A program made the position numbers and the translations under genes. The notes under the pieces were generated by a model that saw nothing but the letters and a program-made list of their open reading frames with translations, did no database searches and was not told where the DNA came from. From Bacilli bacterium (lineage in GTDB: Bacteria > Bacillota_I > Bacilli_A > RF39 > UBA660), in assembly GCA_017936845.1 (NCBI GenBank), contig JAGBES010000025.1:1-63736 (forward strand): a DNA stretch of 63,736 bases, written 5' to 3'. Of the stretch, positions 1 to 63,736 are shown piece by piece. Every line of letters starts with the position of its first letter. Within the stretch, counting starts at the first letter, position 1.

Positions 1-141
1 GAATTTATTGATGATATTATTTGGGATAATAACAATTATCGACCAAGTTATGCATTAAATTATAAAACCCCAATTGAATATAGAACTCAATTAGGGTTTC
101 AATAATACTTTTTTAGTGTCTACTTTTTGTTGACAACTTCA
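1..141 (+). mobile_element. IS3-family insertion sequence, right end (transposase C-terminus 1-105 plus terminal IR ending in CA)
   Basis: Frame 1 reads EFIDDIIWDNNNYRPSYALNYKTPIEYRTQLGFQ*, resembling the IS3 OrfB C-terminal N-x-x-R-P-x-x-x-L-x-x-K-T-P motif. It is followed by TGTCTACTTTTTGTTGACAACTTCA, an IS3-like end. Confidence 0.75.
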
Positions 142-177
142 GAAAAATTCTTAACTTTTTTTTAATGATATATTTTA

Positions 178-993
178 TTATAAGAATATAAGAATTAAAA
201 TACCTACTATTAAGCAGTAATAAACAAAATAAATAAGTTTTCCGTTTTTTACTAAGTTTTTAAACCATTTAGTTCCAATATAAGTAAAGATAAAGGCAAA
301 TATCATACTAATAATATATAAACAAATTGTATTTAAATTTAGATTGGCATCAAACAAATCTTTAAATCCTAATAAAGTAGTTGCTACACTAATAGGAATA
401 TATAAAAGAAATGAAAAATTAAATGCAGTTTCTCTTTTAAAATTTCTAAACATACCACCTACTATAGTAGAACCACTTCTACTTATTCCAGGAATTAATG
501 CTACAACTTGAAATAATCCAACAATTAAAGCATCTTTTAAAGTTATATTTTTTTTATCTTTCTTACCTTTAAAGTCTTTAATTAAGAATAAGAAAAATCC
601 TGTAACTAATAAAGTAATACCAACAAATTTAACATTTTCTTCTAAGAAATCAAAAATTCCTAATTTAGTAACAATAAGTCCCATAATACCTGCTGGTATA
701 GTTGCAAATATTATATACCAAGAATATTTATAATTAGAATAATATTTTTTATCTTTTGTTTTTAAATATTTAAAGAAAGAATTAATTAAACTAAATATTT
801 CATCTTTAAATATTAAACATATAGCAATAAAACTACCAAAATTAGTTATAGTTGCTAATATACCATAATCAATATTATCAATACCACCAACTAATTTTTG
901 AAAAATAAGTAAATGTCCACTAGATGAAACTGGTATTGGTTCAGTTATACCTTGTATAAATCCTAAAAAAATAAAAATAATCAAATTTATCAT
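178..993 (-). CDS. uppP: undecaprenyl-diphosphate phosphatase
   Basis: QGITEPIPVSSSGH and PGISRSG motifs; multi-TM. Confidence 0.95.
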   Translation of the reverse strand: MINLIIFIFLGFIQGITEPIPVSSSGHLLIFQKLVGGIDNIDYGILATITNFGSFIAICLIFKDEIFSLINSFFKYLKTKDKKYYSNYKYSWYIIFATIPAGIMGLIVTKLGIFDFLEENVKFVGITLLVTGFFLFLIKDFKGKKDKKNITLKDALIVGLFQVVALIPGISRSGSTIVGGMFRNFKRETAFNFSFLLYIPISVATTLLGFKDLFDANLNLNTICLYIISMIFAFIFTYIGTKWFKNLVKNGKLIYFVYYCLIVGILILIFL

Positions 994-1074
994 AAAATCA
1001 CCTTAATACATTATACACTAAAAAAATAATTTAATAAATATAAAAATAATAAATATTATTAAGTAGGTGATATA

Positions 1075-1299
1075 ATGTATCAAAAAATACTTTTATTTCT
1101 ATTAGGATTTGGATTATCAATAATAGGATTTATATTTATAATAAGTTACTTAAATTTACTTACAATAGGGTATAATTTTTTATATTATGTCAATTTTATT
1201 ATTAGAAGAATAGAATGTTTATATGCACCAATTGGTTTGATTTTAATTTTTATTTCAATAAATATAGATAAAGGAGAAAAATATGAATTACATATATGA
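1075..1299 (+). CDS. small two-TM hypothetical membrane protein
   Basis: AGGTGA SD, two hydrophobic stretches, overlaps the next gene. Confidence 0.7.
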   Translation: MYQKILLFLLGFGLSIIGFIFIISYLNLLTIGYNFLYYVNFIIRRIECLYAPIGLILIFISINIDKGEKYELHI

Positions 1300-1906
1300 T
1301 ATTTTACTAAATTTTAAAGAAGAATATTATGATTTTTATGACTGGAATAAAAATGATAATATAGTTCATATAAGAAAAATACCTATACTAAAAATAGATA
1401 CAATAGATTTATATAATATAAAAAATAATAAAATAAAAATAGAATTAAAATTTTTAGAAAAAATTAGAAATAAAACAGAAATATTTACATCAAAAACAGT
1501 AAAAAATATAGAATATGCTTTTTTATTAAGTGATGGTAAAAAGGTATTAGCAATTTTAAAACAAGATAAAAAAATAAAAAAGAGTTCCTTATTAATAGAT
1601 GAAGAAATGGATGTTTTAGAAGAAATTGAAAGAGAAGAAATGACAAAAATAGAATATAAAATAGTAGATAAAGAAGAAACAAAAGAACTAAAAACAAGAA
1701 AGCAAAATGAAATAGAAAAATTTGTTAAAAAAGAATTAGAAAAAATAAAAAATCAAGATGAAAAATTAAAGTATATATATTATGAATGTTTTAATAAAAA
1801 AGAAAAATCAAAAGAAAAAATATTAATAGAACTAAATAATATAAATAATCATATAATAAATGAAAAATTATATAAATTTTTCAAATTAATAGAAGTAAAA
1901 AAATAA
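1283..1906 (+). CDS. DUF3603 / YjbA (MdfA)-like protein
   Basis: FYDWNKND..IPILKID, EYAFLLSDG and KTRKQ..LKYIYYE resemble B. subtilis YjbA as recalled. Confidence 0.7.
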   Translation: MNYIYDILLNFKEEYYDFYDWNKNDNIVHIRKIPILKIDTIDLYNIKNNKIKIELKFLEKIRNKTEIFTSKTVKNIEYAFLLSDGKKVLAILKQDKKIKKSSLLIDEEMDVLEEIEREEMTKIEYKIVDKEETKELKTRKQNEIEKFVKKELEKIKNQDEKLKYIYYECFNKKEKSKEKILIELNNINNHIINEKLYKFFKLIEVKK

Positions 1907-1956
1907 TATGAATAAAAAAGATAGAAATGATAATAATAGTAATAAGGAGGAATTTT

Positions 1957-2511
1957 ATGAAAAGATTAGCAATTTTTTTATTAGCACTTATAACTGTAAC
2001 AGGATGCTCTTGTGGTAATACTAAGCTTACACAAGATACACCAAAGAAAAAGGTAGAAACATTTTTTTCAAACTATCAAACACTCAATGATGATGTATTA
2101 ACACAATTAGATGACGTTGTAAATAAACAAACAGATTTTACAGAAGATCAAAAAAATGAATATAGAGAATTGATGAAAAAGCATTACAAAAATTTAACTT
2201 ATGAAATAAAAGATGAGGTAATAGATGGCGATAATGCTACTGTTACAGTAGAAATAGAAGTTACTGATTATTCAAAAATAATGACAGATGCTGATACTTA
2301 TCTTTCTGAACATCCAGAACAATTTAATAATGAAGAAGGAGTATATGATGTAAGTTTATTTACAAAATATCGTTTAGAAAAATTAAAAGATGCAAAAGAT
2401 AAAGTTAAATATACACTTAATTTAACGCTTACAAAAGTAAATGATGAATGGGTAATGGATACAATAAGTGATACAGATGAAAGTAAAATTCATGGAATGT
2501 ATGTATATTAA
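1957..2511 (+). CDS. lipoprotein of unknown function
   Basis: AGGAGG SD before ATG 1957; signal peptide with lipobox VTGC. Confidence 0.8.
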   Translation: MKRLAIFLLALITVTGCSCGNTKLTQDTPKKKVETFFSNYQTLNDDVLTQLDDVVNKQTDFTEDQKNEYRELMKKHYKNLTYEIKDEVIDGDNATVTVEIEVTDYSKIMTDADTYLSEHPEQFNNEEGVYDVSLFTKYRLEKLKDAKDKVKYTLNLTLTKVNDEWVMDTISDTDESKIHGMYVY

Positions 2512-2531
2512 AGACTATAAAGTCTTTTTTT
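2510..2531 (+). terminator. intrinsic terminator
   Basis: AAAGACT-ataa-AGTCTTT followed by a T-run. Confidence 0.65.
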
Positions 2532-2579
2532 CTATGCAATAATATTGTATAATATTAATAATAGTGGGATGGTGATTTT

Positions 2580-3863
2580 ATGAAAATAAAAGTATTTTTG
2601 TTAAGTATTTTCTTTTTATTATTCATAGTTCTACTAAATTTAAAATTAGAAAATATAAGTTTTAAGATAATTAATAAAGAAAAATTAACAACCAATGAAG
2701 AACAAAAAATTTTAGATAAATATAACTATACAAATAAATATAGTTGTAATAAAGTAAAAGTAATAGATGAAAAAGGAAAAATCCTAGGGAATTATGATTT
2801 AGAAACATATGTTGCAGGTGTAGTATCGGGAGAAACTCATATAATAGATGATTCTGAAACTTTTAAAGCTATGTCAGTAGCAATTAGAACATATACATTA
2901 TATGTTACAGATAATTGTAAATATTCAATTATAAATAGCGAAGCAAATCAAGTAATGGATAATCCTAATATAGTATCTAAAAAAATAAAAGAAGCTGTAA
3001 AAAGTACAGAAGGTGAAATATTAACATTAGATGATAAATTAGTAAAAGCTGAATATGATTCATTCTATAAAGGTGGCAATTTTTATTGTGATTACAAATA
3101 TTGTTACAATACATATTATAAAGTTGGAAATAATAATATAAAACCAACAACACATAAAATAAAAGTTCCAAAAAGTTATTATAATGATTTAGCTGGAGGA
3201 CATGGTAATGGATTAAGTCAATATGGAGCAAAATATTTATCAAGTATAGGTTATAATTATAAAGATATACTTAAATATTTTTATGCAGTTGGCATAAAAA
3301 TAAGTACAATAATAAAACCAAATATAGATGGACTTGAAATAGATGAAGATAATTTTCTAACTAGAAGAACAAAACCAAATAGAAAAAATAAATTTTATTA
3401 TACAAATGAAAAAGCAAATAGTTTAGAAGGAGACTCTACTTGGTATGTAACATCTAGAGCAAATGAAATACTTAATGAACAAAAAATAAGTTATTTGAAA
3501 AATCCAAATGATTATTGTAATATAAATGCTTTTAATAAATCATATGAATACAATAAACCAAAAAAAGGAGCAATAATTAGTTGGGGAAAACATTTAGCTA
3601 TAGTAGAAAATGTATACGAAGATAACAAAATAGATATAACTGAATCATATATAGGTTTAGGATATTATGGAATACAGATGGCTAATGAATATTTAAATCC
3701 TACAGGAAAATTTTATAATGAGAAAACAAATATAGAAGATAGAAAATATAATTGTGAAAATAATAATTCTGGTTGCTTTAAAAGAACAGATAATATAAGT
3801 TTAGAACAAATAAAAAATAGATGGGGATATGATTTTAAATGTTACATATATTTAATAGATTAA
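2580..3863 (+). CDS. SpoIID/LytB-domain plus CHAP-like-domain cell-wall hydrolase
   Basis: LETYVAGVVSGE, KAMSVAIRTY and GHGNGLSQYGA (SpoIID); GDSTWYV, PKKGAIISWG-HLAIVE and ITES (CHAP); N-terminal TM. Confidence 0.85.
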   Translation: MKIKVFLLSIFFLLFIVLLNLKLENISFKIINKEKLTTNEEQKILDKYNYTNKYSCNKVKVIDEKGKILGNYDLETYVAGVVSGETHIIDDSETFKAMSVAIRTYTLYVTDNCKYSIINSEANQVMDNPNIVSKKIKEAVKSTEGEILTLDDKLVKAEYDSFYKGGNFYCDYKYCYNTYYKVGNNNIKPTTHKIKVPKSYYNDLAGGHGNGLSQYGAKYLSSIGYNYKDILKYFYAVGIKISTIIKPNIDGLEIDEDNFLTRRTKPNRKNKFYYTNEKANSLEGDSTWYVTSRANEILNEQKISYLKNPNDYCNINAFNKSYEYNKPKKGAIISWGKHLAIVENVYEDNKIDITESYIGLGYYGIQMANEYLNPTGKFYNEKTNIEDRKYNCENNNSGCFKRTDNISLEQIKNRWGYDFKCYIYLID

Positions 3864-4576
3864 AAAAAATATCAATAATATTTATAATTCTTATATTAAC
3901 AGGTTGTAAAGCAACATATAACTTAAATATAGATAATACAGCTAATATAAAAGAAATAACAGAAATAATAGAAGAAAAAAAAGAAGTATTTGATAAAAAA
4001 AATGAAAATTTGTATGATGTAACTCCAAGCGATTATTTAAAAACAGATTTAAAGTGGCCTACTCCTGTACTAAAAGATGTTGAAATAAATCCATATGAAC
4101 CAATAAAAATAAATAATACAAACTATTATACTAAAAGTGATTTATCAAGCTATAATAGAATAGGAATAAGATATTCATATAATTTTAAAAAAAGTGAATA
4201 TAAAAAATCAAATATTTTAAATACATGTTATGATTATAAGATAATAATTAAAGATGATAAAATTTATTTTAAAACAAATAGTAGTTTTAAATGTTTTGAT
4301 AAATATAAATTATTAGAAGAAGTAACATTTAACTTAAATACAACATGCAAAGTAAAAAATAATAATGCTGATAAAAAAGAAGAAAAATATATATGGAATA
4401 TAACAAAAAATAATTATCAAAATAAAACTATAGAATTTGAACTGGATTGTCAAAAAAAACAGACTAAAAAAATAAATTATTATTATATAATTATTGTAGT
4501 AACAATTTATATATTATTAATAGTATTGATTTACATATTAGCAAAAAGAAAAAGAGAAAAAAATAATAAAATATAA
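3839..4576 (+). CDS. lipoprotein with C-terminal TM anchor
   Basis: LILTGC lipobox; C-terminal hydrophobic helix plus basic tail. Confidence 0.7.
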   Translation: MLHIFNRLKKISIIFIILILTGCKATYNLNIDNTANIKEITEIIEEKKEVFDKKNENLYDVTPSDYLKTDLKWPTPVLKDVEINPYEPIKINNTNYYTKSDLSSYNRIGIRYSYNFKKSEYKKSNILNTCYDYKIIIKDDKIYFKTNSSFKCFDKYKLLEEVTFNLNTTCKVKNNNADKKEEKYIWNITKNNYQNKTIEFELDCQKKQTKKINYYYIIIVVTIYILLIVLIYILAKRKREKNNKI

Positions 4577-4595
4577 GGACGTAATTGTCCTTTTT
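4568..4595 (+). repeat. 28-bp direct repeat copy 1 (gene end plus terminator) upstream of ugd
   Basis: AAAATATAAGGACgtaatTGTCCTTTTT; 26/28 identical to 5870-5897. Confidence 0.8.
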
Positions 4596-4694
4596 AAATT
4601 TATTTATAAGAATAGTATTAAACAAAAAATATTGTAAATAAATATAAAATATATTATAATATAAAAAAAATTAGAAATTTGAATGGAGAAAAAT

Positions 4695-5861
4695 ATGAAA
4701 ATAGCAGTAGCAGGAACAGGATATGTAGGGTTATCACTTGCAACCTTACTTAGCCAAAAATATGAAGTATATGCACTTGATATAATAGAAGAGAAAGTTA
4801 ATATGATTAACAATAGGATTTCTCCTATTAAAGATGAATATATAGAAAAGTTTTTTAAAGAAAAAAAATTAAATTTAACAGCAACTTTAGAATATAAAGA
4901 AGCATTTACGAATGCTAATTTTGTAATAATTAGTACACCAACTAATTATGATGCTGTTAATGGGTATTTTGATACTTCAAGTGTAGAAGATATTATAAAA
5001 AAAGTAATTGATATGAATATTGATACTACTATAGTAATAAAAAGTACTATACCAATTGGTTTTGTTGATAATATGAAGAAAAAATATAATATTAATAATA
5101 TTATGTTTTCACCAGAATTTTTAAGAGAAGGAAAGGCTTTATATGATAATCTATATCCATCTAGGATTATAATTGGAGAAAAGAGCAAAAAAGCTTTAGA
5201 ATTTGCTGATTTATTAAAATCAACTGCACTTAAAGAAGATATACCGGTTAAATTTATGGATTCTAAAGAAGCAGAATCAGTAAAATTATTTTCAAATACT
5301 TTTTTAGCAATTAGAGTTTCATATTTTAATGAATTAGATACATATGCAGAACTTAAAGGATTAAATACTAAGGATATAATAGAAGGTGTTTGTTTAGATC
5401 CTAGAATTGGAAATTATTATAATAATCCATCATTTGGATATGGAGGATATTGTTTACCAAAAGATACAAAACAGTTATTAGCAAACTATAAAGATGTTCC
5501 TCAAAACCTAATAGAGGCTATAGTTAAATCTAATGATACTAGAAAAAGTCATATAGCTGAAATGGTGTTAAAAAGAAAACCTAAAATAGTTGGTATATAT
5601 AGATTAACTATGAAAAGTAATTCAGATAATTTTAGAGATAGTGCTATTCAAGGAGTAATAGAACATCTAATATCAAAAAATATAAAAATAATTATATATG
5701 AACCTACATTACAAGAAAAAGAATTTAACGGTTTAGAAGTAATAAATAATCTATCACTATTCAAACAAAAAAGTAATATAATTTTAGCAAATAGAATAGA
5801 TGATGATATAAATGATGTGAAAGAAAAAATTTATACAAGAGATATCTTTTTAACAAATTAA
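4695..5861 (+). CDS. ugd: UDP-glucose 6-dehydrogenase
   Basis: [10 protein letters not shown] Rossmann motif, [19 protein letters not shown]; start moved to the ATG after GGAG. Confidence 0.95.
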
Positions 5862-5869
5862 ATTATATA

Positions 5870-5897
5870 AAAATATAAGGACATAGTTGTCCTTTTT
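5870..5897 (+). repeat. 28-bp direct repeat copy 2 (terminator) downstream of ugd
   Basis: AAAATATAAGGACatagtTGTCCTTTTT. Confidence 0.8.
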
Positions 5898-5908
5898 TTT
5901 CATATTAT
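5881..5908 (+). promoter_or_regulatory. putative sigma-E promoter of dacB-spmAB
   Basis: ACATAGT-N13-CATATTAT; this operon is sigma-E dependent in B. subtilis. Confidence 0.45.
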
Positions 5909-5923
5909 TAAATAGGTGATAAA

Positions 5924-7012
5924 GTGAAAAGAATAATTTTATTAATGATTACAATTTTTATGATAATACCTAGTAATGTTAAAGCAATAACAACTAGTGC
6001 TACAAGCTCTATTTTAATGGATATGGATTCAAATAGAATATTATATAGTGATGATATACATAATATAAGATCAGTAGCAAGTATTTCAAAAATAATGACA
6101 GCAATACTTGCAATTGAATCAGGAAAAATGAATAATAAAGTAATAATAGGAAATGAAATAAAAAAAGCATATGGATCAGGCATATATATAAAAGAAGGAG
6201 AAGAATTAACATTAAGAGATTTAGTATATGGTCTTATGCTTAGAAGTGGTAATGATGCAGCCCTTGCAATTGCTAATTATGTGAGTAAAGATACAGAAAC
6301 ATTTGTTAAATTAATGAATAAAAAGGCAGAAGAACTAGGTATGAATGACTCGACATTTAATAATCCAAGTGGTTTAGATAATGAAAAAGGAAATTATTCA
6401 AGCGCATATGATATGGCTATTTTAATGAGTTACGCCTCAAAAAATGAAGAATTTAAAAAAATAACTAAAACCAAGAAATATACTCTTAAAACTAATATGA
6501 ATACCTACATTTGGTATAATAAAAACAAACTACTGTCAAATTATAAATATGCTACAGGTGGAAAAACAGGATTTACGGAAATTGCACGTAGAACATTGGT
6601 AACAACAGCGTCCAAAAATGATTTAAATTTAGTAGTAGTAACACTTAATGATGGTAATGATTGGACAGATCATAAAAATCTATTTGAATATGGATTTGAA
6701 AAATATAAAAAATATAAAATACTTGATAAAAATAAATTTGAAGTAAAAGATGATACATATTATGATAAATATAAATTATATATAAAAAATGATTATAGTT
6801 ATCCTATATTAAATGGAGAGGAACAAAATATATTAGTTAAGATAGAATTAAAAAAAATAAGAAAATTAGAAGATAATCAAAAAGTTGGAGAAGCTAATAT
6901 ATATTTAAGTGATGAAAAAATACATACTGAAAATATATTTATTAAATTAAATAAAGAAAAAAAGATAAGTATCATTACTAAAATAAAGAAATGGATAAAA
7001 AATATATGGTAA
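5924..7012 (+). CDS. dacB: D-alanyl-D-alanine carboxypeptidase (spore cortex)
   Basis: SISK, SGN and KTG motifs; directly upstream of spmA-spmB. Confidence 0.9.
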   Translation: MKRIILLMITIFMIIPSNVKAITTSATSSILMDMDSNRILYSDDIHNIRSVASISKIMTAILAIESGKMNNKVIIGNEIKKAYGSGIYIKEGEELTLRDLVYGLMLRSGNDAALAIANYVSKDTETFVKLMNKKAEELGMNDSTFNNPSGLDNEKGNYSSAYDMAILMSYASKNEEFKKITKTKKYTLKTNMNTYIWYNKNKLLSNYKYATGGKTGFTEIARRTLVTTASKNDLNLVVVTLNDGNDWTDHKNLFEYGFEKYKKYKILDKNKFEVKDDTYYDKYKLYIKNDYSYPILNGEEQNILVKIELKKIRKLEDNQKVGEANIYLSDEKIHTENIFIKLNKEKKISIITKIKKWIKNIW

Positions 7013-7590
7013 ATAAAATATGGTGTTTCTTTATAGTAAGTGGGATAATTATGTGTTTATTAAATGGAAAAGAAGAAATAATAAATAAAGAAATACTTAA
7101 TTCAACAACTACTTCATTAGATATGATTTTAAAATTATTACCAATAATGGCATTATGGTTAGGAATAATGAATATTGCTAAAAAATCAGGATTACTAGAT
7201 AAAATATCAAAAAAAATAAATCCTTTATTAAAAATTATATTTCCTGAAATTCCAAAAAATCATGAATCATTAAACTATATATCCTCTAATATAATAGCTA
7301 ATATGTGTGGTCTTGGAAATGCAGCAACACCATTTGGACTTAAGGCTATGAAGTCATTACAAGAACTTAATAATAAAAAAGATACTGCAACTAGAAGTAT
7401 GATAACTTTTTTAGTTATAAATACAAGTGGAGTAACAATTATTCCAACAACAATTATATCACTTAGAATGATGTATAAAAGTGCATCACCAACAGAAATA
7501 GTATTGCCTTGTATAATAGCGACTACTATAGCTACAATATCAGGAATAATAATGGATCGTATAATAGCAAGAAGGTGTAAAAATAAATAA
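7006..7590 (+). CDS. spmA: spore maturation protein A
   Basis: MVNKIW, LWLGIMNIA, GLGNAATPFGLKAM, INTSGVTIIPTT. Confidence 0.92.
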   Translation: MVNKIWCFFIVSGIIMCLLNGKEEIINKEILNSTTTSLDMILKLLPIMALWLGIMNIAKKSGLLDKISKKINPLLKIIFPEIPKNHESLNYISSNIIANMCGLGNAATPFGLKAMKSLQELNNKKDTATRSMITFLVINTSGVTIIPTTIISLRMMYKSASPTEIVLPCIIATTIATISGIIMDRIIARRCKNK

Positions 7591-8101
7591 CCTATCAAAT
7601 ATAATATTACCAATAATTATTCTATCTGTTATGATATATGGAATAAAAAAGAAGATTGATTTATATGATACTTTTATAGAAGGATCAAAAGAAAGCTTTG
7701 ACTTAGTTTTTTCAATGTTTCCATGTATGTTAGCAATGATATTTAGCTTGAATATATTTTTAAAAAGTGGGGTAATAAACTATATATTTGAATTATTAAA
7801 ACCAATAGTTAATATTTTAAAAATACCAGCAGAAGTATTTCCAATGATGATTTTAAGACCTATATCAGGAAGTGCATCTTTAGCATTTTTAAATAATATA
7901 TTTGAAACATATGGACCAGATTCAATAATAGGAATATTATCATCAGTAGTTCAAGGATCTACGGATACAACATTTTATGTTTTAACACTTTATTTTGGGA
8001 GTATAGGAATAAAAAAAATAAGATATTCATTATGGGTAGGATTATTTGCTGATTTAATAGGAATATTATCAGCAATCATAGTTGTAAAAATATTTTTTTA
8101 A
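7583..8101 (+). CDS. spmB: spore maturation protein B (probable non-canonical ATA start at 7583; first ATG at 7631)
   Basis: YDTFIEGSKE, RPISGSAS, GSTDTTFYVLTLYFGS; the frame extends upstream as (I)NNLSNIILPIIILSV. Confidence 0.88.
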   Translation: MNNLSNIILPIIILSVMIYGIKKKIDLYDTFIEGSKESFDLVFSMFPCMLAMIFSLNIFLKSGVINYIFELLKPIVNILKIPAEVFPMMILRPISGSASLAFLNNIFETYGPDSIIGILSSVVQGSTDTTFYVLTLYFGSIGIKKIRYSLWVGLFADLIGILSAIIVVKIFF

Positions 8102-8191
8102 AAATACAATTTTTTGTATTTTTTTTATATATGAAATTTAGATTGAAAAAAATTTATAAATATATTATAATGAACTAGTTAAGGTGATAAG

Positions 8192-9379
8192 ATGAAGTAT
8201 GATTTTAGAAAAATATTTGTGCTAATAAGTATTATATTTATAAGTTTTATGATAGGTTTTTATGGTACTAGACTTATTTATTATTATAAACAAGAAAATA
8301 GAAAAGATAATAAAAGTTATACACTTATAAAATATATAACAAAAGAAGAAAATCTATTAAATAGTACAATAGTAAAAGATAAAAATAACTACTATTTTCA
8401 TAAAAAAACAGAAAATAATTATTTATACTATAGCGGATTAATGTATAGAATACTATATTTAAATGATAAAAGTATTTATGCTATAACAGAAGAAGTAGTA
8501 ACAAATTTAAAATATGGTCAAGATGAAAATTATGATTCTTCAGATATAAAAGAATGGTTAAATAATGTATATAAGAAAAATTTAAATCAAGAATATATAA
8601 AAAATATAACATTGCTAGATAAAGATACATTTTATAAAATAGGAGAAGAAAAAAGCTATGTTATAGGTAATGATTTTTGGGTATTAGATAAAAATAAAGC
8701 TTTAGTAGTAGATGAAAATGGTAATTTAACAAAAACTAATAATTATAGTGATTTTTTAGGAGTAAAACCAGTAGTAGAAATAGATGGAACAAAAGATTAT
8801 ATAACTGGTGATGGAACAAAAGAAAATCCATATTTATTAGAGAACAAAAGTAATAATACTCTAAATGATATTTATGTAGGAGAATATATAAAATATAAAA
8901 ATATAGATTTAAGAGTAATAGAAAAGAATAATGATGGAATTAAAGTATTAAGTTTAAATAAATTAGATGAAAAATGTAGTTTTTCTAATTATACAAATAA
9001 ATATCAATTAAAATATAAAAGTGATCTAGGATATTACTTAAATAATACATATATTAAAAAATTAAATAAAAAGGATTTAATTCAAACAAATTGGTATATA
9101 GGTGAATATAAAACAACTTATAAAGAAACAGAAGATAAATATATAAATACATATATAGGCTTATTAAAAATAGGAGATTATTTTATAAATAGTATTCCAA
9201 ATAGTTATTTAATAACACCAAATAATAAAGATATCTATATAATAAATGATAAAAAAACATTATATACAAATAAAACAAATGAAAAACTTGATATATATCC
9301 TGTATTTACTTTAAATAAAAATTTAATTATAAAAAGTGGATCTGGATATAAAAATAATCCTTATATAGTAGGTGATTAA
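8192..9379 (+). CDS. membrane-anchored extracellular protein with an internally duplicated domain
   Basis: N-terminal TM; two similar halves ending GDGTKENPY and GSGYKNNPY. Confidence 0.75.
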   Translation: MKYDFRKIFVLISIIFISFMIGFYGTRLIYYYKQENRKDNKSYTLIKYITKEENLLNSTIVKDKNNYYFHKKTENNYLYYSGLMYRILYLNDKSIYAITEEVVTNLKYGQDENYDSSDIKEWLNNVYKKNLNQEYIKNITLLDKDTFYKIGEEKSYVIGNDFWVLDKNKALVVDENGNLTKTNNYSDFLGVKPVVEIDGTKDYITGDGTKENPYLLENKSNNTLNDIYVGEYIKYKNIDLRVIEKNNDGIKVLSLNKLDEKCSFSNYTNKYQLKYKSDLGYYLNNTYIKKLNKKDLIQTNWYIGEYKTTYKETEDKYINTYIGLLKIGDYFINSIPNSYLITPNNKDIYIINDKKTLYTNKTNEKLDIYPVFTLNKNLIIKSGSGYKNNPYIVGD

Positions 9380-10411
9380 ATGAAAACAAGAATAAAAACA
9401 TGGGTTATATTAATATTTATAATACTAGATATAGGAGCTATATCTTGTCTTATTTTAGCTTATGGTCCAAATAAAAAATTTAAAAACTTTTTAGTAACAA
9501 CAGCTATGGCTACAATGAATCATAAATATTTAGCAAAAACAATATATAGTGAAAAAACTATAAATCAAGTATTAAAAGAAAATACAATAATAGAGTTAGA
9601 TGAATCAACCAATACAAATGCTATAAAAATAGGTACTTATGAAACAAAAAATTATGAATCAAAATACGAAGAGGAAATATTAAAAAAAGATGAAAATAAT
9701 AGTTTATATAAAATAATCAAACATAAAGAAAATGGAAAAACATTTTATATAACGGTAATATATGATCCATCAAAAATAAGTTTAGCTTTATCATCAAATC
9801 CAGGAGTAATAGGTGATACAATAAAAACAATAGCTAAAGATAATAATGCGATAATTGCTATAAATGCTAGCGGATTTGAAGATTATGGAGGAAATGGTAG
9901 TGGTGCTAGAGCAACAGGAGCAGTTATAAAAAATGGAAAATTAGTATGGAATGGTAAACCAAATAAATGGGGTGGAGGTTTAATAGGATTTAATAAAGAA
10001 CATAAATTAGTTTTAACAAAAGAAAGTCCTACCATAGCTATAAAAACAGGAATGGTAGATGCTGTAACATTTGGCCCATTTTTAATAGTTAATGGAAAAG
10101 AAGCAACTGTTTTAGGTAATGGTGGAACAGGTGTTCATCCAAGGACAATAATAGCTCAAAGACAAGATGGAATAGTATTATTTATAGTAATAGATGGAAA
10201 TGGTAATAAAACAGGATACCGTGGAGGCGTAAATTATAAAGAAATGATTGAATTACTAAATAACTATAAAGCATATAATGCCGCTAATTTAGATGGAGGA
10301 GCATCTAGTATATTAGTAGAAAATAATGAAATAATAAATAACCCAGTAGGATATTCTAATACAGGAGAAAGAAGACATCCTAATGCATGGATAGTAAAAA
10401 ATGAAGAATAA
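9380..10411 (+). CDS. phosphodiester glycosidase (NAGPA/EpsL-like) family protein
   Basis: AINASGF, FGPFLIVNG, HPRTIIAQ, AANLDGGAS. Confidence 0.88.
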   Translation: MKTRIKTWVILIFIILDIGAISCLILAYGPNKKFKNFLVTTAMATMNHKYLAKTIYSEKTINQVLKENTIIELDESTNTNAIKIGTYETKNYESKYEEEILKKDENNSLYKIIKHKENGKTFYITVIYDPSKISLALSSNPGVIGDTIKTIAKDNNAIIAINASGFEDYGGNGSGARATGAVIKNGKLVWNGKPNKWGGGLIGFNKEHKLVLTKESPTIAIKTGMVDAVTFGPFLIVNGKEATVLGNGGTGVHPRTIIAQRQDGIVLFIVIDGNGNKTGYRGGVNYKEMIELLNNYKAYNAANLDGGASSILVENNEIINNPVGYSNTGERRHPNAWIVKNEE

Positions 10412-10423
10412 TCTTCTTTTTTT

Positions 10424-10452
10424 GTTTAAAAAAAATATATATAAACATAATA
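10424..10452 (+). promoter_or_regulatory. putative forespore (sigma-G/F-type) promoter
   Basis: GTTTA-N17-CATAATA upstream of the coat-F-like gene pair. Confidence 0.4.
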
Positions 10453-10470
10453 ACAAAGAAAGGAGAAAAT

Positions 10471-10692
10471 ATGGAAGAAAAATATAGGGAAGTACCAAAT
10501 ATAATATCAGGAAAAGATTTAGATTATTTAAGTGATATGTTTGAATGGAATTATGGATTATTAAAAAATACAAATGAAGCAGTAAATAAAGTTAATAATG
10601 AAGAAATTAAAAATATATTAATAAGAGCAATGGATATGTTCATAAATAATATAAATAATATATTAGGAATTTTAGGAGGTAAAAATGAATAA
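10471..10692 (+). CDS. small spore-associated protein (partner of the Coat F-like gene)
   Basis: VPNIISGKDLDYLSDMFEWN; strong AAGGAG SD; overlaps the next gene. Confidence 0.7.
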   Translation: MEEKYREVPNIISGKDLDYLSDMFEWNYGLLKNTNEAVNKVNNEEIKNILIRAMDMFINNINNILGILGGKNE

Positions 10693-10999
10693 TAAAATAA
10701 GTAATCCCAAAATAGAAGTTCCAAAAGGTATAATGTTAAATGATAAAGATTATATAACTTCATTATTGACAGGTCTAAAAAATTTAGAAAAGAACTATGT
10801 AGTAGCAATGACTGAAGCAAGTAACGAAAATTTATATCAAAAGTATAAAGAAATTTTCGACAATATAACTTCATTTCAAAGAACGGTATATGAATTAATG
10901 TTTCAGTTTGGATGGTATCAATTAGAAAAAGCTGAATCAAATAAAATAGAACAAAAATACCAAACGTTGTTAAAAGAATATCAAGATTTACAAATGTAA
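10685..10999 (+). CDS. Coat F domain spore protein
   Basis: LNDKD..LL..LK..Y..AMTEASN..QRTVYELMFQFGWY. Confidence 0.8.
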   Translation: MNNKISNPKIEVPKGIMLNDKDYITSLLTGLKNLEKNYVVAMTEASNENLYQKYKEIFDNITSFQRTVYELMFQFGWYQLEKAESNKIEQKYQTLLKEYQDLQM

Positions 11000-11084
11000 A
11001 GACACTATGTCTTTTTTATTTTATAGAAATATTGTAAAAATAAGATTTAATATGTTATAATATTAGTATTAATGGAGTGATAAA

Positions 11085-11900
11085 ATGAAAAAAATAAAAT
11101 TTTTATTAGTAACATTATTTATAATGCTTACATGCTTTACTAGTATTAACTACGTAAAAGCAGATACGAATTCTACAGGAAATTATATAGGTAGCATTGA
11201 AAACTCTGATAAAAGTACTACAACAGATATTGTAGTATGTGGTAATTTAGGAGAGCCAGGTATACCAGCAGGTATTCCTAAATTAACAAGAGGATTATAT
11301 AATCTAGTAAAATATATTGTTCCAGTTGCAATAATCTTATTAGGAATGTTAGATTTTGTAAAAGCAGTAATGGCATCAAAAGAGCAAGATATGAAGGAAT
11401 ATCAAAATAAATTTATAAGAAGATTAATAGCTGGAGTAGCTATATTTCTTGTTTTAGCTATAGTGAATTTTGTATTAAGACAAGCAAAATTTTCAGATAG
11501 TGAAAGTATGCTAGGATGTTTAAGCTGTTTATCAACTACAGAATCAGCATGTTCTAAATATACATTAAGTGATGATGGAACATATATAGAAGTAGAAAAA
11601 ACATATGAAGAAAAACAATGTATGAGCATATTAAAAGAGAATGAATGTAATATGACATCTAAATGTACTTGGAATAGTAAATCAATTTCATGTGAATATA
11701 GTCCAAATAAACCAAGCTGCTCAGTTTTAGGCGTTGGTTCATGCAGTGAAAGATCAGATTGTAAATGGACTGGTTCAATTTGTGAGTATGATTATAGTAA
11801 AGTACCATGTTCTACTTTAAGTGTTAGTTCATGTAGTGAAAGATCAGATTGTAAATGGACAGGTTCACAATCTGGTGGAATTTGTATTTCAAAGGAGTAA
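11085..11900 (+). CDS. VirB2/TrbC-like pilin with Cys-rich C-terminal repeats
   Basis: Signal peptide (YVKA); two-helix core IVPVAIILLGMLDFVKAVMA...KFIRRLIAGVAIFLV; three C..C...C.W...C repeats. Confidence 0.65.
   Translation: MKKIKFLLVTLFIMLTCFTSINYVKADTNSTGNYIGSIENSDKSTTTDIVVCGNLGEPGIPAGIPKLTRGLYNLVKYIVPVAIILLGMLDFVKAVMASKEQDMKEYQNKFIRRLIAGVAIFLVLAIVNFVLRQAKFSDSESMLGCLSCLSTTESACSKYTLSDDGTYIEVEKTYEEKQCMSILKENECNMTSKCTWNSKSISCEYSPNKPSCSVLGVGSCSERSDCKWTGSICEYDYSKVPCSTLSVSSCSERSDCKWTGSQSGGICISKE
11737..11867 (+). repeat. 41-bp intragenic direct repeat (90-bp period)
   Basis: 11737-11777 and 11827-11867 are 39/41 identical and encode SCSERSDCKWTGS. Confidence 0.9.
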
Positions 11901-11904
11901 AAAG

Positions 11905-12486
11905 ATGAAAATAACAAGTGTTGATTTAACAATTAGTGCTGTAAGAAGAAGCCAATACCCAACAGATAACAAACCAGAATTTTTATTAGTAGGAAGATCA
12001 AATGTAGGGAAAAGTAGCTTTATAAATACATTAATTAATAGAAAAAATTATGCAAGAACATCAGCTAATCCTGGAAAAACACAAACGATAAATTTTTATT
12101 TAGTAAATAATAGTTTTTATCTAGTAGATGCTCCAGGATATGGATTTGCAAATTTAAATAAAAGTAAAAAAAGAAAATTTGGATTAATGATGGAAGATTA
12201 TTTAACAAATAGAGAAAACTTAAAACAGGTATTTATGTTAATTGATTTTAGACATAAGCCATCAAGTGATGATATTATGATGTATGAATTTTTAAAATAT
12301 TATAAGATACCTGTTACAATAGTTGCAACTAAATCTGATAAAATAGGTATAACAAAACATCAAACTCAAAGAAATATGATATTAAATGATTTAGAATTAG
12401 TAGTAGGAGATGATTTTGTTGTATTTTCAAATGTAAATAAAGAAGGAAAAACAGAAATATATGACAAAATAGAAAGAATAATTTAA
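11905..12486 (+). CDS. engB: ribosome biogenesis GTPase YsxC/EngB
   Basis: GRSNVGKSS, PGKT, DAPGYG, TKSD; true start after AAGGAG. Confidence 0.95.
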   Translation: MKITSVDLTISAVRRSQYPTDNKPEFLLVGRSNVGKSSFINTLINRKNYARTSANPGKTQTINFYLVNNSFYLVDAPGYGFANLNKSKKRKFGLMMEDYLTNRENLKQVFMLIDFRHKPSSDDIMMYEFLKYYKIPVTIVATKSDKIGITKHQTQRNMILNDLELVVGDDFVVFSNVNKEGKTEIYDKIERII

Positions 12487-12492
12487 AAGAAT

Positions 12493-12522
12493 TTATAACA
12501 AATTCTTTTTTTTTCATACAAT
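12493..12522 (+). promoter_or_regulatory. putative sigma-E promoter
   Basis: TTATAAC then a perfect CATACAAT -10 element at 12515-12522. Confidence 0.5.
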
Positions 12523-12537
12523 AAATTAGGTGGTAAA

Positions 12538-13029
12538 ATGAAACTGATTCTTGAAAATGAAGATAATATAATACTAGCTATAAATAATGAAAATTTAGAT
12601 AATATAGATTTTAAGAATAATGAAGAAATAAAAGAATACTTTAGAAAAATATTTTTCAAAATAAAAGAAAGATATAAGATTTTATTAAATGGATTTTATT
12701 ATGTAAGAATATATAAAGATAAGTATTATGGAATATTTATAGAAATAGAAAAAAGTGAAATGGATTTTTATGACTATTATATTGATGAAATAGATATGCA
12801 TATAGAAATAGAGCAAAGTATATTTTTATATCAAATAAACGATATATATATTCCAAAAGAATTAAAGAAAAAAAATGATATTATTTTATACCAAAATAAT
12901 ATATATTTAAAAGTAAATAGAGAATTAAGTAATATAGAAAAAGGAAAATTAACAGAAATAAGCAATATTTTATACAAAAATGTAGATAAAATTTTAAAAT
13001 ATGGTAGAATATTAACAGTTAATAATTAA
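12538..13029 (+). CDS. MecA/YpbH-family ClpC adaptor-like protein
   Basis: NG...V.IY....G...I.K, acidic linker D.IDMHI..YQ and C-terminal LxE...KYGRI follow the YpbH pattern as recalled. Confidence 0.55.
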   Translation: MKLILENEDNIILAINNENLDNIDFKNNEEIKEYFRKIFFKIKERYKILLNGFYYVRIYKDKYYGIFIEIEKSEMDFYDYYIDEIDMHIEIEQSIFLYQINDIYIPKELKKKNDIILYQNNIYLKVNRELSNIEKGKLTEISNILYKNVDKILKYGRILTVNN

Positions 13030-13076
13030 CTTTTAAATCAAAATTTAATTTGGTATAATTAAAAAGAGGTGACTTT

Positions 13077-14399
13077 ATGAAAAAACCAGTAGTAGCACTA
13101 GTAGGAAGACCAAATGTAGGAAAAAGTACAATATTTAATAAAATAATAGGTCAAAAAATATCAATAATAGAAGATACTCCAGGTGTAACAAGAGATAGAA
13201 TTTATGGAAATGCAACATATAAAAACTATAAATTTCATTTAGTAGATACTGGAGGAATAGATTTAGAAGACAATAGTTTTAATGAAGAAATAAAAATGCA
13301 AGCTGAAATAGCTATAAATGAGTCAGATATTATTGTTTTTGTAGTAGATGGAAAAGAAGGAATAACAAGTAATGATTTAGTTGTAAAAGAAATGCTTCAA
13401 AAAACTAATAAAAAAGTAATAGTAGCCATTAATAAAATAGATAGTAAAGAATCAAAAGAACATTTATATGATTTCTATGAATTAGGTTTTAATGAATATG
13501 TAAATATAAGTGGAGAACAAAATATAGGAATAAGTGATTTGTTAGATAAAATATGCATTGATTTTAAAGAGATAGAAGATGATGATTATGATTCAAATAT
13601 AATCAAATTTTCTATTATTGGAAGACCAAACGTAGGAAAAAGTAGCTTAGTAAATGCTTTATTAAATGAGGACAGAGTAATAGTATCAAATGTAGCTGGA
13701 ACAACAAGGGATTCAGTAGATTTACCTTTAACATATCATAATCAAGAATTTGTTGTAATAGATACAGCAGGTATGAGAAAAAAAGGAAAAATATATGAAA
13801 ATATAGAAAGGTATAGTCTACTTCGTTCAATGAAAGCTATAGATAGGTCAGATGTTTGTGTAATAGTAATAAATGCAGAAGAAGGAATAATAGAACACGA
13901 CAAACATATAGCAGGATATGCTGTAGAATCAGGAAAAGCTGTAGTAATAGTAGTTAATAAATGGGATACAATAGAAAATAAAGATCAAGAAATGAAAAAA
14001 TGGAAACAATTAATAAAAGTAGAATTTGCTTTCTTAGATTATGCCCCAATAGTATTTTTATCAGCACTTACAAAAAAAAGAATTCATACATTAATGCCTG
14101 AAATAATTAAAGTTTATGAAAATAGTAAAAAAGAAATAAAAACAAGTGTTTTAAATGATGTAATAGAAGATGCATATCAATTAAATATTCCACCATCATA
14201 TAAAGGAAAAAGATTAAAAATTTATTTTTGTACACAAGTTGATACAAAACCACCAAAATTCAATATACAAGTAAATAGTAAAGGATTAGTTCATTTTTCA
14301 TATAAAAGATATTTAGAAAATAAAATAAGAGAATCATTCGATTTTGAAGGAACACCAATAATATTACAATTTAAAAATAAAGGTGAACAAGAATTATAG
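13077..14399 (+). CDS. der: ribosome biogenesis GTPase Der/EngA
   Basis: Two GRPNVGKS P-loops and a C-terminal KH-like domain. Confidence 0.97.
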
Positions 14400-14437
14400 A
14401 AGTAGCTTGAAGAATAAAATATATTAAAAACAAAAGG

Positions 14438-14902
14438 TTATTTTTTTAATCTTTTGTTTTTTTTCTTCTTTTCTTTTTTACTTTTTTTGCTTTTAATTAA
14501 TATATATATAAGAATTATAACTATTATTCCTATGCATATTACTATTATAGATAAGTCTTTTTTACTAAAAATAAATTTTTTTTCTTCTTCTACCTCTTTA
14601 TCTTTTTCATATTTTTGGATTATTATCTCATCATCTTTTGAATAGCTGTAGGTTTCTCTAGCATATTTTGCTAAATATTCTGGATCTTTTAATTTTTCCA
14701 TATCTGTTGATAAATTTTTTTCTTCTTTTTGTAATTCATATAGTTTATTTGATAATTGTTTTTCTTCATGTTTTAATGAATATATTTTATATATATAATA
14801 TCCTGAACTGAATATAAAATAAAAAATTATTATTATTGAAATCGTTCCAAAGAAAGCAAGTCTTCTTTTTGAAGTTTTACTTATTCTTTTCTTTTTAGAC
14901 AT
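14438..14902 (-). CDS. divIC: septum formation initiator DivIC/FtsB with an extra C-terminal TM helix
   Basis: TM, coiled coil, DPEYLAKYARE; downstream of yabP-yabQ. Confidence 0.8.
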   Translation of the reverse strand: MSKKKRISKTSKRRLAFFGTISIIIIFYFIFSSGYYIYKIYSLKHEEKQLSNKLYELQKEEKNLSTDMEKLKDPEYLAKYARETYSYSKDDEIIIQKYEKDKEVEEEKKFIFSKKDLSIIVICIGIIVIILIYILIKSKKSKKEKKKKNKRLKK

Positions 14903-14930
14903 ATAATCACCTACTATTAAGGTGATTATA

Positions 14931-15227
14931 TCATTTTTTAATTTTTAATGCAATCTTCTTAATTTTTTTATTTATGACAAAGTTTTCCATTATATAACCA
15001 GTTATTATCGAAAAAATACAATAAATGTGTACTATTCCATTATTTATTTTTAAAAGTATATAAAAATATAGTAAGGAGTTAAATATTATAAATAAAAAAG
15101 TTCCTATTATCTTTTTAAATTTATTTTCATTATAAATTATTTTATAATTAATATTTAATAAAAAAGAAAAGAATATTCCATATAAAAAAGAAACTATTAA
15201 AGATATTATTTGTAATTTTAGTGTCAT
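14931..15227 (-). CDS. yabQ: spore cortex protein YabQ (short form)
   Basis: MTLKLQ start, three TM helices, INNG motif, yabP-yabQ-divIC synteny. Confidence 0.75.
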   Translation of the reverse strand: MTLKLQIISLIVSFLYGIFFSFLLNINYKIIYNENKFKKIIGTFLFIIFNSLLYFYILLKINNGIVHIYCIFSIITGYIMENFVINKKIKKIALKIKK

Positions 15228-15511
15228 TTAAATAATTTACCTATGAAAGAATCTTCTTTTTCTTTTTTACCTGTATTTTCCATATAATTTAAACTATTTA
15301 TTCTTCCTTTTATAGATACATTTCCTTGATATGTATCTAGTTTAATTATTTCTAATTCATTTCCTTTAATTACTATATATCCCATGTTAGTTTCTAATAA
15401 AAATTCTTCATCATCAAAACTATCTATTTTTTTTACTCCAGTTATAACAATATTTTTTCTTTCATTTATTGTAATATTATGATTTCCTACATTTATTATA
15501 TCCTTGTCCAT
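15224..15511 (-). CDS. yabP: sporulation protein YabP
   Basis: ITGVKKIDSFDDEEFLLETNMG; C-terminal FIGKLFK. Confidence 0.93.
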   Translation of the reverse strand: MDKDIINVGNHNITINERKNIVITGVKKIDSFDDEEFLLETNMGYIVIKGNELEIIKLDTYQGNVSIKGRINSLNYMENTGKKEKEDSFIGKLFK

Positions 15512-15526
15512 ATTATCACCTAATAG

Positions 15527-15555
15527 ATTATATGCTTGAATTTAAATTTTATACA
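15527..15555 (-). promoter_or_regulatory. putative sigma-E promoter of yabP
   Basis: TGTATAA-N14-CATATAAT on the minus strand. Confidence 0.5.
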
Positions 15556-15565
15556 AAAAAAACGC

Positions 15566-15829
15566 TTAAGCGTTTAATTCTTTATTATATGCTTCTAATA
15601 TAGCATCTTCAAACATTTTTCTACATTCTGGTGTAATAGGATGTGCTATATCACGATATTCACCACTAGCTGTTTTACGACTTGGCATAGCAATAAATAA
15701 TCCTTTATCTCCTTCAATAATTCTAATATCATGGATTGCAAAACAATCATCTAATAATATTGAAGCAATTCCTTTCATTCTTGAATCTTCTTTTTCAGTT
15801 ATACGAACGTTTACAGATGTTATTTTCAT
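15566..15829 (-). CDS. spoVG: septation regulator SpoVG
   Basis: IHDIRIIEG..GLFIAMPSRK..DIAHPI. Confidence 0.96.
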   Translation of the reverse strand: MKITSVNVRITEKEDSRMKGIASILLDDCFAIHDIRIIEGDKGLFIAMPSRKTASGEYRDIAHPITPECRKMFEDAILEAYNKELNA

Positions 15830-15902
15830 ATTTTTCCCTCCAGTACTGTTAACAATTTTATTTTAACCTATATTTTCAATAAAATCAATATTTTTAATAA
15901 AT

Positions 15903-16115
15903 TTAGTAGTTAATTTTAATTGTTTTTGTTATTATATCTGAATAAGAAAAAGATTTTAATTCATTATTATTAAGTTTTACTATAAATACATGTTTATATA
16001 GTTCTTTTATAGTTACATCATATTCTTCAAATTTATTTCTACCTAAATTACATTTAATAATAGCTGTACTTCCTATATGTTTATTTAAATCTTGTTTTAT
16101 TTTTTCGATAGTCAT
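15903..16115 (-). CDS. veg: Veg family protein
   Basis: GRNK, LYKHVFIV, SFSYSDIIT; next to yabG. Confidence 0.88.
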   Translation of the reverse strand: MTIEKIKQDLNKHIGSTAIIKCNLGRNKFEEYDVTIKELYKHVFIVKLNNNELKSFSYSDIITKTIKINY

Positions 16116-16126
16116 TAAATTCCCCC

Positions 16127-16903
16127 TTATCTTGGATAGCCTATATGCATAGTTCCTTTAGTAATTATTCCACCTATTCCTTCTGAACCATATTTAGTAT
16201 TTTCAAGTATATCCTTAATATCTATATCATATGCTATATCTGATAAACTCATTTTTGTTGCAACTATAGCAGGATCTAATGCATGAATATTAACCCTTTT
16301 AGGACTAGATGCAAAATTTGCTCCTGCTTTTATTAATTCTTCATAATCAGACTGACAACCACCAGCTATTATAACTAGTTTTTCATGGCTTTTTTCAAAT
16401 TTTCTGGCTTCCAATACAGCTTGTTTAAAATATTTACTGTTTTTATAACAATTTATATTTCTTTCATCTTTTCTTTTTTTATAATAAGCATCATGACCAG
16501 TTATTACTATAATATCTGGATTATATTCATTAAGAAGATCAATTATTCTATTAGGCATATTTTCCTCTTTTTCAAGTATACCAGCTGCCCATATGTTTGA
16601 ATTTTCATAATATTTTAAGCATCGATTTAAATATTCTTCATCAGCATCTATATGTAGTATTTTTCCTGGTAAATAAAAATAATCATTTCTATCTAATTTA
16701 TTAGGCTTTATTTTTCCTAAAAATTCTTCATCTCGATCTATATCTTCATCTTGTAATTTTAAATCGTTTTTTAAACTATCTGCACATAATCTTATATTAA
16801 GACCTTGTAAATAACATGTATCATTTTCTATTTTAACTATTTTAAATAATGTATCATTATTATAAGAATTTCTTGTTACAATATCACCAATTTTAAAATC
16901 CAT
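16127..16903 (-). CDS. yabG: sporulation peptidase YabG
   Basis: PGKILHIDAD, ITGHD, GGCQS, GANFASSP.RVNIHALDP. Confidence 0.95.
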   Translation of the reverse strand: MDFKIGDIVTRNSYNNDTLFKIVKIENDTCYLQGLNIRLCADSLKNDLKLQDEDIDRDEEFLGKIKPNKLDRNDYFYLPGKILHIDADEEYLNRCLKYYENSNIWAAGILEKEENMPNRIIDLLNEYNPDIIVITGHDAYYKKRKDERNINCYKNSKYFKQAVLEARKFEKSHEKLVIIAGGCQSDYEELIKAGANFASSPKRVNIHALDPAIVATKMSLSDIAYDIDIKDILENTKYGSEGIGGIITKGTMHIGYPR

Positions 16904-16917
16904 AATATCACCATTTA

Positions 16918-16946
16918 AGTATATGATTTTAAAAAAATAGATATGA
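16918..16946 (-). promoter_or_regulatory. putative mother-cell (sigma-E/K-type) promoter of yabG
   Basis: TCATATC-N14-CATATACT on the minus strand. Confidence 0.5.
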
Positions 16947-16970
16947 AAAAAATCTACAATTGTAGATTTT

Positions 16971-17516
16971 TTATATTTTTAAAGTTTCTTTTTTTTCACT
17001 GTCTAAGTTTTTGCCATCATAGTATGTTTTTTTCTGATATTTACATATTCTTGCAACTAAATTGGCTGGGAAAGTAGTGGTAAGTTTATTATAATCAGTA
17101 ATGATATCATTGTAATATTTTCTAGCTGCTACTATTTCTGATTCTGATTCAAATAAAGCAAGATCTATTTTTAAAAAACTTTCATTATTACTTAATTCTT
17201 CATTTTCTTCTTTATATTTATTAAACTCATTAATAGATTCATATAACTTTCTATCTAATTCAAAATTTGATAGTTTTTTAGATTTCATTTCATCAACACT
17301 TTCTAAAACATTATCTTTCTTTTTTGTATGAGCTTTAATAATGTTTATAGATTTATTTAAAAGATCATATCTTTTTCTTAATGTAGTATCAATAAAATTT
17401 TCAGCCTCATTAATTCTTATTATATATGATTGAAAATGATTATATGTATTAATAAACCATATAAGTAGAAAACAAATTAATATAAATAGTATAATTAATA
17501 TATAAAACATACTCAT
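16971..17516 (-). CDS. LemA family protein
   Basis: N-terminal TM, L.KRYDL, E.EIVAARKYYN...YN.....FPANLVA. Confidence 0.85.
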   Translation of the reverse strand: MSMFYILIILFILICFLLIWFINTYNHFQSYIIRINEAENFIDTTLRKRYDLLNKSINIIKAHTKKKDNVLESVDEMKSKKLSNFELDRKLYESINEFNKYKEENEELSNNESFLKIDLALFESESEIVAARKYYNDIITDYNKLTTTFPANLVARICKYQKKTYYDGKNLDSEKKETLKI

Positions 17517-17559
17517 TATTATCACCTAAATTAATTATAGCAAAAAAGCTTAAAAATAT

Positions 17560-17925
17560 CTAGGTATTTGGTACAAATTCTTCACTATAATTAATTGGTT
17601 CATCAAATGATATAAAATCAACATAAATCATAAGCAAAAGTTCCCATGTTCCGGTATTAGGTTCACTAAGAATTATATGATCACGACCAGATTGTTCAAT
17701 GATACCTTTAAATTCTCTATCACGATATTCATTTGAATCTGGGAATGTCATATGTACTCTTACTTGTTTTCCTTTATTCAATCTTAGAATATTTTCAATA
17801 TAAGATTGTTCACTAGGTAAGGCCATTGGTTCATAATTAGAAGTATAGTTTTGATTGCTAGGTGGTGTATTATTTACGTTGAAATTTTGGCTTGGAAAAA
17901 TTGGTTTTCCATAATAATTATTCAT
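17560..17925 (-). CDS. gerQ: spore coat protein GerQ
   Basis: EQSYIENILRLNKGK, GIIEQSGRDHIILSEP; start after GAGGAG. Confidence 0.92.
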   Translation of the reverse strand: MNNYYGKPIFPSQNFNVNNTPPSNQNYTSNYEPMALPSEQSYIENILRLNKGKQVRVHMTFPDSNEYRDREFKGIIEQSGRDHIILSEPNTGTWELLLMIYVDFISFDEPINYSEEFVPNT

Positions 17926-17994
17926 AAAATCATCTCCTCTCATAAATTATATTACAATAAAAATAATTTATGATATAATAGATTAGGTGATAGT

Positions 17995-18567
17995 ATGGAA
18001 GTAACAATAGGAGTATCAAATAGACATGTTCATTTAACAGAAGAAGATTATAAAAATTTATTTGGTAATGAAGAAATACATGAAATAAAAAAAATAAATC
18101 AACCTGGACAATTCGCATCTGATAAATTTGTTAAATTACAAAATGGAGATAACGTTATTGAAAATGTAAGAGTATTAGGACCTTTTAGAAAATATACTCA
18201 AGTAGAAATTTCAAAGACAGATGCATATCATTTAAAATTAAATCCACCGATTAGAAAATCTGGAAATTTAAAAAATAGTAGCCCAATAACTATAATAGGG
18301 CCAAATGGTAAAATTGATTTAAAAGAAGGATGTATAATTGCTGATAGACATATACATATTTTACCTAAACAAGTAGAATTATATGGATTACAAGGTATAG
18401 AAAAAGTATCAATTCTATTACCAGGAGAAAAAGGTGGAATAATTAATAACGTACATTTAAGAGTATCAGAACAATCTTATTTTGAACTTCATATAGATAC
18501 AGATGATGCTAATGCACATTTAATAAAAAATGGTGACATAGGAATAATATTAAATAATATAAAATAG
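17995..18567 (+). CDS. pduL: PduL phosphate propanoyl/acetyltransferase
   Basis: GVSNRHVHL, QPGQFA, RVLGP.R..TQVEIS.TDA, RHIH, HIDTDDANA. Confidence 0.93.
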   Translation: MEVTIGVSNRHVHLTEEDYKNLFGNEEIHEIKKINQPGQFASDKFVKLQNGDNVIENVRVLGPFRKYTQVEISKTDAYHLKLNPPIRKSGNLKNSSPITIIGPNGKIDLKEGCIIADRHIHILPKQVELYGLQGIEKVSILLPGEKGGIINNVHLRVSEQSYFELHIDTDDANAHLIKNGDIGIILNNIK

Positions 18568-18595
18568 CTTGAAAAAGTTATTTTTTTTTACATAT

Positions 18596-18612
18596 TTCGA
18601 CAAAATTTGACA
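18596..18612. promoter_or_regulatory. Spo0A box (plus an adjacent imperfect box)
   Basis: TTCGACA at 18596-18602 (= TGTCGAA) and TTTGACA at 18606-18612, upstream of cse60. Confidence 0.5.
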
Positions 18613-18645
18613 AACAATCATAATATAATGAAAATCGGTGATTAA

Positions 18646-18813
18646 ATGAAAGTAAAGATATTTGATGAAAATCATGAAAAAGATTTAGAAAACGCTATTA
18701 ATGATTTTTTAGATGATGATATAGAATTAATTGATATAAAATATGAAGTATCAGTAAGTATTTTTTCTGATGAACAAGTATTTTGTTTTTCAGCTATGAT
18801 TATATATAGATAG
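18646..18813 (+). CDS. cse60: sporulation protein Cse60 (DUF2758), 55 aa, not in the ORF track
   Basis: MKVKIFDENHEKDLENAINDFL..IDIKYEV...FCFSAMIIYR; GGTGA SD. Confidence 0.88.
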   Translation: MKVKIFDENHEKDLENAINDFLDDDIELIDIKYEVSVSIFSDEQVFCFSAMIIYR

Positions 18814-18923
18814 TTGACAACTAAAAAAAAAGATGATATTATTTTGAACTATGTGGGAAAAAATAGTAATAAATAACACCAAAATAAATATAATGAATAT
18901 TGTAATATAGAAAGAGTGATATA

Positions 18924-19280
18924 GTGAAAGATGTAATGAGAGAAAAAATAGAATTCATTCATGATAATAAAGATGATATACTTGAAAATTTGGGAATGGT
19001 AGGATATGATTTATTTACAATACTTAGTAATGATGACTCTTTATTAGAATTAAATGAATATAAAAAAATAAAGGAATTTTTAAATAATAGTAAAGCTAAA
19101 ACAATATATACATTAAAAGATGAATTATATATTTTGTATTATTTATTGAGTGTTTTAGATAAAATTAGTATGAATTTAGAAGAAAAAGAGAAAAATAAAT
19201 CTAAGATATCCAAATATATAGAATATATAAACAAAGATAATAATGATGTATATGTAAAAACAATAAAAAGAACAGCATAG
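18924..19280 (+). CDS. hypothetical protein with a basic C-terminal tail
   Basis: Own TTGACA-N17-TATTAT promoter (18814-18842); ends VYVKTIKRTA. Confidence 0.7.
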   Translation: MKDVMREKIEFIHDNKDDILENLGMVGYDLFTILSNDDSLLELNEYKKIKEFLNNSKAKTIYTLKDELYILYYLLSVLDKISMNLEEKEKNKSKISKYIEYINKDNNDVYVKTIKRTA

Positions 19281-19329
19281 TTTTTGCTATTTTCTTTTTT
19301 TTTTGCTATAATTTTAAAAGGTGATAAAA

Positions 19330-21834
19330 TTGGATACTATAATAAATAAGATACATAATTACGCTTTAGAAGAAATAATGGGAAAAAGATATGGAGATTA
19401 CGCTAAAACTATAATTCAAGATAGAGCACTTCCAGATGTAAGAGATGGGTTAAAACCTGTTCAAAGAAGAATATTATACGCAATGTTTAGAGATAGAAAT
19501 ACTTTTGATAAACCACATAAAAAATCAGCAACAGCAGTTGGAAATGTAATGGGTCATTATCATCCACATGGAGATTCATCAATATATGAAGCATTAATAA
19601 GAATGAGTCAATGGTGGAAGACTAATACACCATATATAGATGTTCATGGTAATAATGGATCAATGGATGGAGATGGACCAGCTGCTTATCGTTATACAGA
19701 AGCAAGATTATCTAAAATAAGTAATGAATTATTAAAAGATATAGATAAAGATACAGTAGAAATGGTGTGGAATTTTGATGATACACTAAAAGAACCAACT
19801 GTTTTACCCGCAAAATATCCTAATTTACTTGTAAATGGTGCAAATGGTATAAGTGCAGGATATGCAACTAATATTCCAACTCATAATTTAGGTGAAGTAG
19901 TAGATGCTACAATAAAAAGAATTGAATCTCCTAACTGTAGATTAGAAACAATACTTGAAATAGTAAAAGGACCAGATTTTCCAACAGGAGGAGTAGTAGA
20001 AGGAAAAAAAGGAATTATAGATGCATATACAACTGGACTTGGAAAAATAATAATAAAAAGTAAATATGAAATAATAAAAGAAAAAGGTAAAGAACAAATT
20101 GTAATTCATGAAATTCCTTTTGAAGTTAATAAAGCATTATTAGTAAAAAAAATAGATGATATAAGATTAGATAAAAAAGTAGACGGAATTCAGGAAGTAA
20201 GAGATGAATCAGACCAAAATGAACCAATGCGTATAGTAATAGATTTAAAAAAAGGTGCAGATAAAGAATTAATAATCAATTACCTATTAAAAAATACAGA
20301 AATGCAAGTTCCATATAGTTTTAATATGGTTGCTATTGTAAATAGAAAACCAATGACAATAGGTATACTTCCAATGTTAGATGCTTATATTGCTCATCAA
20401 AAAGATGTAATTTTAAGAAGAACTAATTTTGATTTAGCAACCGCAAAAAAAGAAGTACACATAGTAGAAGGTTTAATAAAAGCACTTAGCATATTAGATG
20501 AAGTAATAAAAACGATAAGACAAAGTAAAAATAAAAGTGATGCTAAAAATAACTTAGTAAAAGAATATCAGTTTACAGAAGTACAAGCAGAGGCTATAGT
20601 CATGTTACAATTATACAAATTAACAAATACTGATGTAACAGAACTAGAAGAAAGAAATAAAACTTTAAATTTAATCATAAAAGGTTTAGAAGCAATATTA
20701 AATGATGAAGAAAAACTAAAAAGTGTTATGAAAGAAGAACTTAGAAGAGTAAAAAAAGATTATGCAACAGAAAGAAAAACAGAAATAAAAGATGAAATAA
20801 CAGAAATAAAAATAGATACAACTAAAATGATACCTAAAGAAGATGTTATTGTTGTTGTAACAAGTGAAGGATATATAAAAAGAGTATCACTTAGAAGTTA
20901 TGATGAAAATATTGAAACAGGATTAAAAGAAGGAGATTATTTAATAGGTAAATATAAAATGTCGACTTTAGATACATTAATAATGTTTACAGATTTAGGA
21001 AATTATTTATATATACCAGTATATGAAATACCAGATTTAAAATGGAAAGAAATAGGTAAACATGTAAGTAATATAATATCTATTAAACCAGAAGAAAATA
21101 TTGTTTATAGTATGCCAGTTTATGATTTTGATATAGATAAAAATATAACAATGTTTACTTTAAATGGTATGATAAAAAGAAGCAAAATAAATGATTTTAA
21201 AGCAACAAGATATACTAAACCATTAACTGCAATCAAACTAAAAGAAAATGATAAATTAATTAGCGTTGTTGATAGTAATGATCCATATGTATTTATATCA
21301 ACAAATAATGGTTATGGACTTACATATGATGTAGAAGAGGTACCAATTACAGGGTTAAAAGCTAGTGGTGTAAAATCAATATCATTAAAAAATGATACTG
21401 TAGTAAGTGGTCATTTATATAGTGATGATTATGAATACCTAACGGTTATTACTAATAAAAATACAGGAAAAAGAATAAGATTAACTGAATTTGAAAAATC
21501 AACAAGGGGAAGAAAAGGTGTTCAAATAATAAAAGAAGTAAAAACTAATCCATATTATATTTTAAAAACATTTATTTTAGACTATAAAAATGAATTAGGA
21601 TTAAAAACAGGAACAGAAATAAATGAAATAAAATTAACAGAACTTCCTATAAGTGATAGATATAAAACAGGATCAACTATATCAAAAACAGATATAATAG
21701 ATGTATTTGATATAAAAAAAATAATATCAAAAGAAGACAATATAAAAATAGAAAAAGAAAACTTAAACTTAGATGAAGTTGATAAAAAAATATTAACAAT
21801 AGATGACTTTTTAGACGAAGTTGAAAAAAGTTAG
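19330..21834 (+). CDS. parC: DNA topoisomerase IV subunit A
   Basis: IIQDRALPDVRDGLKPVQRR, YHPHGDSS..RMSQWWK, RYTEARL; no GyrA box; TTG start after AGGTGA. Confidence 0.9.
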   Translation: MDTIINKIHNYALEEIMGKRYGDYAKTIIQDRALPDVRDGLKPVQRRILYAMFRDRNTFDKPHKKSATAVGNVMGHYHPHGDSSIYEALIRMSQWWKTNTPYIDVHGNNGSMDGDGPAAYRYTEARLSKISNELLKDIDKDTVEMVWNFDDTLKEPTVLPAKYPNLLVNGANGISAGYATNIPTHNLGEVVDATIKRIESPNCRLETILEIVKGPDFPTGGVVEGKKGIIDAYTTGLGKIIIKSKYEIIKEKGKEQIVIHEIPFEVNKALLVKKIDDIRLDKKVDGIQEVRDESDQNEPMRIVIDLKKGADKELIINYLLKNTEMQVPYSFNMVAIVNRKPMTIGILPMLDAYIAHQKDVILRRTNFDLATAKKEVHIVEGLIKALSILDEVIKTIRQSKNKSDAKNNLVKEYQFTEVQAEAIVMLQLYKLTNTDVTELEERNKTLNLIIKGLEAILNDEEKLKSVMKEELRRVKKDYATERKTEIKDEITEIKIDTTKMIPKEDVIVVVTSEGYIKRVSLRSYDENIETGLKEGDYLIGKYKMSTLDTLIMFTDLGNYLYIPVYEIPDLKWKEIGKHVSNIISIKPEENIVYSMPVYDFDIDKNITMFTLNGMIKRSKINDFKATRYTKPLTAIKLKENDKLISVVDSNDPYVFISTNNGYGLTYDVEEVPITGLKASGVKSISLKNDTVVSGHLYSDDYEYLTVITNKNTGKRIRLTEFEKSTRGRKGVQIIKEVKTNPYYILKTFILDYKNELGLKTGTEINEIKLTELPISDRYKTGSTISKTDIIDVFDIKKIISKEDNIKIEKENLNLDEVDKKILTIDDFLDEVEKS

Positions 21835-21886
21835 TTGTAAAAAATAATATAATTTAGTATAATTATACTGTTGAAAGGATGATATT

Positions 21887-22099
21887 ATGTTAGCAGACAT
21901 TTTATTAGTATTATTAGGTGTAGTAATAGGAGCAATTGTAGGTTTTTTGCTTGCAAGAACTTATATGAAAAAATATATGAAAAAAAATCCACCAATTAAT
22001 GAACAAATGGTTAAAGCAATGATGAGTGGAATGGGTAGAACACCAAGCCAAAAACAAGTAAATCAAGTTATGAAACAAATGACTAAATATATGGATTAA
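21887..22099 (+). CDS. yneF: YneF (UPF0154) family protein
   Basis: TM followed by KKNPPINEQMVKAMM..MGRTPSQKQVNQVM. Confidence 0.92.
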   Translation: MLADILLVLLGVVIGAIVGFLLARTYMKKYMKKNPPINEQMVKAMMSGMGRTPSQKQVNQVMKQMTKYMD

Positions 22100-22129
22100 A
22101 AAAAGCTTTAAATTTCTAAAGCTTTTTTG
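22099..22129. terminator. bidirectional terminator
   Basis: AAAAAAGCTTTA...TAAAGCTTTTT between convergent genes. Confidence 0.65.
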
Positions 22130-23726
22130 CATGCACTACTAAACGCATGCTAGAATCTTTGTAACAAGTAGATAATGTTAAAATATTACTATTACTTGTT
22201 ACATCAATATTGAAATTATAAATACTTCTACTTTTAATTTTATCTAAAAAGTTTTTATATTCTTCATCACTAGAAAAATTAGTATAAAGATAATCATTAG
22301 TATTTTTTATAGTATAAATAGAAAATATTTGCCATTTCATATTATTATTTTCTGTATTAAAAGTTATAATTTGATTAGTTTTATTAGTATACCAATTTTT
22401 ATTTAAAACTTTATAAAGAGAACCAAACATAACATAATAATTACCTGAATGACCATAAATAATAGTATTTTTATCTAAATTAATAGGATTGTTTCTATAA
22501 TCCATAAATATCCATCCATTAGGATTTTTAGTTTTATCAAAACTATAATTTAAATATTTTTCATTATTATCAGTTTTAACAACAGGATAACTTATTGTTG
22601 AATTATTAATACTTAACCATCCAACTGTATCACTATTAATTTTTTTTAAATCACTAATAGTTTTAGAATAATTTTTAAAATAAGCACTTTTCTCTTTAGG
22701 TTTTTCCGTTTTAATATCATCTTTTACTTCTTCTTTTTCTGTTAGACTAACTTCTTCATCAACAGTAAAATTATTAGTAACAATTTCATTTATTTTATCT
22801 TGTGTTTCTAAAGTTTTTTTATCATTTTGTTTTTTTAAATAGTATGACATTCCAGTTAGTAATATAGATATTATTATAATATTTAATAAAGTGTTTTTTA
22901 GAATGTTAATATTAAATTCCTTTATTATATTATTTTTGATATATTTATCTTCATATTTTATTTTAAGAGCAATATTATTCTTTTTAATAAATCTTTTATT
23001 ATTATTTTTAATTTTAGAAAAATTATTTAATATATTATTAATATTACAATCGTTTTCAATTATTTCTATTTTAATATTTTTCTTTTTATTTTTTTTAATT
23101 ATTTTTAATATTTCATTTATAACATTTTGATCAAAATATTTAAGATAAATATTTTTCAAATATTTATTTATTTTTAAAAATTGTTCAAAAGAATTTAAAT
23201 CTTTCTTTGTAAGATTTTTATCTATAATAATACTATTTTTATAATAAATATCAGAATAAGTGTTCATATTATTAATTCTAAATAAGTAACTATCATTACA
23301 ATATTTTTTTCTAGTTATAATTTTTAACTTTCTAGATAAATTTAATCTTTCAAAAGTTATTTCATTAATATCATAACAATCAATAATTTTAATATTTTTA
23401 TTATTTAAAATATAATTAAAATCATTAATATCTATTTTCTTCTTTTCATTGATAAATAAATAATTTAGTTCACCTATATTATTTATTAACTTAAAAACAT
23501 TAGTATTAATTTCAGCTTTATCTAAATAGACTTTATGTATATTTTTTTTTAAAATATTTGATTTTATAAAATTAAATATAAAATTATAATTTTCATTAAT
23601 AAAATCTTCACTAAGTGCTAATTCATTTAAATCTAACACATTAGTTTTAGATAATTCATCAATTTTATATTCATCATAATTATAAAAGCAAATATAATCA
23701 TCTTTAAACTTTATTAGTATTTTCAT
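22116..23726 (-). CDS. srtB: class B sortase with a long N-terminal extension
   Basis: INSDTVGWL, GWIFMDYRN, NTIIYGH, LTLSTC, RLVVHAK; TM near residue 280-298. Confidence 0.88.
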   Translation of the reverse strand: MKILIKFKDDYICFYNYDEYKIDELSKTNVLDLNELALSEDFINENYNFIFNFIKSNILKKNIHKVYLDKAEINTNVFKLINNIGELNYLFINEKKKIDINDFNYILNNKNIKIIDCYDINEITFERLNLSRKLKIITRKKYCNDSYLFRINNMNTYSDIYYKNSIIIDKNLTKKDLNSFEQFLKINKYLKNIYLKYFDQNVINEILKIIKKNKKKNIKIEIIENDCNINNILNNFSKIKNNNKRFIKKNNIALKIKYEDKYIKNNIIKEFNINILKNTLLNIIIISILLTGMSYYLKKQNDKKTLETQDKINEIVTNNFTVDEEVSLTEKEEVKDDIKTEKPKEKSAYFKNYSKTISDLKKINSDTVGWLSINNSTISYPVVKTDNNEKYLNYSFDKTKNPNGWIFMDYRNNPINLDKNTIIYGHSGNYYVMFGSLYKVLNKNWYTNKTNQIITFNTENNNMKWQIFSIYTIKNTNDYLYTNFSSDEEYKNFLDKIKSRSIYNFNIDVTSNSNILTLSTCYKDSSMRLVVHAKKL

Positions 23727-23868
23727 ATTAACACCCTATTATAATAATAACATATAAAATAAAAAAAATAAATGAAATGTTAGTGTAAAGTAATAAAAAT
23801 TATATAAATACAAATTGACAAAATAAGACAAATGAATTATACTTATACTGAAGATAGGAGAGTATAAT

Positions 23869-24789
23869 ATGAAAAAAATAACTTATTTATTAACAGCTAC
23901 TATATTTATGTTTTATGGAATTATTTCTACATTAGCATTTGATAATAGTATAGAATTATCAGAAAATATAAAATTTAATACATTTACAACAACAAGCAAT
24001 AATTATGTTAGTTTGTATAATGATTTAAAAAATGATAACACTAAAGTTTATTCGGAAAATATTGAAATTACTCAAGAACAATTTAATACAATAAAAGATA
24101 AAAAGAATGGTCTTAATAATTATGTAAAAGAACAAAGTAAAATAATAAAAGAAAAAGCATATGCTTTAGCAAAAGAAGCAGAACAAATAAATGCTATGAA
24201 TAAACCTGCAGGATATGAATCTATAGATGTTATCAAAATATTAGAAAATGATAACAGTGATAATACTATAACATCAGAACAATATGAATCTTTAAAACAA
24301 ACAGAATATGCAAAAGCATATTTAGCTTACTTACAACATAAAAAAGAATATAACCAATATGTGACAACATTTAATTCAAATGTAGAACAAAAAGAAAAAG
24401 AATTAAAAAGTGTTATTCCATCATTTGATAATACAAAGTGGGAACAACTTAAATTACTAGAAACTTCAGAATTAGCTAACAGATACACTTTAAATATGCC
24501 AAAAACAAGTTATGCTGTAGTATGGATAAAAGCAAGTTTAAATAATAATGATTACTATAATGTAGGAATTTATTGTGCAAAAGAAGCTGAGACTATAGAA
24601 GAACCTAAAATTCCAGAAGAACCTAAAACTCCAGAAGAACCTAAAACTCCAGAAGAACCTAAAACTCCAGAAAATCCTAAAAATCCAAAAACAGGAATAA
24701 AAGAATATAGTATTTATACTGTACTTATATCTTTAGTAGCTGCAAGTGGATACGTAGTTGCAAGAAAAATGAGAAAATTTAGTAAGTAA
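23869..24789 (+). CDS. cell-wall-anchored surface protein (NPKTG sorting signal)
   Basis: Signal peptide, PEEPKT repeats, NPKTG plus TM plus RKMRK tail. Confidence 0.88.
   Translation: MKKITYLLTATIFMFYGIISTLAFDNSIELSENIKFNTFTTTSNNYVSLYNDLKNDNTKVYSENIEITQEQFNTIKDKKNGLNNYVKEQSKIIKEKAYALAKEAEQINAMNKPAGYESIDVIKILENDNSDNTITSEQYESLKQTEYAKAYLAYLQHKKEYNQYVTTFNSNVEQKEKELKSVIPSFDNTKWEQLKLLETSELANRYTLNMPKTSYAVVWIKASLNNNDYYNVGIYCAKEAETIEEPKIPEEPKTPEEPKTPEEPKTPENPKNPKTGIKEYSIYTVLISLVAASGYVVARKMRKFSK
24598..24687 (+). repeat. 18-bp tandem repeat x5 (EEPKTP)
   Basis: GAAGAACCTAAAACTCCA units, three of them identical. Confidence 0.92.
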
Positions 24790-24876
24790 AAAAATCACTA
24801 TGTGATTTTTTTTTATAAATACTAGATTTTTTTTTGAATATTATTGATTTAATGGTATAATTAATATGGTGATGAT

Positions 24877-25605
24877 ATGTTTAACTATCAAGATATAAAA
24901 ATTAATTATATTAACTATGGAAAGAAAAATTCTGATTCATTAGTTTTTCTACATGGATGGGGTCAGAATATAGAAATGATGAAAATGTTAGCTGATCCAT
25001 TTGAAGATGATTTTAATATAGTAATAATTGATTTGCCAGGACATGGAAAAAGTGAAGAACCAAAAAGAGTATATACTCTTTATGATTATGTAGATTGTAT
25101 AAATGAATTGTTAAAAAGTTTAAAAATTAAAAATCCTATTTTAATTGGTCATTCTTTTGGTGGAAAATTATCACTATTATATGCATCAAAATATGATGTT
25201 AAAAAATTAGTTCTTCTAGCAAGTCCATATAAAAAAGAAATAAAAAAATTATCATTAAAAACAAAAATACTTAAGACGGCTAAAAAAATTCCAATATTAA
25301 ATAAATTTGAAGACTTTGCAAAAAAACATATAGGATCAACAGATTATAAAAATGCAAGCCCTATAATGAGACAAATATTAGTAGAACATGTTAATTTAGA
25401 TATAACAGAAGAGGTAAAAAAAATAAAATGTTCTACTCTTATTATTTGGGGAACAAATGATTTAGAAGTGCCAGTAGAAGAAGCGTATGAACTTGAAAAG
25501 CTAATTAAAGATTCAGGTGTTGTTATATATGAAGGATGTACACACTATGCATATTTAGAAAGACTTGGACAAACTATTAATGTTTTAAAAAGTTTTTTAA
25601 ATTAA
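24877..25605 (+). CDS. alpha/beta hydrolase
   Basis: FLHGWG, DLPGHG, GHSFGG nucleophile elbow, WG..D, H. Confidence 0.92.
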   Translation: MFNYQDIKINYINYGKKNSDSLVFLHGWGQNIEMMKMLADPFEDDFNIVIIDLPGHGKSEEPKRVYTLYDYVDCINELLKSLKIKNPILIGHSFGGKLSLLYASKYDVKKLVLLASPYKKEIKKLSLKTKILKTAKKIPILNKFEDFAKKHIGSTDYKNASPIMRQILVEHVNLDITEEVKKIKCSTLIIWGTNDLEVPVEEAYELEKLIKDSGVVIYEGCTHYAYLERLGQTINVLKSFLN

Positions 25606-25614
25606 GGAGGATTT

Positions 25615-27198
25615 ATGTTAATAAAATTTATAGTTTCAATAATACCAGTTATACCATATATATTTTTAAAATCAAAAAAATCATTACATATGTTACAACA
25701 AAATTGGTATAATGATGGGAATAGATATTTAAAATGGATAAATAATAATAAGAAAAAAGTTTTTAATAATATAGATATATTATTTATAGTATTCATTTTT
25801 GGACTTTTTATAAATAAATTATTATTAATGACTTTATTTATCATTTTTTACTGTGTTATTTCTTTATTATATTTAAAGAAAATAAAAAATGAAAAACAAG
25901 TAAAACCATTAGTATTTACTAAAAGAGTAAAAAGACTTGTTATAACAACTTATTTAATATATATACTATTAATATTAATATCATCATTAACATTTAATGA
26001 AGAATATTTAACATATTATTATTTAATATTTGGATTAGCTATATACTTAAATTATTTTGTTGTTTATCTTGCTAATATATTAAATAAACCAATAGAAAAA
26101 ATGATAAATAATAATTTTAAAAGAAAAGCAATTAAAAAGTTAAATAATATGAGTAATATGAAAGTTATAGGAATAACTGGAAGTTATGGAAAAACAAGTA
26201 GTAAAAATATATTAAACGATATATTAAATGTAAAATATAATTCATTTCCAACACCAAAGAATTTTAATACACCACTTGGATTAATAATAACCATAAATAA
26301 TTATTTAGATAAATTTAATGATCTTTTTATAGCTGAAATGGGAGCTTTTAAAAAAGGAGAAATAAAAGAGTTATGTGATTTAGTTCATCCAACATATGGA
26401 ATTTTAACAAAAATAGGTGTTGCTCATTTAGAAAGTTTTGGATCACAAGAAAATATTCAACAAGGAAAATTTGAGTTAATAGAATCCCTTCCAAGTGATG
26501 GAATAGGTATTTTAAACTTTGATGATCCATTACAAGTAAATTATAAATTAAAAAATAATTGTAAAATTGTAACAATAGGTATTGATAATAAAGATGTAGA
26601 TGTAAGAGCTACCGACATTAAGTTAACAAATTCAGGAACAACATTTAATGTTCTATTTAAAGGTGATAAAACTAAATACAAATTTGAAACGAAACTACTT
26701 GGGAAAGCTAATGTTTACAATATCTTAGCAGGAATTGCTTTAGGATATAATTTAAATATTAGTATTGAACAATTAATGATTGGTGTAAAAAAAGTAAAAC
26801 CAGTAGAACATAGATTAGAATTAAAGAAAATGGGGAATATTAATATAATAGATGATGCATATAATGCAAATCCTGATGGAACAAAAATGGCATTAGATGT
26901 ATTAAATAGTATGCCAGGTAAAAAAATAGTAATATCTTCAGGAATGATAGAACTTGGAAGTAAAGAATATGAACTTAATGAAGAATTAGGGGAATATATG
27001 AAAGATAGAGCTGATCAAGTAATATTATTAGGAAAAGAGTTAACTAAACCAATTTATGATGGGTTAATAAAAACAAAATTTAAAAAAGAAAATATCTTTG
27101 TATTAAATGATATAAAAGAAGCAATTGAATTAATAAAAAATGAAAAAGAAGACACATATGTTTTAATTCAAAGTGATCTTCCAGATATATTTAATTAG
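25615..27198 (+). CDS. murF: MurF-type Mur ligase with an N-terminal multi-TM region
   Basis: GITGSYGKTS, EMGA, HRLE, IIDDAYNANP, GMIELG. Confidence 0.88.
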   Translation: MLIKFIVSIIPVIPYIFLKSKKSLHMLQQNWYNDGNRYLKWINNNKKKVFNNIDILFIVFIFGLFINKLLLMTLFIIFYCVISLLYLKKIKNEKQVKPLVFTKRVKRLVITTYLIYILLILISSLTFNEEYLTYYYLIFGLAIYLNYFVVYLANILNKPIEKMINNNFKRKAIKKLNNMSNMKVIGITGSYGKTSSKNILNDILNVKYNSFPTPKNFNTPLGLIITINNYLDKFNDLFIAEMGAFKKGEIKELCDLVHPTYGILTKIGVAHLESFGSQENIQQGKFELIESLPSDGIGILNFDDPLQVNYKLKNNCKIVTIGIDNKDVDVRATDIKLTNSGTTFNVLFKGDKTKYKFETKLLGKANVYNILAGIALGYNLNISIEQLMIGVKKVKPVEHRLELKKMGNINIIDDAYNANPDGTKMALDVLNSMPGKKIVISSGMIELGSKEYELNEELGEYMKDRADQVILLGKELTKPIYDGLIKTKFKKENIFVLNDIKEAIELIKNEKEDTYVLIQSDLPDIFN

Positions 27199-27217
27199 TA
27201 GTAGAAAGAGTGATAAT

Positions 27218-28411
27218 ATGAAAATAAAAGTTGGAGTAATATTTGGAGGTAATTCAGTAGAACATGAAGTAAGTATTATAACTGCTGTTCAAGCAATGAG
27301 TTTTATGGACACTGAAAAATATGATATAATTCCTATTTACATAACAAAAGATAGACAGTGGTATACAGGAAAAATGTTATTAGAAATGGATGTATATAAA
27401 GATTTTGATTCATTAAAAAAATATGCAAAACAAGTATGCTTAACAAATATAAATGGAGAATTTTGTTTACAAAATACAAAAGGATTATTTAGAAAAACAA
27501 TAGAAAAAATAGATATAGCATTTCCAATTGTACATGGAAAAGGTGTAGAAGATGGATCTTTAGAAGGGTATTTAGAAAGTATAGGTATACCAACAGTTGG
27601 TCCATCAATATTAGGTGCTGCTTTAGGACAAGATAAAATTGTTATGAAGCAAGTGCTTGATAGCTATAAAATAGCAAACCCAGAATATACTTGGTTTTAT
27701 GATTTTGAATATTTAGAAAATAAAGAAGAAATAACAAAAAGAATCGAAAAATTAAAATATCCTGTTATTGTAAAACCTGCAAGATTAGGAAGTAGTGTAG
27801 GAATTAAAATAGCAAAAGATAAACAATCATTAGATATAGCTATAGAAGAAGCTATAAAATATGATTCAAAAATATTAGTAGAAAAAGTAATAGAAGATTT
27901 AAAAGAAGTAAACTGTGCAGTACTTGGAAATTCTGAATATCAAGAAACTAGTTTAATAGCTTTAATGAAAACAAAAAATGATTTTTTAACTTATGAAGAT
28001 AAATATTTAAGTGGTGGTAAAAAGAAAACTGGTTTAAAAGGGTTAAAATCAGGAAATATGTCAACAAGCGAATTTGATATACCGGCTAAAATTGATAAAG
28101 ACTTAGAAGAAGAAATAAAAGATTTAGCTAAGAAAACATTTAAAGCATTAGATTTAAGTGGTGTAGCACGTATTGACTTTTTAATAGATAACAAAAATAA
28201 AAAGGTATATGTAAATGAACCAAATACAATACCAGGAAGTTTATCATTCTATCTATTTAAACCAGCTGGAAAAGATTATAAAACATTACTAGATGAGATG
28301 ATAACAACAGCAATAAAAAAATATAAAGAAGAAAGTAAAAAAGTTTCATCATTTGAATCAAATATACTAAGTACATATAATGGTTCAAAAGGTATGAAAG
28401 GAAAAATATAG
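27218..28411 (+). CDS. ddl: D-alanine--D-alanine ligase
   Basis: FGGNSVEHEVS, HGKGVEDG, GSSVGI, RIDF, NEPNTIPG. Confidence 0.95.
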   Translation: MKIKVGVIFGGNSVEHEVSIITAVQAMSFMDTEKYDIIPIYITKDRQWYTGKMLLEMDVYKDFDSLKKYAKQVCLTNINGEFCLQNTKGLFRKTIEKIDIAFPIVHGKGVEDGSLEGYLESIGIPTVGPSILGAALGQDKIVMKQVLDSYKIANPEYTWFYDFEYLENKEEITKRIEKLKYPVIVKPARLGSSVGIKIAKDKQSLDIAIEEAIKYDSKILVEKVIEDLKEVNCAVLGNSEYQETSLIALMKTKNDFLTYEDKYLSGGKKKTGLKGLKSGNMSTSEFDIPAKIDKDLEEEIKDLAKKTFKALDLSGVARIDFLIDNKNKKVYVNEPNTIPGSLSFYLFKPAGKDYKTLLDEMITTAIKKYKEESKKVSSFESNILSTYNGSKGMKGKI

Positions 28412-28480
28412 TTTTTAAACTATATTTTATTTTGATAAAAATAAAAATTATGATATAATACATTTTATTCGGGTGATATT

Positions 28481-29230
28481 ATGAATAAAAGTTATATGTA
28501 TGCTAATGGAAATATACATGTTTTTGATGAAAAATACAATAAAAAAGTTATAGAATACACAGATAATTTTTTAAATAAATTAATAATTCAAAATAATTTA
28601 GAATCAATAGAAAGTACAATGATAACAAACAATGAAACAATAGAAAATTTAATTGATTATAGTTTTCAACTTTTAAAAGAGAGAACAATTGATATTCTCT
28701 TTATAACTATGGGTGGAGCATTTTCTGGTTTTTTTCTAAAAATATTTTGTAATTTAACAATAGAAAATTTACCAATTGTAATTGCAATTTTAGGATTAAT
28801 ACTTGGAATAGTAATAACAAATGATAAAACTAGAATATTAAAAAATATAAATTTAGAAATAGAAGGTTATCAAAGATTAAGAGAAATATTAAATTTTGAA
28901 TATAATAAAAATAAAAAAGAATTAAATTTTTTAGAGTGGGATAAACAAAAAGAGAAAGAAGATTATTATAAACAAGATGGTATAAGATTTGAAACATTTG
29001 AAATAGATGATTTAAAAGAACAAAAAAGATTACAAGCATTAATAAATGCCTCATTTCTTTATGAAATAAATAAAGAATATTATAAAAATCTTTATTTAAG
29101 AGGAATTTTAAATGAAGAAATAGTAGATTTATTACCATTAGAAATAGAAATTATTAAAGAATTTATAAAAAAAGATATAGAATTAGAAGAAACAAAGAAA
29201 TGTTTAAATAAGATTAAGATTAAATATTAA
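28481..29230 (+). CDS. hypothetical two-TM protein with a basic C-terminal tail
   Basis: Own TTGATA..TATAAT promoter; central TM hairpin; ends LNKIKIKY. Confidence 0.75.
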   Translation: MNKSYMYANGNIHVFDEKYNKKVIEYTDNFLNKLIIQNNLESIESTMITNNETIENLIDYSFQLLKERTIDILFITMGGAFSGFFLKIFCNLTIENLPIVIAILGLILGIVITNDKTRILKNINLEIEGYQRLREILNFEYNKNKKELNFLEWDKQKEKEDYYKQDGIRFETFEIDDLKEQKRLQALINASFLYEINKEYYKNLYLRGILNEEIVDLLPLEIEIIKEFIKKDIELEETKKCLNKIKIKY

Positions 29231-29252
29231 AAATATCAAAAGGAGTTATAAA

Positions 29253-29717
29253 ATGATAAAATTAATCAAATTTGATGTTACTAAAGTAGAACACATAACT
29301 TTAAAAGATAAAATAAATGATGATTTATCTATAAAAAACAATGTTTTAACACTTGGATATATAGATAATAATGCATATGTTATAAATATAGATAATCTAA
29401 ATATAGGGTTAATAAAAATAAACGAAGAACAAAAAGATAGCTATTCAATAGATATGGGAATATTAAAAGAATATCAAAACAAACATTATGGAACAAAATC
29501 ATTAATAGAAACATTAAAAATAATAGAAAAAAATAATTGGAATAAAATAATATTAAGAACATCAAGTAGCAATGAAAAAGCTATAAAAAGTGCTTTCAAT
29601 GCAAATTTTTATTTTGATATAGATGAAGTAGAAAAATGTATTGATGAAGGTAATGATTATATAGTATTATCTAGAACAAACCCTAATTATAAAAATAAGG
29701 TAAAAATAAAAACATAA
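29253..29717 (+). CDS. GNAT family N-acetyltransferase
   Basis: EYQNKHYG motif A, N..AIK....NF motif B; ends NKVKIKT. Confidence 0.75.
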   Translation: MIKLIKFDVTKVEHITLKDKINDDLSIKNNVLTLGYIDNNAYVINIDNLNIGLIKINEEQKDSYSIDMGILKEYQNKHYGTKSLIETLKIIEKNNWNKIILRTSSSNEKAIKSAFNANFYFDIDEVEKCIDEGNDYIVLSRTNPNYKNKVKIKT

Positions 29718-29761
29718 TTTATGTTTTTTATTTTGTATGTTATAATAATTAAGGTGATAAA

Positions 29762-30235
29762 ATGAAAAAAATTACAATAGTTAGTATTATAACAATATTA
29801 ATAGACCAAATAATAAAATATTTAATTATAACTAATTTAAAATTTACAGATAGTATAAATGTTATAAAAAATTTCTTTAGAATAACATATTTACAAAATA
29901 CAGGAGCAGCTTGGAGTATTTTATCAGGAAATATAATATTATTAATATTAATAACATTAATTGCTTTAGTATTTATATTTATGATATTAAAAAAGAAAAA
30001 AGAATATTTAAAAATAGAATATCTATGCTATGGATTATTAATAGGAGGAATAATAGGTAATCTAATTGATAGAATAAGATATGGTTTTGTAATAGATTAT
30101 TTAGATTTCAATTTTGGTGAGTTTAATTATCCTGTATTCAATTTGGCGGACATTTGTATTGTAGTAAGTGCTATAATACTAATTATAATAAGTATGAAGG
30201 AAGATAAAAATGGAAATAAAAGTAGAAGAAAGTAA
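29762..30235 (+). CDS. lspA: lipoprotein signal peptidase II
   Basis: DQIIK, NTGAAW, GNLIDR, VIDY, FNLAD. Confidence 0.96.
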   Translation: MKKITIVSIITILIDQIIKYLIITNLKFTDSINVIKNFFRITYLQNTGAAWSILSGNIILLILITLIALVFIFMILKKKKEYLKIEYLCYGLLIGGIIGNLIDRIRYGFVIDYLDFNFGEFNYPVFNLADICIVVSAIILIIISMKEDKNGNKSRRK

Positions 30236-31097
30236 TGTAAGATTAGATCAATATTTAACAAAAAAATTAGATTATAGTAGAAGTAAAGTAGAAAAATTAA
30301 TAAAAGAAAATAATATATTAGTTAATAACAAAGAAACAAAAAAAAGTTATATTTTAAAAGAAAATGATATTATTAATATAAAAGAGATAGATGAAGAAGA
30401 AATATATATAGAACCAGAAAAAATGGATTTAGATATAGTTTATGAAGATGATGATGTAATAGTTGTAAATAAAGAAAATGGAGTAGTAGTTCATCCAGCA
30501 CCAGGAAATTATAAACATACACTAGTAAATGGACTTATGTATCATTCAAAATTAAGTAGTATAAATGGAGAATTTAGACCAGGTATAGTACATAGAATAG
30601 ATGCATATACAACAGGACTTTTAATGGTTGCTAAAAATGATAAAGCACATATTGATTTAGCTAAACAATTAGAAGAAAAAACAACACATAGAAAATATAT
30701 TGCTTTAGTATGGGGAGTTATAAATACAGATACAGGTACAATAGATGCTCCAATAGGAAGAGATATTAATGATAGAAAAAAAATGGCTGTAACAGATATC
30801 AATTCAAAAGATGCTATCACGCATTTTAAAGTACTAGAAAGATATAGTAATGCAACATTAATTGAACTTGAACTTGAAACAGGAAGAACACATCAAATAA
30901 GAGTACATATGAATTATATAGGATACCCAATTGTAAATGACCCTGTTTATGGAAAAAGAAAAATAATAGACAATACTGGACAATGTTTACACGCTAAAGA
31001 ATTAGGCTTTGTACATCCAACAACTAAAAAGTATATGGAATTTACAAGTGAATTACCAGAATGTTTTTTAAATATATTAAGAGAATTTAAAGATTAA
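30210..31097 (+). CDS. rluD: RluD-type 23S rRNA pseudouridine synthase
   Basis: S4 domain, RPGIVHRID, GRTHQIRVH; lspA-rluD synteny. Confidence 0.9.
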   Translation: MEIKVEESNVRLDQYLTKKLDYSRSKVEKLIKENNILVNNKETKKSYILKENDIINIKEIDEEEIYIEPEKMDLDIVYEDDDVIVVNKENGVVVHPAPGNYKHTLVNGLMYHSKLSSINGEFRPGIVHRIDAYTTGLLMVAKNDKAHIDLAKQLEEKTTHRKYIALVWGVINTDTGTIDAPIGRDINDRKKMAVTDINSKDAITHFKVLERYSNATLIELELETGRTHQIRVHMNYIGYPIVNDPVYGKRKIIDNTGQCLHAKELGFVHPTTKKYMEFTSELPECFLNILREFKD

Positions 31098-31539
31098 TAA
31101 AGTAAATAGAAATACTTAAAATTAAAGCATAAATTAAGAAAATAATATAAAAAATTAAATAAATACTAGCTTTTTTATTAATTTCTTTTGTTTCATAATA
31201 TAGGAATAAGGCAGTAAGTAAAGTTAATAAAACATCAATAAAAGCCAAAAAATTATTTTTTAAATAAAAAAATATAATAGTATATAATTGATTAAAAATA
31301 TAATTATAAATTAAATCTTTTTTATATTCTTTAAGATTAAAATAGTTACTATTACTTACTTTAAAAACACTAATAGTTATTAAAATATATAAAATAGGCC
31401 ATATAATACTAAATAAAAATTTAGGAATAGTAAAAAATGGTAAATTTATTGAATCGAAATAACTATAGTCATTAAATACTATACTAGTTAAAAACCAAGG
31501 AGCTAATAATAGAATAAATTTTAATATTTTTTTAAACAT
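31087..31539 (-). CDS. TspO/MBR family protein
   Basis: LPFFTIP..F..IWPILY, NQLYTIIFF. Confidence 0.8.
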   Translation of the reverse strand: MFKKILKFILLLAPWFLTSIVFNDYSYFDSINLPFFTIPKFLFSIIWPILYILITISVFKVSNSNYFNLKEYKKDLIYNYIFNQLYTIIFFYLKNNFLAFIDVLLTLLTALFLYYETKEINKKASIYLIFYIIFLIYALILSISIYFINL

Positions 31540-31595
31540 ATAATCACCTTTACATATTATATTAAAAGTATTAAAATAATATTACAGGAGGAAAT

Positions 31596-32747
31596 ATGGA
31601 AGAATTTGTAATAGATAAAAATGATGAAATAGTAATGAAATTACTACATTATTTTATAACTGAAAAAAACTATAATCCAATAGTTTTACATGGAGCTAAA
31701 AATGAAATTTGGCTTGAAAATATGAATAATGAATCATATGAAATAGTTAGAATAGTTACTAATTATATTCATAATAATGAACAATTAAACTTTGATTTAT
31801 TTAAAACAAAACAAATAACAAAACAAATAAAAAGAAAAACATTATCTTTTAACATGGATGTATTAAGTATATTTGTGAATTTAAATGATAATGTTGATAT
31901 AAATTCAATGAATTATCATCATATAGATTGTGCTGGAATAAAAAATATAAATGATTTAAATAAATATGATTTTGTTATAAAAAATTATCCTGAAATAACT
32001 AAAGATACAAGTTTTAAAGAAAAAGGAATGAATTTATTTATGAAAATAACAGGTGATATAAGTAAAAAGAATGAAGAAGAAAATTATAAAGCAAATGATA
32101 TATTTAGAAAAAAAAGACCAATCATTACATATATTCTTATAGCATTAAATATATTAGTATTTTTAGCAATGTACTTAATAGGAAATGGTAGTTATGATAT
32201 AGATACATTATTAGCTTTTGGAGCTAATTATGCAGAATATGTAAAAGCTGGAGAGTATTATAGATTATTAACAAGTAGTTTTCTTCATATAGGATTACTT
32301 CATTTAATTTTCAATATGTATGCTTTAAAAATAATAGGACCACAAATAGAAAGTTTTTATGGCAAAACAAAATATTTAATAATATATCTATTTAGTGCTA
32401 TTATGGGTAGTTTATTTTCATGTCTTTTTACAAGAAGTATATCAGCAGGAGCAAGTGGAGCAATATTTGGTTTGTTTGGTGCACTAATATATTTTGGATA
32501 TCATTATCGCGTATATTTAGGAAATGTTATAAGATCACAAATAATACCATTATTATTAATTAATTTTTCTTTAGGATTTTTATTATCAGGAATTGATGTA
32601 TCAGCACATATAGGAGGATTTATTGGTGGATTACTTATTTCATCAGTACTAGGTATAAAATATAAATCAACAAAATCAGAAAAAATTAATGGTATAATAA
32701 TAACGACTATTTTTACAATTTTTATTATATTTTTATTGTTTAAATAA
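31596..32747 (+). CDS. rhomboid intramembrane protease (YqgP/GluP-like, with an N-terminal soluble domain)
   Basis: EYYRLLTSSFLH, H..FNM, GASGAIFG, AHIGG. Confidence 0.92.
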   Translation: MEEFVIDKNDEIVMKLLHYFITEKNYNPIVLHGAKNEIWLENMNNESYEIVRIVTNYIHNNEQLNFDLFKTKQITKQIKRKTLSFNMDVLSIFVNLNDNVDINSMNYHHIDCAGIKNINDLNKYDFVIKNYPEITKDTSFKEKGMNLFMKITGDISKKNEEENYKANDIFRKKRPIITYILIALNILVFLAMYLIGNGSYDIDTLLAFGANYAEYVKAGEYYRLLTSSFLHIGLLHLIFNMYALKIIGPQIESFYGKTKYLIIYLFSAIMGSLFSCLFTRSISAGASGAIFGLFGALIYFGYHYRVYLGNVIRSQIIPLLLINFSLGFLLSGIDVSAHIGGFIGGLLISSVLGIKYKSTKSEKINGIIITTIFTIFIIFLLFK

Positions 32748-32841
32748 TCATTAAATATAGTTTAACTATATTTTTTTATATTGTTTCTTTACATTAAATA
32801 TAATAATTGCTATACTAAATATAGTTTCGAGGAAGATTAGT

Positions 32842-34482
32842 ATGAGAAAGAAAATATTTATAACAATATTAAGTATATTATTTACATTGTTTATTTTAAT
32901 AGGTAATTCATTTTTAATAAGTAATAGCTTTAAATTTATAACTAAAAATATACTTGTTAATTTAATAATAATAATAGTCGCATTTATAATATTTTATTTA
33001 CTATTTAATTTATTATTTAGATTATTAGATGAAAAAAAAATAAAACAATATAAAATAATAAAAAAAATAGAAAAAACAAGAATATATAAACTTTTCATAA
33101 AACATCCATTTATATTTAGTTTAATATTTATTTTAATATGCTGGATACCATATATCATTGCGTTTTATCCAACTATATTATCACCTGATCCAAGCTTCCA
33201 AATAAAACAATATTTTGGAATAGAAAATAAATATTCAACCTATGTAATAATGAGAGATCCCAAAATATTAATAACAAATCATCATCCTGTAATACATACA
33301 TTATTACTTGGAACATGTGTAAAAATAGGAAAAATAATTAATAATGTAAATTTAGGATTATTTATTTATAGTTTAATTCAAATTTTAATATTGTCATCAA
33401 CATTAGCGTATACAATAAAATTTATGTCTAAATTAAAATTAGATAAAAACTATTTATTAATATCACTTATGGTATACTCATTAATACCAATATTTCCGTT
33501 TTATTCAATGAGTGCAGTAAAAGATGTAATATTTGGATCACTTATAATTTTATATATAATAACAATATATAAATTAGTTAAATGTGAAAATATAAAAATA
33601 GTTGATATAATAAAAATAATTGTCTTAATGATTTTGGTAATTTTATTTAGAAATAATGGTATTCATGTTATAATATTATCATTTCCATTCTTATTTTTTA
33701 TAGATAAAAATATAAGAAAGAAAATAAAATTAATTTTAATTTTTATGATAATATTAGTTTTTAATTATTCGTACAATAATGTAATACTTCCTTATTTTAA
33801 AATAAGCCCAACAAGTGTTAGGGAAATACTTTCAATACCATTTCAACAAACAGCAAGATATGTAAAAGAACATGAAAAAGAAGTAACAAAAGAAGAAAAA
33901 GAAGTAATTGATAAATTGCTTAATTATGATACAATCGCTTCTAGATATAAACCAGATATAGCAGATCCTGTAAAAAATGAATTTAATAGATACTATAAAA
34001 AAGAAGATTTAACTAGGTATTTTAGAGTATGGTTTAAAGAGTTTACAAATCATCCAGTAACTTATATCGAAGCGACTATAAATAATACATATGGATATTT
34101 TTATCCATTAAAAACAAGATGGTTTATTTATTATAAATATGATGATAGAATAGTCGAAGATGGATTTGATTATCATTATAATTCTTTAAAAACAAGTAGA
34201 AAATTATTGTCGGATTATGGTAGAACATTTCCATACATTCCAATAATAGGATTAATAATTAATATAGCATTTAATGTATGGATATTAATATTTATGTTTA
34301 CATATTTAATATATAAGAAAAAGTATAAAAGTGTTATATATTTAATACCATCATTTATATTAATATTAGTTTGTATAGCATCACCAGTAAATGCATATTT
34401 TAGATATGCACTTCCATATGTATTTGCCCTTATGTTAAATTTAGGAATTTTTATAAAAGAAGGTGTTTTAGATGAAAGATAA
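32842..34482 (+). CDS. multi-TM GT-C-like glycosyltransferase (DUF6020-like)
   Basis: AFYP..SPD, NHHP..HT, KD, RNNG, SIPFQQTAR, RY; in an operon with GT2 and GtrA. Confidence 0.7.
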   Translation: MRKKIFITILSILFTLFILIGNSFLISNSFKFITKNILVNLIIIIVAFIIFYLLFNLLFRLLDEKKIKQYKIIKKIEKTRIYKLFIKHPFIFSLIFILICWIPYIIAFYPTILSPDPSFQIKQYFGIENKYSTYVIMRDPKILITNHHPVIHTLLLGTCVKIGKIINNVNLGLFIYSLIQILILSSTLAYTIKFMSKLKLDKNYLLISLMVYSLIPIFPFYSMSAVKDVIFGSLIILYIITIYKLVKCENIKIVDIIKIIVLMILVILFRNNGIHVIILSFPFLFFIDKNIRKKIKLILIFMIILVFNYSYNNVILPYFKISPTSVREILSIPFQQTARYVKEHEKEVTKEEKEVIDKLLNYDTIASRYKPDIADPVKNEFNRYYKKEDLTRYFRVWFKEFTNHPVTYIEATINNTYGYFYPLKTRWFIYYKYDDRIVEDGFDYHYNSLKTSRKLLSDYGRTFPYIPIIGLIINIAFNVWILIFMFTYLIYKKKYKSVIYLIPSFILILVCIASPVNAYFRYALPYVFALMLNLGIFIKEGVLDER

Positions 34483-35404
34483 AATAGCAGTTTTAATTCC
34501 ATGTTATAATGAATCAATAACAATAGAAAAAGTAGTAAAAGACTATAAGAAAGAATTACCAGAAGCAACAATTTATGTATATGATAATAATTCAAATGAT
34601 AATACAGATGAGATAGCAAAAAAAGCTGGAGCCATTGTTAGATATGAATATCGCCAAGGAAAAGGAAATGTTATTAGAACAATGTTTAAAGACATAGAAG
34701 CTGATTGTTATTTAATGATAGATGGAGATGATACATATCCTGCAAATAGTGCTAGAGAAATGTGTAATTTAATATTGGAAAAAAAAGCTGATATGGTAAT
34801 AGGTGATAGATTATCAAGTACATATTTTAAAGAAAATAAACGACCATTTCATAATTTTGGAAATAGATTAGTAAGATGGTTAATAAATTTCTTATTTAAA
34901 AGTAACATAAGGGATATAATGACTGGTTATAGAGCTTTTAGTTATGAATTTGTAAAAACATTTCCAATATTATCAAAGGGTTTTGAAATTGAAACAGAAA
35001 TGACAATACATGCACTAGATAAAAACTTTTTACTTAAAGAAATACCAGTTGATTATAAAGATAGACCAAGTGGTAGTGTATCAAAATTAAATACATATAA
35101 AGATGGATTTAGAGTATTGAAAACAATTGAAAGACTATTTAGAGAATATAGACCATTTTTATTCTTTAGTATATCAAGTTTAATATTTTTAATATTATCT
35201 ATTATATTTGGGGTACCTGTATTTAAAGAATATTTTGAAACAGGTCTAGTTCCAAGATTTCCTACGTTTATATTTAGTGGATTTTTACTACTTATTTCAT
35301 TACTTTTATTCATTTGTGGAGTTATATTGGATGTAGTCGTAAAAAAACATAGGCAGTTATTTGAACTTATACTAGTAAGGACAAAAAATGAAAGAAATAA
35401 TTAA
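34472..35404 (+). CDS. GT2 polyprenol-phosphate glycosyltransferase (GtrB-like)
   Basis: LIPCYNE, YDNNSND, IDGDDTY, GFEIETE; two C-terminal TM helices. Confidence 0.92.
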   Translation: MKDKIAVLIPCYNESITIEKVVKDYKKELPEATIYVYDNNSNDNTDEIAKKAGAIVRYEYRQGKGNVIRTMFKDIEADCYLMIDGDDTYPANSAREMCNLILEKKADMVIGDRLSSTYFKENKRPFHNFGNRLVRWLINFLFKSNIRDIMTGYRAFSYEFVKTFPILSKGFEIETEMTIHALDKNFLLKEIPVDYKDRPSGSVSKLNTYKDGFRVLKTIERLFREYRPFLFFSISSLIFLILSIIFGVPVFKEYFETGLVPRFPTFIFSGFLLLISLLLFICGVILDVVVKKHRQLFELILVRTKNERNN

Positions 35405-35771
35405 ACAATTATTTAAATTTGGTATAGTAGGGGCTATTTGTTTTCTAATAGATTACTTAATATTATATGTAAGTACAGATATATTTCATATTTATTATTT
35501 AATATCATCAATCATATCTTTTTCAATTTCAACTATATTTAATTATATATTAAGTGTTAAATGGGTGTTTGATGTAAAAAATAAAAATGATAAGAAAAGA
35601 AATTTTATTACATTTGTTATATTTAGTATTATTGGTTTAATTTTAAATCAAATAATTATGTGGTTTGGTACAGATATATTAGGTATTTATTATATGATAA
35701 CTAAGGTAATTTCAACAATTGTAGTAATGGTATTTAATTTCATAACAAGAAAAATATTCTTAGAAAAATAG
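35388..35771 (+). CDS. GtrA family flippase
   Basis: KFGIVG, FNYILS..WVF, FNFITRK. Confidence 0.92.
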   Translation: MKEIIKQLFKFGIVGAICFLIDYLILYVSTDIFHIYYLISSIISFSISTIFNYILSVKWVFDVKNKNDKKRNFITFVIFSIIGLILNQIIMWFGTDILGIYYMITKVISTIVVMVFNFITRKIFLEK

Positions 35772-35854
35772 AATATTTTTTTGATTTTTAAACAAAAATA
35801 ATGTTAAAATTCATATTATTGTGATATAATGTAGTAGTGTTTGAGGTGACTTAA

Positions 35855-36349
35855 ATGAAAACAAACAATGAATATACTTCTATTGTTAATGATATATTAG
35901 ATAATGAAAAATTTGATAAAATAAGATACATAGAGCATCATGGAATAACAAGATATGAACATTCTATACATGTATCATATATTTCATATAAAATAGCAAA
36001 AAAATTAGGACTTGATTATAGACAAGTAGCACGTGCAGGATTATTACATGATTTTTTTATGAGTGAAGAAAGAAGAACTATAAAAGAAAAATTAATATCT
36101 ACATTTACACATCCTAAAAAAGCATTAGAAAACGCTGAAAAGAATTTTGAATTATCTAAAAGAGAAAAAAATATAATAGAATCACATATGTTTCCTATAT
36201 ATAAATGTTTACCAAAATATAAGGAAAGTATATTAGTAAGTTTTGTAGATAAACTAGTAGCAACTTATGAATTTTCTTTTAAATTTCGTTTAAAATTTAG
36301 ATATGTAACTAATTTATCAATATTAGTATTATTTGGAATATTAAAATAA
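35855..36349 (+). CDS. HD-domain phosphohydrolase
   Basis: HH..TRYEHS, GLLHDFF, HP, II.SHMFP, VDK. Confidence 0.88.
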   Translation: MKTNNEYTSIVNDILDNEKFDKIRYIEHHGITRYEHSIHVSYISYKIAKKLGLDYRQVARAGLLHDFFMSEERRTIKEKLISTFTHPKKALENAEKNFELSKREKNIIESHMFPIYKCLPKYKESILVSFVDKLVATYEFSFKFRLKFRYVTNLSILVLFGILK

Positions 36350-36389
36350 AATATTCTTTTTTTTTTATTTTGTGATATAATTTTTATAT

Positions 36390-36466
36390 GTCCTCGTAGC
36401 ATAATCGGATAATGCAATCGCCTCCTAAGCGATAGACTGGAGGTTCAATTCCTCTCGGGGACGCCA
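36390..36466 (+). tRNA. tRNA-Arg(CCT)
   Basis: Acceptor GTCCTCG/CGGGGAC, anticodon arm ATCGC-ctCCTaa-GCGAT, GGTTCAATTCC T-arm, encoded CCA. Confidence 0.97.
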
Positions 36467-36479
36467 TTATATAATATCT

Positions 36480-36508
36480 ATGAACTTTTAATAGAGTTCA
36501 TTTTTTTT
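36480..36508 (+). terminator. tRNA terminator
   Basis: ATGAACT...AGTTCAT followed by a T-run. Confidence 0.75.
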
Positions 36509-36562
36509 ATAAATTTTTCTTGTATTATATGTTATAATAATTAGGTATTAAGTAGGTGAATT

Positions 36563-38653
36563 ATGAAAGTTATAATTGCAGAAAAACCTAGTCTTGCTCG
36601 TAATATAGTAGATGCGATAGGTAATATGAAAAAAAATAATGGATATTTTTCTAATAATGATTATATAGTAACATGGGCATTTGGGCATTTGTTTAGTTTA
36701 TATGATATAGAAGATTATGAAAAAAATCCTGATAAGAAGTGGAAAATGGATAATTTACCTTGCTTTCCAGAAAAATTTAAATTTAAATTAAAAGAAGATA
36801 ATAATAAAAAAGTAGATAGCGGAGTATTAAAACAATTTAATATTATTAAAGAATTAATAAATAAGAATGAAGTGGATGCAATTATAAATGCAGGAGATGC
36901 TGATAGAGAAGGAGAAATAATCGTAAGATTATGTATAATTAATGCTTTAAAAAGTAATAAGAAATTACTTAGATTATGGCTTCCTGATCAAACAAAAGAG
37001 ACAATAAATAAAGAATTAACAGAAATGAAAGAAGAAGTAGAATATAATAATTTAGCTAATGAAGGTTTTGCTAGAACATATATTGATTGGTTATATGGCG
37101 TTAATTTAACAAGATATGCAACTTTAAAAACAGGTACTCTAGAAAGAGTTGGTAGAGTAATTATTCCAATTGTAAAAGCTATATATGATAGAGATTTAAG
37201 TATAAGAAACTTTGTCCCAGATATATATTATGGAATATCTAGTAAAGAAGAAACTAATGGCGAAGTAGTAGAATTAAATAGTAAATTAAAATTTGATAAA
37301 AATGATTTAAAAAAAGCACAAGAACAATGTGATAAATATAATAGTTTAAAAGCAGAAGTTATAGATAAAAAGATAAAAAAAGATAAAATGGAACCAGGTA
37401 AATTATATTCTTTATCAAAATTACAAAATGTGCTTGGTAAAAAATATAAAATGTCTATGGATAAATCCCTTTCAATTATCCAAAAATTATATGAAGATGG
37501 ATATTTAACTTATCCACGTACTAATTCAGAGTATTTAGCAACTCCAGAAAAAGATAAAATTAAAACAATTATAAATAATTTAGCTAAATTAAATTATCCA
37601 GTTATTTTTAAAGATAAAAAAACAATATTTGATGATTCTAAAATAGAATCACACTCTGCTTTAACACCTACCTATAAAATACCTGATATAAAAAAACTAA
37701 CAGAAGATGAAAAAATTGTATATAAAACAGTACTTAAAAGATTTATTGCTGTCTTTTGTGATAGAGAATGCTTAGTAGAAAAAACAGAAATAAAAATTAA
37801 ATTAGATGATGAAGAATTTAATTTAAAAGGAACAGTTATCTTGGAACCAGGTTGGACAAAATATGATGATTATAATTCTAAAGATAAAATACTTCCTAAT
37901 TTAAATAAAGGAGATATAATAAATATTGATTTTAAACCTATAGAAAAGAAAACTACAGCTCCTAAACATTATACAATAGAAACACTAAATAATTATTTAA
38001 AAAATCCCTTTAAAGAAGATAAAGCTAAAATAAACCAGGATGAATATGATGATACTGAAGATTATAAAGCAATATTTGAAGGTTTAGAATTAGGAACAGA
38101 AGCAACTCGTACAGGTATAATTGATAATGCAATTAGAAGTGAATATATAAGTTTAAAAAAAGATGTCTATTATATATTACCTAAAGGTGAATATTTAATT
38201 GAATCACTACTTCAAATGGGAATTTCTATGGATAAATATAAAACTAGTGAAATGGGTAAAGCTTTAAAAAAAGTATTTAGAAATGAAATAAAAGTAGAAG
38301 ATTCCGTAGAAATAGCTAAGAAAGAAATAAAAGAAGTATTTAATAAAAAAGAAGTTCCTATTGAAAAAGATACAGATAATGGTTTTTATGGCGATTATAT
38401 TGGAAAGTGTCCTAAATGTGGAAAAGATGTATTAAAAAATAGATATGGTTATGGATGTATAGGTTATAAAGATGGTTGTGATTTTAAAATTAATGGTGTT
38501 ATATGTAAAAGAGTTATTTCTAAAAGTAACGCTGTTAAATTATTAAATGAAGGTAAAACTTCTAAAATAGAAGATTTTATATCAAAAAAAGATACTAAAT
38601 TCAATGCATATTTAGTACTTAAAGATAATAAAATTGAATTTAGTTTTGAGTAA
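36563..38653 (+). CDS. topB: type IA DNA topoisomerase III
   Basis: IAEKPS, GHL, AGDADREGE, TYPRT, LGTEATR; C-terminal Zn ribbon. Confidence 0.9.
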   Translation: MKVIIAEKPSLARNIVDAIGNMKKNNGYFSNNDYIVTWAFGHLFSLYDIEDYEKNPDKKWKMDNLPCFPEKFKFKLKEDNNKKVDSGVLKQFNIIKELINKNEVDAIINAGDADREGEIIVRLCIINALKSNKKLLRLWLPDQTKETINKELTEMKEEVEYNNLANEGFARTYIDWLYGVNLTRYATLKTGTLERVGRVIIPIVKAIYDRDLSIRNFVPDIYYGISSKEETNGEVVELNSKLKFDKNDLKKAQEQCDKYNSLKAEVIDKKIKKDKMEPGKLYSLSKLQNVLGKKYKMSMDKSLSIIQKLYEDGYLTYPRTNSEYLATPEKDKIKTIINNLAKLNYPVIFKDKKTIFDDSKIESHSALTPTYKIPDIKKLTEDEKIVYKTVLKRFIAVFCDRECLVEKTEIKIKLDDEEFNLKGTVILEPGWTKYDDYNSKDKILPNLNKGDIINIDFKPIEKKTTAPKHYTIETLNNYLKNPFKEDKAKINQDEYDDTEDYKAIFEGLELGTEATRTGIIDNAIRSEYISLKKDVYYILPKGEYLIESLLQMGISMDKYKTSEMGKALKKVFRNEIKVEDSVEIAKKEIKEVFNKKEVPIEKDTDNGFYGDYIGKCPKCGKDVLKNRYGYGCIGYKDGCDFKINGVICKRVISKSNAVKLLNEGKTSKIEDFISKKDTKFNAYLVLKDNKIEFSFE

Positions 38654-38706
38654 TTGACATTTATAAAATAAATAGTATAATAAAATAAAATTTAGGGGGA
38701 CTAGTT

Positions 38707-39609
38707 ATGTTTAAAGTATTAAAGGAAAAAATAAAAGATTTGTTAATTAAATCTCAAAGAAAATTAATATTTGAAGAAGCTGCTAATGGCTATATTGGTG
38801 ATTATAAAATACAAGATGATAAAGTAATATGTTATGTAGATAATAAATTGTTAAAAAAATATATGGAAAAAAATCATTATAAATTAGAATTATGTGGTTC
38901 TTATACAATGGAAGAAAAATTAAAAAAAATATGTGATGATTGTGGGATTTTAAAACCAATTTATTATATTATAGATGGAATGGAATTTGCTTCTTATGTA
39001 TATATTTTTTCTGTTAGGGATGCACATATAATTTTTAAAAATTGTACTTTCAAAAATGCTATTAAAATATATTTTGCTAATGATATAATATTTGAAAATA
39101 ATAAATATGAATATCCTTATCCATCAAAAGACTATGCATTTTTAACAAGTAATGGGCCTACCTATAATATAAAATTTATTAATGATAATTTTATAAATAG
39201 TAATAAAAAACATCCAGTAAAATTTGGAATGGAGATTAAAGCTAATAATGTAGAAATAAGTGATACAAATATTAGTGGTGATGATAATTCATTAGTACAA
39301 ATTGAATGTGATAATTTAGTAATTGGAAATTCTAATATAAATTGTGATGAAATAGTTATAAGTTCAAAAAAAATAAATTTTTACGATGCATCAACAAATG
39401 CAAATAAAGGCTTTATAATGAATAAAGATACAATGTATATAGATTTTGATCAAGAAAATAGAAAAGAAAAAGAATTAGAAAATTCAAGAATTAATTTAAT
39501 TAATTCATTAAGAAATTTAAGAGATAAATGTAATCAAGATATAGAAAATAAATTAGAAAATAAAGAAAATAAATTGAAAAATAAGAAAATAAAGAAGTAT
39601 TTTAAATAA
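38707..39609 (+). CDS. hypothetical protein (possible beta-helix region, C-terminal coiled coil, basic tail)
   Basis: TTGACA..TATAAT promoter, GGGGG SD; IIFKNCTF/IIFENN/VEISDTNI repeats; ends KIKKYFK. Confidence 0.7.
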   Translation: MFKVLKEKIKDLLIKSQRKLIFEEAANGYIGDYKIQDDKVICYVDNKLLKKYMEKNHYKLELCGSYTMEEKLKKICDDCGILKPIYYIIDGMEFASYVYIFSVRDAHIIFKNCTFKNAIKIYFANDIIFENNKYEYPYPSKDYAFLTSNGPTYNIKFINDNFINSNKKHPVKFGMEIKANNVEISDTNISGDDNSLVQIECDNLVIGNSNINCDEIVISSKKINFYDASTNANKGFIMNKDTMYIDFDQENRKEKELENSRINLINSLRNLRDKCNQDIENKLENKENKLKNKKIKKYFK

Positions 39610-39626
39610 CATTAAATAATATTATA

Positions 39627-39655
39627 TTGATAAAATAAGTTAAATATGATATTAT
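39627..39655 (+). promoter_or_regulatory. sigma-A promoter of putative antitoxin RNA A
   Basis: TTGATA-N17-TATTAT with extended TG; conserved in copy B. Confidence 0.75.
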
Positions 39656-39661
39656 GTATAT

Positions 39662-39777
39662 AGATGAAGTTATCTTCATAAAATAAAAAGAGGATATACT
39701 TAACTTTCGTGTGGTTAGGTACACTCCTGATTTGGTGTGCACACTAATACTCCAGCTCGAGCGTTAGTGTGCTTTTT
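39662..39777 (+). ncRNA. putative type I antitoxin RNA A (~115 nt)
   Basis: Promoter, 5' hairpin ATGAAG-ttat-CTTCAT, terminator GCACACTAA..TTAGTGTGC-TTTTT abutting the stop codon of the opposite-strand peptide. Confidence 0.65.
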
Positions 39778-39855
39778 CTATTTAAATATTATTACAAATA
39801 CTAATATAAATAGGAGGATAATTATAATAAATTGAGAATTTTCTCTTTTTGTCAT
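39778..39855 (-). CDS. 25-aa hydrophobic peptide A, putative type I toxin (MTKRENSQFIIIILLFILVFVIIFK)
   Basis: AAAGGAGGTGAT SD in a hairpin; own TTGTGT-N17-TATAAT promoter; paralogue at 40830-40907. Confidence 0.78.
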   Translation of the reverse strand: MTKRENSQFIIIILLFILVFVIIFK

Positions 39856-39921
39856 AAATATCACCTCCTTTATTTTTTTATAAAGGAGTGCACCTAACGC
39901 AGGTTATGTATATCCACTAAT

Positions 39922-39950
39922 ATTATAAAAAACAAATGTTTGATACACAA
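39922..39950 (-). promoter_or_regulatory. sigma-A promoter of peptide A mRNA
   Basis: TTGTGT-N17-TATAAT; predicted +1 near 39915, the first base of the long-range helix. Confidence 0.65.
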
Positions 39951-39967
39951 CAGTTTAGGAGTAATTT

Positions 39968-40678
39968 ATGGAAAAAATAGATAAATTAAAAGAAATAATA
40001 AAAAGTAGTAATAATATAGTTTTCTTTGGAGGAGCTGGTGTTTCTACAGAAAGTGGTATACCAGATTTTAGAAGTAAAGATGGTCTTTATAATCAAAAAT
40101 ATGATTATCCTCCAGAAGAAATATTAAGTCATACTTTCTTTTATTATAATACAGAATACTTTTATAAATTTTATAAAGATAAAATGAATAGTCTAAGTAT
40201 TAAACCTAATATAACACATTTAAAATTAAAAGAATTAGAAAAAAATGGTAAATTAAGATGCATTATAACTCAAAATATAGATGGATTAGATATAAAAGCA
40301 GGTAGTAAAAATGTACTTGAAATACATGGTTCAATTTATAGAAACTATTGTACTAAATGTAATAAATTTTATGATGCAGAATATGTTTTTAAAAGTAATG
40401 GAATACCTTTATGTGAATGTGGTGGAATAATAAAACCAGATGTAGTTTTATATGAAGAGCCATTAAATAATACATTTGATGAAGCTATAAATTATATTAG
40501 AAAATGTGATACATTAATAGTTGCTGGTACATCTTTAACAGTTTATCCAGCTGCTTCTTTAATAAGATATTTTAATGGAAAAAATTTAATTTTAATAAAT
40601 AAAGATAAAACTAAATATGATGATTTTGCTACATTGGTGTTTAATCAAAATATGAGTGAAATATTTAAAGAATTATAG
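39968..40678 (+). CDS. cobB: NAD-dependent protein deacylase (sirtuin)
   Basis: GAGVSTESGIPDFRS, TQNIDGL, HGS, CxxC/CxC zinc site, GTSL.VYPAA. Confidence 0.95.
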   Translation: MEKIDKLKEIIKSSNNIVFFGGAGVSTESGIPDFRSKDGLYNQKYDYPPEEILSHTFFYYNTEYFYKFYKDKMNSLSIKPNITHLKLKELEKNGKLRCIITQNIDGLDIKAGSKNVLEIHGSIYRNYCTKCNKFYDAEYVFKSNGIPLCECGGIIKPDVVLYEEPLNNTFDEAINYIRKCDTLIVAGTSLTVYPAASLIRYFNGKNLILINKDKTKYDDFATLVFNQNMSEIFKEL

Positions 40679-40680
40679 TG

Positions 40681-40709
40681 TTGATAAAATATTTAAAATA
40701 TGATATTAT
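40681..40709 (+). promoter_or_regulatory. sigma-A promoter of putative antitoxin RNA B
   Basis: TTGATA-N17-TATTAT with extended TG. Confidence 0.75.
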
Positions 40710-40715
40710 GTATAT

Positions 40716-40828
40716 AGATGAAGCCTTCTTCATAAAATAAAAAAGGATACATTTGACTCTCTGAATCAGATGTTATCCCTTATTGGATTGGCATCTGAAA
40801 TCACAAAGTTGTGAAATCAGATGTTTTT
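40716..40828 (+). ncRNA. putative type I antitoxin RNA B (~113 nt)
   Basis: 5' hairpin ATGAAG-cctt-CTTCAT, terminator GCATCTGA..TCAGATGT-TTTT next to the peptide B stop. Confidence 0.65.
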
Positions 40829-40829
40829 A

Positions 40830-40907
40830 TTATCTATATAGTAAGGTGATTACTATAAAAAATAATAGTATAATTATGATAAATTGAGTTAATTCTCTTT
40901 TTATCAT
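40830..40907 (-). CDS. 25-aa hydrophobic peptide B, putative type I toxin (MIKRELTQFIIIILLFFIVITLLYR)
   Basis: GATGGTGAT SD; same length as peptide A and 14/25 identical. Confidence 0.78.
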   Translation of the reverse strand: MIKRELTQFIIIILLFFIVITLLYR

Positions 40908-41042
40908 AAATATCACCATCTTTCTTTTTCAAGAAAAGGAAAACTTCTGATATTTCAAATGTATCCATTAATATTTATCAAACAAAAATTCGTAAAACAA
41001 TATTTTGATATTAATTTATTAAAAATTTAAAGGAGTAAAAAT

Positions 41043-41867
41043 ATGAATTTTATTGTAAAAGAAGAAATAGAATTATTAGATTTTTTATACAAAAATATTA
41101 ATAAATCTAAAAATAGTATTAAAAACATATTAAAAGATAATACTTATGTAAATGATAAAAAAATTAGTAAATTTAATTATTTATTAAAAGAAAATGATAT
41201 TGTTTCTATTAAAAATAAAATAGATGATATTGAAATAATATATGAAGATAAAGACTTTATAGTTGTTAATAAACCATCTAATTTACTTACAATCGCAACT
41301 AATAAAGAAAAAGAAAAAACTTTATATCATATGGTATCAAATTATATAAAAATAAATAATAAAAATAATAAGATCTTTGTAGTGCATAGATTAGATAAAG
41401 AAACTTCTGGCATAGTAGTATTTTCTAAAAGTGAAGAATTAAAAGAAAAATTACAAAAAGATTGGAATACACTTGTTAAATTAAGAGGATATGTCGCTAT
41501 TGTAGAAGGAAATACTAAAGATGCAGGAACAATAAAATCATATTTAAAAGAGAAAGATATGTATACATATTCTACTAATAGTAAAGATGGGAAACTTGCT
41601 ATTACACATTATAAAAAAATAAAGAGTAATGATAGATATACGATGCTTGATATTAATATAGAAACAGGTAGAAAAAATCAAATAAGAGTTCATTTAAAAG
41701 AAATGGGCAATTTAATTGTTGGTGATAAAAAATATGGTTCAAAAGATAATTCAATTAAAAGAATGGCATTACATGCTAATAAATTAGAATTTTTTAATCC
41801 AAAACAAAAGAAAATGATGAGATTTGAAATAGATATACCAAATAGTTTTAAAAAATTGATAAAGTAA
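41043..41867 (+). CDS. RluA-family pseudouridine synthase
   Basis: VVNKP, VHRLDKETSG, GRKNQIRVH, GDKKYG. Confidence 0.92.
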   Translation: MNFIVKEEIELLDFLYKNINKSKNSIKNILKDNTYVNDKKISKFNYLLKENDIVSIKNKIDDIEIIYEDKDFIVVNKPSNLLTIATNKEKEKTLYHMVSNYIKINNKNNKIFVVHRLDKETSGIVVFSKSEELKEKLQKDWNTLVKLRGYVAIVEGNTKDAGTIKSYLKEKDMYTYSTNSKDGKLAITHYKKIKSNDRYTMLDINIETGRKNQIRVHLKEMGNLIVGDKKYGSKDNSIKRMALHANKLEFFNPKQKKMMRFEIDIPNSFKKLIK

Positions 41868-41913
41868 AAGACAAAATGTCTTTTTTTTGTTATAATTTTA
41901 AGTAGGTGATTTG

Positions 41914-42886
41914 ATGTTTAAAATTGGAAATATCGAAATAAAAAATAATGTTGTTTTAGCACCTATGGCAGGTATTTGTAATCATGCCTATAGAACTATT
42001 ATAAAGGAAATGAAAGCAGGACTTATATATGCAGAGATGGTTAGTGATAAAGCTATAAGTTATGGTTCAAAAAAAACAATAGATATGCTTTATATGACAG
42101 ATAATGAACGACCAATTGCTCAACAAATATTTGGTAGCGATAAAGAATCGTTTGTAAAAGCAGCTAAATATATAGAGTCAAATATGCATCCAGATATTAT
42201 AGATATTAATATGGGTTGTCCAGTACCTAAAGTAGCTTTAAAGTCACAAGCAGGTAGTGCATTACTTAAAAATCCAGAAAAAGTTTATGAAATAGTTTCT
42301 GCTGTTGTAGAAAGTGTAAATTTACCAGTAACAGTTAAGATTAGAAGCGGATGGGACTCAGGTAGTATTAATGCAGTAGAAATAGCTAAGATAGTAGAAA
42401 AAGCTGGAGCAAGTGCGATTACAGTTCATCCAAGAACTAGATCACAAGGATATAGTGGTAAAGCCGATTGGAATATTATAAAAGATGTAAAAGAAAATGT
42501 AAGTATTCCAGTAATTGGAAATGGAGATATAAAAAGTTGTTATGATGCTAAAAGAATGTTAGATGAAACAGGTTGTGATGCCATTATGATAGGTAGAGGA
42601 GCACTTGGTAATCCTTGGCTTATTAAAGAATGTGTTGAATACTTAGAAGATGGTATCATACCTAAAACAATATCAAATGAAGAAAAATTAAAAATGATAT
42701 TACATCATTTAGACTTACTTAAAGATTTAAAAAATAGCAAAGTTGCTTTACTTGAAATGAGAAGTCATGCAGCTTGGTATTTAAAAGGAATACCTAATAC
42801 AGCAAAACTAAAAGAAGATATTTTTAAAACAAAAACAGTAGAAGAATTTAAAGAATTAATTAGTAATTTCTTAAAGGAGGGGTCTT

Positions 42887-42897
<11 letters not shown>
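41914..42897 (+). CDS. dusB: tRNA-dihydrouridine synthase
   Basis: LAPMAG, DINMGCP, VTVKIR, H.RT, GNGDI, MIGRG. Confidence 0.94.
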
Positions 42898-44970
<2,073 letters not shown>

Positions 44971-44971
44971 A

Positions 44972-45505
44972 ATGATATTATATTTAGTAAGACACGGGCA
45001 AACAGAAAAAAACAAATATGGATTAGTACAAGGACAGACGGAGACAGATTTAAGTGTTGAAGGAATAGAAGATGCAAAAAAATTACAAGAGTTAGTCTCT
45101 TCATTAAATATAGATGTAGTAATATCGTCACCACTTAGAAGAGCTCGTCAAACAGCAAAAATTATTACAAATAATAAGTATCCAATTAATATTGATGATA
45201 GAATTATAGAAAGAGATTGGGGTTTTTGTGAAGGTGCTAATATAAATGATGTCGATACAGTAAAATGTTGGAATTTTTATATAAATACAAGTGAAAATAA
45301 AATTGAATGTGTTCAAGACTTTATGAAGAGAATAAATGAATTTATAGAAGAAATAAGAATAAAATATAAAGACAAGAAAGTTTTGGTAGTAACTCATAGT
45401 GCAGTACTTAGAGCAATACATTATGCTATTAATGGAATTCCAGAGGATGGAGATATGAGTAAGATAGATATTCCAAATTTAAGAATAGTGGAATATAAAA
45501 TTTAG
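44972..45505 (+). CDS. histidine phosphatase family protein
   Basis: LVRHGQT, SSPLRRARQT, VVTH; start could instead be TTG 44957. Confidence 0.9.
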   Translation: MILYLVRHGQTEKNKYGLVQGQTETDLSVEGIEDAKKLQELVSSLNIDVVISSPLRRARQTAKIITNNKYPINIDDRIIERDWGFCEGANINDVDTVKCWNFYINTSENKIECVQDFMKRINEFIEEIRIKYKDKKVLVVTHSAVLRAIHYAINGIPEDGDMSKIDIPNLRIVEYKI

Positions 45506-45519
45506 AAAGGTTTGATAAA

Positions 45520-46713
45520 ATGAAATTATTATCAGTAAATGCAGGGAGTTCTACATTAAAATTCCGTTTATACGAAATGCCAGAAGAAGAAGTATTAATG
45601 AAAGGTACTTTTGATAGAATAGGATTAGAGGGTAGTAACTATAGTATTCGTGTAAAAGAAGAAAAAATAGGAAAAGATATAGTAATAAATAATCATGAAG
45701 AAGCAGTAAAACTATTATTAAATGAATTATTAGAACAAAAAATGATAAAAAGTTTAGATGAAATAGCAGCGGTAGGACATAGAATAGTTCATGGAGGAAA
45801 TAAATATTCAAGAAGTGTTGTAATAGATGACAGAGTAATTCAAGAAATAGAATCAATTTCTGATTTAGCACCACTTCATAATCCTGCTAATTTAGTAGGA
45901 GTAAAAGTTTTTAGAAATGCTATACCAACTGCTGTACAAGTGGCTTGCTTTGATACTGCATTTCATCAAACAATGAAAGAAAAAAACTACTTGTATTCAG
46001 TACCATATGAATGGTATGTAAAATATCATGTTCGTAAATATGGATTTCATGGATTAAGTCATAGATTCATAACAGAAAAAATGAAACAAATATTAAATAA
46101 AGAAAATCCTAACTTAATAATTTGTCATATAGGTAATGGAGCAAGTATAGCAGCTATAGAAGAAGGAAAGAGTATAGATACTTCAATGGGATTTACACCA
46201 AATGCTGGTATAATGATGGGAACTCGTAGTGGAAATATTGACTACAGTATGTTAAATTATGTAAGTAAAAAAACAGGATTTAATTTTGATAGAATAGATA
46301 GTTTATTAAACAAAGAAAGTGGCTTAGAAGGAATTGCAGGAATGAGCGATTTGAGAGATTTAGATAGAGCATTCTATGCAAATGAAGAAAAAGTAATTTT
46401 AGCATTTGATATGTATACAGATAAAATAGTAGAATATATAGCAAAATACTATGTTAAACTAAATGGAAAAATAGATGCTATATGCTTTACAGCTGGTGGA
46501 GGAGAAAATGACTCAATTATAAGAGGAGAAACATTAAAAAAATTAACTTCTTTAGGAATTGTTTTAGATGAAGAAAAGAATAATGAAACGATAGTAAGAA
46601 AAGGAAAAGAAGGTATAATTACAAAAGAAGAATCAAAAATACCTGTATATGTAGTAGCAACAGATGAAGAATTGATGATAGCAAGAGATACATATACACT
46701 ATCAAAAAATTAA
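45520..46713 (+). CDS. ackA: acetate kinase, copy 1
   Basis: NAGSSTLK, GHRIVHGG, APLHN, FDTAFH, MGTRSG, TDEE. Confidence 0.93.
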   Translation: MKLLSVNAGSSTLKFRLYEMPEEEVLMKGTFDRIGLEGSNYSIRVKEEKIGKDIVINNHEEAVKLLLNELLEQKMIKSLDEIAAVGHRIVHGGNKYSRSVVIDDRVIQEIESISDLAPLHNPANLVGVKVFRNAIPTAVQVACFDTAFHQTMKEKNYLYSVPYEWYVKYHVRKYGFHGLSHRFITEKMKQILNKENPNLIICHIGNGASIAAIEEGKSIDTSMGFTPNAGIMMGTRSGNIDYSMLNYVSKKTGFNFDRIDSLLNKESGLEGIAGMSDLRDLDRAFYANEEKVILAFDMYTDKIVEYIAKYYVKLNGKIDAICFTAGGGENDSIIRGETLKKLTSLGIVLDEEKNNETIVRKGKEGIITKEESKIPVYVVATDEELMIARDTYTLSKN

Positions 46714-46725
46714 TTTATATAAAAT

Positions 46726-46750
46726 GGGAATAAAAATTTTTATTCCTTTT
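46726..46750 (+). terminator. terminator between the ackA copies
   Basis: GGAATAAAA..TTTTATTCC-TTTT. Confidence 0.65.
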
Positions 46751-46798
46751 ATTATTGCTAAATTTATAGTATAATAATATAGTAGAAAGAAGGTTTAT

Positions 46799-47980
46799 AT
46801 GAAAATAATATCAATTAATGCAGGAAGTAGTTCTTTAAAATTTAGTCTATTTGATATGACTAATAAAAATTGTATAGCAAGTGGTTATTTTGAAAGAGTT
46901 ACTTTACCAAATAGTTTTTATACAATAAAATATAATGGTGAAAAAATAAAAGAAGAAATTGAAATGCCAAATCATACTGTAGCTGTAGAAATATTATTAG
47001 ATAGGTTAATATCATTAAATATAATATCTTCATTAGATGAAATAGATGGAATAGGTCATAGATTAGTTCATGGAGCAGATAAATATAATAGATCAGTTAT
47101 TATTACTGATGAAGTAATAGAAGATTTAAAAAAATATATTCCTCTAGCACCACTTCATAATCCAGCTAATATCCTAGGAATTGAAGCTGTAAAAAAAGTT
47201 TTACCTAATGTAAAAATGGTAGGGGTATTTGATACAGCATTCCATCAAACAATGAATGAAGTAAATTATCTATATCCAGTACCATATGAGTGGTACACAG
47301 ATTATAAAGTTCGTAAATATGGATTTCATGGAACAAGTCATTGTTATATAAGTAAACAAATTCCAAGATTATTAAATAAAGATCAATATAAAGCAATTAT
47401 ATGTCATCTAGGTAGTGGAGGATCATTATCTTTAGTAGAAAATGGTAAATGTTTAGATACAACAATGGGATTTACACCATTAGCTGGTATAATGATGGGA
47501 ACTCGTAGTGGTGATATAGATCCATCAATTATTCCATATATTATTTCAAATACTGGAAAATCATTAGATGAAGTAATGAATGATTTAAATAAAAAATCTG
47601 GATTTTTAGGATTAAGTGGAGAATATAGTGATTTTAGAGATATTTATGCAGGAGTAAAAGCAAATGATAAAAGATGTATTTTAGCCTTCAATAAATATGT
47701 AGATACAGTAGTAAAATATATAGCTGAATATTTTGTAGAAGCAAATGGTGTAGATGCAATTATATTTACTGCAGGATTAGGAGAAAATGCTAAAGAAGCA
47801 CGTGAAGCAATAATTAATAAATTAAATTGTTTAGGAATATATATAGATAAAGAAGCAAATGAAATAAGAGGAGAAGAAATAAAAATAAGTAGTAAGGATT
47901 CAAAAGTATTAGTGTATGTTATACCTACAAATGAGGAATTAATGATAGCAGAAGATACAGCTGAATTAATTGGAGAATAA
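46799..47980 (+). CDS. ackA: acetate kinase, copy 2
   Basis: NAGSSSLK, GHRLVHG, YGFHGTSH, MGTRSGD, TNEE. Confidence 0.93.
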   Translation: MKIISINAGSSSLKFSLFDMTNKNCIASGYFERVTLPNSFYTIKYNGEKIKEEIEMPNHTVAVEILLDRLISLNIISSLDEIDGIGHRLVHGADKYNRSVIITDEVIEDLKKYIPLAPLHNPANILGIEAVKKVLPNVKMVGVFDTAFHQTMNEVNYLYPVPYEWYTDYKVRKYGFHGTSHCYISKQIPRLLNKDQYKAIICHLGSGGSLSLVENGKCLDTTMGFTPLAGIMMGTRSGDIDPSIIPYIISNTGKSLDEVMNDLNKKSGFLGLSGEYSDFRDIYAGVKANDKRCILAFNKYVDTVVKYIAEYFVEANGVDAIIFTAGLGENAKEAREAIINKLNCLGIYIDKEANEIRGEEIKISSKDSKVLVYVIPTNEELMIAEDTAELIGE

Positions 47981-47981
47981 T

Positions 47982-48950
47982 ATGTCAAATAAGATGTTAA
48001 AAAAAATATATAATCTAATAAAAAAATATGATAATATTGTAATTGCTAGACATGTTGGACCAGATCCAGATGCATTAGGAAGTAGTATAGGATTAAAGCA
48101 AATAATAAAAAATACGTTTCCAAATAAAAATGTATATGTAGTAGGATGTTCTGCATCAAAATTTAAATATTTAGGAAATTTAGATAAAGCACCAGAAGAT
48201 ACATCAAATATGCTACTTATAGTAACGGATACACCAGATATGTCTAGAATAGATTCAGCTATACCTAGTGAATTTGCATATTCAATTAAAATAGATCATC
48301 ATCCTTTTATTGAAAAAACTTGTATGCTTGAATGGATAGATGAAACATCAAGCAGTGCATCACAAATGATTATAGAATTAGCTTTCAATACGAAATTAAA
48401 AATGAGTAAAGGTGCTGCTGAAAATCTATTTATAGGTCTAGTAGCAGATACAGATAGGTTTCTATTTTCATATACTACACCAAAGACATTTGATTTAGTA
48501 TCAAGATTAATAAAAGAAACAAAAATTGATTTTACCAATTTATATAAAAATTTATATATGAGACCACTTAAAGAAATTAGATTTCATGGTTATTTACAAG
48601 ATAATATTAAAGTAACAGAAAATGGTTTTGCATATATAAAAATAGATGATAAAACGCTAGAAGATTATAGTGTAGATGCAGCAACTGCAGGAAATATGGT
48701 AAATGATTTTAATTATATTGAAAATATAAATGCATGGGCAGTATTTTCTTTAGATAAAAATAATAATTATATAAGAGGTTCAATAAGATCAAGAGGACCT
48801 ATTATAAATGAAGTTGCTAGTAAATATAATGGTGGTGGCCATAAATTTGCTAGTGGAGTAAGAGTTAAAGATTTTGATGAAGTAGATAAATTAATTAGAG
48901 ATTTAGATTTAATTTGCAAAGAATATAATGAAACAATAGATGAAAAATAG
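47982..48950 (+). CDS. nrnA: DHH/DHHA1 oligoribonuclease/pAp phosphatase
   Basis: H..PDPDALGS, IDHH, G...DT, GGGHKFASG. Confidence 0.9.
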   Translation: MSNKMLKKIYNLIKKYDNIVIARHVGPDPDALGSSIGLKQIIKNTFPNKNVYVVGCSASKFKYLGNLDKAPEDTSNMLLIVTDTPDMSRIDSAIPSEFAYSIKIDHHPFIEKTCMLEWIDETSSSASQMIIELAFNTKLKMSKGAAENLFIGLVADTDRFLFSYTTPKTFDLVSRLIKETKIDFTNLYKNLYMRPLKEIRFHGYLQDNIKVTENGFAYIKIDDKTLEDYSVDAATAGNMVNDFNYIENINAWAVFSLDKNNNYIRGSIRSRGPIINEVASKYNGGGHKFASGVRVKDFDEVDKLIRDLDLICKEYNETIDEK

Positions 48951-48968
48951 ACAATGACGTCTATTTTT

Positions 48969-49358
48969 TTATAAATTAGGATTTCCACTCCCTGCAATTA
49001 TTGAGTAATTTTCACCGTAAGATTTTATTACTACATATAAAACTATTAATGTTGATAAAAGTGATATTTCTGAAGCCATTACTTGTAAGTTAAATAGATT
49101 TGTTTTTTGCCCTTTTTCAGTAGCTATTTTTCTATTGTTATAACTTATATATAGATAGCTTAATGATAAAATAACTACTAATGTACGATTAAAAACAGAA
49201 ATTTTAGAAGTATCTGGGTAATTTATATTAGGATTAAGAGTTGATTTTTTATCAATATATGTAATATAAATAGATATTAATAAACTTATTATAAATATAC
49301 CTGTAGTTAAATTTTGTAAATCTAATAATTTAATTTCTTTTTCTTTTAAATTATTCAT
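48969..49358 (-). CDS. hypothetical three-TM membrane protein
   Basis: Three hydrophobic segments; overlaps the upstream deacetylase gene. Confidence 0.65.
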   Translation of the reverse strand: MNNLKEKEIKLLDLQNLTTGIFIISLLISIYITYIDKKSTLNPNINYPDTSKISVFNRTLVVILSLSYLYISYNNRKIATEKGQKTNLFNLQVMASEISLLSTLIVLYVVIKSYGENYSIIAGSGNPNL

Positions 49359-50613
49359 TGATTTTTCTTAATTTTTTTATTTCCTGTAATTCAGATACAG
49401 TAACAAATTCAAAACCTTTTTCTTTTAAAATAGGTATTATTTTTTTTACAGCATCTACGGTTCTTTTTTTAGTATCATGCATTAATATAATATCTAAATC
49501 CTTAGTATTCTTAGTAGCTCTTGATACAATTTTATCAACGCTTTTATATTTCCAATCCATGGTATCAACATTCCATAAAACAATATTTAAACTAATATTA
49601 TTTCGCATATTATTGTTGATAGAACCATAAGTTGGTCTAAAATTAGTAGGCATGTAATTTAAATTTTTAAATATAATATTTTGTGTTTTATTAATTTGAT
49701 CTTGGAGTTCATTATTATCAACTTTAGTTAACCATTTATGATTGTAAGAATGATTTCCTATTTCATTTCCATTATTTATAACTTTAATTAAAGTATCAGA
49801 ATAAATTTCAACTTTATTTCCTAATATAAAGAAAGTACCAACAACATCATTTTCTTTTAAAATATTAATTAAATCATCAGTATATTTACTAGGACCATCA
49901 TCAAAAGTAAGTGCAACTACTTTTTTATTAACATCTACAATCTTATTAGCAGGTATACTTGCTTTATTCAAGTTCTTCTTTTTACTTAATTTAATGTTTA
50001 AATTTTTTAAAGGAATCATTACTTCCATAATATCATTATAATTACTATTAGGATTAAAATAAATATATAAATATTCCTCATCAAAACTAAAATTATCATA
50101 TTGATTTTGAATATTGTTTAATGTATTAATATCAATGAAATTTTTATAATGTTTTATGATATAAGATTTTGTTAAAGAATTAACAGTTTTAAATTTATCT
50201 TCAGATAAAATATCACTTAGGCTAATCATACTTTTTTTATTAATATCGTAATTATAAGTTTTAATATAATTTATTTTATCACTTAATTTTGAACTGTTTA
50301 TATATATGTTTAAAATTATAGTTATATAAGTATCATTTAATATATTATAAGTATAATCAATATTTAATTCAGATTTATCAGTTAAATTAGAAAAACTTTC
50401 ATATTCATCTTTAAAATCATTATATATAACTTCAATATCATTGCTTATTAAATTATCAATTTTTTTATAGCCAGTAGTAGGATAATTTATACCTACAATT
50501 ATATTTTTGTTTTCTTCAATAACAGTGTTAATATTTTCATTAAATTTTTTATTATTACAACCTGTACAACAAATAAAAAGAATAAAATAGATAATGAATA
50601 ATTTTTTAAACAT
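49351..50613 (-). CDS. polysaccharide/peptidoglycan deacetylase (PdaC/PgdA-like lipoprotein)
   Basis: ALTFDDGP, GNHSYNH, FRPTYG, DTMDW, ILMHD; CTGC lipobox. Confidence 0.9.
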   Translation of the reverse strand: MFKKLFIIYFILFICCTGCNNKKFNENINTVIEENKNIIVGINYPTTGYKKIDNLISNDIEVIYNDFKDEYESFSNLTDKSELNIDYTYNILNDTYITIILNIYINSSKLSDKINYIKTYNYDINKKSMISLSDILSEDKFKTVNSLTKSYIIKHYKNFIDINTLNNIQNQYDNFSFDEEYLYIYFNPNSNYNDIMEVMIPLKNLNIKLSKKKNLNKASIPANKIVDVNKKVVALTFDDGPSKYTDDLINILKENDVVGTFFILGNKVEIYSDTLIKVINNGNEIGNHSYNHKWLTKVDNNELQDQINKTQNIIFKNLNYMPTNFRPTYGSINNNMRNNISLNIVLWNVDTMDWKYKSVDKIVSRATKNTKDLDIILMHDTKKRTVDAVKKIIPILKEKGFEFVTVSELQEIKKLRKINE

Positions 50614-50761
50614 ATAATCACCTAGAAAATTATATTCAATAAAGCAAAATAATTGTTAAAAAATAAGCTTTTTTTACTCAAAAGTGTTGCTTTTATTAAT
50701 AAAAAATGGTATTCTTAGAATGTAAGCAAGATAGCTTAGAAATTATGGGAGGTAATTAGAA

Positions 50762-51034
50762 ATGTCAAAGACTGAATTAGTAAGTTTTATTGCTGAAGAA
50801 GCAGGATTAACAAAAGCAGATGCTACTAAAGCATATGATGCAATGGTAAAAGGAATTGAAAAAGGATTAAAAGAAGAAGGAAAAGTAACATTAACAGGAT
50901 TTGTTACTTTCACAGCTAAAGAAAAAGCTGCTACAACTGCTCGTAATCCAAGAACTGGTGAAAGTGTACCAGTACCTGCAAGAACTGCTGTTGTTATCAA
51001 AGCTGGTTCTAAATTAAAAGAAGCATTAAACTAA
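50762..51034 (+). CDS. hup: DNA-binding protein HU
   Basis: KTELV..IA...LTKADA, GFVTF, RNPRTGE, KAGSKLKEALN. Confidence 0.96.
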   Translation: MSKTELVSFIAEEAGLTKADATKAYDAMVKGIEKGLKEEGKVTLTGFVTFTAKEKAATTARNPRTGESVPVPARTAVVIKAGSKLKEALN

Positions 51035-51051
51035 AAAGCCAATGGCTTTTT
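51025..51051 (+). repeat. direct repeat copy 1 (hup 3' end plus terminator)
   Basis: ATTAAACTAAAAAGCCAATGGCTTTTT; matches 52910-52935 with 1 gap and 2 mismatches. Confidence 0.7.
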
Positions 51052-51112
51052 TTTATTGACATTTAAGCTAACAAATGTTAATATATGCGATAAAAAAGGG
51101 GGCACTATAAAT

Positions 51113-52873
51113 ATGGATAATGAAGAATTAAAAAAAATAAAGAAAAACTATGGAGAAGAAATGATGCATCTATGTAGAGAATTATTCCCAAGTTTATTAG
51201 AACAACCTAACTTAGTTTATAATATATTAAAAGAAAATATAGCTTTTACAAAAAACTTAGCTAGTGAAATAATAGAAAATAACTTAGAAGAAAAATTTAA
51301 AAACTATATATATAGTTTTGTTGATGTAGAAAAAGAAATTATTACAACAAATAAAAGCCCAGAAGAATTATTAAAAGAAAAAGGTTATATATTATATGAA
51401 TGTAAAAGTGAAGAAGATATTCAAAAATTTAAAAGATATTATTCTAAAGGTGAAGAACTATGTACTTTTAGAAATAAAAGATTAAAAAGTTGTTATGTAT
51501 TCTTTGCCGTAAAAGAAAATGTAGAAGAAATAAAAAGAGAAGGCTTTAAAAATCCCAAAAGAGAAGATTTATATGGAACATCAGTAATAAGTATCCAATT
51601 TACAAGAGGTGATAATAATACATTATCAATAAAGAATAGATATAATCATACAGTAAAAAATCCAGACGCAACGTATGGAAATAACTTAGAAAATATAATA
51701 CCAGGCTTAACAACAAGTTTTGAAAAATATTATAATTTAAATATCAATCAAAATATGAATATTTATTCTTCCTTTTTAACAGATGAGTTATGTTATGTAA
51801 AAGGAAATGATAAAAAATATTATAGATATAATTGTGAACTAAGCAATATTTATTATTGTGAAAATAATATCATAATAGATAATGGAATTGTTATAGATAG
51901 ATATAATAAAGAAAAAGAACGATATATTTTAATAGATTACTTTATAATAGATAGAAAAGATAAAATAATAGAAACATATGACAAGAGAATTAATGATAGT
52001 CTTATAGATTCTATAAAAGAAATAGGAAAGATAAAAGATATAGAAGTAACCAAAGATAAAAAAATAACGATTAAATATGAAGATTTGAAAGAAATAAATA
52101 TAGAATTAGATAAAACTAATAATATAATTAGTTATAAAAATAATTATATACAAAATATTAAAGATAGATTTTTATTGTTTAATGAATATGCAAAAAATAT
52201 AGAATTACCAAATGCTAAAATTATAGGAAATTACTTCTTATATTATAATAAAAAAATAACAAATATAGAATTACCAAATGCTAAAACTATAGGAAATAAT
52301 TTTTTATATTATAATAAAAATATAGTAAGTATATCAATTTCAAATGTTCAAAATATAGGTTTAAATTTCTTATATTATAATGAAAAATTAACAAATATAG
52401 AATTATCAAAAATAGAAAATATAAGAGATAATTTTTTATATAATAATAGAAGCATAAAAAGAATAGAACTACCAAAAGTAAAAAATATAGGTGATTCTTT
52501 CCTATGCTATAATCAAAATTTAGCTTCAATAGAAATGCCAGAAGTGGAAAATATAGGAAATTTTTTCTTATATTATAATGAAAAAATAGTTAGGTTAGAA
52601 ATGACAAAAATTAAAAATATAAAAGATAATTTTCTATATTATAATGAAAAATTAAAAACTATAGAAATACTAAATGTTCAAACTATAGGAGATAATTTTT
52701 TATATAGCAATGAAAAATTAGAAATTATAAAATTACCAAAAGTAGAAAGTATAGGAAATTTTTTCTTATATTGTAATGGTGAATTAAAAAATATAAATTT
52801 ATTAGATGTAAAAAAAATTGGAATTGGTTTCTTAAATAATAATAAAAATATAAAAAAATATAAAGTTAGATAA
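51113..52873 (+). CDS. BspA/TpLRR-type leucine-rich repeat protein with an uncharacterised N-terminal domain
   Basis: About 11 repeats of 22 aa (IELPNxxxIGNxFLYYNxxL); the ORF-track TTG start is actually a -35 TTGACA, and the ATG follows GGGGG. Confidence 0.85.
   Translation: MDNEELKKIKKNYGEEMMHLCRELFPSLLEQPNLVYNILKENIAFTKNLASEIIENNLEEKFKNYIYSFVDVEKEIITTNKSPEELLKEKGYILYECKSEEDIQKFKRYYSKGEELCTFRNKRLKSCYVFFAVKENVEEIKREGFKNPKREDLYGTSVISIQFTRGDNNTLSIKNRYNHTVKNPDATYGNNLENIIPGLTTSFEKYYNLNINQNMNIYSSFLTDELCYVKGNDKKYYRYNCELSNIYYCENNIIIDNGIVIDRYNKEKERYILIDYFIIDRKDKIIETYDKRINDSLIDSIKEIGKIKDIEVTKDKKITIKYEDLKEINIELDKTNNIISYKNNYIQNIKDRFLLFNEYAKNIELPNAKIIGNYFLYYNKKITNIELPNAKTIGNNFLYYNKNIVSISISNVQNIGLNFLYYNEKLTNIELSKIENIRDNFLYNNRSIKRIELPKVKNIGDSFLCYNQNLASIEMPEVENIGNFFLYYNEKIVRLEMTKIKNIKDNFLYYNEKLKTIEILNVQTIGDNFLYSNEKLEIIKLPKVESIGNFFLYCNGELKNINLLDVKKIGIGFLNNNKNIKKYKVR
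52190..52840 (+). repeat. 66-bp degenerate tandem repeats encoding the LRRs
   Basis: For example AATATAGAATTACCAAATGCTAAAA recurs 66 bp apart. Confidence 0.8.
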
Positions 52874-52909
52874 CTATTATTAATAAATATTTGATAATTT
52901 ATAGTAAAT

Positions 52910-52935
52910 ATTAAACAAAAAGTCATTGGCTTTTT
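52910..52935 (+). repeat. direct repeat copy 2 downstream of the LRR gene
   Basis: ATTAAACAAAAAGTCATTGGCTTTTT. Confidence 0.7.
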
Positions 52936-52970
52936 GTTATTTTTTTGTTATTATTTAATTGGTGATATAT

Positions 52971-53645
52971 ATGTATGAAGTGGCTTTAAGTATTTTAAAT
53001 AACTTAGAAGAAAATGGATTTAAGGCATACATAGTTGGAGGATATCCTAGAGATAAATATATGAATAGAAATTCTTCTGATATTGATATATGTACGAGTG
53101 CTAAAGTAGATGATATAGAAAAAATATTTAGTAACATAGATAAAAAATATAGTAAATATGGTAATGTAATCATAATTGAAAATAACTATAAATTTGAAGT
53201 AACAACATTTAGAAATGATATTTATTTAAAAAATAGAAATGATATATTAATTAATTATGTTGAAACATTAAAAGAAGATTTAAAAAGAAGAGATTTTATT
53301 ATAAATACATTGTGTATAGATAAAGATGGTAATTATGTTGATTTAATGAATGCTAGAAATGATATAGATAATAAAACAATAAGATTAGTAAGAAATGATG
53401 AGGAATTAAAAGAAGATCCTTTAAGAATACTTAGAGCTATAAGATTTGCTACTATATTAAATTTTAAATTAGATAAAGAATTAGAAAAAGGAATAATTAA
53501 ATATGGATATTTAATTGATGATTTATCAATTAATAAGAAAAAAATAGAAATTGATAAGATTATTAATAGTTATAATAAAGAATATGGATTAAAATTAATA
53601 AAAAAATATAAATTAGATAAATTTATCAATAAAAATAATGTATAA
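52971..53645 (+). CDS. short class II tRNA nucleotidyltransferase (CCA-adding/poly(A) polymerase family)
   Basis: VGGYPRD, DIDI, EVTTFR, DLKRRDF..N, EDPLRILRAIRFA; only about 224 aa. Confidence 0.85.
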   Translation: MYEVALSILNNLEENGFKAYIVGGYPRDKYMNRNSSDIDICTSAKVDDIEKIFSNIDKKYSKYGNVIIIENNYKFEVTTFRNDIYLKNRNDILINYVETLKEDLKRRDFIINTLCIDKDGNYVDLMNARNDIDNKTIRLVRNDEELKEDPLRILRAIRFATILNFKLDKELEKGIIKYGYLIDDLSINKKKIEIDKIINSYNKEYGLKLIKKYKLDKFINKNNV

Positions 53646-53662
53646 TAAAGTAGGTGATTAAT

Positions 53663-54313
53663 ATGATGGATAAGTTTATAAATATATTAAAAGATGGAAC
53701 TATAAGTATACCTAAAATATTGTTATTAAAATATAAAGAATTAAAATTAAAAGAAAAAGATTTAGTAGTATTAATATATATAATAAATGAAAAAAAAGAA
53801 ACATTTAATCCAGAAAAAATAGGTAGAGATTTAAATTTGAAAATACCAGAAGTGTTAGAAATAATAGAAAACTTAAATAATGCAGATTTAATATCAATTG
53901 TAACAAGAAAAAGTAACAATGTTATAGAAGAAATAATAGATATGTCTAGTTTGTATAAGAAATTAGCATATTTAGTTATAAATGAAGAAAAAAAAGAAAA
54001 AGAAAAATCAAATATATATGATAATTTTGAAAAAGAATTTGGAAGAACTTTGTCACCAATAGAATATGAGCTTATAAGTGGATGGTTAGATAATTATAAT
54101 GAAGAAATCATTAAATGTGCTTTAAAAGAAGCTGTATGGAATGGTGTATCAAATTTAAGATATATAGATAAAATATTATATGAATGGAAGAAGAAAGGGA
54201 TAAATAGTAAAGATGATGTAGAAAAAGATAGAAAACAATTTAAAAAAAATAATACAAAAAAAACAGAAATGTTTGATTATGATTGGTTAAATGATGATAC
54301 AGAAAATAATTGA
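53663..54313 (+). CDS. dnaD: primosomal protein DnaD
   Basis: IP..LL..Y, FEKEFGRTLSPIEYE, YIDKILYEW, FDYDWL; dnaD-nth synteny. Confidence 0.92.
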   Translation: MMDKFINILKDGTISIPKILLLKYKELKLKEKDLVVLIYIINEKKETFNPEKIGRDLNLKIPEVLEIIENLNNADLISIVTRKSNNVIEEIIDMSSLYKKLAYLVINEEKKEKEKSNIYDNFEKEFGRTLSPIEYELISGWLDNYNEEIIKCALKEAVWNGVSNLRYIDKILYEWKKKGINSKDDVEKDRKQFKKNNTKKTEMFDYDWLNDDTENN

Positions 54314-54917
54314 TTATTTAGATGAAATAATTATAAATCCTAGATGTGAATTAAATTATACTAAGGATTATGAACTTTTAATAGCAGTTATGCTTAGTGC
54401 ACAAACAACAGATAAAAGAGTAAATGAAGTAAACAAGATATTGTTTTCTAGATATAAAAGTTTAAAGGAATTAAAAGACGCTAATATAGAAGATATTATA
54501 ATTATTATCAAAAGTATTGGAACATTTAATAAGAAAGCAAAAAATATTAAAATAATAGCTAATTCATTGCTTAAAGATTACAATGGTATAGTACCAAATA
54601 ATAGAGAATATTTAGAATCATTACCAGGCGTAGGTAGAAAAACAGCTAATGTTGTCCTTAGTGAATTATATAATGAGCAATTTATAGCAGTAGATACTCA
54701 TATAAAAAGAGTAAGTATAAGACTTGGACTTGCTAATGAAAACGATGATGTTTTAATAATAGAAAAAAAGTTAACTAAAAAATTTAAAAACTATAATGCT
54801 AAAAGAATACATCATCAATTATTGTTATTTGGAAGATACTATTGCAAAGCAAGAAATCCTTTATGTGATAATTGTAAATTAAAAGATATATGTAAAGAAA
54901 AAAGAATTTCAAGTTAA
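54291..54917 (+). CDS. nth: endonuclease III
   Basis: LSAQTTD, LPGVGRKTAN, VDTH, C-x6-C-x2-C-x5-C. Confidence 0.96.
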   Translation: MMIQKIIDYLDEIIINPRCELNYTKDYELLIAVMLSAQTTDKRVNEVNKILFSRYKSLKELKDANIEDIIIIIKSIGTFNKKAKNIKIIANSLLKDYNGIVPNNREYLESLPGVGRKTANVVLSELYNEQFIAVDTHIKRVSIRLGLANENDDVLIIEKKLTKKFKNYNAKRIHHQLLLFGRYYCKARNPLCDNCKLKDICKEKRISS

Positions 54918-54932
54918 TTTGAAATTCTTTTT
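54899..54932. terminator. bidirectional terminator between nth and ponA
   Basis: AAAGAATTTCAA..TTGAAATTCTTT flanked by A- and T-runs. Confidence 0.75.
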
Positions 54933-57819
54933 ATTGTATCGTTACATTTCTTGATATTGATTTTGATTCGTAATTATAAGTAACAGTATATATTCCAGGC
55001 ATAGAATTCATTAATTCAAATGTTGAAGGAGTATTTGTAGTATTATTATAATATGTAATAGAAGTTGGTGTTAAAACTGTTTCTTCTCCATTTTTAATTA
55101 TTATAATACCTTGTTCACTATATGAACCCTTTGGAACAGTTATTTGGCTTTCTCCTTTAAGTTTAAGTGTTATTTCATCAGTAACACCTGCTAATGAAAC
55201 TGTTGTAGAAACACCATCACTCATATTTGAAGTAAATATTGTATAAGAAGATTTTACAACATAACTTGTAGGAGAAGAAGAATTAACAGTAATAGTAATA
55301 GAATTAGATGAAGTTGATTCAATTAAGTTTAAATTACCGTTATCATCTTTACTATATATTTTGTATACTAAGCTACCTATATTTTTGTTATTATAAGATT
55401 TTCTAGATGAAACAAATTTATTTTGAAATCCATTTGTTTCAAATAATGATTTAGCTAATTCTTTTATTTTTTCTTCATTTAAAGCATCTGGTGTTCCAAT
55501 AGGATCCCAACTAAGAGTTAATTGATTACCAGATACGGAACTTTTTAGATTAGTAACATCAGCTAATTTACTAAATCTTGTAGAAGTTTCAGTAGGTTCA
55601 GTACCTGCTTTAAACAATTCAGTAACAATTAGATTTTTTGGAGTATATTCACTAGGAAGTTTAGCTGGATATGTTTCAGTTTCAACAGCAACTTTAGAAA
55701 CACCGCCAGGGTTTTTAAAAGAGCTTCCTTTTTTAAATATACCTTTTCCTACCTTTTGAAACAATCTTTCATGATAAGTTGTACCAAAAATATTGTGATA
55801 TTCTTTATTTGGCTTTTCATAACCATACCAAACAGAAATAGCATAATCAGGTGAGGTACCAGATACCCAGTAATCATTAATTGCATTATCTGGAAGATTT
55901 CTAGCTTTTTTAGTTTTATCATCAAAATTTGATGTACCAGTTTTTGCTCCATAAACAGTACCATTTATATTTGCATGATTCAATAATCCTCTTTTAGCTG
56001 ATGATTGTAATAAATCTGTCATGATATAAGCTGTTTGAGGACTAAATACTTTTGTTGTAGTTACTTCTTTTTTAGTTTCTTCACCTGTATTTTTATCAAC
56101 AACTCTTATATAACTATGTGGAGAATTATAGACACCTCCATTAGCAAAAGTAGCATAAGCAGCAGCCATAGTTACTGGACATTCACCAGTATAACCACCA
56201 ATTGCATGTGCCTGATGTAAATTTTCTTCAGGATGTAATCCTAATTTTGTAACAGTTTCTTTGATGTTACCATTTTTATTTTTTTTGAATGCTTTAACAG
56301 CAGATGTATTTCTTGATTCAGCTAGTGCTTTTCTTAAAGTTAAGAATCCCATATAAGAACCGTCCCAATTACTAAGACTAGTACCATCTGAATAAGTAAT
56401 GTTTTCATCTGTAAAAGGTTCATAAGTTGACCAATTTTCATATTCGATACCTACGGAATAATCGTAAAGAGGTTTTGCGGTAGAACCAATTTGATTTTTT
56501 AATTGTGTTGCAGTATTAAATGTTCTTTCTTTAGTTTTATCTCTACCAGCACCAACGGCTAATAAATTACCATTTTTAACATCAATAACAGCTATACCAG
56601 CAGTTGCTTTTTCATCTTTCCAATCCCAAGTTTTACCAGTCATTATATCATTTATATATTCTTGTTTTTCTCTATCCATTGTTGTATATATTTCAAGAGC
56701 TGTTTTATTATCATAAGGATTAATTCCATCATCTATTAATTCTTCAATAACAGTATCTATAAATCCTTGATATTGGTTATTAGAAGTTTCTGATTCACTA
56801 TTTACCAAAAGTTTATCTACAGTTAATTTTTCAGCAGCTTGTCTTTCTTGTTTTGTAATATATCCATGTCTTTCCATTAACTTTAAAACTATTTTTCTTC
56901 TTGCTTCTGCTTTTTCTGGATATCTAAGAGGATCATCACTACCAGGTGATTGGAATAAACCAGCTATTAAAGCAGCTTCAGCTAAATTTATATCTTTAGC
57001 AGATTTCCCAAAATAAGTTTTACAAGCTTGTTCAACCCCATATGATTTTCCACCTAGATAAGGAGCATTAATATAAAATTCTAAAATTTCTTCTTTAGTA
57101 TAATGTTTTTCTACTTCATATATAGCCATATATATATCAGTGAATTTTCTTGTTAAACTTTTTTGAGTTGAAGTATAGTGGTTTTTAACAAGTTGCATTG
57201 TTAATGTAGAAGCACCACCAGCACTACTACTACCCAATAAAGTTTGAAGACTTGCTTTAGTAAATCTAGGAAGATCAAAACCATTATGTTGATAAAATCT
57301 TGAATCTTCAGTTGCTACTATAGCATTTATTAATACTTCTGGTAAATCATCATATTTAATTATTTCTCTATTTTCAGCACCAAGTTTTCCAAATTCTTTA
57401 CCATCTATATCATAGAAAGTTGAGGCTTCCTGATGATATAATTCATTTGGATCAAATTTAGGAGCATTCATAACAATATACCCTATAAAAGCACAAATTG
57501 CTAACACACCTATAATACATAGAATTAAGAAAATAAAGATTAATTTTTTAATTAAATTTTTTCCATTTTTTCTAGAATTCTTTTTCTTTTCGTGTTTTTT
57601 CTTAGGTTTAACTTGTTTTTTTATAGTAGCTGCATGTCTACTAGTTTCAATTTTTTTTCTATTTTTTAATAAATTTGGAATAAATAAGACTAAATCAGCA
57701 ATACCTATAACAATTAGTGAAATCCATATATTAATTGCTAAACATCCAACTATAAATGCTATTAAGCTAACTATGATAATTATCACATAATCTTTATTAT
57801 TTTTAAAAAAATCTTTCAT
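54931..57819 (-). CDS. ponA: class A penicillin-binding protein 1A
   Basis: EDSRF, GASTLTMQL, RKFTD (transglycosylase); STAK, SRN, KTG (transpeptidase); C-terminal FN3/Ig-like extension. Confidence 0.95.
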   Translation of the reverse strand: MKDFFKNNKDYVIIIIVSLIAFIVGCLAINIWISLIVIGIADLVLFIPNLLKNRKKIETSRHAATIKKQVKPKKKHEKKKNSRKNGKNLIKKLIFIFLILCIIGVLAICAFIGYIVMNAPKFDPNELYHQEASTFYDIDGKEFGKLGAENREIIKYDDLPEVLINAIVATEDSRFYQHNGFDLPRFTKASLQTLLGSSSAGGASTLTMQLVKNHYTSTQKSLTRKFTDIYMAIYEVEKHYTKEEILEFYINAPYLGGKSYGVEQACKTYFGKSAKDINLAEAALIAGLFQSPGSDDPLRYPEKAEARRKIVLKLMERHGYITKQERQAAEKLTVDKLLVNSESETSNNQYQGFIDTVIEELIDDGINPYDNKTALEIYTTMDREKQEYINDIMTGKTWDWKDEKATAGIAVIDVKNGNLLAVGAGRDKTKERTFNTATQLKNQIGSTAKPLYDYSVGIEYENWSTYEPFTDENITYSDGTSLSNWDGSYMGFLTLRKALAESRNTSAVKAFKKNKNGNIKETVTKLGLHPEENLHQAHAIGGYTGECPVTMAAAYATFANGGVYNSPHSYIRVVDKNTGEETKKEVTTTKVFSPQTAYIMTDLLQSSAKRGLLNHANINGTVYGAKTGTSNFDDKTKKARNLPDNAINDYWVSGTSPDYAISVWYGYEKPNKEYHNIFGTTYHERLFQKVGKGIFKKGSSFKNPGGVSKVAVETETYPAKLPSEYTPKNLIVTELFKAGTEPTETSTRFSKLADVTNLKSSVSGNQLTLSWDPIGTPDALNEEKIKELAKSLFETNGFQNKFVSSRKSYNNKNIGSLVYKIYSKDDNGNLNLIESTSSNSITITVNSSSPTSYVVKSSYTIFTSNMSDGVSTTVSLAGVTDEITLKLKGESQITVPKGSYSEQGIIIIKNGEETVLTPTSITYYNNTTNTPSTFELMNSMPGIYTVTYNYESKSISRNVTIQ

Positions 57820-57833
57820 TTTACCTCTCCTTT

Positions 57834-58394
57834 TTAATCTTTATAGATATAATTATCGATAATTTCTAAATAATCTATTCTTGGATTAAACTTATCTTTA
57901 ATTAAATAACCATAATTTTCAAAATAATTTAATGGAATTGATTTTCGTGTACTTTCTTTTATAAATTTAACTAAATTTTTAGTTTCAAGTAGAAAAGTTT
58001 TATTTTTTAATGTAAATCTAACAATTAAGAAGCTTATACCACCGTGTTCAGCTATTTTTTTTAAATGTTCTATCTGATGAACGTGTATATTTGATAAAGG
58101 AAAATTATTATTTTTAGTCTCTTTAGCTTCAAAATCAATATATTTACCTTTATATATTCCATTATAATCTGTAGTTGATGGAATTTTAAAATATGCTTCT
58201 TTAATAACTGCATCCTTACGATTTGGAAAATCAACTTTAGTTATAGTAATAGGTGTTGGTTTTTTATAGATGATAGCTTTATTGTTAATTAAATAAAAGT
58301 TATTTGTTTCATTTAAATCATTTTCTAAAGACATACCTCTATTTCCATATGAAATACTCCTTTTATTATTTTTTAATTTTGTTGGATATTTCAT
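57834..58394 (-). CDS. recU: Holliday junction resolvase RecU
   Basis: NRGMSLE, KKPTP, STTDYNG, DFEAKET, HQ. Confidence 0.96.
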   Translation of the reverse strand: MKYPTKLKNNKRSISYGNRGMSLENDLNETNNFYLINNKAIIYKKPTPITITKVDFPNRKDAVIKEAYFKIPSTTDYNGIYKGKYIDFEAKETKNNNFPLSNIHVHQIEHLKKIAEHGGISFLIVRFTLKNKTFLLETKNLVKFIKESTRKSIPLNYFENYGYLIKDKFNPRIDYLEIIDNYIYKD

Positions 58395-58483
58395 TATTAT
58401 CACCTTTTTTAATTATACAATAAAAAAATATTTTTTACTATAGAAATTTATGAAAAAATATAAGTTCTAAAAATAGCTAGTTT

Positions 58484-58490
58484 TGTCGAA
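58484..58490 (+). promoter_or_regulatory. Spo0A box
   Basis: Perfect TGTCGAA in the recU / small-ORF intergenic region. Confidence 0.45.
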
Positions 58491-58540
58491 TTTAATGTTT
58501 TAATAAAATATGTATGATAAATTTATTTTGAGGTGAAAAT

Positions 58541-58645
58541 ATGAGTAGATATAAACACATGAATATAAATCTTTTATTTGATGAAATGATTGAAGATGTA
58601 AAGTTTTTGAAAAAATCTACAGTATTTATAGAAACAAAAAAATAA
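58541..58645 (+). CDS. 34-aa small protein, not in the ORF track
   Basis: GAGGTGA SD; MSRYKHMNINLLFDEMIEDVKFLKKSTVFIETKK. Confidence 0.5.
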   Translation: MSRYKHMNINLLFDEMIEDVKFLKKSTVFIETKK

Positions 58646-58654
58646 TCATGAAGA

Positions 58655-58864
58655 TTATTTTGATTCAATGTGATTAAAAAGAATACCTATATTGATAATT
58701 CCACATATACCAACAATAATATATATTAGATTGGCTAAAAATTTGATATTAAGTAGTTCAACAAAAAGGTAATCAACAATATTGAAATTAAAAATTCCAA
58801 TAATTCCCCATACAATAGCTCCTATAATTGTAAAAATAAGAGCTGTTTTTTGTAAACTTTCCAT
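58655..58864 (-). CDS. DUF378 (YuzA-like) membrane protein
   Basis: IIGAIVWGIIGIFNFNIV..YIIVGICG; upstream GAATA-N17-CATTCTA sigma-G-like promoter. Confidence 0.88.
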   Translation of the reverse strand: MESLQKTALIFTIIGAIVWGIIGIFNFNIVDYLFVELLNIKFLANLIYIIVGICGIINIGILFNHIESK

Positions 58865-58913
58865 GATATGCTCCTTTCTTTATTAATAGAATGTCCTAAA
58901 TAATTTAAAATAT

Positions 58914-58941
58914 TCATATAAAGAAAATAAATCCATATAAT
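58914..58941 (+). promoter_or_regulatory. putative sigma-E promoter
   Basis: TCATATA-N13-CATATAAT. Confidence 0.45.
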
Positions 58942-58970
58942 TAAATGAAAATAATTTATGGGGTGAAAGA

Positions 58971-59954
58971 ATGAAAAAGAAAATATTGTTGATTCTTATG
59001 TTAGGATGTTTTTTCTTTACAGGATGTTTTAAAAATAATGATGAATCAAAAAAATTTATAAAAAAAGTAGAAAAAACAAAAAGTTATTATTTAAGTGGTG
59101 AACTGGAAATTATAAATAATGAAGATACATATTATTATGATGTAAATGTATCATATAAAGATAAAGATTATTATAAAGTAAGTTTAAAAAATAAGATAAA
59201 TGATCATGAACAGATTATATTAAAAAATGATGATGGAGTCTATGTTCTTACACCATCACTTAATAAAAGTTTTAAATTTCAAAGTGAATGGCCATATAAT
59301 AATTCACAAAGCTATTTATTACAAAGTTTAGTAACAGATATTGAAAAAGATAAAACAAAGAAAATAGAAAAAAATAAATCCACAACTATTATTACTACTA
59401 AGGTAAATTATTCTAATAATAAAAAATTAAATAGTCAAAAAATATATTTAAATAAATCATCTATGGTAGAAAAAGTAGAAGTTTATGATGAAGATAATAA
59501 TATAAAAATTAAAATGAATTTTGATAATATAGATTTAAAATCTAAATATGATAAAGATTACTTTGATATAAAAAGTAATATGAGTATAAAAGAAGTAAAA
59601 GAAACATCTAAAAGTTTAAATGATATAGTATATCCAATGTATATGCCGGAAAATACTTATTTAGCAAGTGAAGATAAAATATCTGTTACTAATGGAGAAA
59701 GAGTAATACTTACATTCTTAGGAGATAGTCCATTTACAATTATAGAAGAAACTGTAAATGTAAGTAAAGAAATGGAAACAATAAATATGTATGGAGAACC
59801 AACATTATTAGTAGATACAGTTGGATCGTTAAGTGATAATGAAGTTACTTGGATAAGTAATGGAATAGAGTATTATGCTACATCAGAAGTAATGAATGAA
59901 ACAGAACTTTTAGAAGTTGTGAAATCAATAAGTGCTATGCCAGTTTCAAAATAA
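58971..59954 (+). CDS. YdcC-like LolA-fold sporulation lipoprotein
   Basis: FTGC lipobox; QIILKN..GVYVLTP.LNKSFKFQSEWP.N.SQ.YL. Confidence 0.85.
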   Translation: MKKKILLILMLGCFFFTGCFKNNDESKKFIKKVEKTKSYYLSGELEIINNEDTYYYDVNVSYKDKDYYKVSLKNKINDHEQIILKNDDGVYVLTPSLNKSFKFQSEWPYNNSQSYLLQSLVTDIEKDKTKKIEKNKSTTIITTKVNYSNNKKLNSQKIYLNKSSMVEKVEVYDEDNNIKIKMNFDNIDLKSKYDKDYFDIKSNMSIKEVKETSKSLNDIVYPMYMPENTYLASEDKISVTNGERVILTFLGDSPFTIIEETVNVSKEMETINMYGEPTLLVDTVGSLSDNEVTWISNGIEYYATSEVMNETELLEVVKSISAMPVSK

Positions 59955-60019
59955 TGATAGAAAATAGAAAAAAAGTTTCTATTTTTTTTTAAATATGTTA
60001 TAATGCTTTTGGTGATATA

Positions 60020-60535
60020 ATGAGTAAAAAAAACAAACAAGTAATTTTAAAAAACAATTCATCAGTAGAAAGCAATGAATATAAAAAATTAATAACTATA
60101 ATTATTATAGTAGCTACTATATTTTTAATATTTTATGTAATAACATTATTTTTTACTAAAAGTGATAAAGATAATATTTTTAAAAATGATTTAAACGCAT
60201 CAGAAATACAATATGATGAAATAATCATAGGAGAAATGTTTAATAAAGATGGAGAATATTATGTATTATTATTAGAAGGTGAAGATCCTTACAAAAGTAT
60301 ATTTGATAGTTATGTGACAATGATAAGAAGCGGAAAGACTAAAATATATACGGTTGACTTAAATAGTGCATTTAATAAAAGTTATAAAGATGAAGAAAAT
60401 AATTATGAAAAAGATAATTTTAAAGTAAAAGGAACACTATTGTTAAAACTTGATGATGGAAATATAAAAGATCATTATGAAAATAAAGAAGAAATATTAA
60501 ATATTTTAAAAGAACTATCAAATACCCTTGAATAG
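60020..60535 (+). CDS. membrane-anchored hypothetical protein
   Basis: N-terminal TM; possible degenerate thioredoxin-like fold. Confidence 0.7.
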   Translation: MSKKNKQVILKNNSSVESNEYKKLITIIIIVATIFLIFYVITLFFTKSDKDNIFKNDLNASEIQYDEIIIGEMFNKDGEYYVLLLEGEDPYKSIFDSYVTMIRSGKTKIYTVDLNSAFNKSYKDEENNYEKDNFKVKGTLLLKLDDGNIKDHYENKEEILNILKELSNTLE

Positions 60536-60607
60536 TTCTTTTATTTTTTTATGTTGACATTTGTTATTTATAATAATATAATACATAACTATTGAGGGGA
60601 TGATTAG

Positions 60608-61306
60608 ATGAAACCAATAATAGGAATAGTAGAATGGCCATATACAGATAAAGATGGAGATTTAATATATGAAGTTATAAATCCTATTATAGAAAAAGTA
60701 TCACAATATGGAGGAATACCTATTGGAATATTTCCAACGCAAATAGAAAATTATCAAAATAAAAAAATAAATGAAATAAAAAAATTAACATTAGAAGAAA
60801 AAGATGATTTGAATCAGTCATTAAAAATATGCGATGCTATTATAAAACCAGGAGCACTAAGAATATATGGATATGAAAAATATATATATAATTATGCTTT
60901 TGAAAAAAATATGCCATATATAGGAATATGTGCAGGCATGCAACTTATGGCAGCACACCAAAAAGAAATGAAAAATGTAAGAAATTCTGAAAGTAATGTA
61001 ATACATCATTCAAAAGAAGAATATGCCCATAGCATAAAAATAATGAAAGATACATTATTATATAATATATTAAAAAAAGATGAAATAATGGTAAATAGTA
61101 GACATAATTATCATATAGAAAATCCAGGAATAAATAAAATAAGTGCATATTCAGAAGACTCTTTAATAGAAGCAATAGAAAATCCGACTAAAGATTTTCA
61201 GATAGGATTACAATGGCATCCAGAAATGTTAAATGATGAAAATACAGAACATATATTTGAAAGTTTTATATATGAGGCAAATAAATATAAGTTAAAAAGA
61301 AAATAA
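60608..61306 (+). CDS. peptidase C26 / class I glutamine amidotransferase
   Basis: GICAGMQ, VNSRH, IEAIE, GLQWHPE; ends KYKLKRK. Confidence 0.9.
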   Translation: MKPIIGIVEWPYTDKDGDLIYEVINPIIEKVSQYGGIPIGIFPTQIENYQNKKINEIKKLTLEEKDDLNQSLKICDAIIKPGALRIYGYEKYIYNYAFEKNMPYIGICAGMQLMAAHQKEMKNVRNSESNVIHHSKEEYAHSIKIMKDTLLYNILKKDEIMVNSRHNYHIENPGINKISAYSEDSLIEAIENPTKDFQIGLQWHPEMLNDENTEHIFESFIYEANKYKLKRK

Positions 61307-61367
61307 TTTTTAACTTTTTTATTTGCTATTAAATTAATAATATGCTAATATAATTATGGTGATAATA

Positions 61368-62717
61368 ATGAGAACAGTTGATGATAAGAACAATAATAAA
61401 AAAATAAAAGAAAATTTAAAAAGCAAAAAAATAATGACTGAAGATAAAAAAAATAAAGAAAAACAAATAAGCAAAAAAACAATAACTAAAAATCAAAACA
61501 TAGAAAAAGAAAAAGCAAAGAAAAATAAAATAAAAGAAAAAAATACATTCACAACAATAGAAGTTGTATCATTGATTATAATATCAGTCATAGTAAGTTT
61601 AGTTATGGGAGGATTAATATCATCTAATTTAAATAAAGGAAAAACAGTTAATAATGATAAAGATTTACAAGAATTTATTAAAAATTATAATTATATAATA
61701 GATAACTATTATGATGAAGTTGATAAAAAAGAATTATTAAATGATGCTTTAAAAGGAATGTTAGATTCACTTGAAGATGATTATTCTTATTTATTAGATG
61801 AATCAGATTCATCAAACTTTAATATTCAATTGGAAGGACAATATCAAGGAATAGGAATAGAAATAGTAAGCTTAACAAATGGAGATATAATTATATATAA
61901 TGTATTTGAAGATTCACCAGCAGATAAAGCAGGGTTAAAAGTAGAAGATATTATATTAAAAATAAATGATGAAGATTTTTCTAAAAAAACTCCATCAGAC
62001 ATTTCATCATATATAAGAGATAGCAAAGATAAAGAATTTGTTTTAGAAATAAAAAGAAATAATGAAATAAAAAAAATAACTGTTCAAAAACAATCAGTTA
62101 CAATAAAAGCTGTAAAATCTAAAATATATAATAAAGATAATAAAAAAATAGGATATATATATATAGATATATTTTCAAATGTAGCATATAAACAATTTAA
62201 AGAAGAATTACAAAAATTAGAAAAAGAAAAAATAGATTCACTTATAATAGATGTAAGAGATAATACAGGTGGACATTTAACAACAGCAACTAATATAATC
62301 TCATTATTTTTAGATTCTAGTCATGTTATATATCAAACAGAAACAAAAACAAATATAAAAAAATATTATTCGGTAGGAACAGTAACTAAAAAATATCCAA
62401 TTATTATATTACAAAACGAAAATTCAGCTTCAGCATCAGAAATGTTAAGCGCAGCATTAAAAGAGGAGTATGGGGCAACTATAATAGGAAAAATTAGTTA
62501 TGGAAAAGGAACTGTACAAGAGATGCTAGAATTAAGTAATGGTAGTGAATATAAGATAACTACAAAAAAATGGTTAACACCAAAAGGAAATTGGATAAAT
62601 AAAAAAGGTGTAGATGTTGATATAGATATTTCATTGGATGATAAATATAAAGATAATCCTACTGATGAGAATGATAATCAATTACAAAAAGCTATAGAGG
62701 AAGCAGCAAAGAAATAA
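61368..62717 (+). CDS. ctpA: S41 carboxyl-terminal processing protease
   Basis: TM, GIGI PDZ, DVRDNTGG, SASASE, GKGTVQ. Confidence 0.93.
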   Translation: MRTVDDKNNNKKIKENLKSKKIMTEDKKNKEKQISKKTITKNQNIEKEKAKKNKIKEKNTFTTIEVVSLIIISVIVSLVMGGLISSNLNKGKTVNNDKDLQEFIKNYNYIIDNYYDEVDKKELLNDALKGMLDSLEDDYSYLLDESDSSNFNIQLEGQYQGIGIEIVSLTNGDIIIYNVFEDSPADKAGLKVEDIILKINDEDFSKKTPSDISSYIRDSKDKEFVLEIKRNNEIKKITVQKQSVTIKAVKSKIYNKDNKKIGYIYIDIFSNVAYKQFKEELQKLEKEKIDSLIIDVRDNTGGHLTTATNIISLFLDSSHVIYQTETKTNIKKYYSVGTVTKKYPIIILQNENSASASEMLSAALKEEYGATIIGKISYGKGTVQEMLELSNGSEYKITTKKWLTPKGNWINKKGVDVDIDISLDDKYKDNPTDENDNQLQKAIEEAAKK

Positions 62718-62732
62718 AATTCTTTGCTTTTT
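62705..62732 (+). terminator. intrinsic terminator
   Basis: AGCAAAGAA..TTCTTTGCT-TTTT. Confidence 0.7.
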
Positions 62733-62799
62733 AGTTTTTAAAAATTTTGCTTTTAATAAAAAAAATGTATATAATAGATATAAATGAAAGAGGTATAAT

Positions 62800-63351
62800 A
62801 TGAATAAAATATGTATAGGAGATAAATTTCAAATTCAGTGTTACAAGCATGATGGGAATGTCCATAGATGTTGGGAAGAAGCTGTTGTATTGGATATGAA
62901 TAAAGATTATATTGTATGTGGTAACAATAGAACATTAGTAACAAGATCAGAAGGTGTAACTTGGAGAACAAAGGAACCAGCCATAATGTATTTTTTTAAA
63001 AATGAATGGTACAATGTTATTGCACAATTAAAAAAAGATGGAATATATTATTATTGTAATATAGCAACTCCATATATTATAGAAGAAAATACAATCAAAT
63101 ATATTGATTATGATTTGGATTTAAGAATATTCCCAACAGGAGAATATAAGATATTAGATAGAATGGAATATAAATATCATAAAAAATTAATGAATTATTC
63201 TGATGATTTAGATATAGCAATAAAAAATGGATTAGATGATTTAATAAAGAAATATAAAAATGGATCACAGATATTTAATTCTAAAAAAAATTATGATTAT
63301 TATAAAATATATTGTGATGTAAAAAACTATAATGAAAAACACAATTTTTAG
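62800..63351 (+). CDS. DUF402 (YgaC/Ntdp) nucleoside phosphatase
   Basis: YKHDG..HR.W, WRTKEPA, YYCNIATP, YIDYDLD. Confidence 0.9.
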   Translation: MNKICIGDKFQIQCYKHDGNVHRCWEEAVVLDMNKDYIVCGNNRTLVTRSEGVTWRTKEPAIMYFFKNEWYNVIAQLKKDGIYYYCNIATPYIIEENTIKYIDYDLDLRIFPTGEYKILDRMEYKYHKKLMNYSDDLDIAIKNGLDDLIKKYKNGSQIFNSKKNYDYYKIYCDVKNYNEKHNF

Positions 63352-63454
63352 TAATATAAATTATAAAATATAATATAATGTAAATAGATATATCAGTAAG
63401 AAATATCAAATTTACATTTTTTTGTAAAAATAAAAAAATTTTTCAAAAAAAGTA

Positions 63455-63483
63455 TTGACTTAAATATTCTAATTTGATATATT
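63455..63483 (+). promoter_or_regulatory. rRNA operon promoter P1
   Basis: A-rich UP element, TTGACT-N17-TATATT with TG. Confidence 0.8.
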
Positions 63484-63571
63484 AATGTTGCTTTTCAAAA
63501 AGGAGTCAAAATATTACAAAAATGTCATATTTTGTCAAAAAAATATTTTTTTAAAAAATTTAAAAAAAGTA

Positions 63572-63600
63572 TTGACTTAATGAAAAGTATTTGATATATT
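63572..63600 (+). promoter_or_regulatory. rRNA operon promoter P2
   Basis: A-rich UP element, TTGACT-N17-TATATT with TG. Confidence 0.8.
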
Positions 63601-63630
63601 AGTAATGCTTCTTGAAAAGAAGACATGAAT

Positions 63631-63643
63631 GATCTTTGAAAAC
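63631..63643 (+). promoter_or_regulatory. rRNA antitermination boxA
   Basis: GATCTTTGAAAAC. Confidence 0.8.
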
Positions 63644-63707
63644 TGAGCAAAAATGTCAATTCAATAAGTTAGGAAAAAAACAATTCAAACAAATTAAAAG
63701 TTATTTT

Positions 63708-63736
63708 TTTTTGGAGAGTTTGATCCTGGCTCAGGA
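63708..63736 (+). rRNA. rrs: 16S rRNA, 5' end (partial)
   Basis: AGAGTTTGATCCTGGCTCAG (27F site) at 63715-63734. Confidence 0.95.

Follow-up and report, generated by a model that had tools for sequence, protein, structure and literature searches.

Two paralogous peptide/antisense-RNA cassettes flanking cobB in an uncultured gut Bacilli genome are candidates for a new type I toxin-antitoxin family

With tiny peptides as toxins and RNAs as antitoxins, type I toxin-antitoxin systems easily escape detection. Among the closest described systems are TxpA/RatA and BsrG/SR4 (also BsrE/SR5 and YonT) of Bacillus subtilis, which are convergent gene pairs; neutralisation by RatA and SR4 goes via RNase III. 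Fst/RNAII (par) and SprA1/SprA1as are Gram-positive families for which Pfam, NCBIfam and Rfam hold models. In the layouts given in PMC8594479, the antisense RNA of TxpA/RatA and BsrG/SR4 lies on the 3' side of a small single-helix peptide's mRNA and additionally reaches into the ORF's 3' end. In the same layouts, Fst/RNAII and SprA1/SprA1as are the only Gram-positive families with a 3'-side antisense RNA that does not overlap the ORF. PMC6733600 names occlusion of the Shine-Dalgarno (SD) sequence and long-distance 5'-3' pairing as hallmarks of type I toxin mRNAs, and describes the full-length toxin mRNAs of hok/Sok and AapA/IsoA as closed by a 5'-3' long-distance interaction together with anti-SD hairpins. 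Published surveys (PMC12390103) report type I systems from only a few phyla.

We analysed a stretch of 63,736 nucleotides (the window), contig JAGBES010000025.1 of the Bacilli bacterium assembly GCA_017936845.1. An earlier note proposed that both intergenic regions around the Sir2/cobB gene share one layout, in which a + strand promoter drives an RNA of about 115 nt that stops at the stop codon of a - strand 25-aa ORF. Every element that it described, including both promoters of the form TTGATA-N17-TATTAT, was found at its place (Table 1). The two regions are paralogous cassettes of ~350 nt, and alignment of 39610-39967 with 40679-41042 gave a mean column identity of 80% over 383 columns. In each cassette, a predicted + strand sRNA of ~116 nt converges with a predicted - strand mRNA of ~230 nt, the message for a transmembrane peptide of 25 aa. 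The T run of the sRNA overlaps the stop codon of the ORF by 2 nt in both cassettes, in agreement with the proposed end of the RNA. The two peptides were said to be identical at 14 of 25 positions, and a count by eye gave the same number. The 5' hairpin, A-rich linker and terminator ascribed to the RNA were all present in the folds; a middle hairpin (HP2) had been missed.

Table 1. Features of the two cassettes flanking cobB (window positions; HP, hairpin)
Feature	Position	Strand	Evidence or remark
sRNA-1 promoter, TTGATA-17 nt-TATTAT, TG upstream of -10	39627..39655	+	10/12 consensus matches
sRNA-1, predicted, 118 nt	39662..39779	+	MFE -35.7 kcal/mol, z -3.88
sRNA-1 HP1	39664-39679	+	fold
sRNA-1 A-rich linker	39680-39690	+	fold
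sRNA-1 HP2	39691-39728	+	fold
sRNA-1 terminator hairpin, then T run	39739-39772, 39773-39779	+	fold
Presumed toxin mRNA-1, predicted, ~235 nt	39680..39915	-	MFE -68.3 kcal/mol, z -8.71
mRNA-1 terminator, predicted: HP2 complement and U run	ending near 39680	-	fold
ORF-1, 25-aa peptide MTKRENSQFIIIILLFILVFVIIFK and stop	39778..39855	-	homologues keep frame
ORF-1 SD, GGAGG	39868-39864	-	sequence
mRNA-1 5' end; anti-SD hairpin in 5' UTR	near 39915; 39888-39865	-	fold
mRNA-1 promoter, putative, TTGTGT-17 nt-TATAAT	39922..39950	-	read by eye
sRNA-2 promoter, TTGATA-17 nt-TATTAT, with TG	40681..40709	+	10/12 consensus matches
sRNA-2, predicted, 116 nt	40716..40831	+	MFE -32.4 kcal/mol, z -3.76
sRNA-2 HP1, then linker	40718-40733	+	fold
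sRNA-2 HP2	40745-40778	+	fold
sRNA-2 terminator hairpin, then T run	40790-40825, to 40831	+	fold
Presumed toxin mRNA-2, predicted, ~230 nt	40734..40963	-	MFE -63.8 kcal/mol, z -8.99
ORF-2, 25-aa peptide MIKRELTQFIIIILLFFIVITLLYR and stop	40830..40907	-	close homologues known

The earlier note named txpA/RatA and bsrG/SR4 as analogues. The convergent orientation supports this comparison, and the host lineage is likewise Gram-positive. The antisense RNA lies here too on the 3' side of a small single-helix peptide's mRNA, and a long 3' duplex together with RNase III would be expected to bring about neutralisation here as well. The comparison fails in detail, because the overlap is confined to the 3' UTR: the sRNA ends at the stop codon without overlapping the ORF, and the peptides are shorter (22-32 aa in most cassettes). 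No homology to the toxins or RNAs of TxpA/RatA and BsrG/SR4 was detected in Rfam, Pfam and NCBIfam searches. The overlap with the stop codon only is a likeness to Fst/RNAII and SprA1/SprA1as, as is the potential of the sRNA, in folding models, to pair with the mRNA 5' UTR. In those families functional pairing takes place outside a short overlap, whereas the overlap here takes in the whole ~90-nt 3' UTR. Furthermore, on the mRNA strand no U run accompanies the complement of the sRNA terminator, which therefore, unlike in those families, does not have the appearance of a bidirectional terminator in shared use. No Rfam, Pfam or NCBIfam model of Fst/RNAII or SprA1/SprA1as matched the toxin or the RNA. 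The 5'-3' closure of hok/Sok and AapA/IsoA has a counterpart in the closure predicted, in cassette-specific form, for 6/6 cassettes of this genome. In those proteobacterial systems the target of the antisense RNA is a 3'-processed mRNA, in its 5' region or its ORF, whereas here the antisense RNA covers the 3' UTR itself; there was no sequence similarity to them and no family match in Pfam and NCBIfam.

Type I toxins are hydrophobic peptides of less than ~60 aa with their own SD, and the 25-aa transmembrane peptides fall within this range. An ORF finder placed their starts at GTG/ATG codons further upstream, which gives 28 and 29 aa; the 25-aa start agrees with both the SD spacing and the homologues. 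The close homologues of ORF-2 are in its own genome (copy c3) and in one same-genus genome. At 23% GC, small hydrophobic ORFs come about readily, which counts against reading the peptides as toxins. We examined a wider set of cassettes chosen by an exact sRNA motif, the proportions of which are not population estimates, and found that 92 of the 117 full cassettes among the matches listed (82/117 under stricter rules) have a hydrophobic ORF of 22-39 aa in the corresponding place, with an SD ahead of it. Among the 25 listed cassettes that failed the relaxed rules, ~4 look intact, ~6 are disrupted and ~15 are without any hydrophobic frame. Conservation of the ORF frame in homologues had been put forward as one of the points on which the proposal could fall. 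The frame is kept across species and across peptide classes, and codon position 2 is the least variable (81, 47 and 91 variable sites at positions 1, 2 and 3 among the matches listed). Pairwise codon differences among these matches, counted over pairs that are not independent, were 1906 synonymous versus 2547 non-synonymous.

Both presumed toxin mRNAs are, as predicted, structured to an unusual degree (z about -9), and the SD of both is occluded in the predicted folds. The 5' end of mRNA-1 is paired with its 3' UTR, which is the complement of sRNA-1, and the SD is paired with an in-ORF CCUCC; mRNA-2 likewise shows long-range 5'-3' pairing and a sequestered SD. The predicted occlusion combines an upstream anti-SD hairpin with the in-ORF anti-SD and the 5'-3' pairing. 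SD and anti-SD covary between the two window copies, being GGAGG/CCUCC in one and GGUGAU/AUCACC in the other. Pairing of the 5' end with the 3' UTR was present in the MFE structure of 6/6 own-genome mRNAs. Among the matches listed, the duplex of the 5' UTR with its own 3' UTR had a median of -35.7 kcal/mol (n=82) versus -24.45 kcal/mol between cassettes (n=410), and the long-range pairing is, as modelled, specific to each cassette. The sRNA could also pair with the mRNA 5' UTR in 6/6 copies, with energies, calculated without a control, of -22 to -34 kcal/mol. The putative promoter of mRNA-1 did not appear in a promoter scan listing (its -35 matches 3/6), and its spacer motif CAAACATTTGTT recurs in other copies. 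Predicted mRNA promoters are sometimes as strong as the sRNA promoters, so an excess of antitoxin is not evident from the sequence.

In the predicted fold of both sRNAs, a 6-bp 5' hairpin (HP1) is followed, after an A-rich linker, by a second hairpin and then by the terminator hairpin and its T run; 0/200 shuffles folded as well as either. Their start sites and 3' ends in Table 1 are predictions, not mapped positions, and the terminators, which were absent from a simple terminator scan of the stretch, are taken from the folds. The fold is alike in 6/6 own-genome copies, although the sequences of HP2 and the terminator differ. HP1 folds in 112/117 cassettes among the matches listed, with compensatory stem variants, and the 3' domain has a median z of -4.55 (below -2 in 91% of 92 among these matches). 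When RNAalifold was applied to a MAFFT alignment of the six sRNAs, the 5' arm of HP2 was paired with the terminator's 3' arm. Since the hairpins lie in different column registers between copies, counting structure by columns would give a false picture; therefore, per-sequence folds and cognate versus non-cognate energies were used in place of a covariance model. Promoter-like matches are not enriched in this AT-rich stretch (15 vs 18.7 +/- 4.7 in shuffles), and thus the weight of the promoter evidence lies in conservation across copies, not in the consensus match. The -10 and downstream bases of the sRNA promoter are conserved in 6/6 own-genome copies and in the wider set, and the promoter, HP1 and linker are the most conserved part of the cassette. 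The conserved promoter, the folds and the terminator are the basis for predicting an RNA of ~116 nt opposite the mRNA 3' UTR.

The 1.12-Mb genome contains six cassettes of one layout, as counted by BLAST. Two of the six have in-frame nonsense codons in the ORF while the sRNA side is intact: c3 (MTK*EISQF..., TGA) and another copy (MNKKDILIFS*..., TAA). Reading the TGA of c3 as a sense codon (code 4) was rejected, as the genome uses code 11. At least 119 stretches in genomes of uncultured gut Bacilli carry the sRNA 5' motif. The carriers found all belong to one family of small-genome gut bacteria, the window's own, and the motif was present in 0/266 genomes from 28 other families of the class; a reversed-pattern control gave 0 matches in 401 genomes and 0 in 301 genomes. 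With this control, six copies in one genome and at least 119 stretches elsewhere, the observation exceeds chance. Tandem arrays mix peptide classes (locus L070), and some motif matches, including a same-genus sRNA copy (locus L026), lack the opposite ORF.

It was also observed that related genomes differ in whether a given site carries a cassette, and that the cassettes lie beside unrelated genes. Same-genus genomes have gaps of 7, 8 and 11 nt where the source genome has cassettes, and one has a single cassette and no cobB. Short direct repeats flank the cassettes, which are often located at tRNA 3' ends; blastn of the cassette against plasmid and phage collections gave no matches. Contigs assembled from four public DNA runs break at the cassettes. 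In public contigs (two in one run, similar in another) 39876 is joined to 40950 with other letters between, which resembles the single-cassette, cobB-less arrangement of the same-genus genome. The likeness in these metagenomes is 90% and the joint may stem from another species, so it is left here as an observation.

The earlier note did not recognise the peptide motif, and our searches likewise returned no described family. Rfam had no match at E up to 10 and none at gathering score in seven other loci, Pfam and NCBIfam at E up to 10 gave only sub-threshold generic membrane matches to the peptides, and PHROGs gave no peptide family match. Literature text searches also found none, and the lists of candidates in Fozo et al. 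2010, a study that PMC8594479 cites, might bear on novelty. A phmmer search against 1.84 billion representatives returned one unnamed 30-aa protein (E 7.6e-4), the ESM Atlas peptide search gave no usable match, and none of ten peptides looked up in a 15-billion-protein collection was present (0).

The cassettes probably represent a new type I toxin-antitoxin family, with the toxicity of the peptide presumed. The predictions of this interpretation at the sequence level all hold, namely the frame, antisense complementarity, SD sequestration, multiple copies, presence/absence and nonsense copies. A conserved, translatable-looking transmembrane peptide with an antisense partner would also be expected of a non-toxic small membrane protein, e.g., a modulator of a transporter or other membrane complex, with the sRNA as an ordinary cis-antisense regulator. 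Many bacterial small membrane proteins are regulators, and harm to the cell is supposed in the toxin reading. We nevertheless consider such a regulator unlikely, because selfish toxin cassettes fit better than a housekeeping regulator with six genome copies with diverged peptides, mixed-class arrays, the L026 sRNA copy and other matches without an ORF, nonsense-mutated copies, cassettes that come and go at one site beside unrelated genes, and several predicted layers of translational lock in the mRNA.

The conserved unit could also be the gene of an sRNA, or a mobile repeat of a small, non-autonomous kind, to which the opposite ORF is incidental in AT-rich sequence. This would suit the concentration of conservation in the sRNA promoter, HP1 and linker, the ~15/117 listed motif matches without a hydrophobic frame opposite, the short flanking direct repeats and the frequent tRNA 3' end location. 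It is quite improbable, since an SD-preceded ORF stands at a fixed distance in 92/117 cassettes among the matches listed, codon position 2 varies less than the other two, species and peptide classes have the frame in common, and SD and anti-SD covary between the two window copies. It is very improbable that the product is a bacteriocin-like or modulin-like peptide, secreted or membrane-active, that is directed at other cells and for which the antisense RNA serves as an expression switch. The peptides are short, hydrophobic and cationic-ended, and Pfam gave a match to the YxzE-like putative bacteriocin model (E = 1); this match is far below threshold (10.9 bits vs a cut-off of 40), no leader is present, nor do the loci read contain neighbouring genes for an exporter, immunity or modification, and the helices read from the translations are uniformly hydrophobic, not amphipathic.

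For the type I toxin-antitoxin reading, we infer the two transcripts with their ends, the toxicity of the peptide, its neutralisation by the sRNA and the decay route as follows. The - strand gene would give an mRNA of ~230 nt for the presumed toxin, a membrane peptide of 25 aa with a single helix. The extreme 5' end of this mRNA would pair with its own 3' UTR, and the SD would be locked by two anti-SDs, the first lying upstream within the 5' UTR and the second in the ORF, so the full-length transcript should be poorly translatable. The + strand gene would produce the sRNA of ~116 nt, the presumed antitoxin, as a perfect complement of the ~90-nt 3' UTR that leaves the ORF uncovered. Its two 3' hairpins mirror hairpins of the mRNA and may make loop-loop contacts that extend into a long duplex. 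This duplex might be cut by RNase III, the gene for which is present in the genome (231.6 bits), or might block a 3' processing step needed for activation.

A more far-reaching reading is tentative and, taken jointly, rather doubtful. The cassettes might form a lineage-restricted mobile superfamily that combines a near-invariant antitoxin scaffold (promoter, 5' hairpin and A-rich linker) with a fast-diverging specificity element. Each cassette may hold this element in three places, namely sRNA hairpin 2, the sRNA terminator and the mRNA 5' end, and the three copies could keep up to six or more co-resident cassettes orthogonal. Binding of the sRNA might be coupled to opening of the 5'-3' lock. 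The cassettes might spread by recombination at the short flanking repeats into minimal intergenic gaps, one subgroup perhaps landing precisely where many tRNA genes of different kinds have their CCA end.

The analysis flags conserved sequence where the current annotation is blank. If the type I reading is true, the cassettes would be a well-populated type I example from uncultured, genome-reduced gut Bacilli. They would provide a natural series with a common sRNA scaffold and differing recognition hairpins and toxin classes, with which one could usefully study how specific and orthogonal antisense control is, and test the role of the 5'-3' mRNA lock outside Proteobacteria.

Two paralogous peptide/antisense-RNA modules around cobB were proposed in an earlier note as a candidate new type I toxin-antitoxin family. 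The observation is real and far larger than two copies; we found six such cassettes in the genome and at least 119 stretches elsewhere that match the motif of their small RNA (sRNA) in a prokaryote-wide scan. Each cassette is a unit of ~350 nt, in which a predicted + strand sRNA converges on a predicted - strand mRNA for a small transmembrane peptide. The two intergenic regions that flank cobB align with each other at 80% mean column identity. A promoter scan detected TTGATA-17-TATTAT, with TG upstream, at the start of each region. In this AT-rich stretch, 15 promoter-like matches were found against 18.7 expected from shuffles; what makes the sRNA promoters credible is their conservation across copies, not the consensus match. 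The predicted sRNAs are 118 nt (cassette 1) and 116 nt (cassette 2), and both fold alike (z-scores of -3.88 and -3.76, respectively) into a 6-bp hairpin at the extreme 5' end (hairpin 1), the linker AAAAUAAAAA, a second hairpin (hairpin 2), and a terminator hairpin with a U run. The shared layout claimed for both regions is borne out. The 5' hairpin, linker and terminator described before are present, but the middle hairpin had been missed.

The opposite ORFs of cassettes 1 and 2 end 2 nt inside the T run of the sRNA, and their peptides are identical at 14 of 25 residues, as had been claimed. The ORF listing allows longer versions from upstream GTG or ATG codons; the GTG falls within the SD, and the 25-aa start is also the start of the homologues. 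A putative - strand promoter found by eye places the predicted 5' end of the cassette 1 mRNA near 39915. The - strand has no U run after the sequence complementary to the sRNA terminator, but UUUUUAUUUU, which complements the A-rich linker, comes after the one complementary to hairpin 2; therefore, the mRNA is predicted to reach ~39680. Given these predicted ends, the entire ~90-nt 3' UTR, and not the ORF, would be antisense to the sRNA. The predicted mRNAs fold at -68.3 and -63.8 kcal/mol (z of -8.71 and -8.99), and none of 200 shuffles folded as well. In both predicted folds the 3' UTR pairs with the extreme 5' end. The DNA shows why: hairpin 2 of the sRNA recurs, inverted and imperfectly, at the mRNA 5' end, and a third sequence related to these forms the sRNA terminator. 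The SD pairs in these folds with an anti-SD within the ORF (GGAGG/CCUCC in cassette 1 and GGUGAU/AUCACC in cassette 2), and a local hairpin could also arise between the SD and a second anti-SD upstream.

Location and content of the features (window positions unless a contig or locus is named)
Feature	Location	Content	Remark
Sir2-family gene, cobB-like	39968-40678		Pfam SIR2, E 5.4e-52
Intergenic regions flanking cobB	39610-39967, 40679-41042		
Putative promoter of cassette 1 mRNA	39950-39922 (-)	TTGTGT-17-TATAAT	by eye
Possible SD/upstream anti-SD hairpin	39888-39865		
ORF between topB and cassette 1	38707-39609 (+)	300 aa	no Pfam family
Cassette 1 ORF	39778-39855 (-)	MTKRENSQFIIIILLFILVFVIIFK	intact
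Cassette 2 ORF	40830-40907 (-)	MIKRELTQFIIIILLFFIVITLLYR	intact
Cassette 3	contig C2	MTK*EISQFIVILLLFFIVITLLYR	in-frame TGA
Cassette 4	contig C2, 22290-22680 (L004)	MNKRVYNIKLCRYICIILSLITLLVFVIKK	intact
Cassette 5	contig C29	MNKKDILIFS*VITILLLILLLLIVLI	in-frame TAA
Cassette 6	contig C4	MKKKDLLISFLILIIILLIVSLMILCVKK	intact
Cassette of same-genus genome 3	L148, 1520-1891	MTKREQSQFIIIILLFILVFVILFK	
Right ends of two public cassettes	L064:3880-3930, L076:6010-6060	TAGAAAAC...	direct repeat of left end
tRNA-adjacent examples	L064:3447-3640, L076:5573-5775		
Tandem array	L070:3840-5400	four cassettes	
sRNA copy, same-genus genome	L026, ~1456-1860		opposite ORF absent

When the genome's own assembly (1.12 Mb, 23.3% GC, 34 contigs, 88% complete) was searched by BLAST with cassette 1, the six loci were recovered at E <= 1.5e-8, and the next match was coding sequence. 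All six align end to end and share the sRNA shape despite sequence differences in hairpin 2 and the terminator, and the 5'-3' pairing is part of the MFE structure of each of the six mRNAs. A single EamA-type transporter gene lies between cassettes 3 and 4, as cobB does between 1 and 2. TGA terminates 104 of 966 long frames in this genome. Reading TGA as a sense codon was rejected, as coding would then exceed 100%, and the genome uses the standard code. Therefore, the stops in cassettes 3 and 5 are real nonsense codons, with the sRNA side intact in both copies.

The scan covered one genome per prokaryotic species, and its motif consisted of the sRNA -10, hairpin 1 and linker. The labels of nearly all matches listed name uncultured gut Bacilli, Tenericutes or Erysipelotrichaceae; those of a few are different and unchecked. 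Within the window's order, the exact motif occurs in 40 of 401 genomes and 28 of 146 genera; the 400 other genomes of this sample all come from a single family, except for one. Of the genomes sampled from the class, 34 belong to the window's own family, and two of these have the motif; it was not found in any of the 266 that represent 28 other families. A reversed-pattern control gave no match in either the order or the class set. These counts are lower bounds, because the exact motif fits only two of the six cassettes of the genome itself. The window's own hairpin 1 variant occurs in two of six other genomes of the genus and in none of 34 further relatives.

The 119 listed loci gave 129 motif matches, of which 12 cut by the locus end were left out, leaving 117 full cassettes. 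An ATG ORF with an SD, a hydrophobic stretch of 13 residues or more and a fixed end distance from the motif is present in 82 of the 117 listed cassettes, and under relaxed rules 92 qualify (87 ATG, 3 GTG, 2 TTG), with lengths of 22-39 aa and modes of 27 and 30 among the matches listed. By eye, the remaining 25 comprise ~4 apparently intact ORFs, ~6 disrupted ones (codon-4 stop, stop replacing start, frameshift) and ~15 cassettes without a hydrophobic frame. Sorted by pattern, the peptides form classes A (M.KRE.SQFIIIILLF..., 25 aa), B (MKKR.F.IKVLRYI.IIL..., 30 aa), C (M.KKDFLI.SL..., 24-27 aa), C' (MKKKDLLISF..., 29 aa) and D (MRKSEKYLC..., 30 aa), all with a basic N-terminus and one helix, and frequently a basic end. 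Among the matches listed, variable sites number 81, 47 and 91 at codon positions 1, 2 and 3, and pairwise codon differences are 1906 synonymous versus 2547 non-synonymous, a descriptive figure since the pairs are related. This is the pattern that would be expected of a translated hydrophobic helix. On the RNA side, hairpin 1 has at least four pairs in 112 of the 117 listed cassettes, and its stem versions (GCAAG/CUUGC, AUGAAG/CUUCAU, AUGAG/CUCAU) show joint change of both sides. For the 92 listed ORF-bearing cassettes, the median z of the sRNA 3' domain relative to dinucleotide shuffles is -4.55, with z < -2 in 91% and two hairpin loops in 57. In MAFFT alignments of the copies, the hairpins occupy differing registers. 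Among the matches listed, a 5' UTR is predicted to form a duplex of median -35.7 kcal/mol with the 3' UTR of its own cassette (n=82) versus -24.45 kcal/mol with that of another cassette (n=410), a contrast that is conservative because the non-cognate set includes close relatives.

Comparison within the genus showed compact and filled sites. One genome has topB, 7 nt, cobB, 11 nt and a pseudouridine synthase gene, a second has topB, 8 nt and cobB, and in a third, which lacks cobB, a single cassette separates topB from the pseudouridine synthase gene. Thus, cassettes are gained or lost as whole ~350-nt units. The cassette of the third genome is a mosaic, with an ORF resembling copy 1 and sRNA hairpins resembling copy 2; a joint similar to its cobB-less arrangement appears in public contigs that may stem from another species. 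A 24-nt direct repeat, which takes in the sRNA -35 region, flanks cassette 4 on both sides, and the right end of two public cassettes also repeats the left end. Such short repeats could be a recombination or duplication scar. At the corresponding site of the same-genus genomes that were compared, the 300-aa ORF is missing; it may have arrived together with cassette 1. A same-strand tRNA gene precedes the sRNA -10 in 22 of 60 public loci, with its end 38-91 nt (mostly 63-71) upstream, and at least 10 different tRNA identities are represented. In 11 of 14 aligned cases, conservation extends over the ~68 nt that start at the tRNA CCA end; this segment holds a small hairpin and another that resembles a terminator and has the sRNA -35 in its stem. 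The hairpin motif occurs in 18 of 157 loci and was not found in the window's genome. The tRNA-adjacent cassettes hint at insertion at tRNA 3' ends. The tandem array has 367-388-nt spacing, mixed peptide classes and a last cassette without an ORF, and a glmS ribozyme lies downstream. An sRNA copy with intact promoter and hairpins, directly followed by a + strand gene, may be an orphan antitoxin.

According to PMC6733600, occlusion of the SD by nearby anti-SD sequences is characteristic of type I toxin mRNAs, and in hok and aapA long-distance pairing of the 5' and 3' ends additionally keeps full-length mRNA inert until its 3' end is processed. The cassettes are predicted to join both locks, SD occlusion and 5'-3' pairing, to an sRNA covering exactly the lock's 3' partner. 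Full-length mRNA would be poorly translated; abundant sRNA would touch the mirrored 3' UTR hairpins and zip into a ~90-bp duplex, which would be cleaved by RNase III or would block lock-opening 3' trimming. An RNase III gene is present in the genome. Pairing between the sRNA and the mRNA 5' UTR is predicted at -22 to -34 kcal/mol in all six copies, a figure that has no control and is given little weight.

According to the T1TAdb paper (PMC8594479), the antisense RNA lies at the 3' side in all Gram-positive families, and the ORF is spared only in Fst/RNAII and SprA1/SprA1as, where effective pairing is outside the overlap. The cassettes share their orientation with TxpA/RatA and BsrG/SR4, a predicted ORF-sparing antisense RNA with Fst and SprA1, and a predicted mRNA lock with hok and AapA. 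No sequence match to any of these systems was found in Rfam, Pfam, NCBIfam or PHROGs. Rfam gave only two chance matches, both inside cobB (E 4.4 and 9.1), and for seven other loci it listed nothing but tRNAs and a glmS ribozyme at gathering score. For the peptides, all matches in Pfam, NCBIfam and PHROGs were sub-threshold and to membrane helices. None of 10 peptides is present in a 15-billion-protein collection, and phmmer with a 30-aa peptide matched one unnamed protein. Full-text literature searches (type I toxin-antitoxin with Erysipelotrichaceae, Mollicutes, or MAGs and antisense RNA; six peptide motifs) found no description. Consistent with the novelty proposed before, the family appears undescribed. 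Type I toxin-antitoxin is the best-supported reading of the cassettes, and we consider it probable. Predicted from sequence, the family would join this well-known kind as a new member.

Follow-up and report, generated by a model that had tools for sequence, protein, structure and literature searches.

A 5′–3′ End-to-End Helix in the Predicted Toxin mRNA of a Candidate Type I Toxin–Antitoxin Family of Uncultured Bacilli

Overview

The predicted toxin mRNA described here, about 215–245 nt long when mature, appears from its sequence and from comparison of related loci to close on itself via a two-part helix, so that the first 30 bases of the message pair with the last 30. In the outer part of this helix (P1), about 12 nt at the very start of the message would be paired with the 12 nt that precede the U-tract, and the inner part (P2) comprises the next roughly 15 bp inward. 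The mRNA is encoded twice (copies A and B) in a 63,736-nt stretch of the genome of a Bacilli bacterium (contig JAGBES010000025.1, assembly GCA_017936845.1; hereafter, the window). The 5′–3′ helix is strongly supported as a real feature of the peptide-mRNA strand by the sequence comparisons given below. The two copies seem to be members of an undescribed multi-copy type I toxin–antitoxin family, and the overall explanation that we favor, with somewhat better than even confidence, is a logic like that of bsrG/SR4 with an end-to-end helix operating in this new family. This would add a large, previously unannotated type I toxin–antitoxin family in small-genome uncultured gut Bacilli.

Locus Layout

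In both copies, an ORF on the − strand codes for a hydrophobic peptide of 25 aa (Table 1). The arrangement is that of a type I toxin–antitoxin locus, with the toxicity of the peptide and its neutralization by the antisense RNA being predicted. The promoter-like block is conserved in copies A and B, and P1 of copy A starts 7 nt past its TATAAT box. The toxin 3′ arm lies beneath the predicted antisense RNA, which is encoded convergently on the opposite strand, as the earlier note on this DNA had proposed; in copy A, this RNA (39662–39781, +) covers the toxin 3′ UTR (39680–39777, −). The predicted antisense gene has conserved signals, comprising the TTGATA-17-TGnTATTAT promoter, a hairpin at the 5′ end of the RNA, and a terminator hairpin that runs into a U-tract; its 3′ module is also conserved and gave 60 nhmmer matches.

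Table 1. Positions of the predicted features of copies A and B in the window.
Feature	Position	Strand	Description
Copy A, toxin promoter-like site	39922–39950	−	TTGTGT 39945–39950, 17-nt spacer, TATAAT 39922–39927; prediction only
Copy A, P1 5′ arm	39903–39915	−	From predicted +1; 12/13 Watson–Crick pairs with 39692–39704; in MFE structure; covaries across loci
Copy A, P2 5′ arm	39884–39898	−	14/15 Watson–Crick pairs plus one G·U with 39714–39728
Copy A, SD-sequestering local hairpin	39865–39888	−	Alternative to P2; nine pairs; centroid structure of first 70 nt
Copy A, SD and ORF	39778–39868	−	SD GGAGGU 39863–39868; ORF MTKRENSQFIIIILLFILVFVIIFK, ATG 39855 to stop 39778
Copy A, post-stop hairpin	39739–39772		+ strand: with TTTTTCT, predicted antisense RNA terminator; − strand: without U-tract
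Copy A, P2 3′ arm	39714–39728	−	Contains SD-like AGGAG; paired with 39884–39898; in MFE structure
Copy A, P1 3′ arm and U-tract	39680–39704	−	Arm 39692–39704; U-tract TTTTTATTTT 39680–39689; predicted mRNA 3′ end
Copy A, predicted antisense (antitoxin) RNA region	39627–39781	+	Promoter TTGATA-17-TGnTATTAT 39627–39655; RNA about 39662–39781
Copy A, antisense stem-loops		+	SL1 39663–39679; SL2, complement of toxin 3′ arms; SL3, terminator
Copy B, P1 and P2 5′ arms	40936–40966	−	P1 40955–40966, 12/12 pairs with 40745–40756; P2 40936–40951, 13/16 pairs with 40765–40780, plus one G·U on − only; in MFE structure
Copy B, weak SD region and ORF	40830–40920	−	SD region GAUGGUGA 40913–40920; ORF MIKRELTQFIIIILLFFIVITLLYR, ATG 40907 to stop 40830
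Copy B, post-stop hairpin	40792–40823		+ strand: predicted antisense terminator
Copy B, 3′ arms and U-tract	40734–40780	−	P2 3′ arm 40765–40780; P1 3′ arm 40745–40756; U-tract 40734–40744
Copy B, predicted antisense RNA	40681–40833	+	Promoter 40681–40709; RNA about 40716–40833; three stem-loops

Six copies of the family reside in the source 1.1-Mb genome, where they occupy seemingly "empty" intergenic gaps, and about 100 distinct loci were collected from related small-genome Bacilli MAGs. The ORFs of the family code for membrane-type peptides that are rich in K/R at the N terminus and hydrophobic in the core. In 44 of 47 loci, a GGAGG-type SD precedes the ORF by 5–11 nt; the other three carry a premature stop or a frameshift.

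The proposal that the divergence of the copies insulates A from B held in silico: the cognate antisense/3′ UTR duplexes attain about −170 to −185 kcal/mol vs. about −35 to −40 kcal/mol for the A/B cross combinations. Between B and the C2a copy, by contrast, cross-reaction is predicted. The medians for the clusters of 5′ arms were −33.9 for cognate partners vs. −17.2 between clusters. The stricter statement that the cognate partner beats all other clusters was true in 39 of 97 loci only, since ungapped identity over-splits the 5′ arms (into 50 clusters).

Pairing, Stability, and Covariation of the Helix

The pairings listed in the earlier note were recovered in full in both copies (Table 1), the lone mismatch in P2 of copy A being A·C on the + strand and G·U on the − strand. 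The full-length minus-strand RNAs fold with −76.2 kcal/mol in copy A (z −10.4) and −71.7 kcal/mol in copy B (z −8.7), all energies here and below being equilibrium predictions, and none of 200 shuffled controls folded as well as the real RNAs. The helix is present in the MFE structure of both A and B and, overall, in six of the six copies in the source genome. When pairs spanning more than 150 nt were banned, the median cost amounted to 14.5 kcal/mol.

Two sets of related loci displayed the same pairing. A pairing energy of −27 kcal/mol or better was found in 47 of the 57 evaluable relatives of set 1. In set 2, composed of loci picked solely by a 21-nt promoter motif, the cognate region reached −27 kcal/mol with the 3′ arm in 54 of 68 loci; as a control, an equal-length region situated further upstream did so in one of 64 related loci.

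Covariation was assessed with RNAalifold on structure-blind MAFFT alignments of the two sets, and the helix formed by P1 and P2 was the sole structure returned in both. The claim of a covarying helix is supported: in set 1, 18 of its 19 pairs show compensatory changes, with 92.4% of the cells paired vs. 28–42% after sliding the partner. Double changes affect 193 cells of this set vs. 56 in shuffles, and none of 500 shuffles scored as high. Because the sequences are related, independence is overstated by the counts and p-values given here for the family. In set 2, 17 pairs were returned, and 96.5% of the cells are paired vs. 30–48% with the partner slid.

The pairing is also biased to the strand of the peptide mRNA, as had been suggested from the two copies. 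In 38 of 47 loci the duplex is stronger on this strand, against two in which the opposite strand forms the stronger duplex, and G·U prevails over A·C on the peptide strand by 88 to 4 in set 1 and by 111 to 8 in set 2 (about 10 to 1). Furthermore, the helix tracks the integrity of the ORF: it was found in 92 of 96 intact loci vs. nine of 29 degraded ones. One locus, L071, is a chimera with an intact ORF that lacks the helix.

Both ends of the helix coincide with the predicted ends of the message. A −10 box matching at least 5/6 bases lies upstream in 84 of 97 related loci, and in 73 of these 84 it ends 6–8 nt before the first paired base, in agreement with the proposed onset of the helix at the predicted +1; a promoter scan taken on its own was not above chance. 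The U-tract expected after the helix is likewise in place. Among the 47 loci of set 1 that have the helix, the gap between the P1 3′ arm and the U-tract is 0–2 nt in 45 (2 nt in copy A) and 5 and 10 nt in the remaining two.

Proposed Sequence of Events

In the mechanism that we consider, the 5′ UTR would fold locally during synthesis and help to cover the SD. Transcription would end at the U-tract, where the stem could be P1 or else a local hairpin in which the two 3′ arms pair with each other. The finished RNA would then adopt P1 and P2; this state, in which both ends are paired and would be protected, is predicted to surpass any local fold in stability by about 14 kcal/mol. The antisense RNA is a perfect complement of the 3′ arms and closely resembles the 5′ arms in sequence; it would displace the latter and form a long duplex, a likely substrate of RNase III. 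The freed 5′ arm would then tighten the structure over the SD, an effect predicted to be strong in the class of copy A and weak in that of copy B.

Accessibility of the SD

The local hairpin proposed to hide the SD of copy A was found in the predicted structures, with its nine pairs. Its overlap with the P2 5′ arm is direct: the anti-SD of copy A is CUCCU at the 3′ end of this arm. The further claim, i.e., that the helix captures the anti-SD, is predicted for copy A (0.86) and not for copy B (0.00), and across the family the capture involves at least three of six SD bases in seven of 94 loci. An anti-SD inside P2 was also predicted for another copy, own_C2b (0.84). Overall, a direct overlap of the SD partner with the helix was recorded in 7 to 16 of 94 loci, and in 47 of 94 the pairing of the SD with helix bases stays below 0.1. 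The SD switch is only partly supported: it is clear in prediction for copy A and not for copy B. Pairing of the SD with a CCUCC motif inside the ORF was considered as well and not adopted; it is present in the MFE structure of copy A but, judged by eye, is not maintained across the classes in alignment A2.

The stronger statement that only the full-length mRNA is translatable is not supported. Even in the full-length RNA, exposing the SD is predicted to take 4.7 kcal/mol, and exposing the stretch from the SD to the AUG 10.5 kcal/mol (medians). When the 3′ UTR was blocked in silico, the SD opening cost rose from 4.7 to 7.9 kcal/mol; by locus, the opening is cheaper in the full-length RNA in 37 of 47 and dearer in four. 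Upon this blocking, the pairing of the SD to the 5′ UTR increased in 31 of 94 loci and decreased in six. At the same time, the unpaired fraction of the SD was 0.18 vs. 0.16 in the two states, i.e., the SD is mostly paired in both. Since the per-base probability of an unpaired SD is nearly unchanged, this measure provides no support for a switch, and the opening energy is the measure that speaks for it. For the family as a whole, the models suggest an SD that is sequestered in both states and held about 3 kcal/mol tighter when the 3′ UTR is blocked.

These figures bear on a simpler reading, possible although not probable in our estimate, in which the helix serves RNA housekeeping only: it would shield both ends from exonucleases, set the position of the 3′ end, and restrict or time the access of the antisense RNA to its target, and local hairpins at the SD and start codon alone would hold down translation. 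The sequestration of the SD in both states fits this reading, as does the fact that, in roughly half of the loci and in copy B among them, the bases pairing with the SD do not overlap the helix; a helix extending from the predicted +1 to the U-tract is also the geometry expected for end protection. The dearer opening of the SD with the 3′ UTR blocked in most loci and the anti-SD within P2 in the class of copy A and in own_C2b are at variance with it. Known systems can be cited on both sides, as discussed below.

Relation to Known Type I Systems

By analogy, the helix of the toxin mRNA would work most like the known bsrG/SR4 switch of Bacillus subtilis, and no new principle needs to be invoked. 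According to PMC3834814, nt 1–35 of the bsrG mRNA pair with nt 232–262; once SR4 binds at the 3′ part, the 5′ arm is released and the SD stem is extended from 4 to 8 bp, the SD being sequestered even in the free mRNA. The translational effect of this system was demonstrated by experiment (PMC3834814), which counts against a purely housekeeping helix. The earlier note had described the logic of the present loci as opposite to that of hok/aapA; the opposition stands, and the logic is not new, as it was already demonstrated for bsrG/SR4 (PMC3834814).

The likeness encompasses a small hydrophobic toxin (23–37 aa here vs. 38 aa in BsrG), an antisense RNA, predicted here, over the 3′ part of the mRNA, a 5′ stem-loop of the antisense RNA that lacks complementarity to the target, and a long helix that joins the 5′ end to the 3′ part and encloses the SD and the ORF. 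There are also differences from the described bsrG/SR4 system. The bsrG mRNA has a separate terminator stem-loop (nt 263–296), whereas here the P1 3′ arm abuts the U-tract and also serves as the 3′ arm of the only terminator-like hairpin; the present family is chromosomal and multi-copy in small-genome uncultured Bacilli; and the SD effect, experimental in bsrG/SR4, is predicted here and varies with the class of the locus. A sequence relationship to bsrG/SR4 was not detected via Rfam, Pfam, and NCBIfam. The bsrG-type fold in Bacillus rests on the probing of single RNAs, and the about 100 naturally diverged loci reported here provide unusually clean covariation support for such an end-to-end helix.

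The bsrE/SR5 pair is also comparable by its description in the review PMC6562991: it has the 3′-overlap layout, a toxin of 30 aa that is similar in size to the present ones, and an mRNA fold resembling that of bsrG, and, as stated there, the SD does not change upon SR5 binding. An end-to-end helix, thus, need not control translation, which lends weight to the housekeeping reading. In T1TAdb, bsrE/SR5 belongs to the BsrE-G-H/as-Bsr group.

A 5′–3′ interaction may also act in the opposite sense. In hok/Sok (the fbi–tac pairing) and in aapA/IsoA of Helicobacter pylori, as portrayed in PMC6733600 and PMC8594479, a long-distance interaction of the ends, backed by covariation in aapA, replaces co-transcriptional hairpins; the element at the 3′ end is an anti-SD, the full-length RNA is inert and becomes activated by 3′ trimming, and the target of the antisense RNA is on the 5′ or RBS side. 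A lock of this type, with the helix keeping the full-length mRNA inert until one end is trimmed, is the textbook case of such interactions (PMC6733600, PMC8594479) and accords with the substantial cost of opening the SD-to-AUG stretch in the full-length fold. We find it very unlikely for the present family. The SD lies outside the helix (median gap from the helix end, 17 nt), and across 94 loci the median probability that it pairs with the 3′ UTR is 0.00. The anti-SD, if present, is located in the 5′ arm, and the 3′ arm of copy A harbors an SD-like AGGAG rather than an anti-SD. In the predictions, the SD becomes harder, not easier, to open once the 3′ arms are removed. The antisense RNA lies over the 3′ arms in the 3′ UTR and not over the 5′ region.

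Finally, it is extremely improbable that the complementarity is a DNA-level inverted repeat devoid of RNA function, such as the ends of a mobile cassette or gene-conversion arms: the loci are indeed multi-copy, sometimes tandem, and often degraded, and their 5′ arms are near-copies of SL2 of the antisense gene, but a repeat acting in the DNA should not favor either strand, so the bias to the toxin strand in duplex strength and in G·U vs. A·C counts against it, as do the retention of the helix with an intact ORF and its frequent loss without one, the housekeeping neighbors, and the lack of matches in the plasmid and phage collections.

Termination of the Toxin mRNA

As to an end of the toxin mRNA at the hairpin following the stop codon, considered in the earlier note, a T-rich tract after this hairpin on the toxin strand was found in none of 97 loci. 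The predicted end is the U-tract next to the helix, with a median of nine T in 10. Next to it lies a local hairpin in which the 3′ arms of P2 and P1 pair with each other; hence, a long-range terminator is not needed to explain the U-tract. This hairpin has a median energy of −8.7 kcal/mol, and in 18 of 47 loci it reaches −8 kcal/mol or better and closes at most 2 nt from the U-tract. In copy A it attains −9.0 kcal/mol; in copy B, the two 3′ arms may alternatively pair as a terminator-like hairpin of −14.9 kcal/mol (z −3.9). It is the sole local hairpin at the U-tract, and it reuses the P1 3′ arm; there is no separate terminator stem-loop downstream of the helix.

These relationships leave room for a rather unlikely reading in which the mRNA supplies, with its own 5′ end, the upstream strand of the terminator stem. 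In 75 of 97 loci, P2 is predicted with P above 0.8 to be in place once transcription has passed its 3′ arm, and, with P2 formed this early, the local terminator hairpin would lose its partner. P1, with arms about 200 nt apart and held by P2, would then snap shut at the U-tract. For the local hairpin, the antisense strand gives the stronger form in 34 of 47 loci and the toxin strand in three; the long-range duplex shows the reverse, and this opposition favors a terminator built with the 5′ end. [quoted passage not shown] The contrast between the classes (the anti-SD inside the helix in the A class and outside it in the B class), together with the shared terminator arm, could help to separate the possible roles of the helix in stability, termination, antitoxin access, and translation.

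Distribution and Database Searches

The hosts of the related loci are mostly labeled "uncultured Bacilli bacterium", some being "Mycoplasma sp. CAG:611", "Tenericutes", or "Erysipelotrichaceae", and the genes adjacent to the loci are housekeeping genes. Rfam, Pfam, and NCBIfam include models for Bacillus type I toxins and antitoxins. The Rfam scan of positions 38500–42000 with E up to 1 gave no matches, and four peptides searched against Pfam and NCBIfam yielded unrelated sub-threshold matches only, with none at the cut-off. The plasmid and phage collections were searched in the distant mode, with no match. The full-text literature search combining "type I toxin-antitoxin" with "RF39", a name of this host group, returned no paper. 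For the interval 39560–41060, no RNA data set containing the locus was found; two RNA runs with the same species label gave zero reads and one partly fitting read, respectively, and constitute no test of expression. Weak BLAST matches in the own genome on C16, C9, and C3 were rejected as loci of the toxin–antitoxin family. Among the related loci, toxin genes inactivated by nonsense or frameshift changes occur, and orphan antisense genes are also present; both may be an indirect hint of a toxic peptide that the antisense RNA would neutralize.

Organization of the loci

Copies A and B, two peptide-toxin loci on the reverse strand of the window, are arranged, as judged from their sequence, as type I toxin–antitoxin pairs with a 3′ overlap (see the table). 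The predicted antisense RNA (about 120 nt) folds as a 5′ hairpin, a middle hairpin (SL2) and a terminator with its own U-tract; SL2 is the complement of both toxin 3′ arms, and the terminator that of the hairpin following the toxin stop codon. The promoter scan by itself was not above chance (15 sites vs 18.7 expected); the toxin and antisense promoters are credible because their position and sequence are conserved across loci.

The neighbors are housekeeping genes (topoisomerase, a SIR2-family gene, pseudouridine synthase, Dus), and the SIR2-family gene lies exactly between the directly oriented copies. A 300-aa ORF directly upstream of the copy A antisense promoter had no Pfam family at E ≤ 1e-5. 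The toxin–antitoxin element itself found no match in Rfam, Pfam and NCBIfam, and no relative in plasmid or phage collections.

Table. Features of the toxin–antisense loci (window coordinates unless a contig or locus is named; P1, outer part of the 5′–3′ helix; P2, next helix inward; SD, Shine–Dalgarno site)
Feature	Copy or locus	Position	Strand	Details
Toxin promoter, sigma-70-like, predicted	A	39950-39922	-	TTGTGT-17-TATAAT in A; B likewise has a promoter of this type
Toxin 5′ UTR	A and B		-	P1 arm first, then P2 arm
SD and 25-codon ORF, hydrophobic peptide	A and B		-	MTKRENSQFIIIILLFILVFVIIFK (A); MIKRELTQFIIIILLFFIVITLLYR (B)
Strong hairpin directly past stop codon	A and B		-	
Toxin 3′ UTR end	A and B		-	P2 then P1 3′ arms, then U-tract
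Antisense promoter, predicted			+	TTGATA-17-TGnTATTAT, 10/12 matches, conserved; directed into toxin 3′ UTR
RNA folded	A	39915-39680	-	
RNA folded	B	40966-40734	-	
Hairpin covering SD	A	39865-39888		
Start-codon region paired with codons ~8-12	A	39845-39868 with 39815-39830	-	
SIR2-family gene		39968-40678	+	Pfam E 5e-52
300-aa ORF		38707-39609	+	
Contig of run X2		39821-40950		
Inactivated toxin ORF	L004	G000 C2:21138-21370	+	TGA at codon 4
Inactivated toxin ORF	L005	C29:61155-61386	-	Frameshift after codon 10
Inactivated toxin ORF	L067	414-655		TAA at codon 5
Natural chimera	L071	G001:C5:9600-10600, module ~533	-	Intact ORF MKKRESSLFIIILLLFFIVITLLYR

The long-range helix and its covariation

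The earlier note placed a covarying 5′–3′ helix in the peptide mRNA. All four arm pairings were recovered (12/13 and 14/15 Watson–Crick in copy A, 12/12 and 13/16 in copy B), as was, in each inner helix, the single A·C mismatch of the forward strand that becomes G·U on the reverse strand. The minus-strand RNAs fold at −76.2 kcal/mol (A; z −10.4) and −71.7 kcal/mol (B; z −8.7), 0/200 shuffles being as low in either case, and P1 and P2 are present in both minimum-energy (MFE) structures. Energies throughout are values predicted for equilibrium. The window's own 1.12-Mb genome harbors six copies, including one whose codon 4 is TGA and another with a frameshift, and the end-to-end helix is found in the MFE structure of 6/6. 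In both MFE folds of A and B, the start-codon region also pairs with codons ~8–12; in copy A, the SD (GGAGG) is likewise paired to CCUCC within the ORF, and a start-codon hairpin, judged by eye, was seen again in other classes.

Covariation was assessed in two collections of related loci. Set 1 comprised the 60 matches obtained in the retrieved loci with an HMM built on the conserved 3′ module, less three with too little upstream sequence; in 47/57 loci, the 48 nt immediately preceding the U-tract and a site 214–248 nt upstream yielded a two-part duplex reaching −27 kcal/mol. From the MAFFT alignment of these 47 loci, made with no structural information, RNAalifold returned the helix alone, with 19 pairs, 18 of them showing compensatory changes. 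Alignment cells were paired in 92.4% of cases vs 28–42% with the partner slid by 1–3 columns, and double-change cells numbered 193 vs 56 in shuffles (0/500 as high). Since selection by pairing energy biases this count, the 10 weak loci were inspected: eight were orphan antisense genes lacking the toxin 5′ half or the whole toxin, L088 was degraded, and L071 combined an intact ORF with the 5′ UTR of another class and had no helix.

Set 2 was chosen by the promoter motif alone; after dropping nine matches without a T-run and five with short upstream sequence, 68 loci were left, 54 of which reach −27 kcal/mol (median −32.8), vs 1/64 (median −14.7) when the same 3′ arm was confronted with the next 170 nt upstream. 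For the 53 intact-ORF loci, with 5′ ends fixed by the −10 box and not by pairing, MAFFT and RNAalifold again gave a consensus of the long-range helix only (17 pairs; pairing 96.5% vs 30–48% when slid). In both sets together, which have at least four identical loci in common, the helix is present in 92/96 intact-ORF loci, the other four scoring −18 to −26.6, and in 9/29 loci without an intact ORF. Cognate arms pair with a median of −33.9 kcal/mol vs −17.2 between sequence clusters, and many alignment columns hold at least three pair types; as the loci are related, the covariation figures are not independent trials. The return of the helix alone in both sets bears out the covariation claimed, and on these comparisons the helix ranks among the better-supported RNA helices obtainable from sequence alone.

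Strand of action and RNA ends

In 38/47 loci, the toxin strand forms the stronger duplex; in 2/47, the opposite strand does. The toxin-strand pairs of these 47 loci include 1210 Watson–Crick pairs, 88 G·U and four single A·C mismatches (111 G·U vs 8 A·C in set 2). The peptide mRNA is, hence, the favored strand, as had been proposed, and this bias speaks against an inverted repeat acting at the DNA level, because such a repeat would show none.

A −10 box (at least 5/6 match) was detected in 84/97 loci and ends 6–8 nt before the first paired base in 73 of the 84, so the helix starts at or beside the predicted +1, in agreement with the earlier note. Termination at the post-stop hairpin, the case which that note regarded as refuting its reading, is without sequence support, since a T-rich tract follows this hairpin on the toxin strand in 0/97 loci. 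The first U-tract, with a median of 9 T in 10, lies 0–2 nt past the P1 3′ arm in 45/47 set-1 helix loci. The proposed adjacency of helix and U-tract thus holds, but a long-range terminator is not needed: the P2 and P1 3′ arms are predicted to be capable of forming an ordinary local hairpin adjoining the U-tract (median −8.7 kcal/mol; A −9.0, B −14.9). This hairpin is weaker than its antisense-strand complement in 34/47 loci and stronger in 3/47. At equilibrium, the long-range fold is predicted to beat the local one: forbidding spans >150 nt costs a median of 14.5 kcal/mol, and the median probability of pairing between the P1 3′ arm and the first 45 nt is 0.91. P2 is predicted to form before the P1 3′ arm exists (P > 0.8 in 75/97 loci).

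Accessibility of the Shine–Dalgarno site

The helix was suggested to capture an anti-SD that otherwise hides the SD, so that only the full-length mRNA would be translatable. The hairpin covering the SD of copy A was found. Three states were compared by equilibrium predictions: full-length mRNA, mRNA ending at the stop codon, and full-length mRNA in which every 3′ UTR base was kept unpaired to mimic bound antisense RNA. The median cost of opening the 6-nt SD is 4.7 kcal/mol in the full-length state vs 7.9 in both others (full-length lower in 37/47 loci, higher in 4/47), and opening the stretch from SD to AUG costs 10.5 vs 12.7 kcal/mol. Blocking the 3′ UTR increases pairing between SD and 5′ UTR by >0.2 in 31/94 loci and lowers it in 6/94, the unpaired fraction of the SD being nearly constant between states (0.18 vs 0.16; 94 loci). 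The predicted family-wide effect is, therefore, a modest tightening with the SD free in no state; it stays sequestered in the full-length mRNA too, which lends no support to exclusive translatability of the latter.

Capture of the anti-SD is predicted for copy A and its class (SD pairing to helix bases 0.86) but not as a conserved family property: this pairing is 0.00 in copy B and <0.1 in 47/94 loci, and it involves at least three of the six SD bases in 7/94 loci and at least two in 16/94. According to these models, it is the helix itself that is conserved in the family.

Comparison with known systems

PMC8594479 treats long-distance 5′–3′ interactions as a standard descriptor of mRNAs encoding type I toxins. 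In hok and aapA, as presented in PMC6733600, the 3′ element is the anti-SD; the RNA is inert at full length and becomes active once trimmed at its 3′ end. This scheme does not apply here: the helix does not include the SD, and the antisense RNA is located at the 3′ end. Among the systems as these sources describe them, the closest match is bsrG/SR4, where nt 1–35 pair with nt 232–262 (helix P1) and SR4 binds the 3′ part; after binding, nt 1–33 of bsrG become single-stranded, the 4-bp SD stem lengthens to 8 bp and translation is reduced (PMC3834814). The logic opposite to that of hok, put forward in the earlier note, had accordingly been documented for bsrG/SR4. The account of bsrE/SR5 in PMC6562991 gives a similar fold with no SD change. 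As described, helix P1 of bsrG is followed by a terminator stem-loop distinct from it, whereas in the present family, the P1 3′ arm is predicted to double as the terminator 3′ arm. Overall, the earlier interpretation stands as to the strand, the pairing partners and the competition with the antisense RNA, but exclusive translatability of the full-length mRNA is unsupported and the logic is not new. In a full-text literature search, no paper paired ‘type I toxin-antitoxin’ with ‘RF39’. The loci represent a new family within a known kind, set apart structurally in one respect by the predicted shared terminator arm.

Insulation, decay and distribution

Within the window's own genome, antisense/3′ UTR duplexes were calculated at −164 to −185 kcal/mol for cognate and −20 to −47 for non-cognate combinations; since the latter are far weaker, copies A and B are insulated in silico, as the earlier note supposed. 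The exception is copy B with C2a, another copy in this genome (−138 and −141 kcal/mol): the two are predicted to have a common specificity, and the C2a antisense RNA to cross-react with copy B.

Three of the 47 helix-bearing loci carry an inactivated toxin ORF, and all three keep the helix and the antisense gene. Eight orphan or degraded loci (L038, L047, L094, L084, L075, L096, L077, L097) retain the antisense gene and 3′ arms, with the toxin 5′ half or all of it deleted, as would be expected of decay in which prior loss of the antitoxin is lethal. In the natural chimera L071, the only clear exception among intact set-1 loci, the 5′ UTR and first codons stem from one class and the remaining ORF and 3′ UTR from that of copy B; because of these different origins, the helix is lost (−18 kcal/mol).

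Copy A DNA matched 32/61 genomes searched, its own counted, including 25/36 other genomes of the same family (all 0.8–1.3 Mb). The 21-nt motif of the antisense promoter region occurred in 99 further stretches of a species-representative genome collection; among the 80 of 99 listed, most record titles denote ‘uncultured Bacilli bacterium’ MAGs. Tandem arrays are frequent in relatives, e.g., L166 with three motif matches ~355 nt apart, L031 with three loci, and L041 and L097 with two each. In the X2 contig, an A-like ORF region is joined to a B-like 5′ UTR via 37 letters similar to a 5′ UTR from another class; the contig probably reflects a related locus in a co-occurring strain, or paralogues joined during assembly, and not a real rearrangement.
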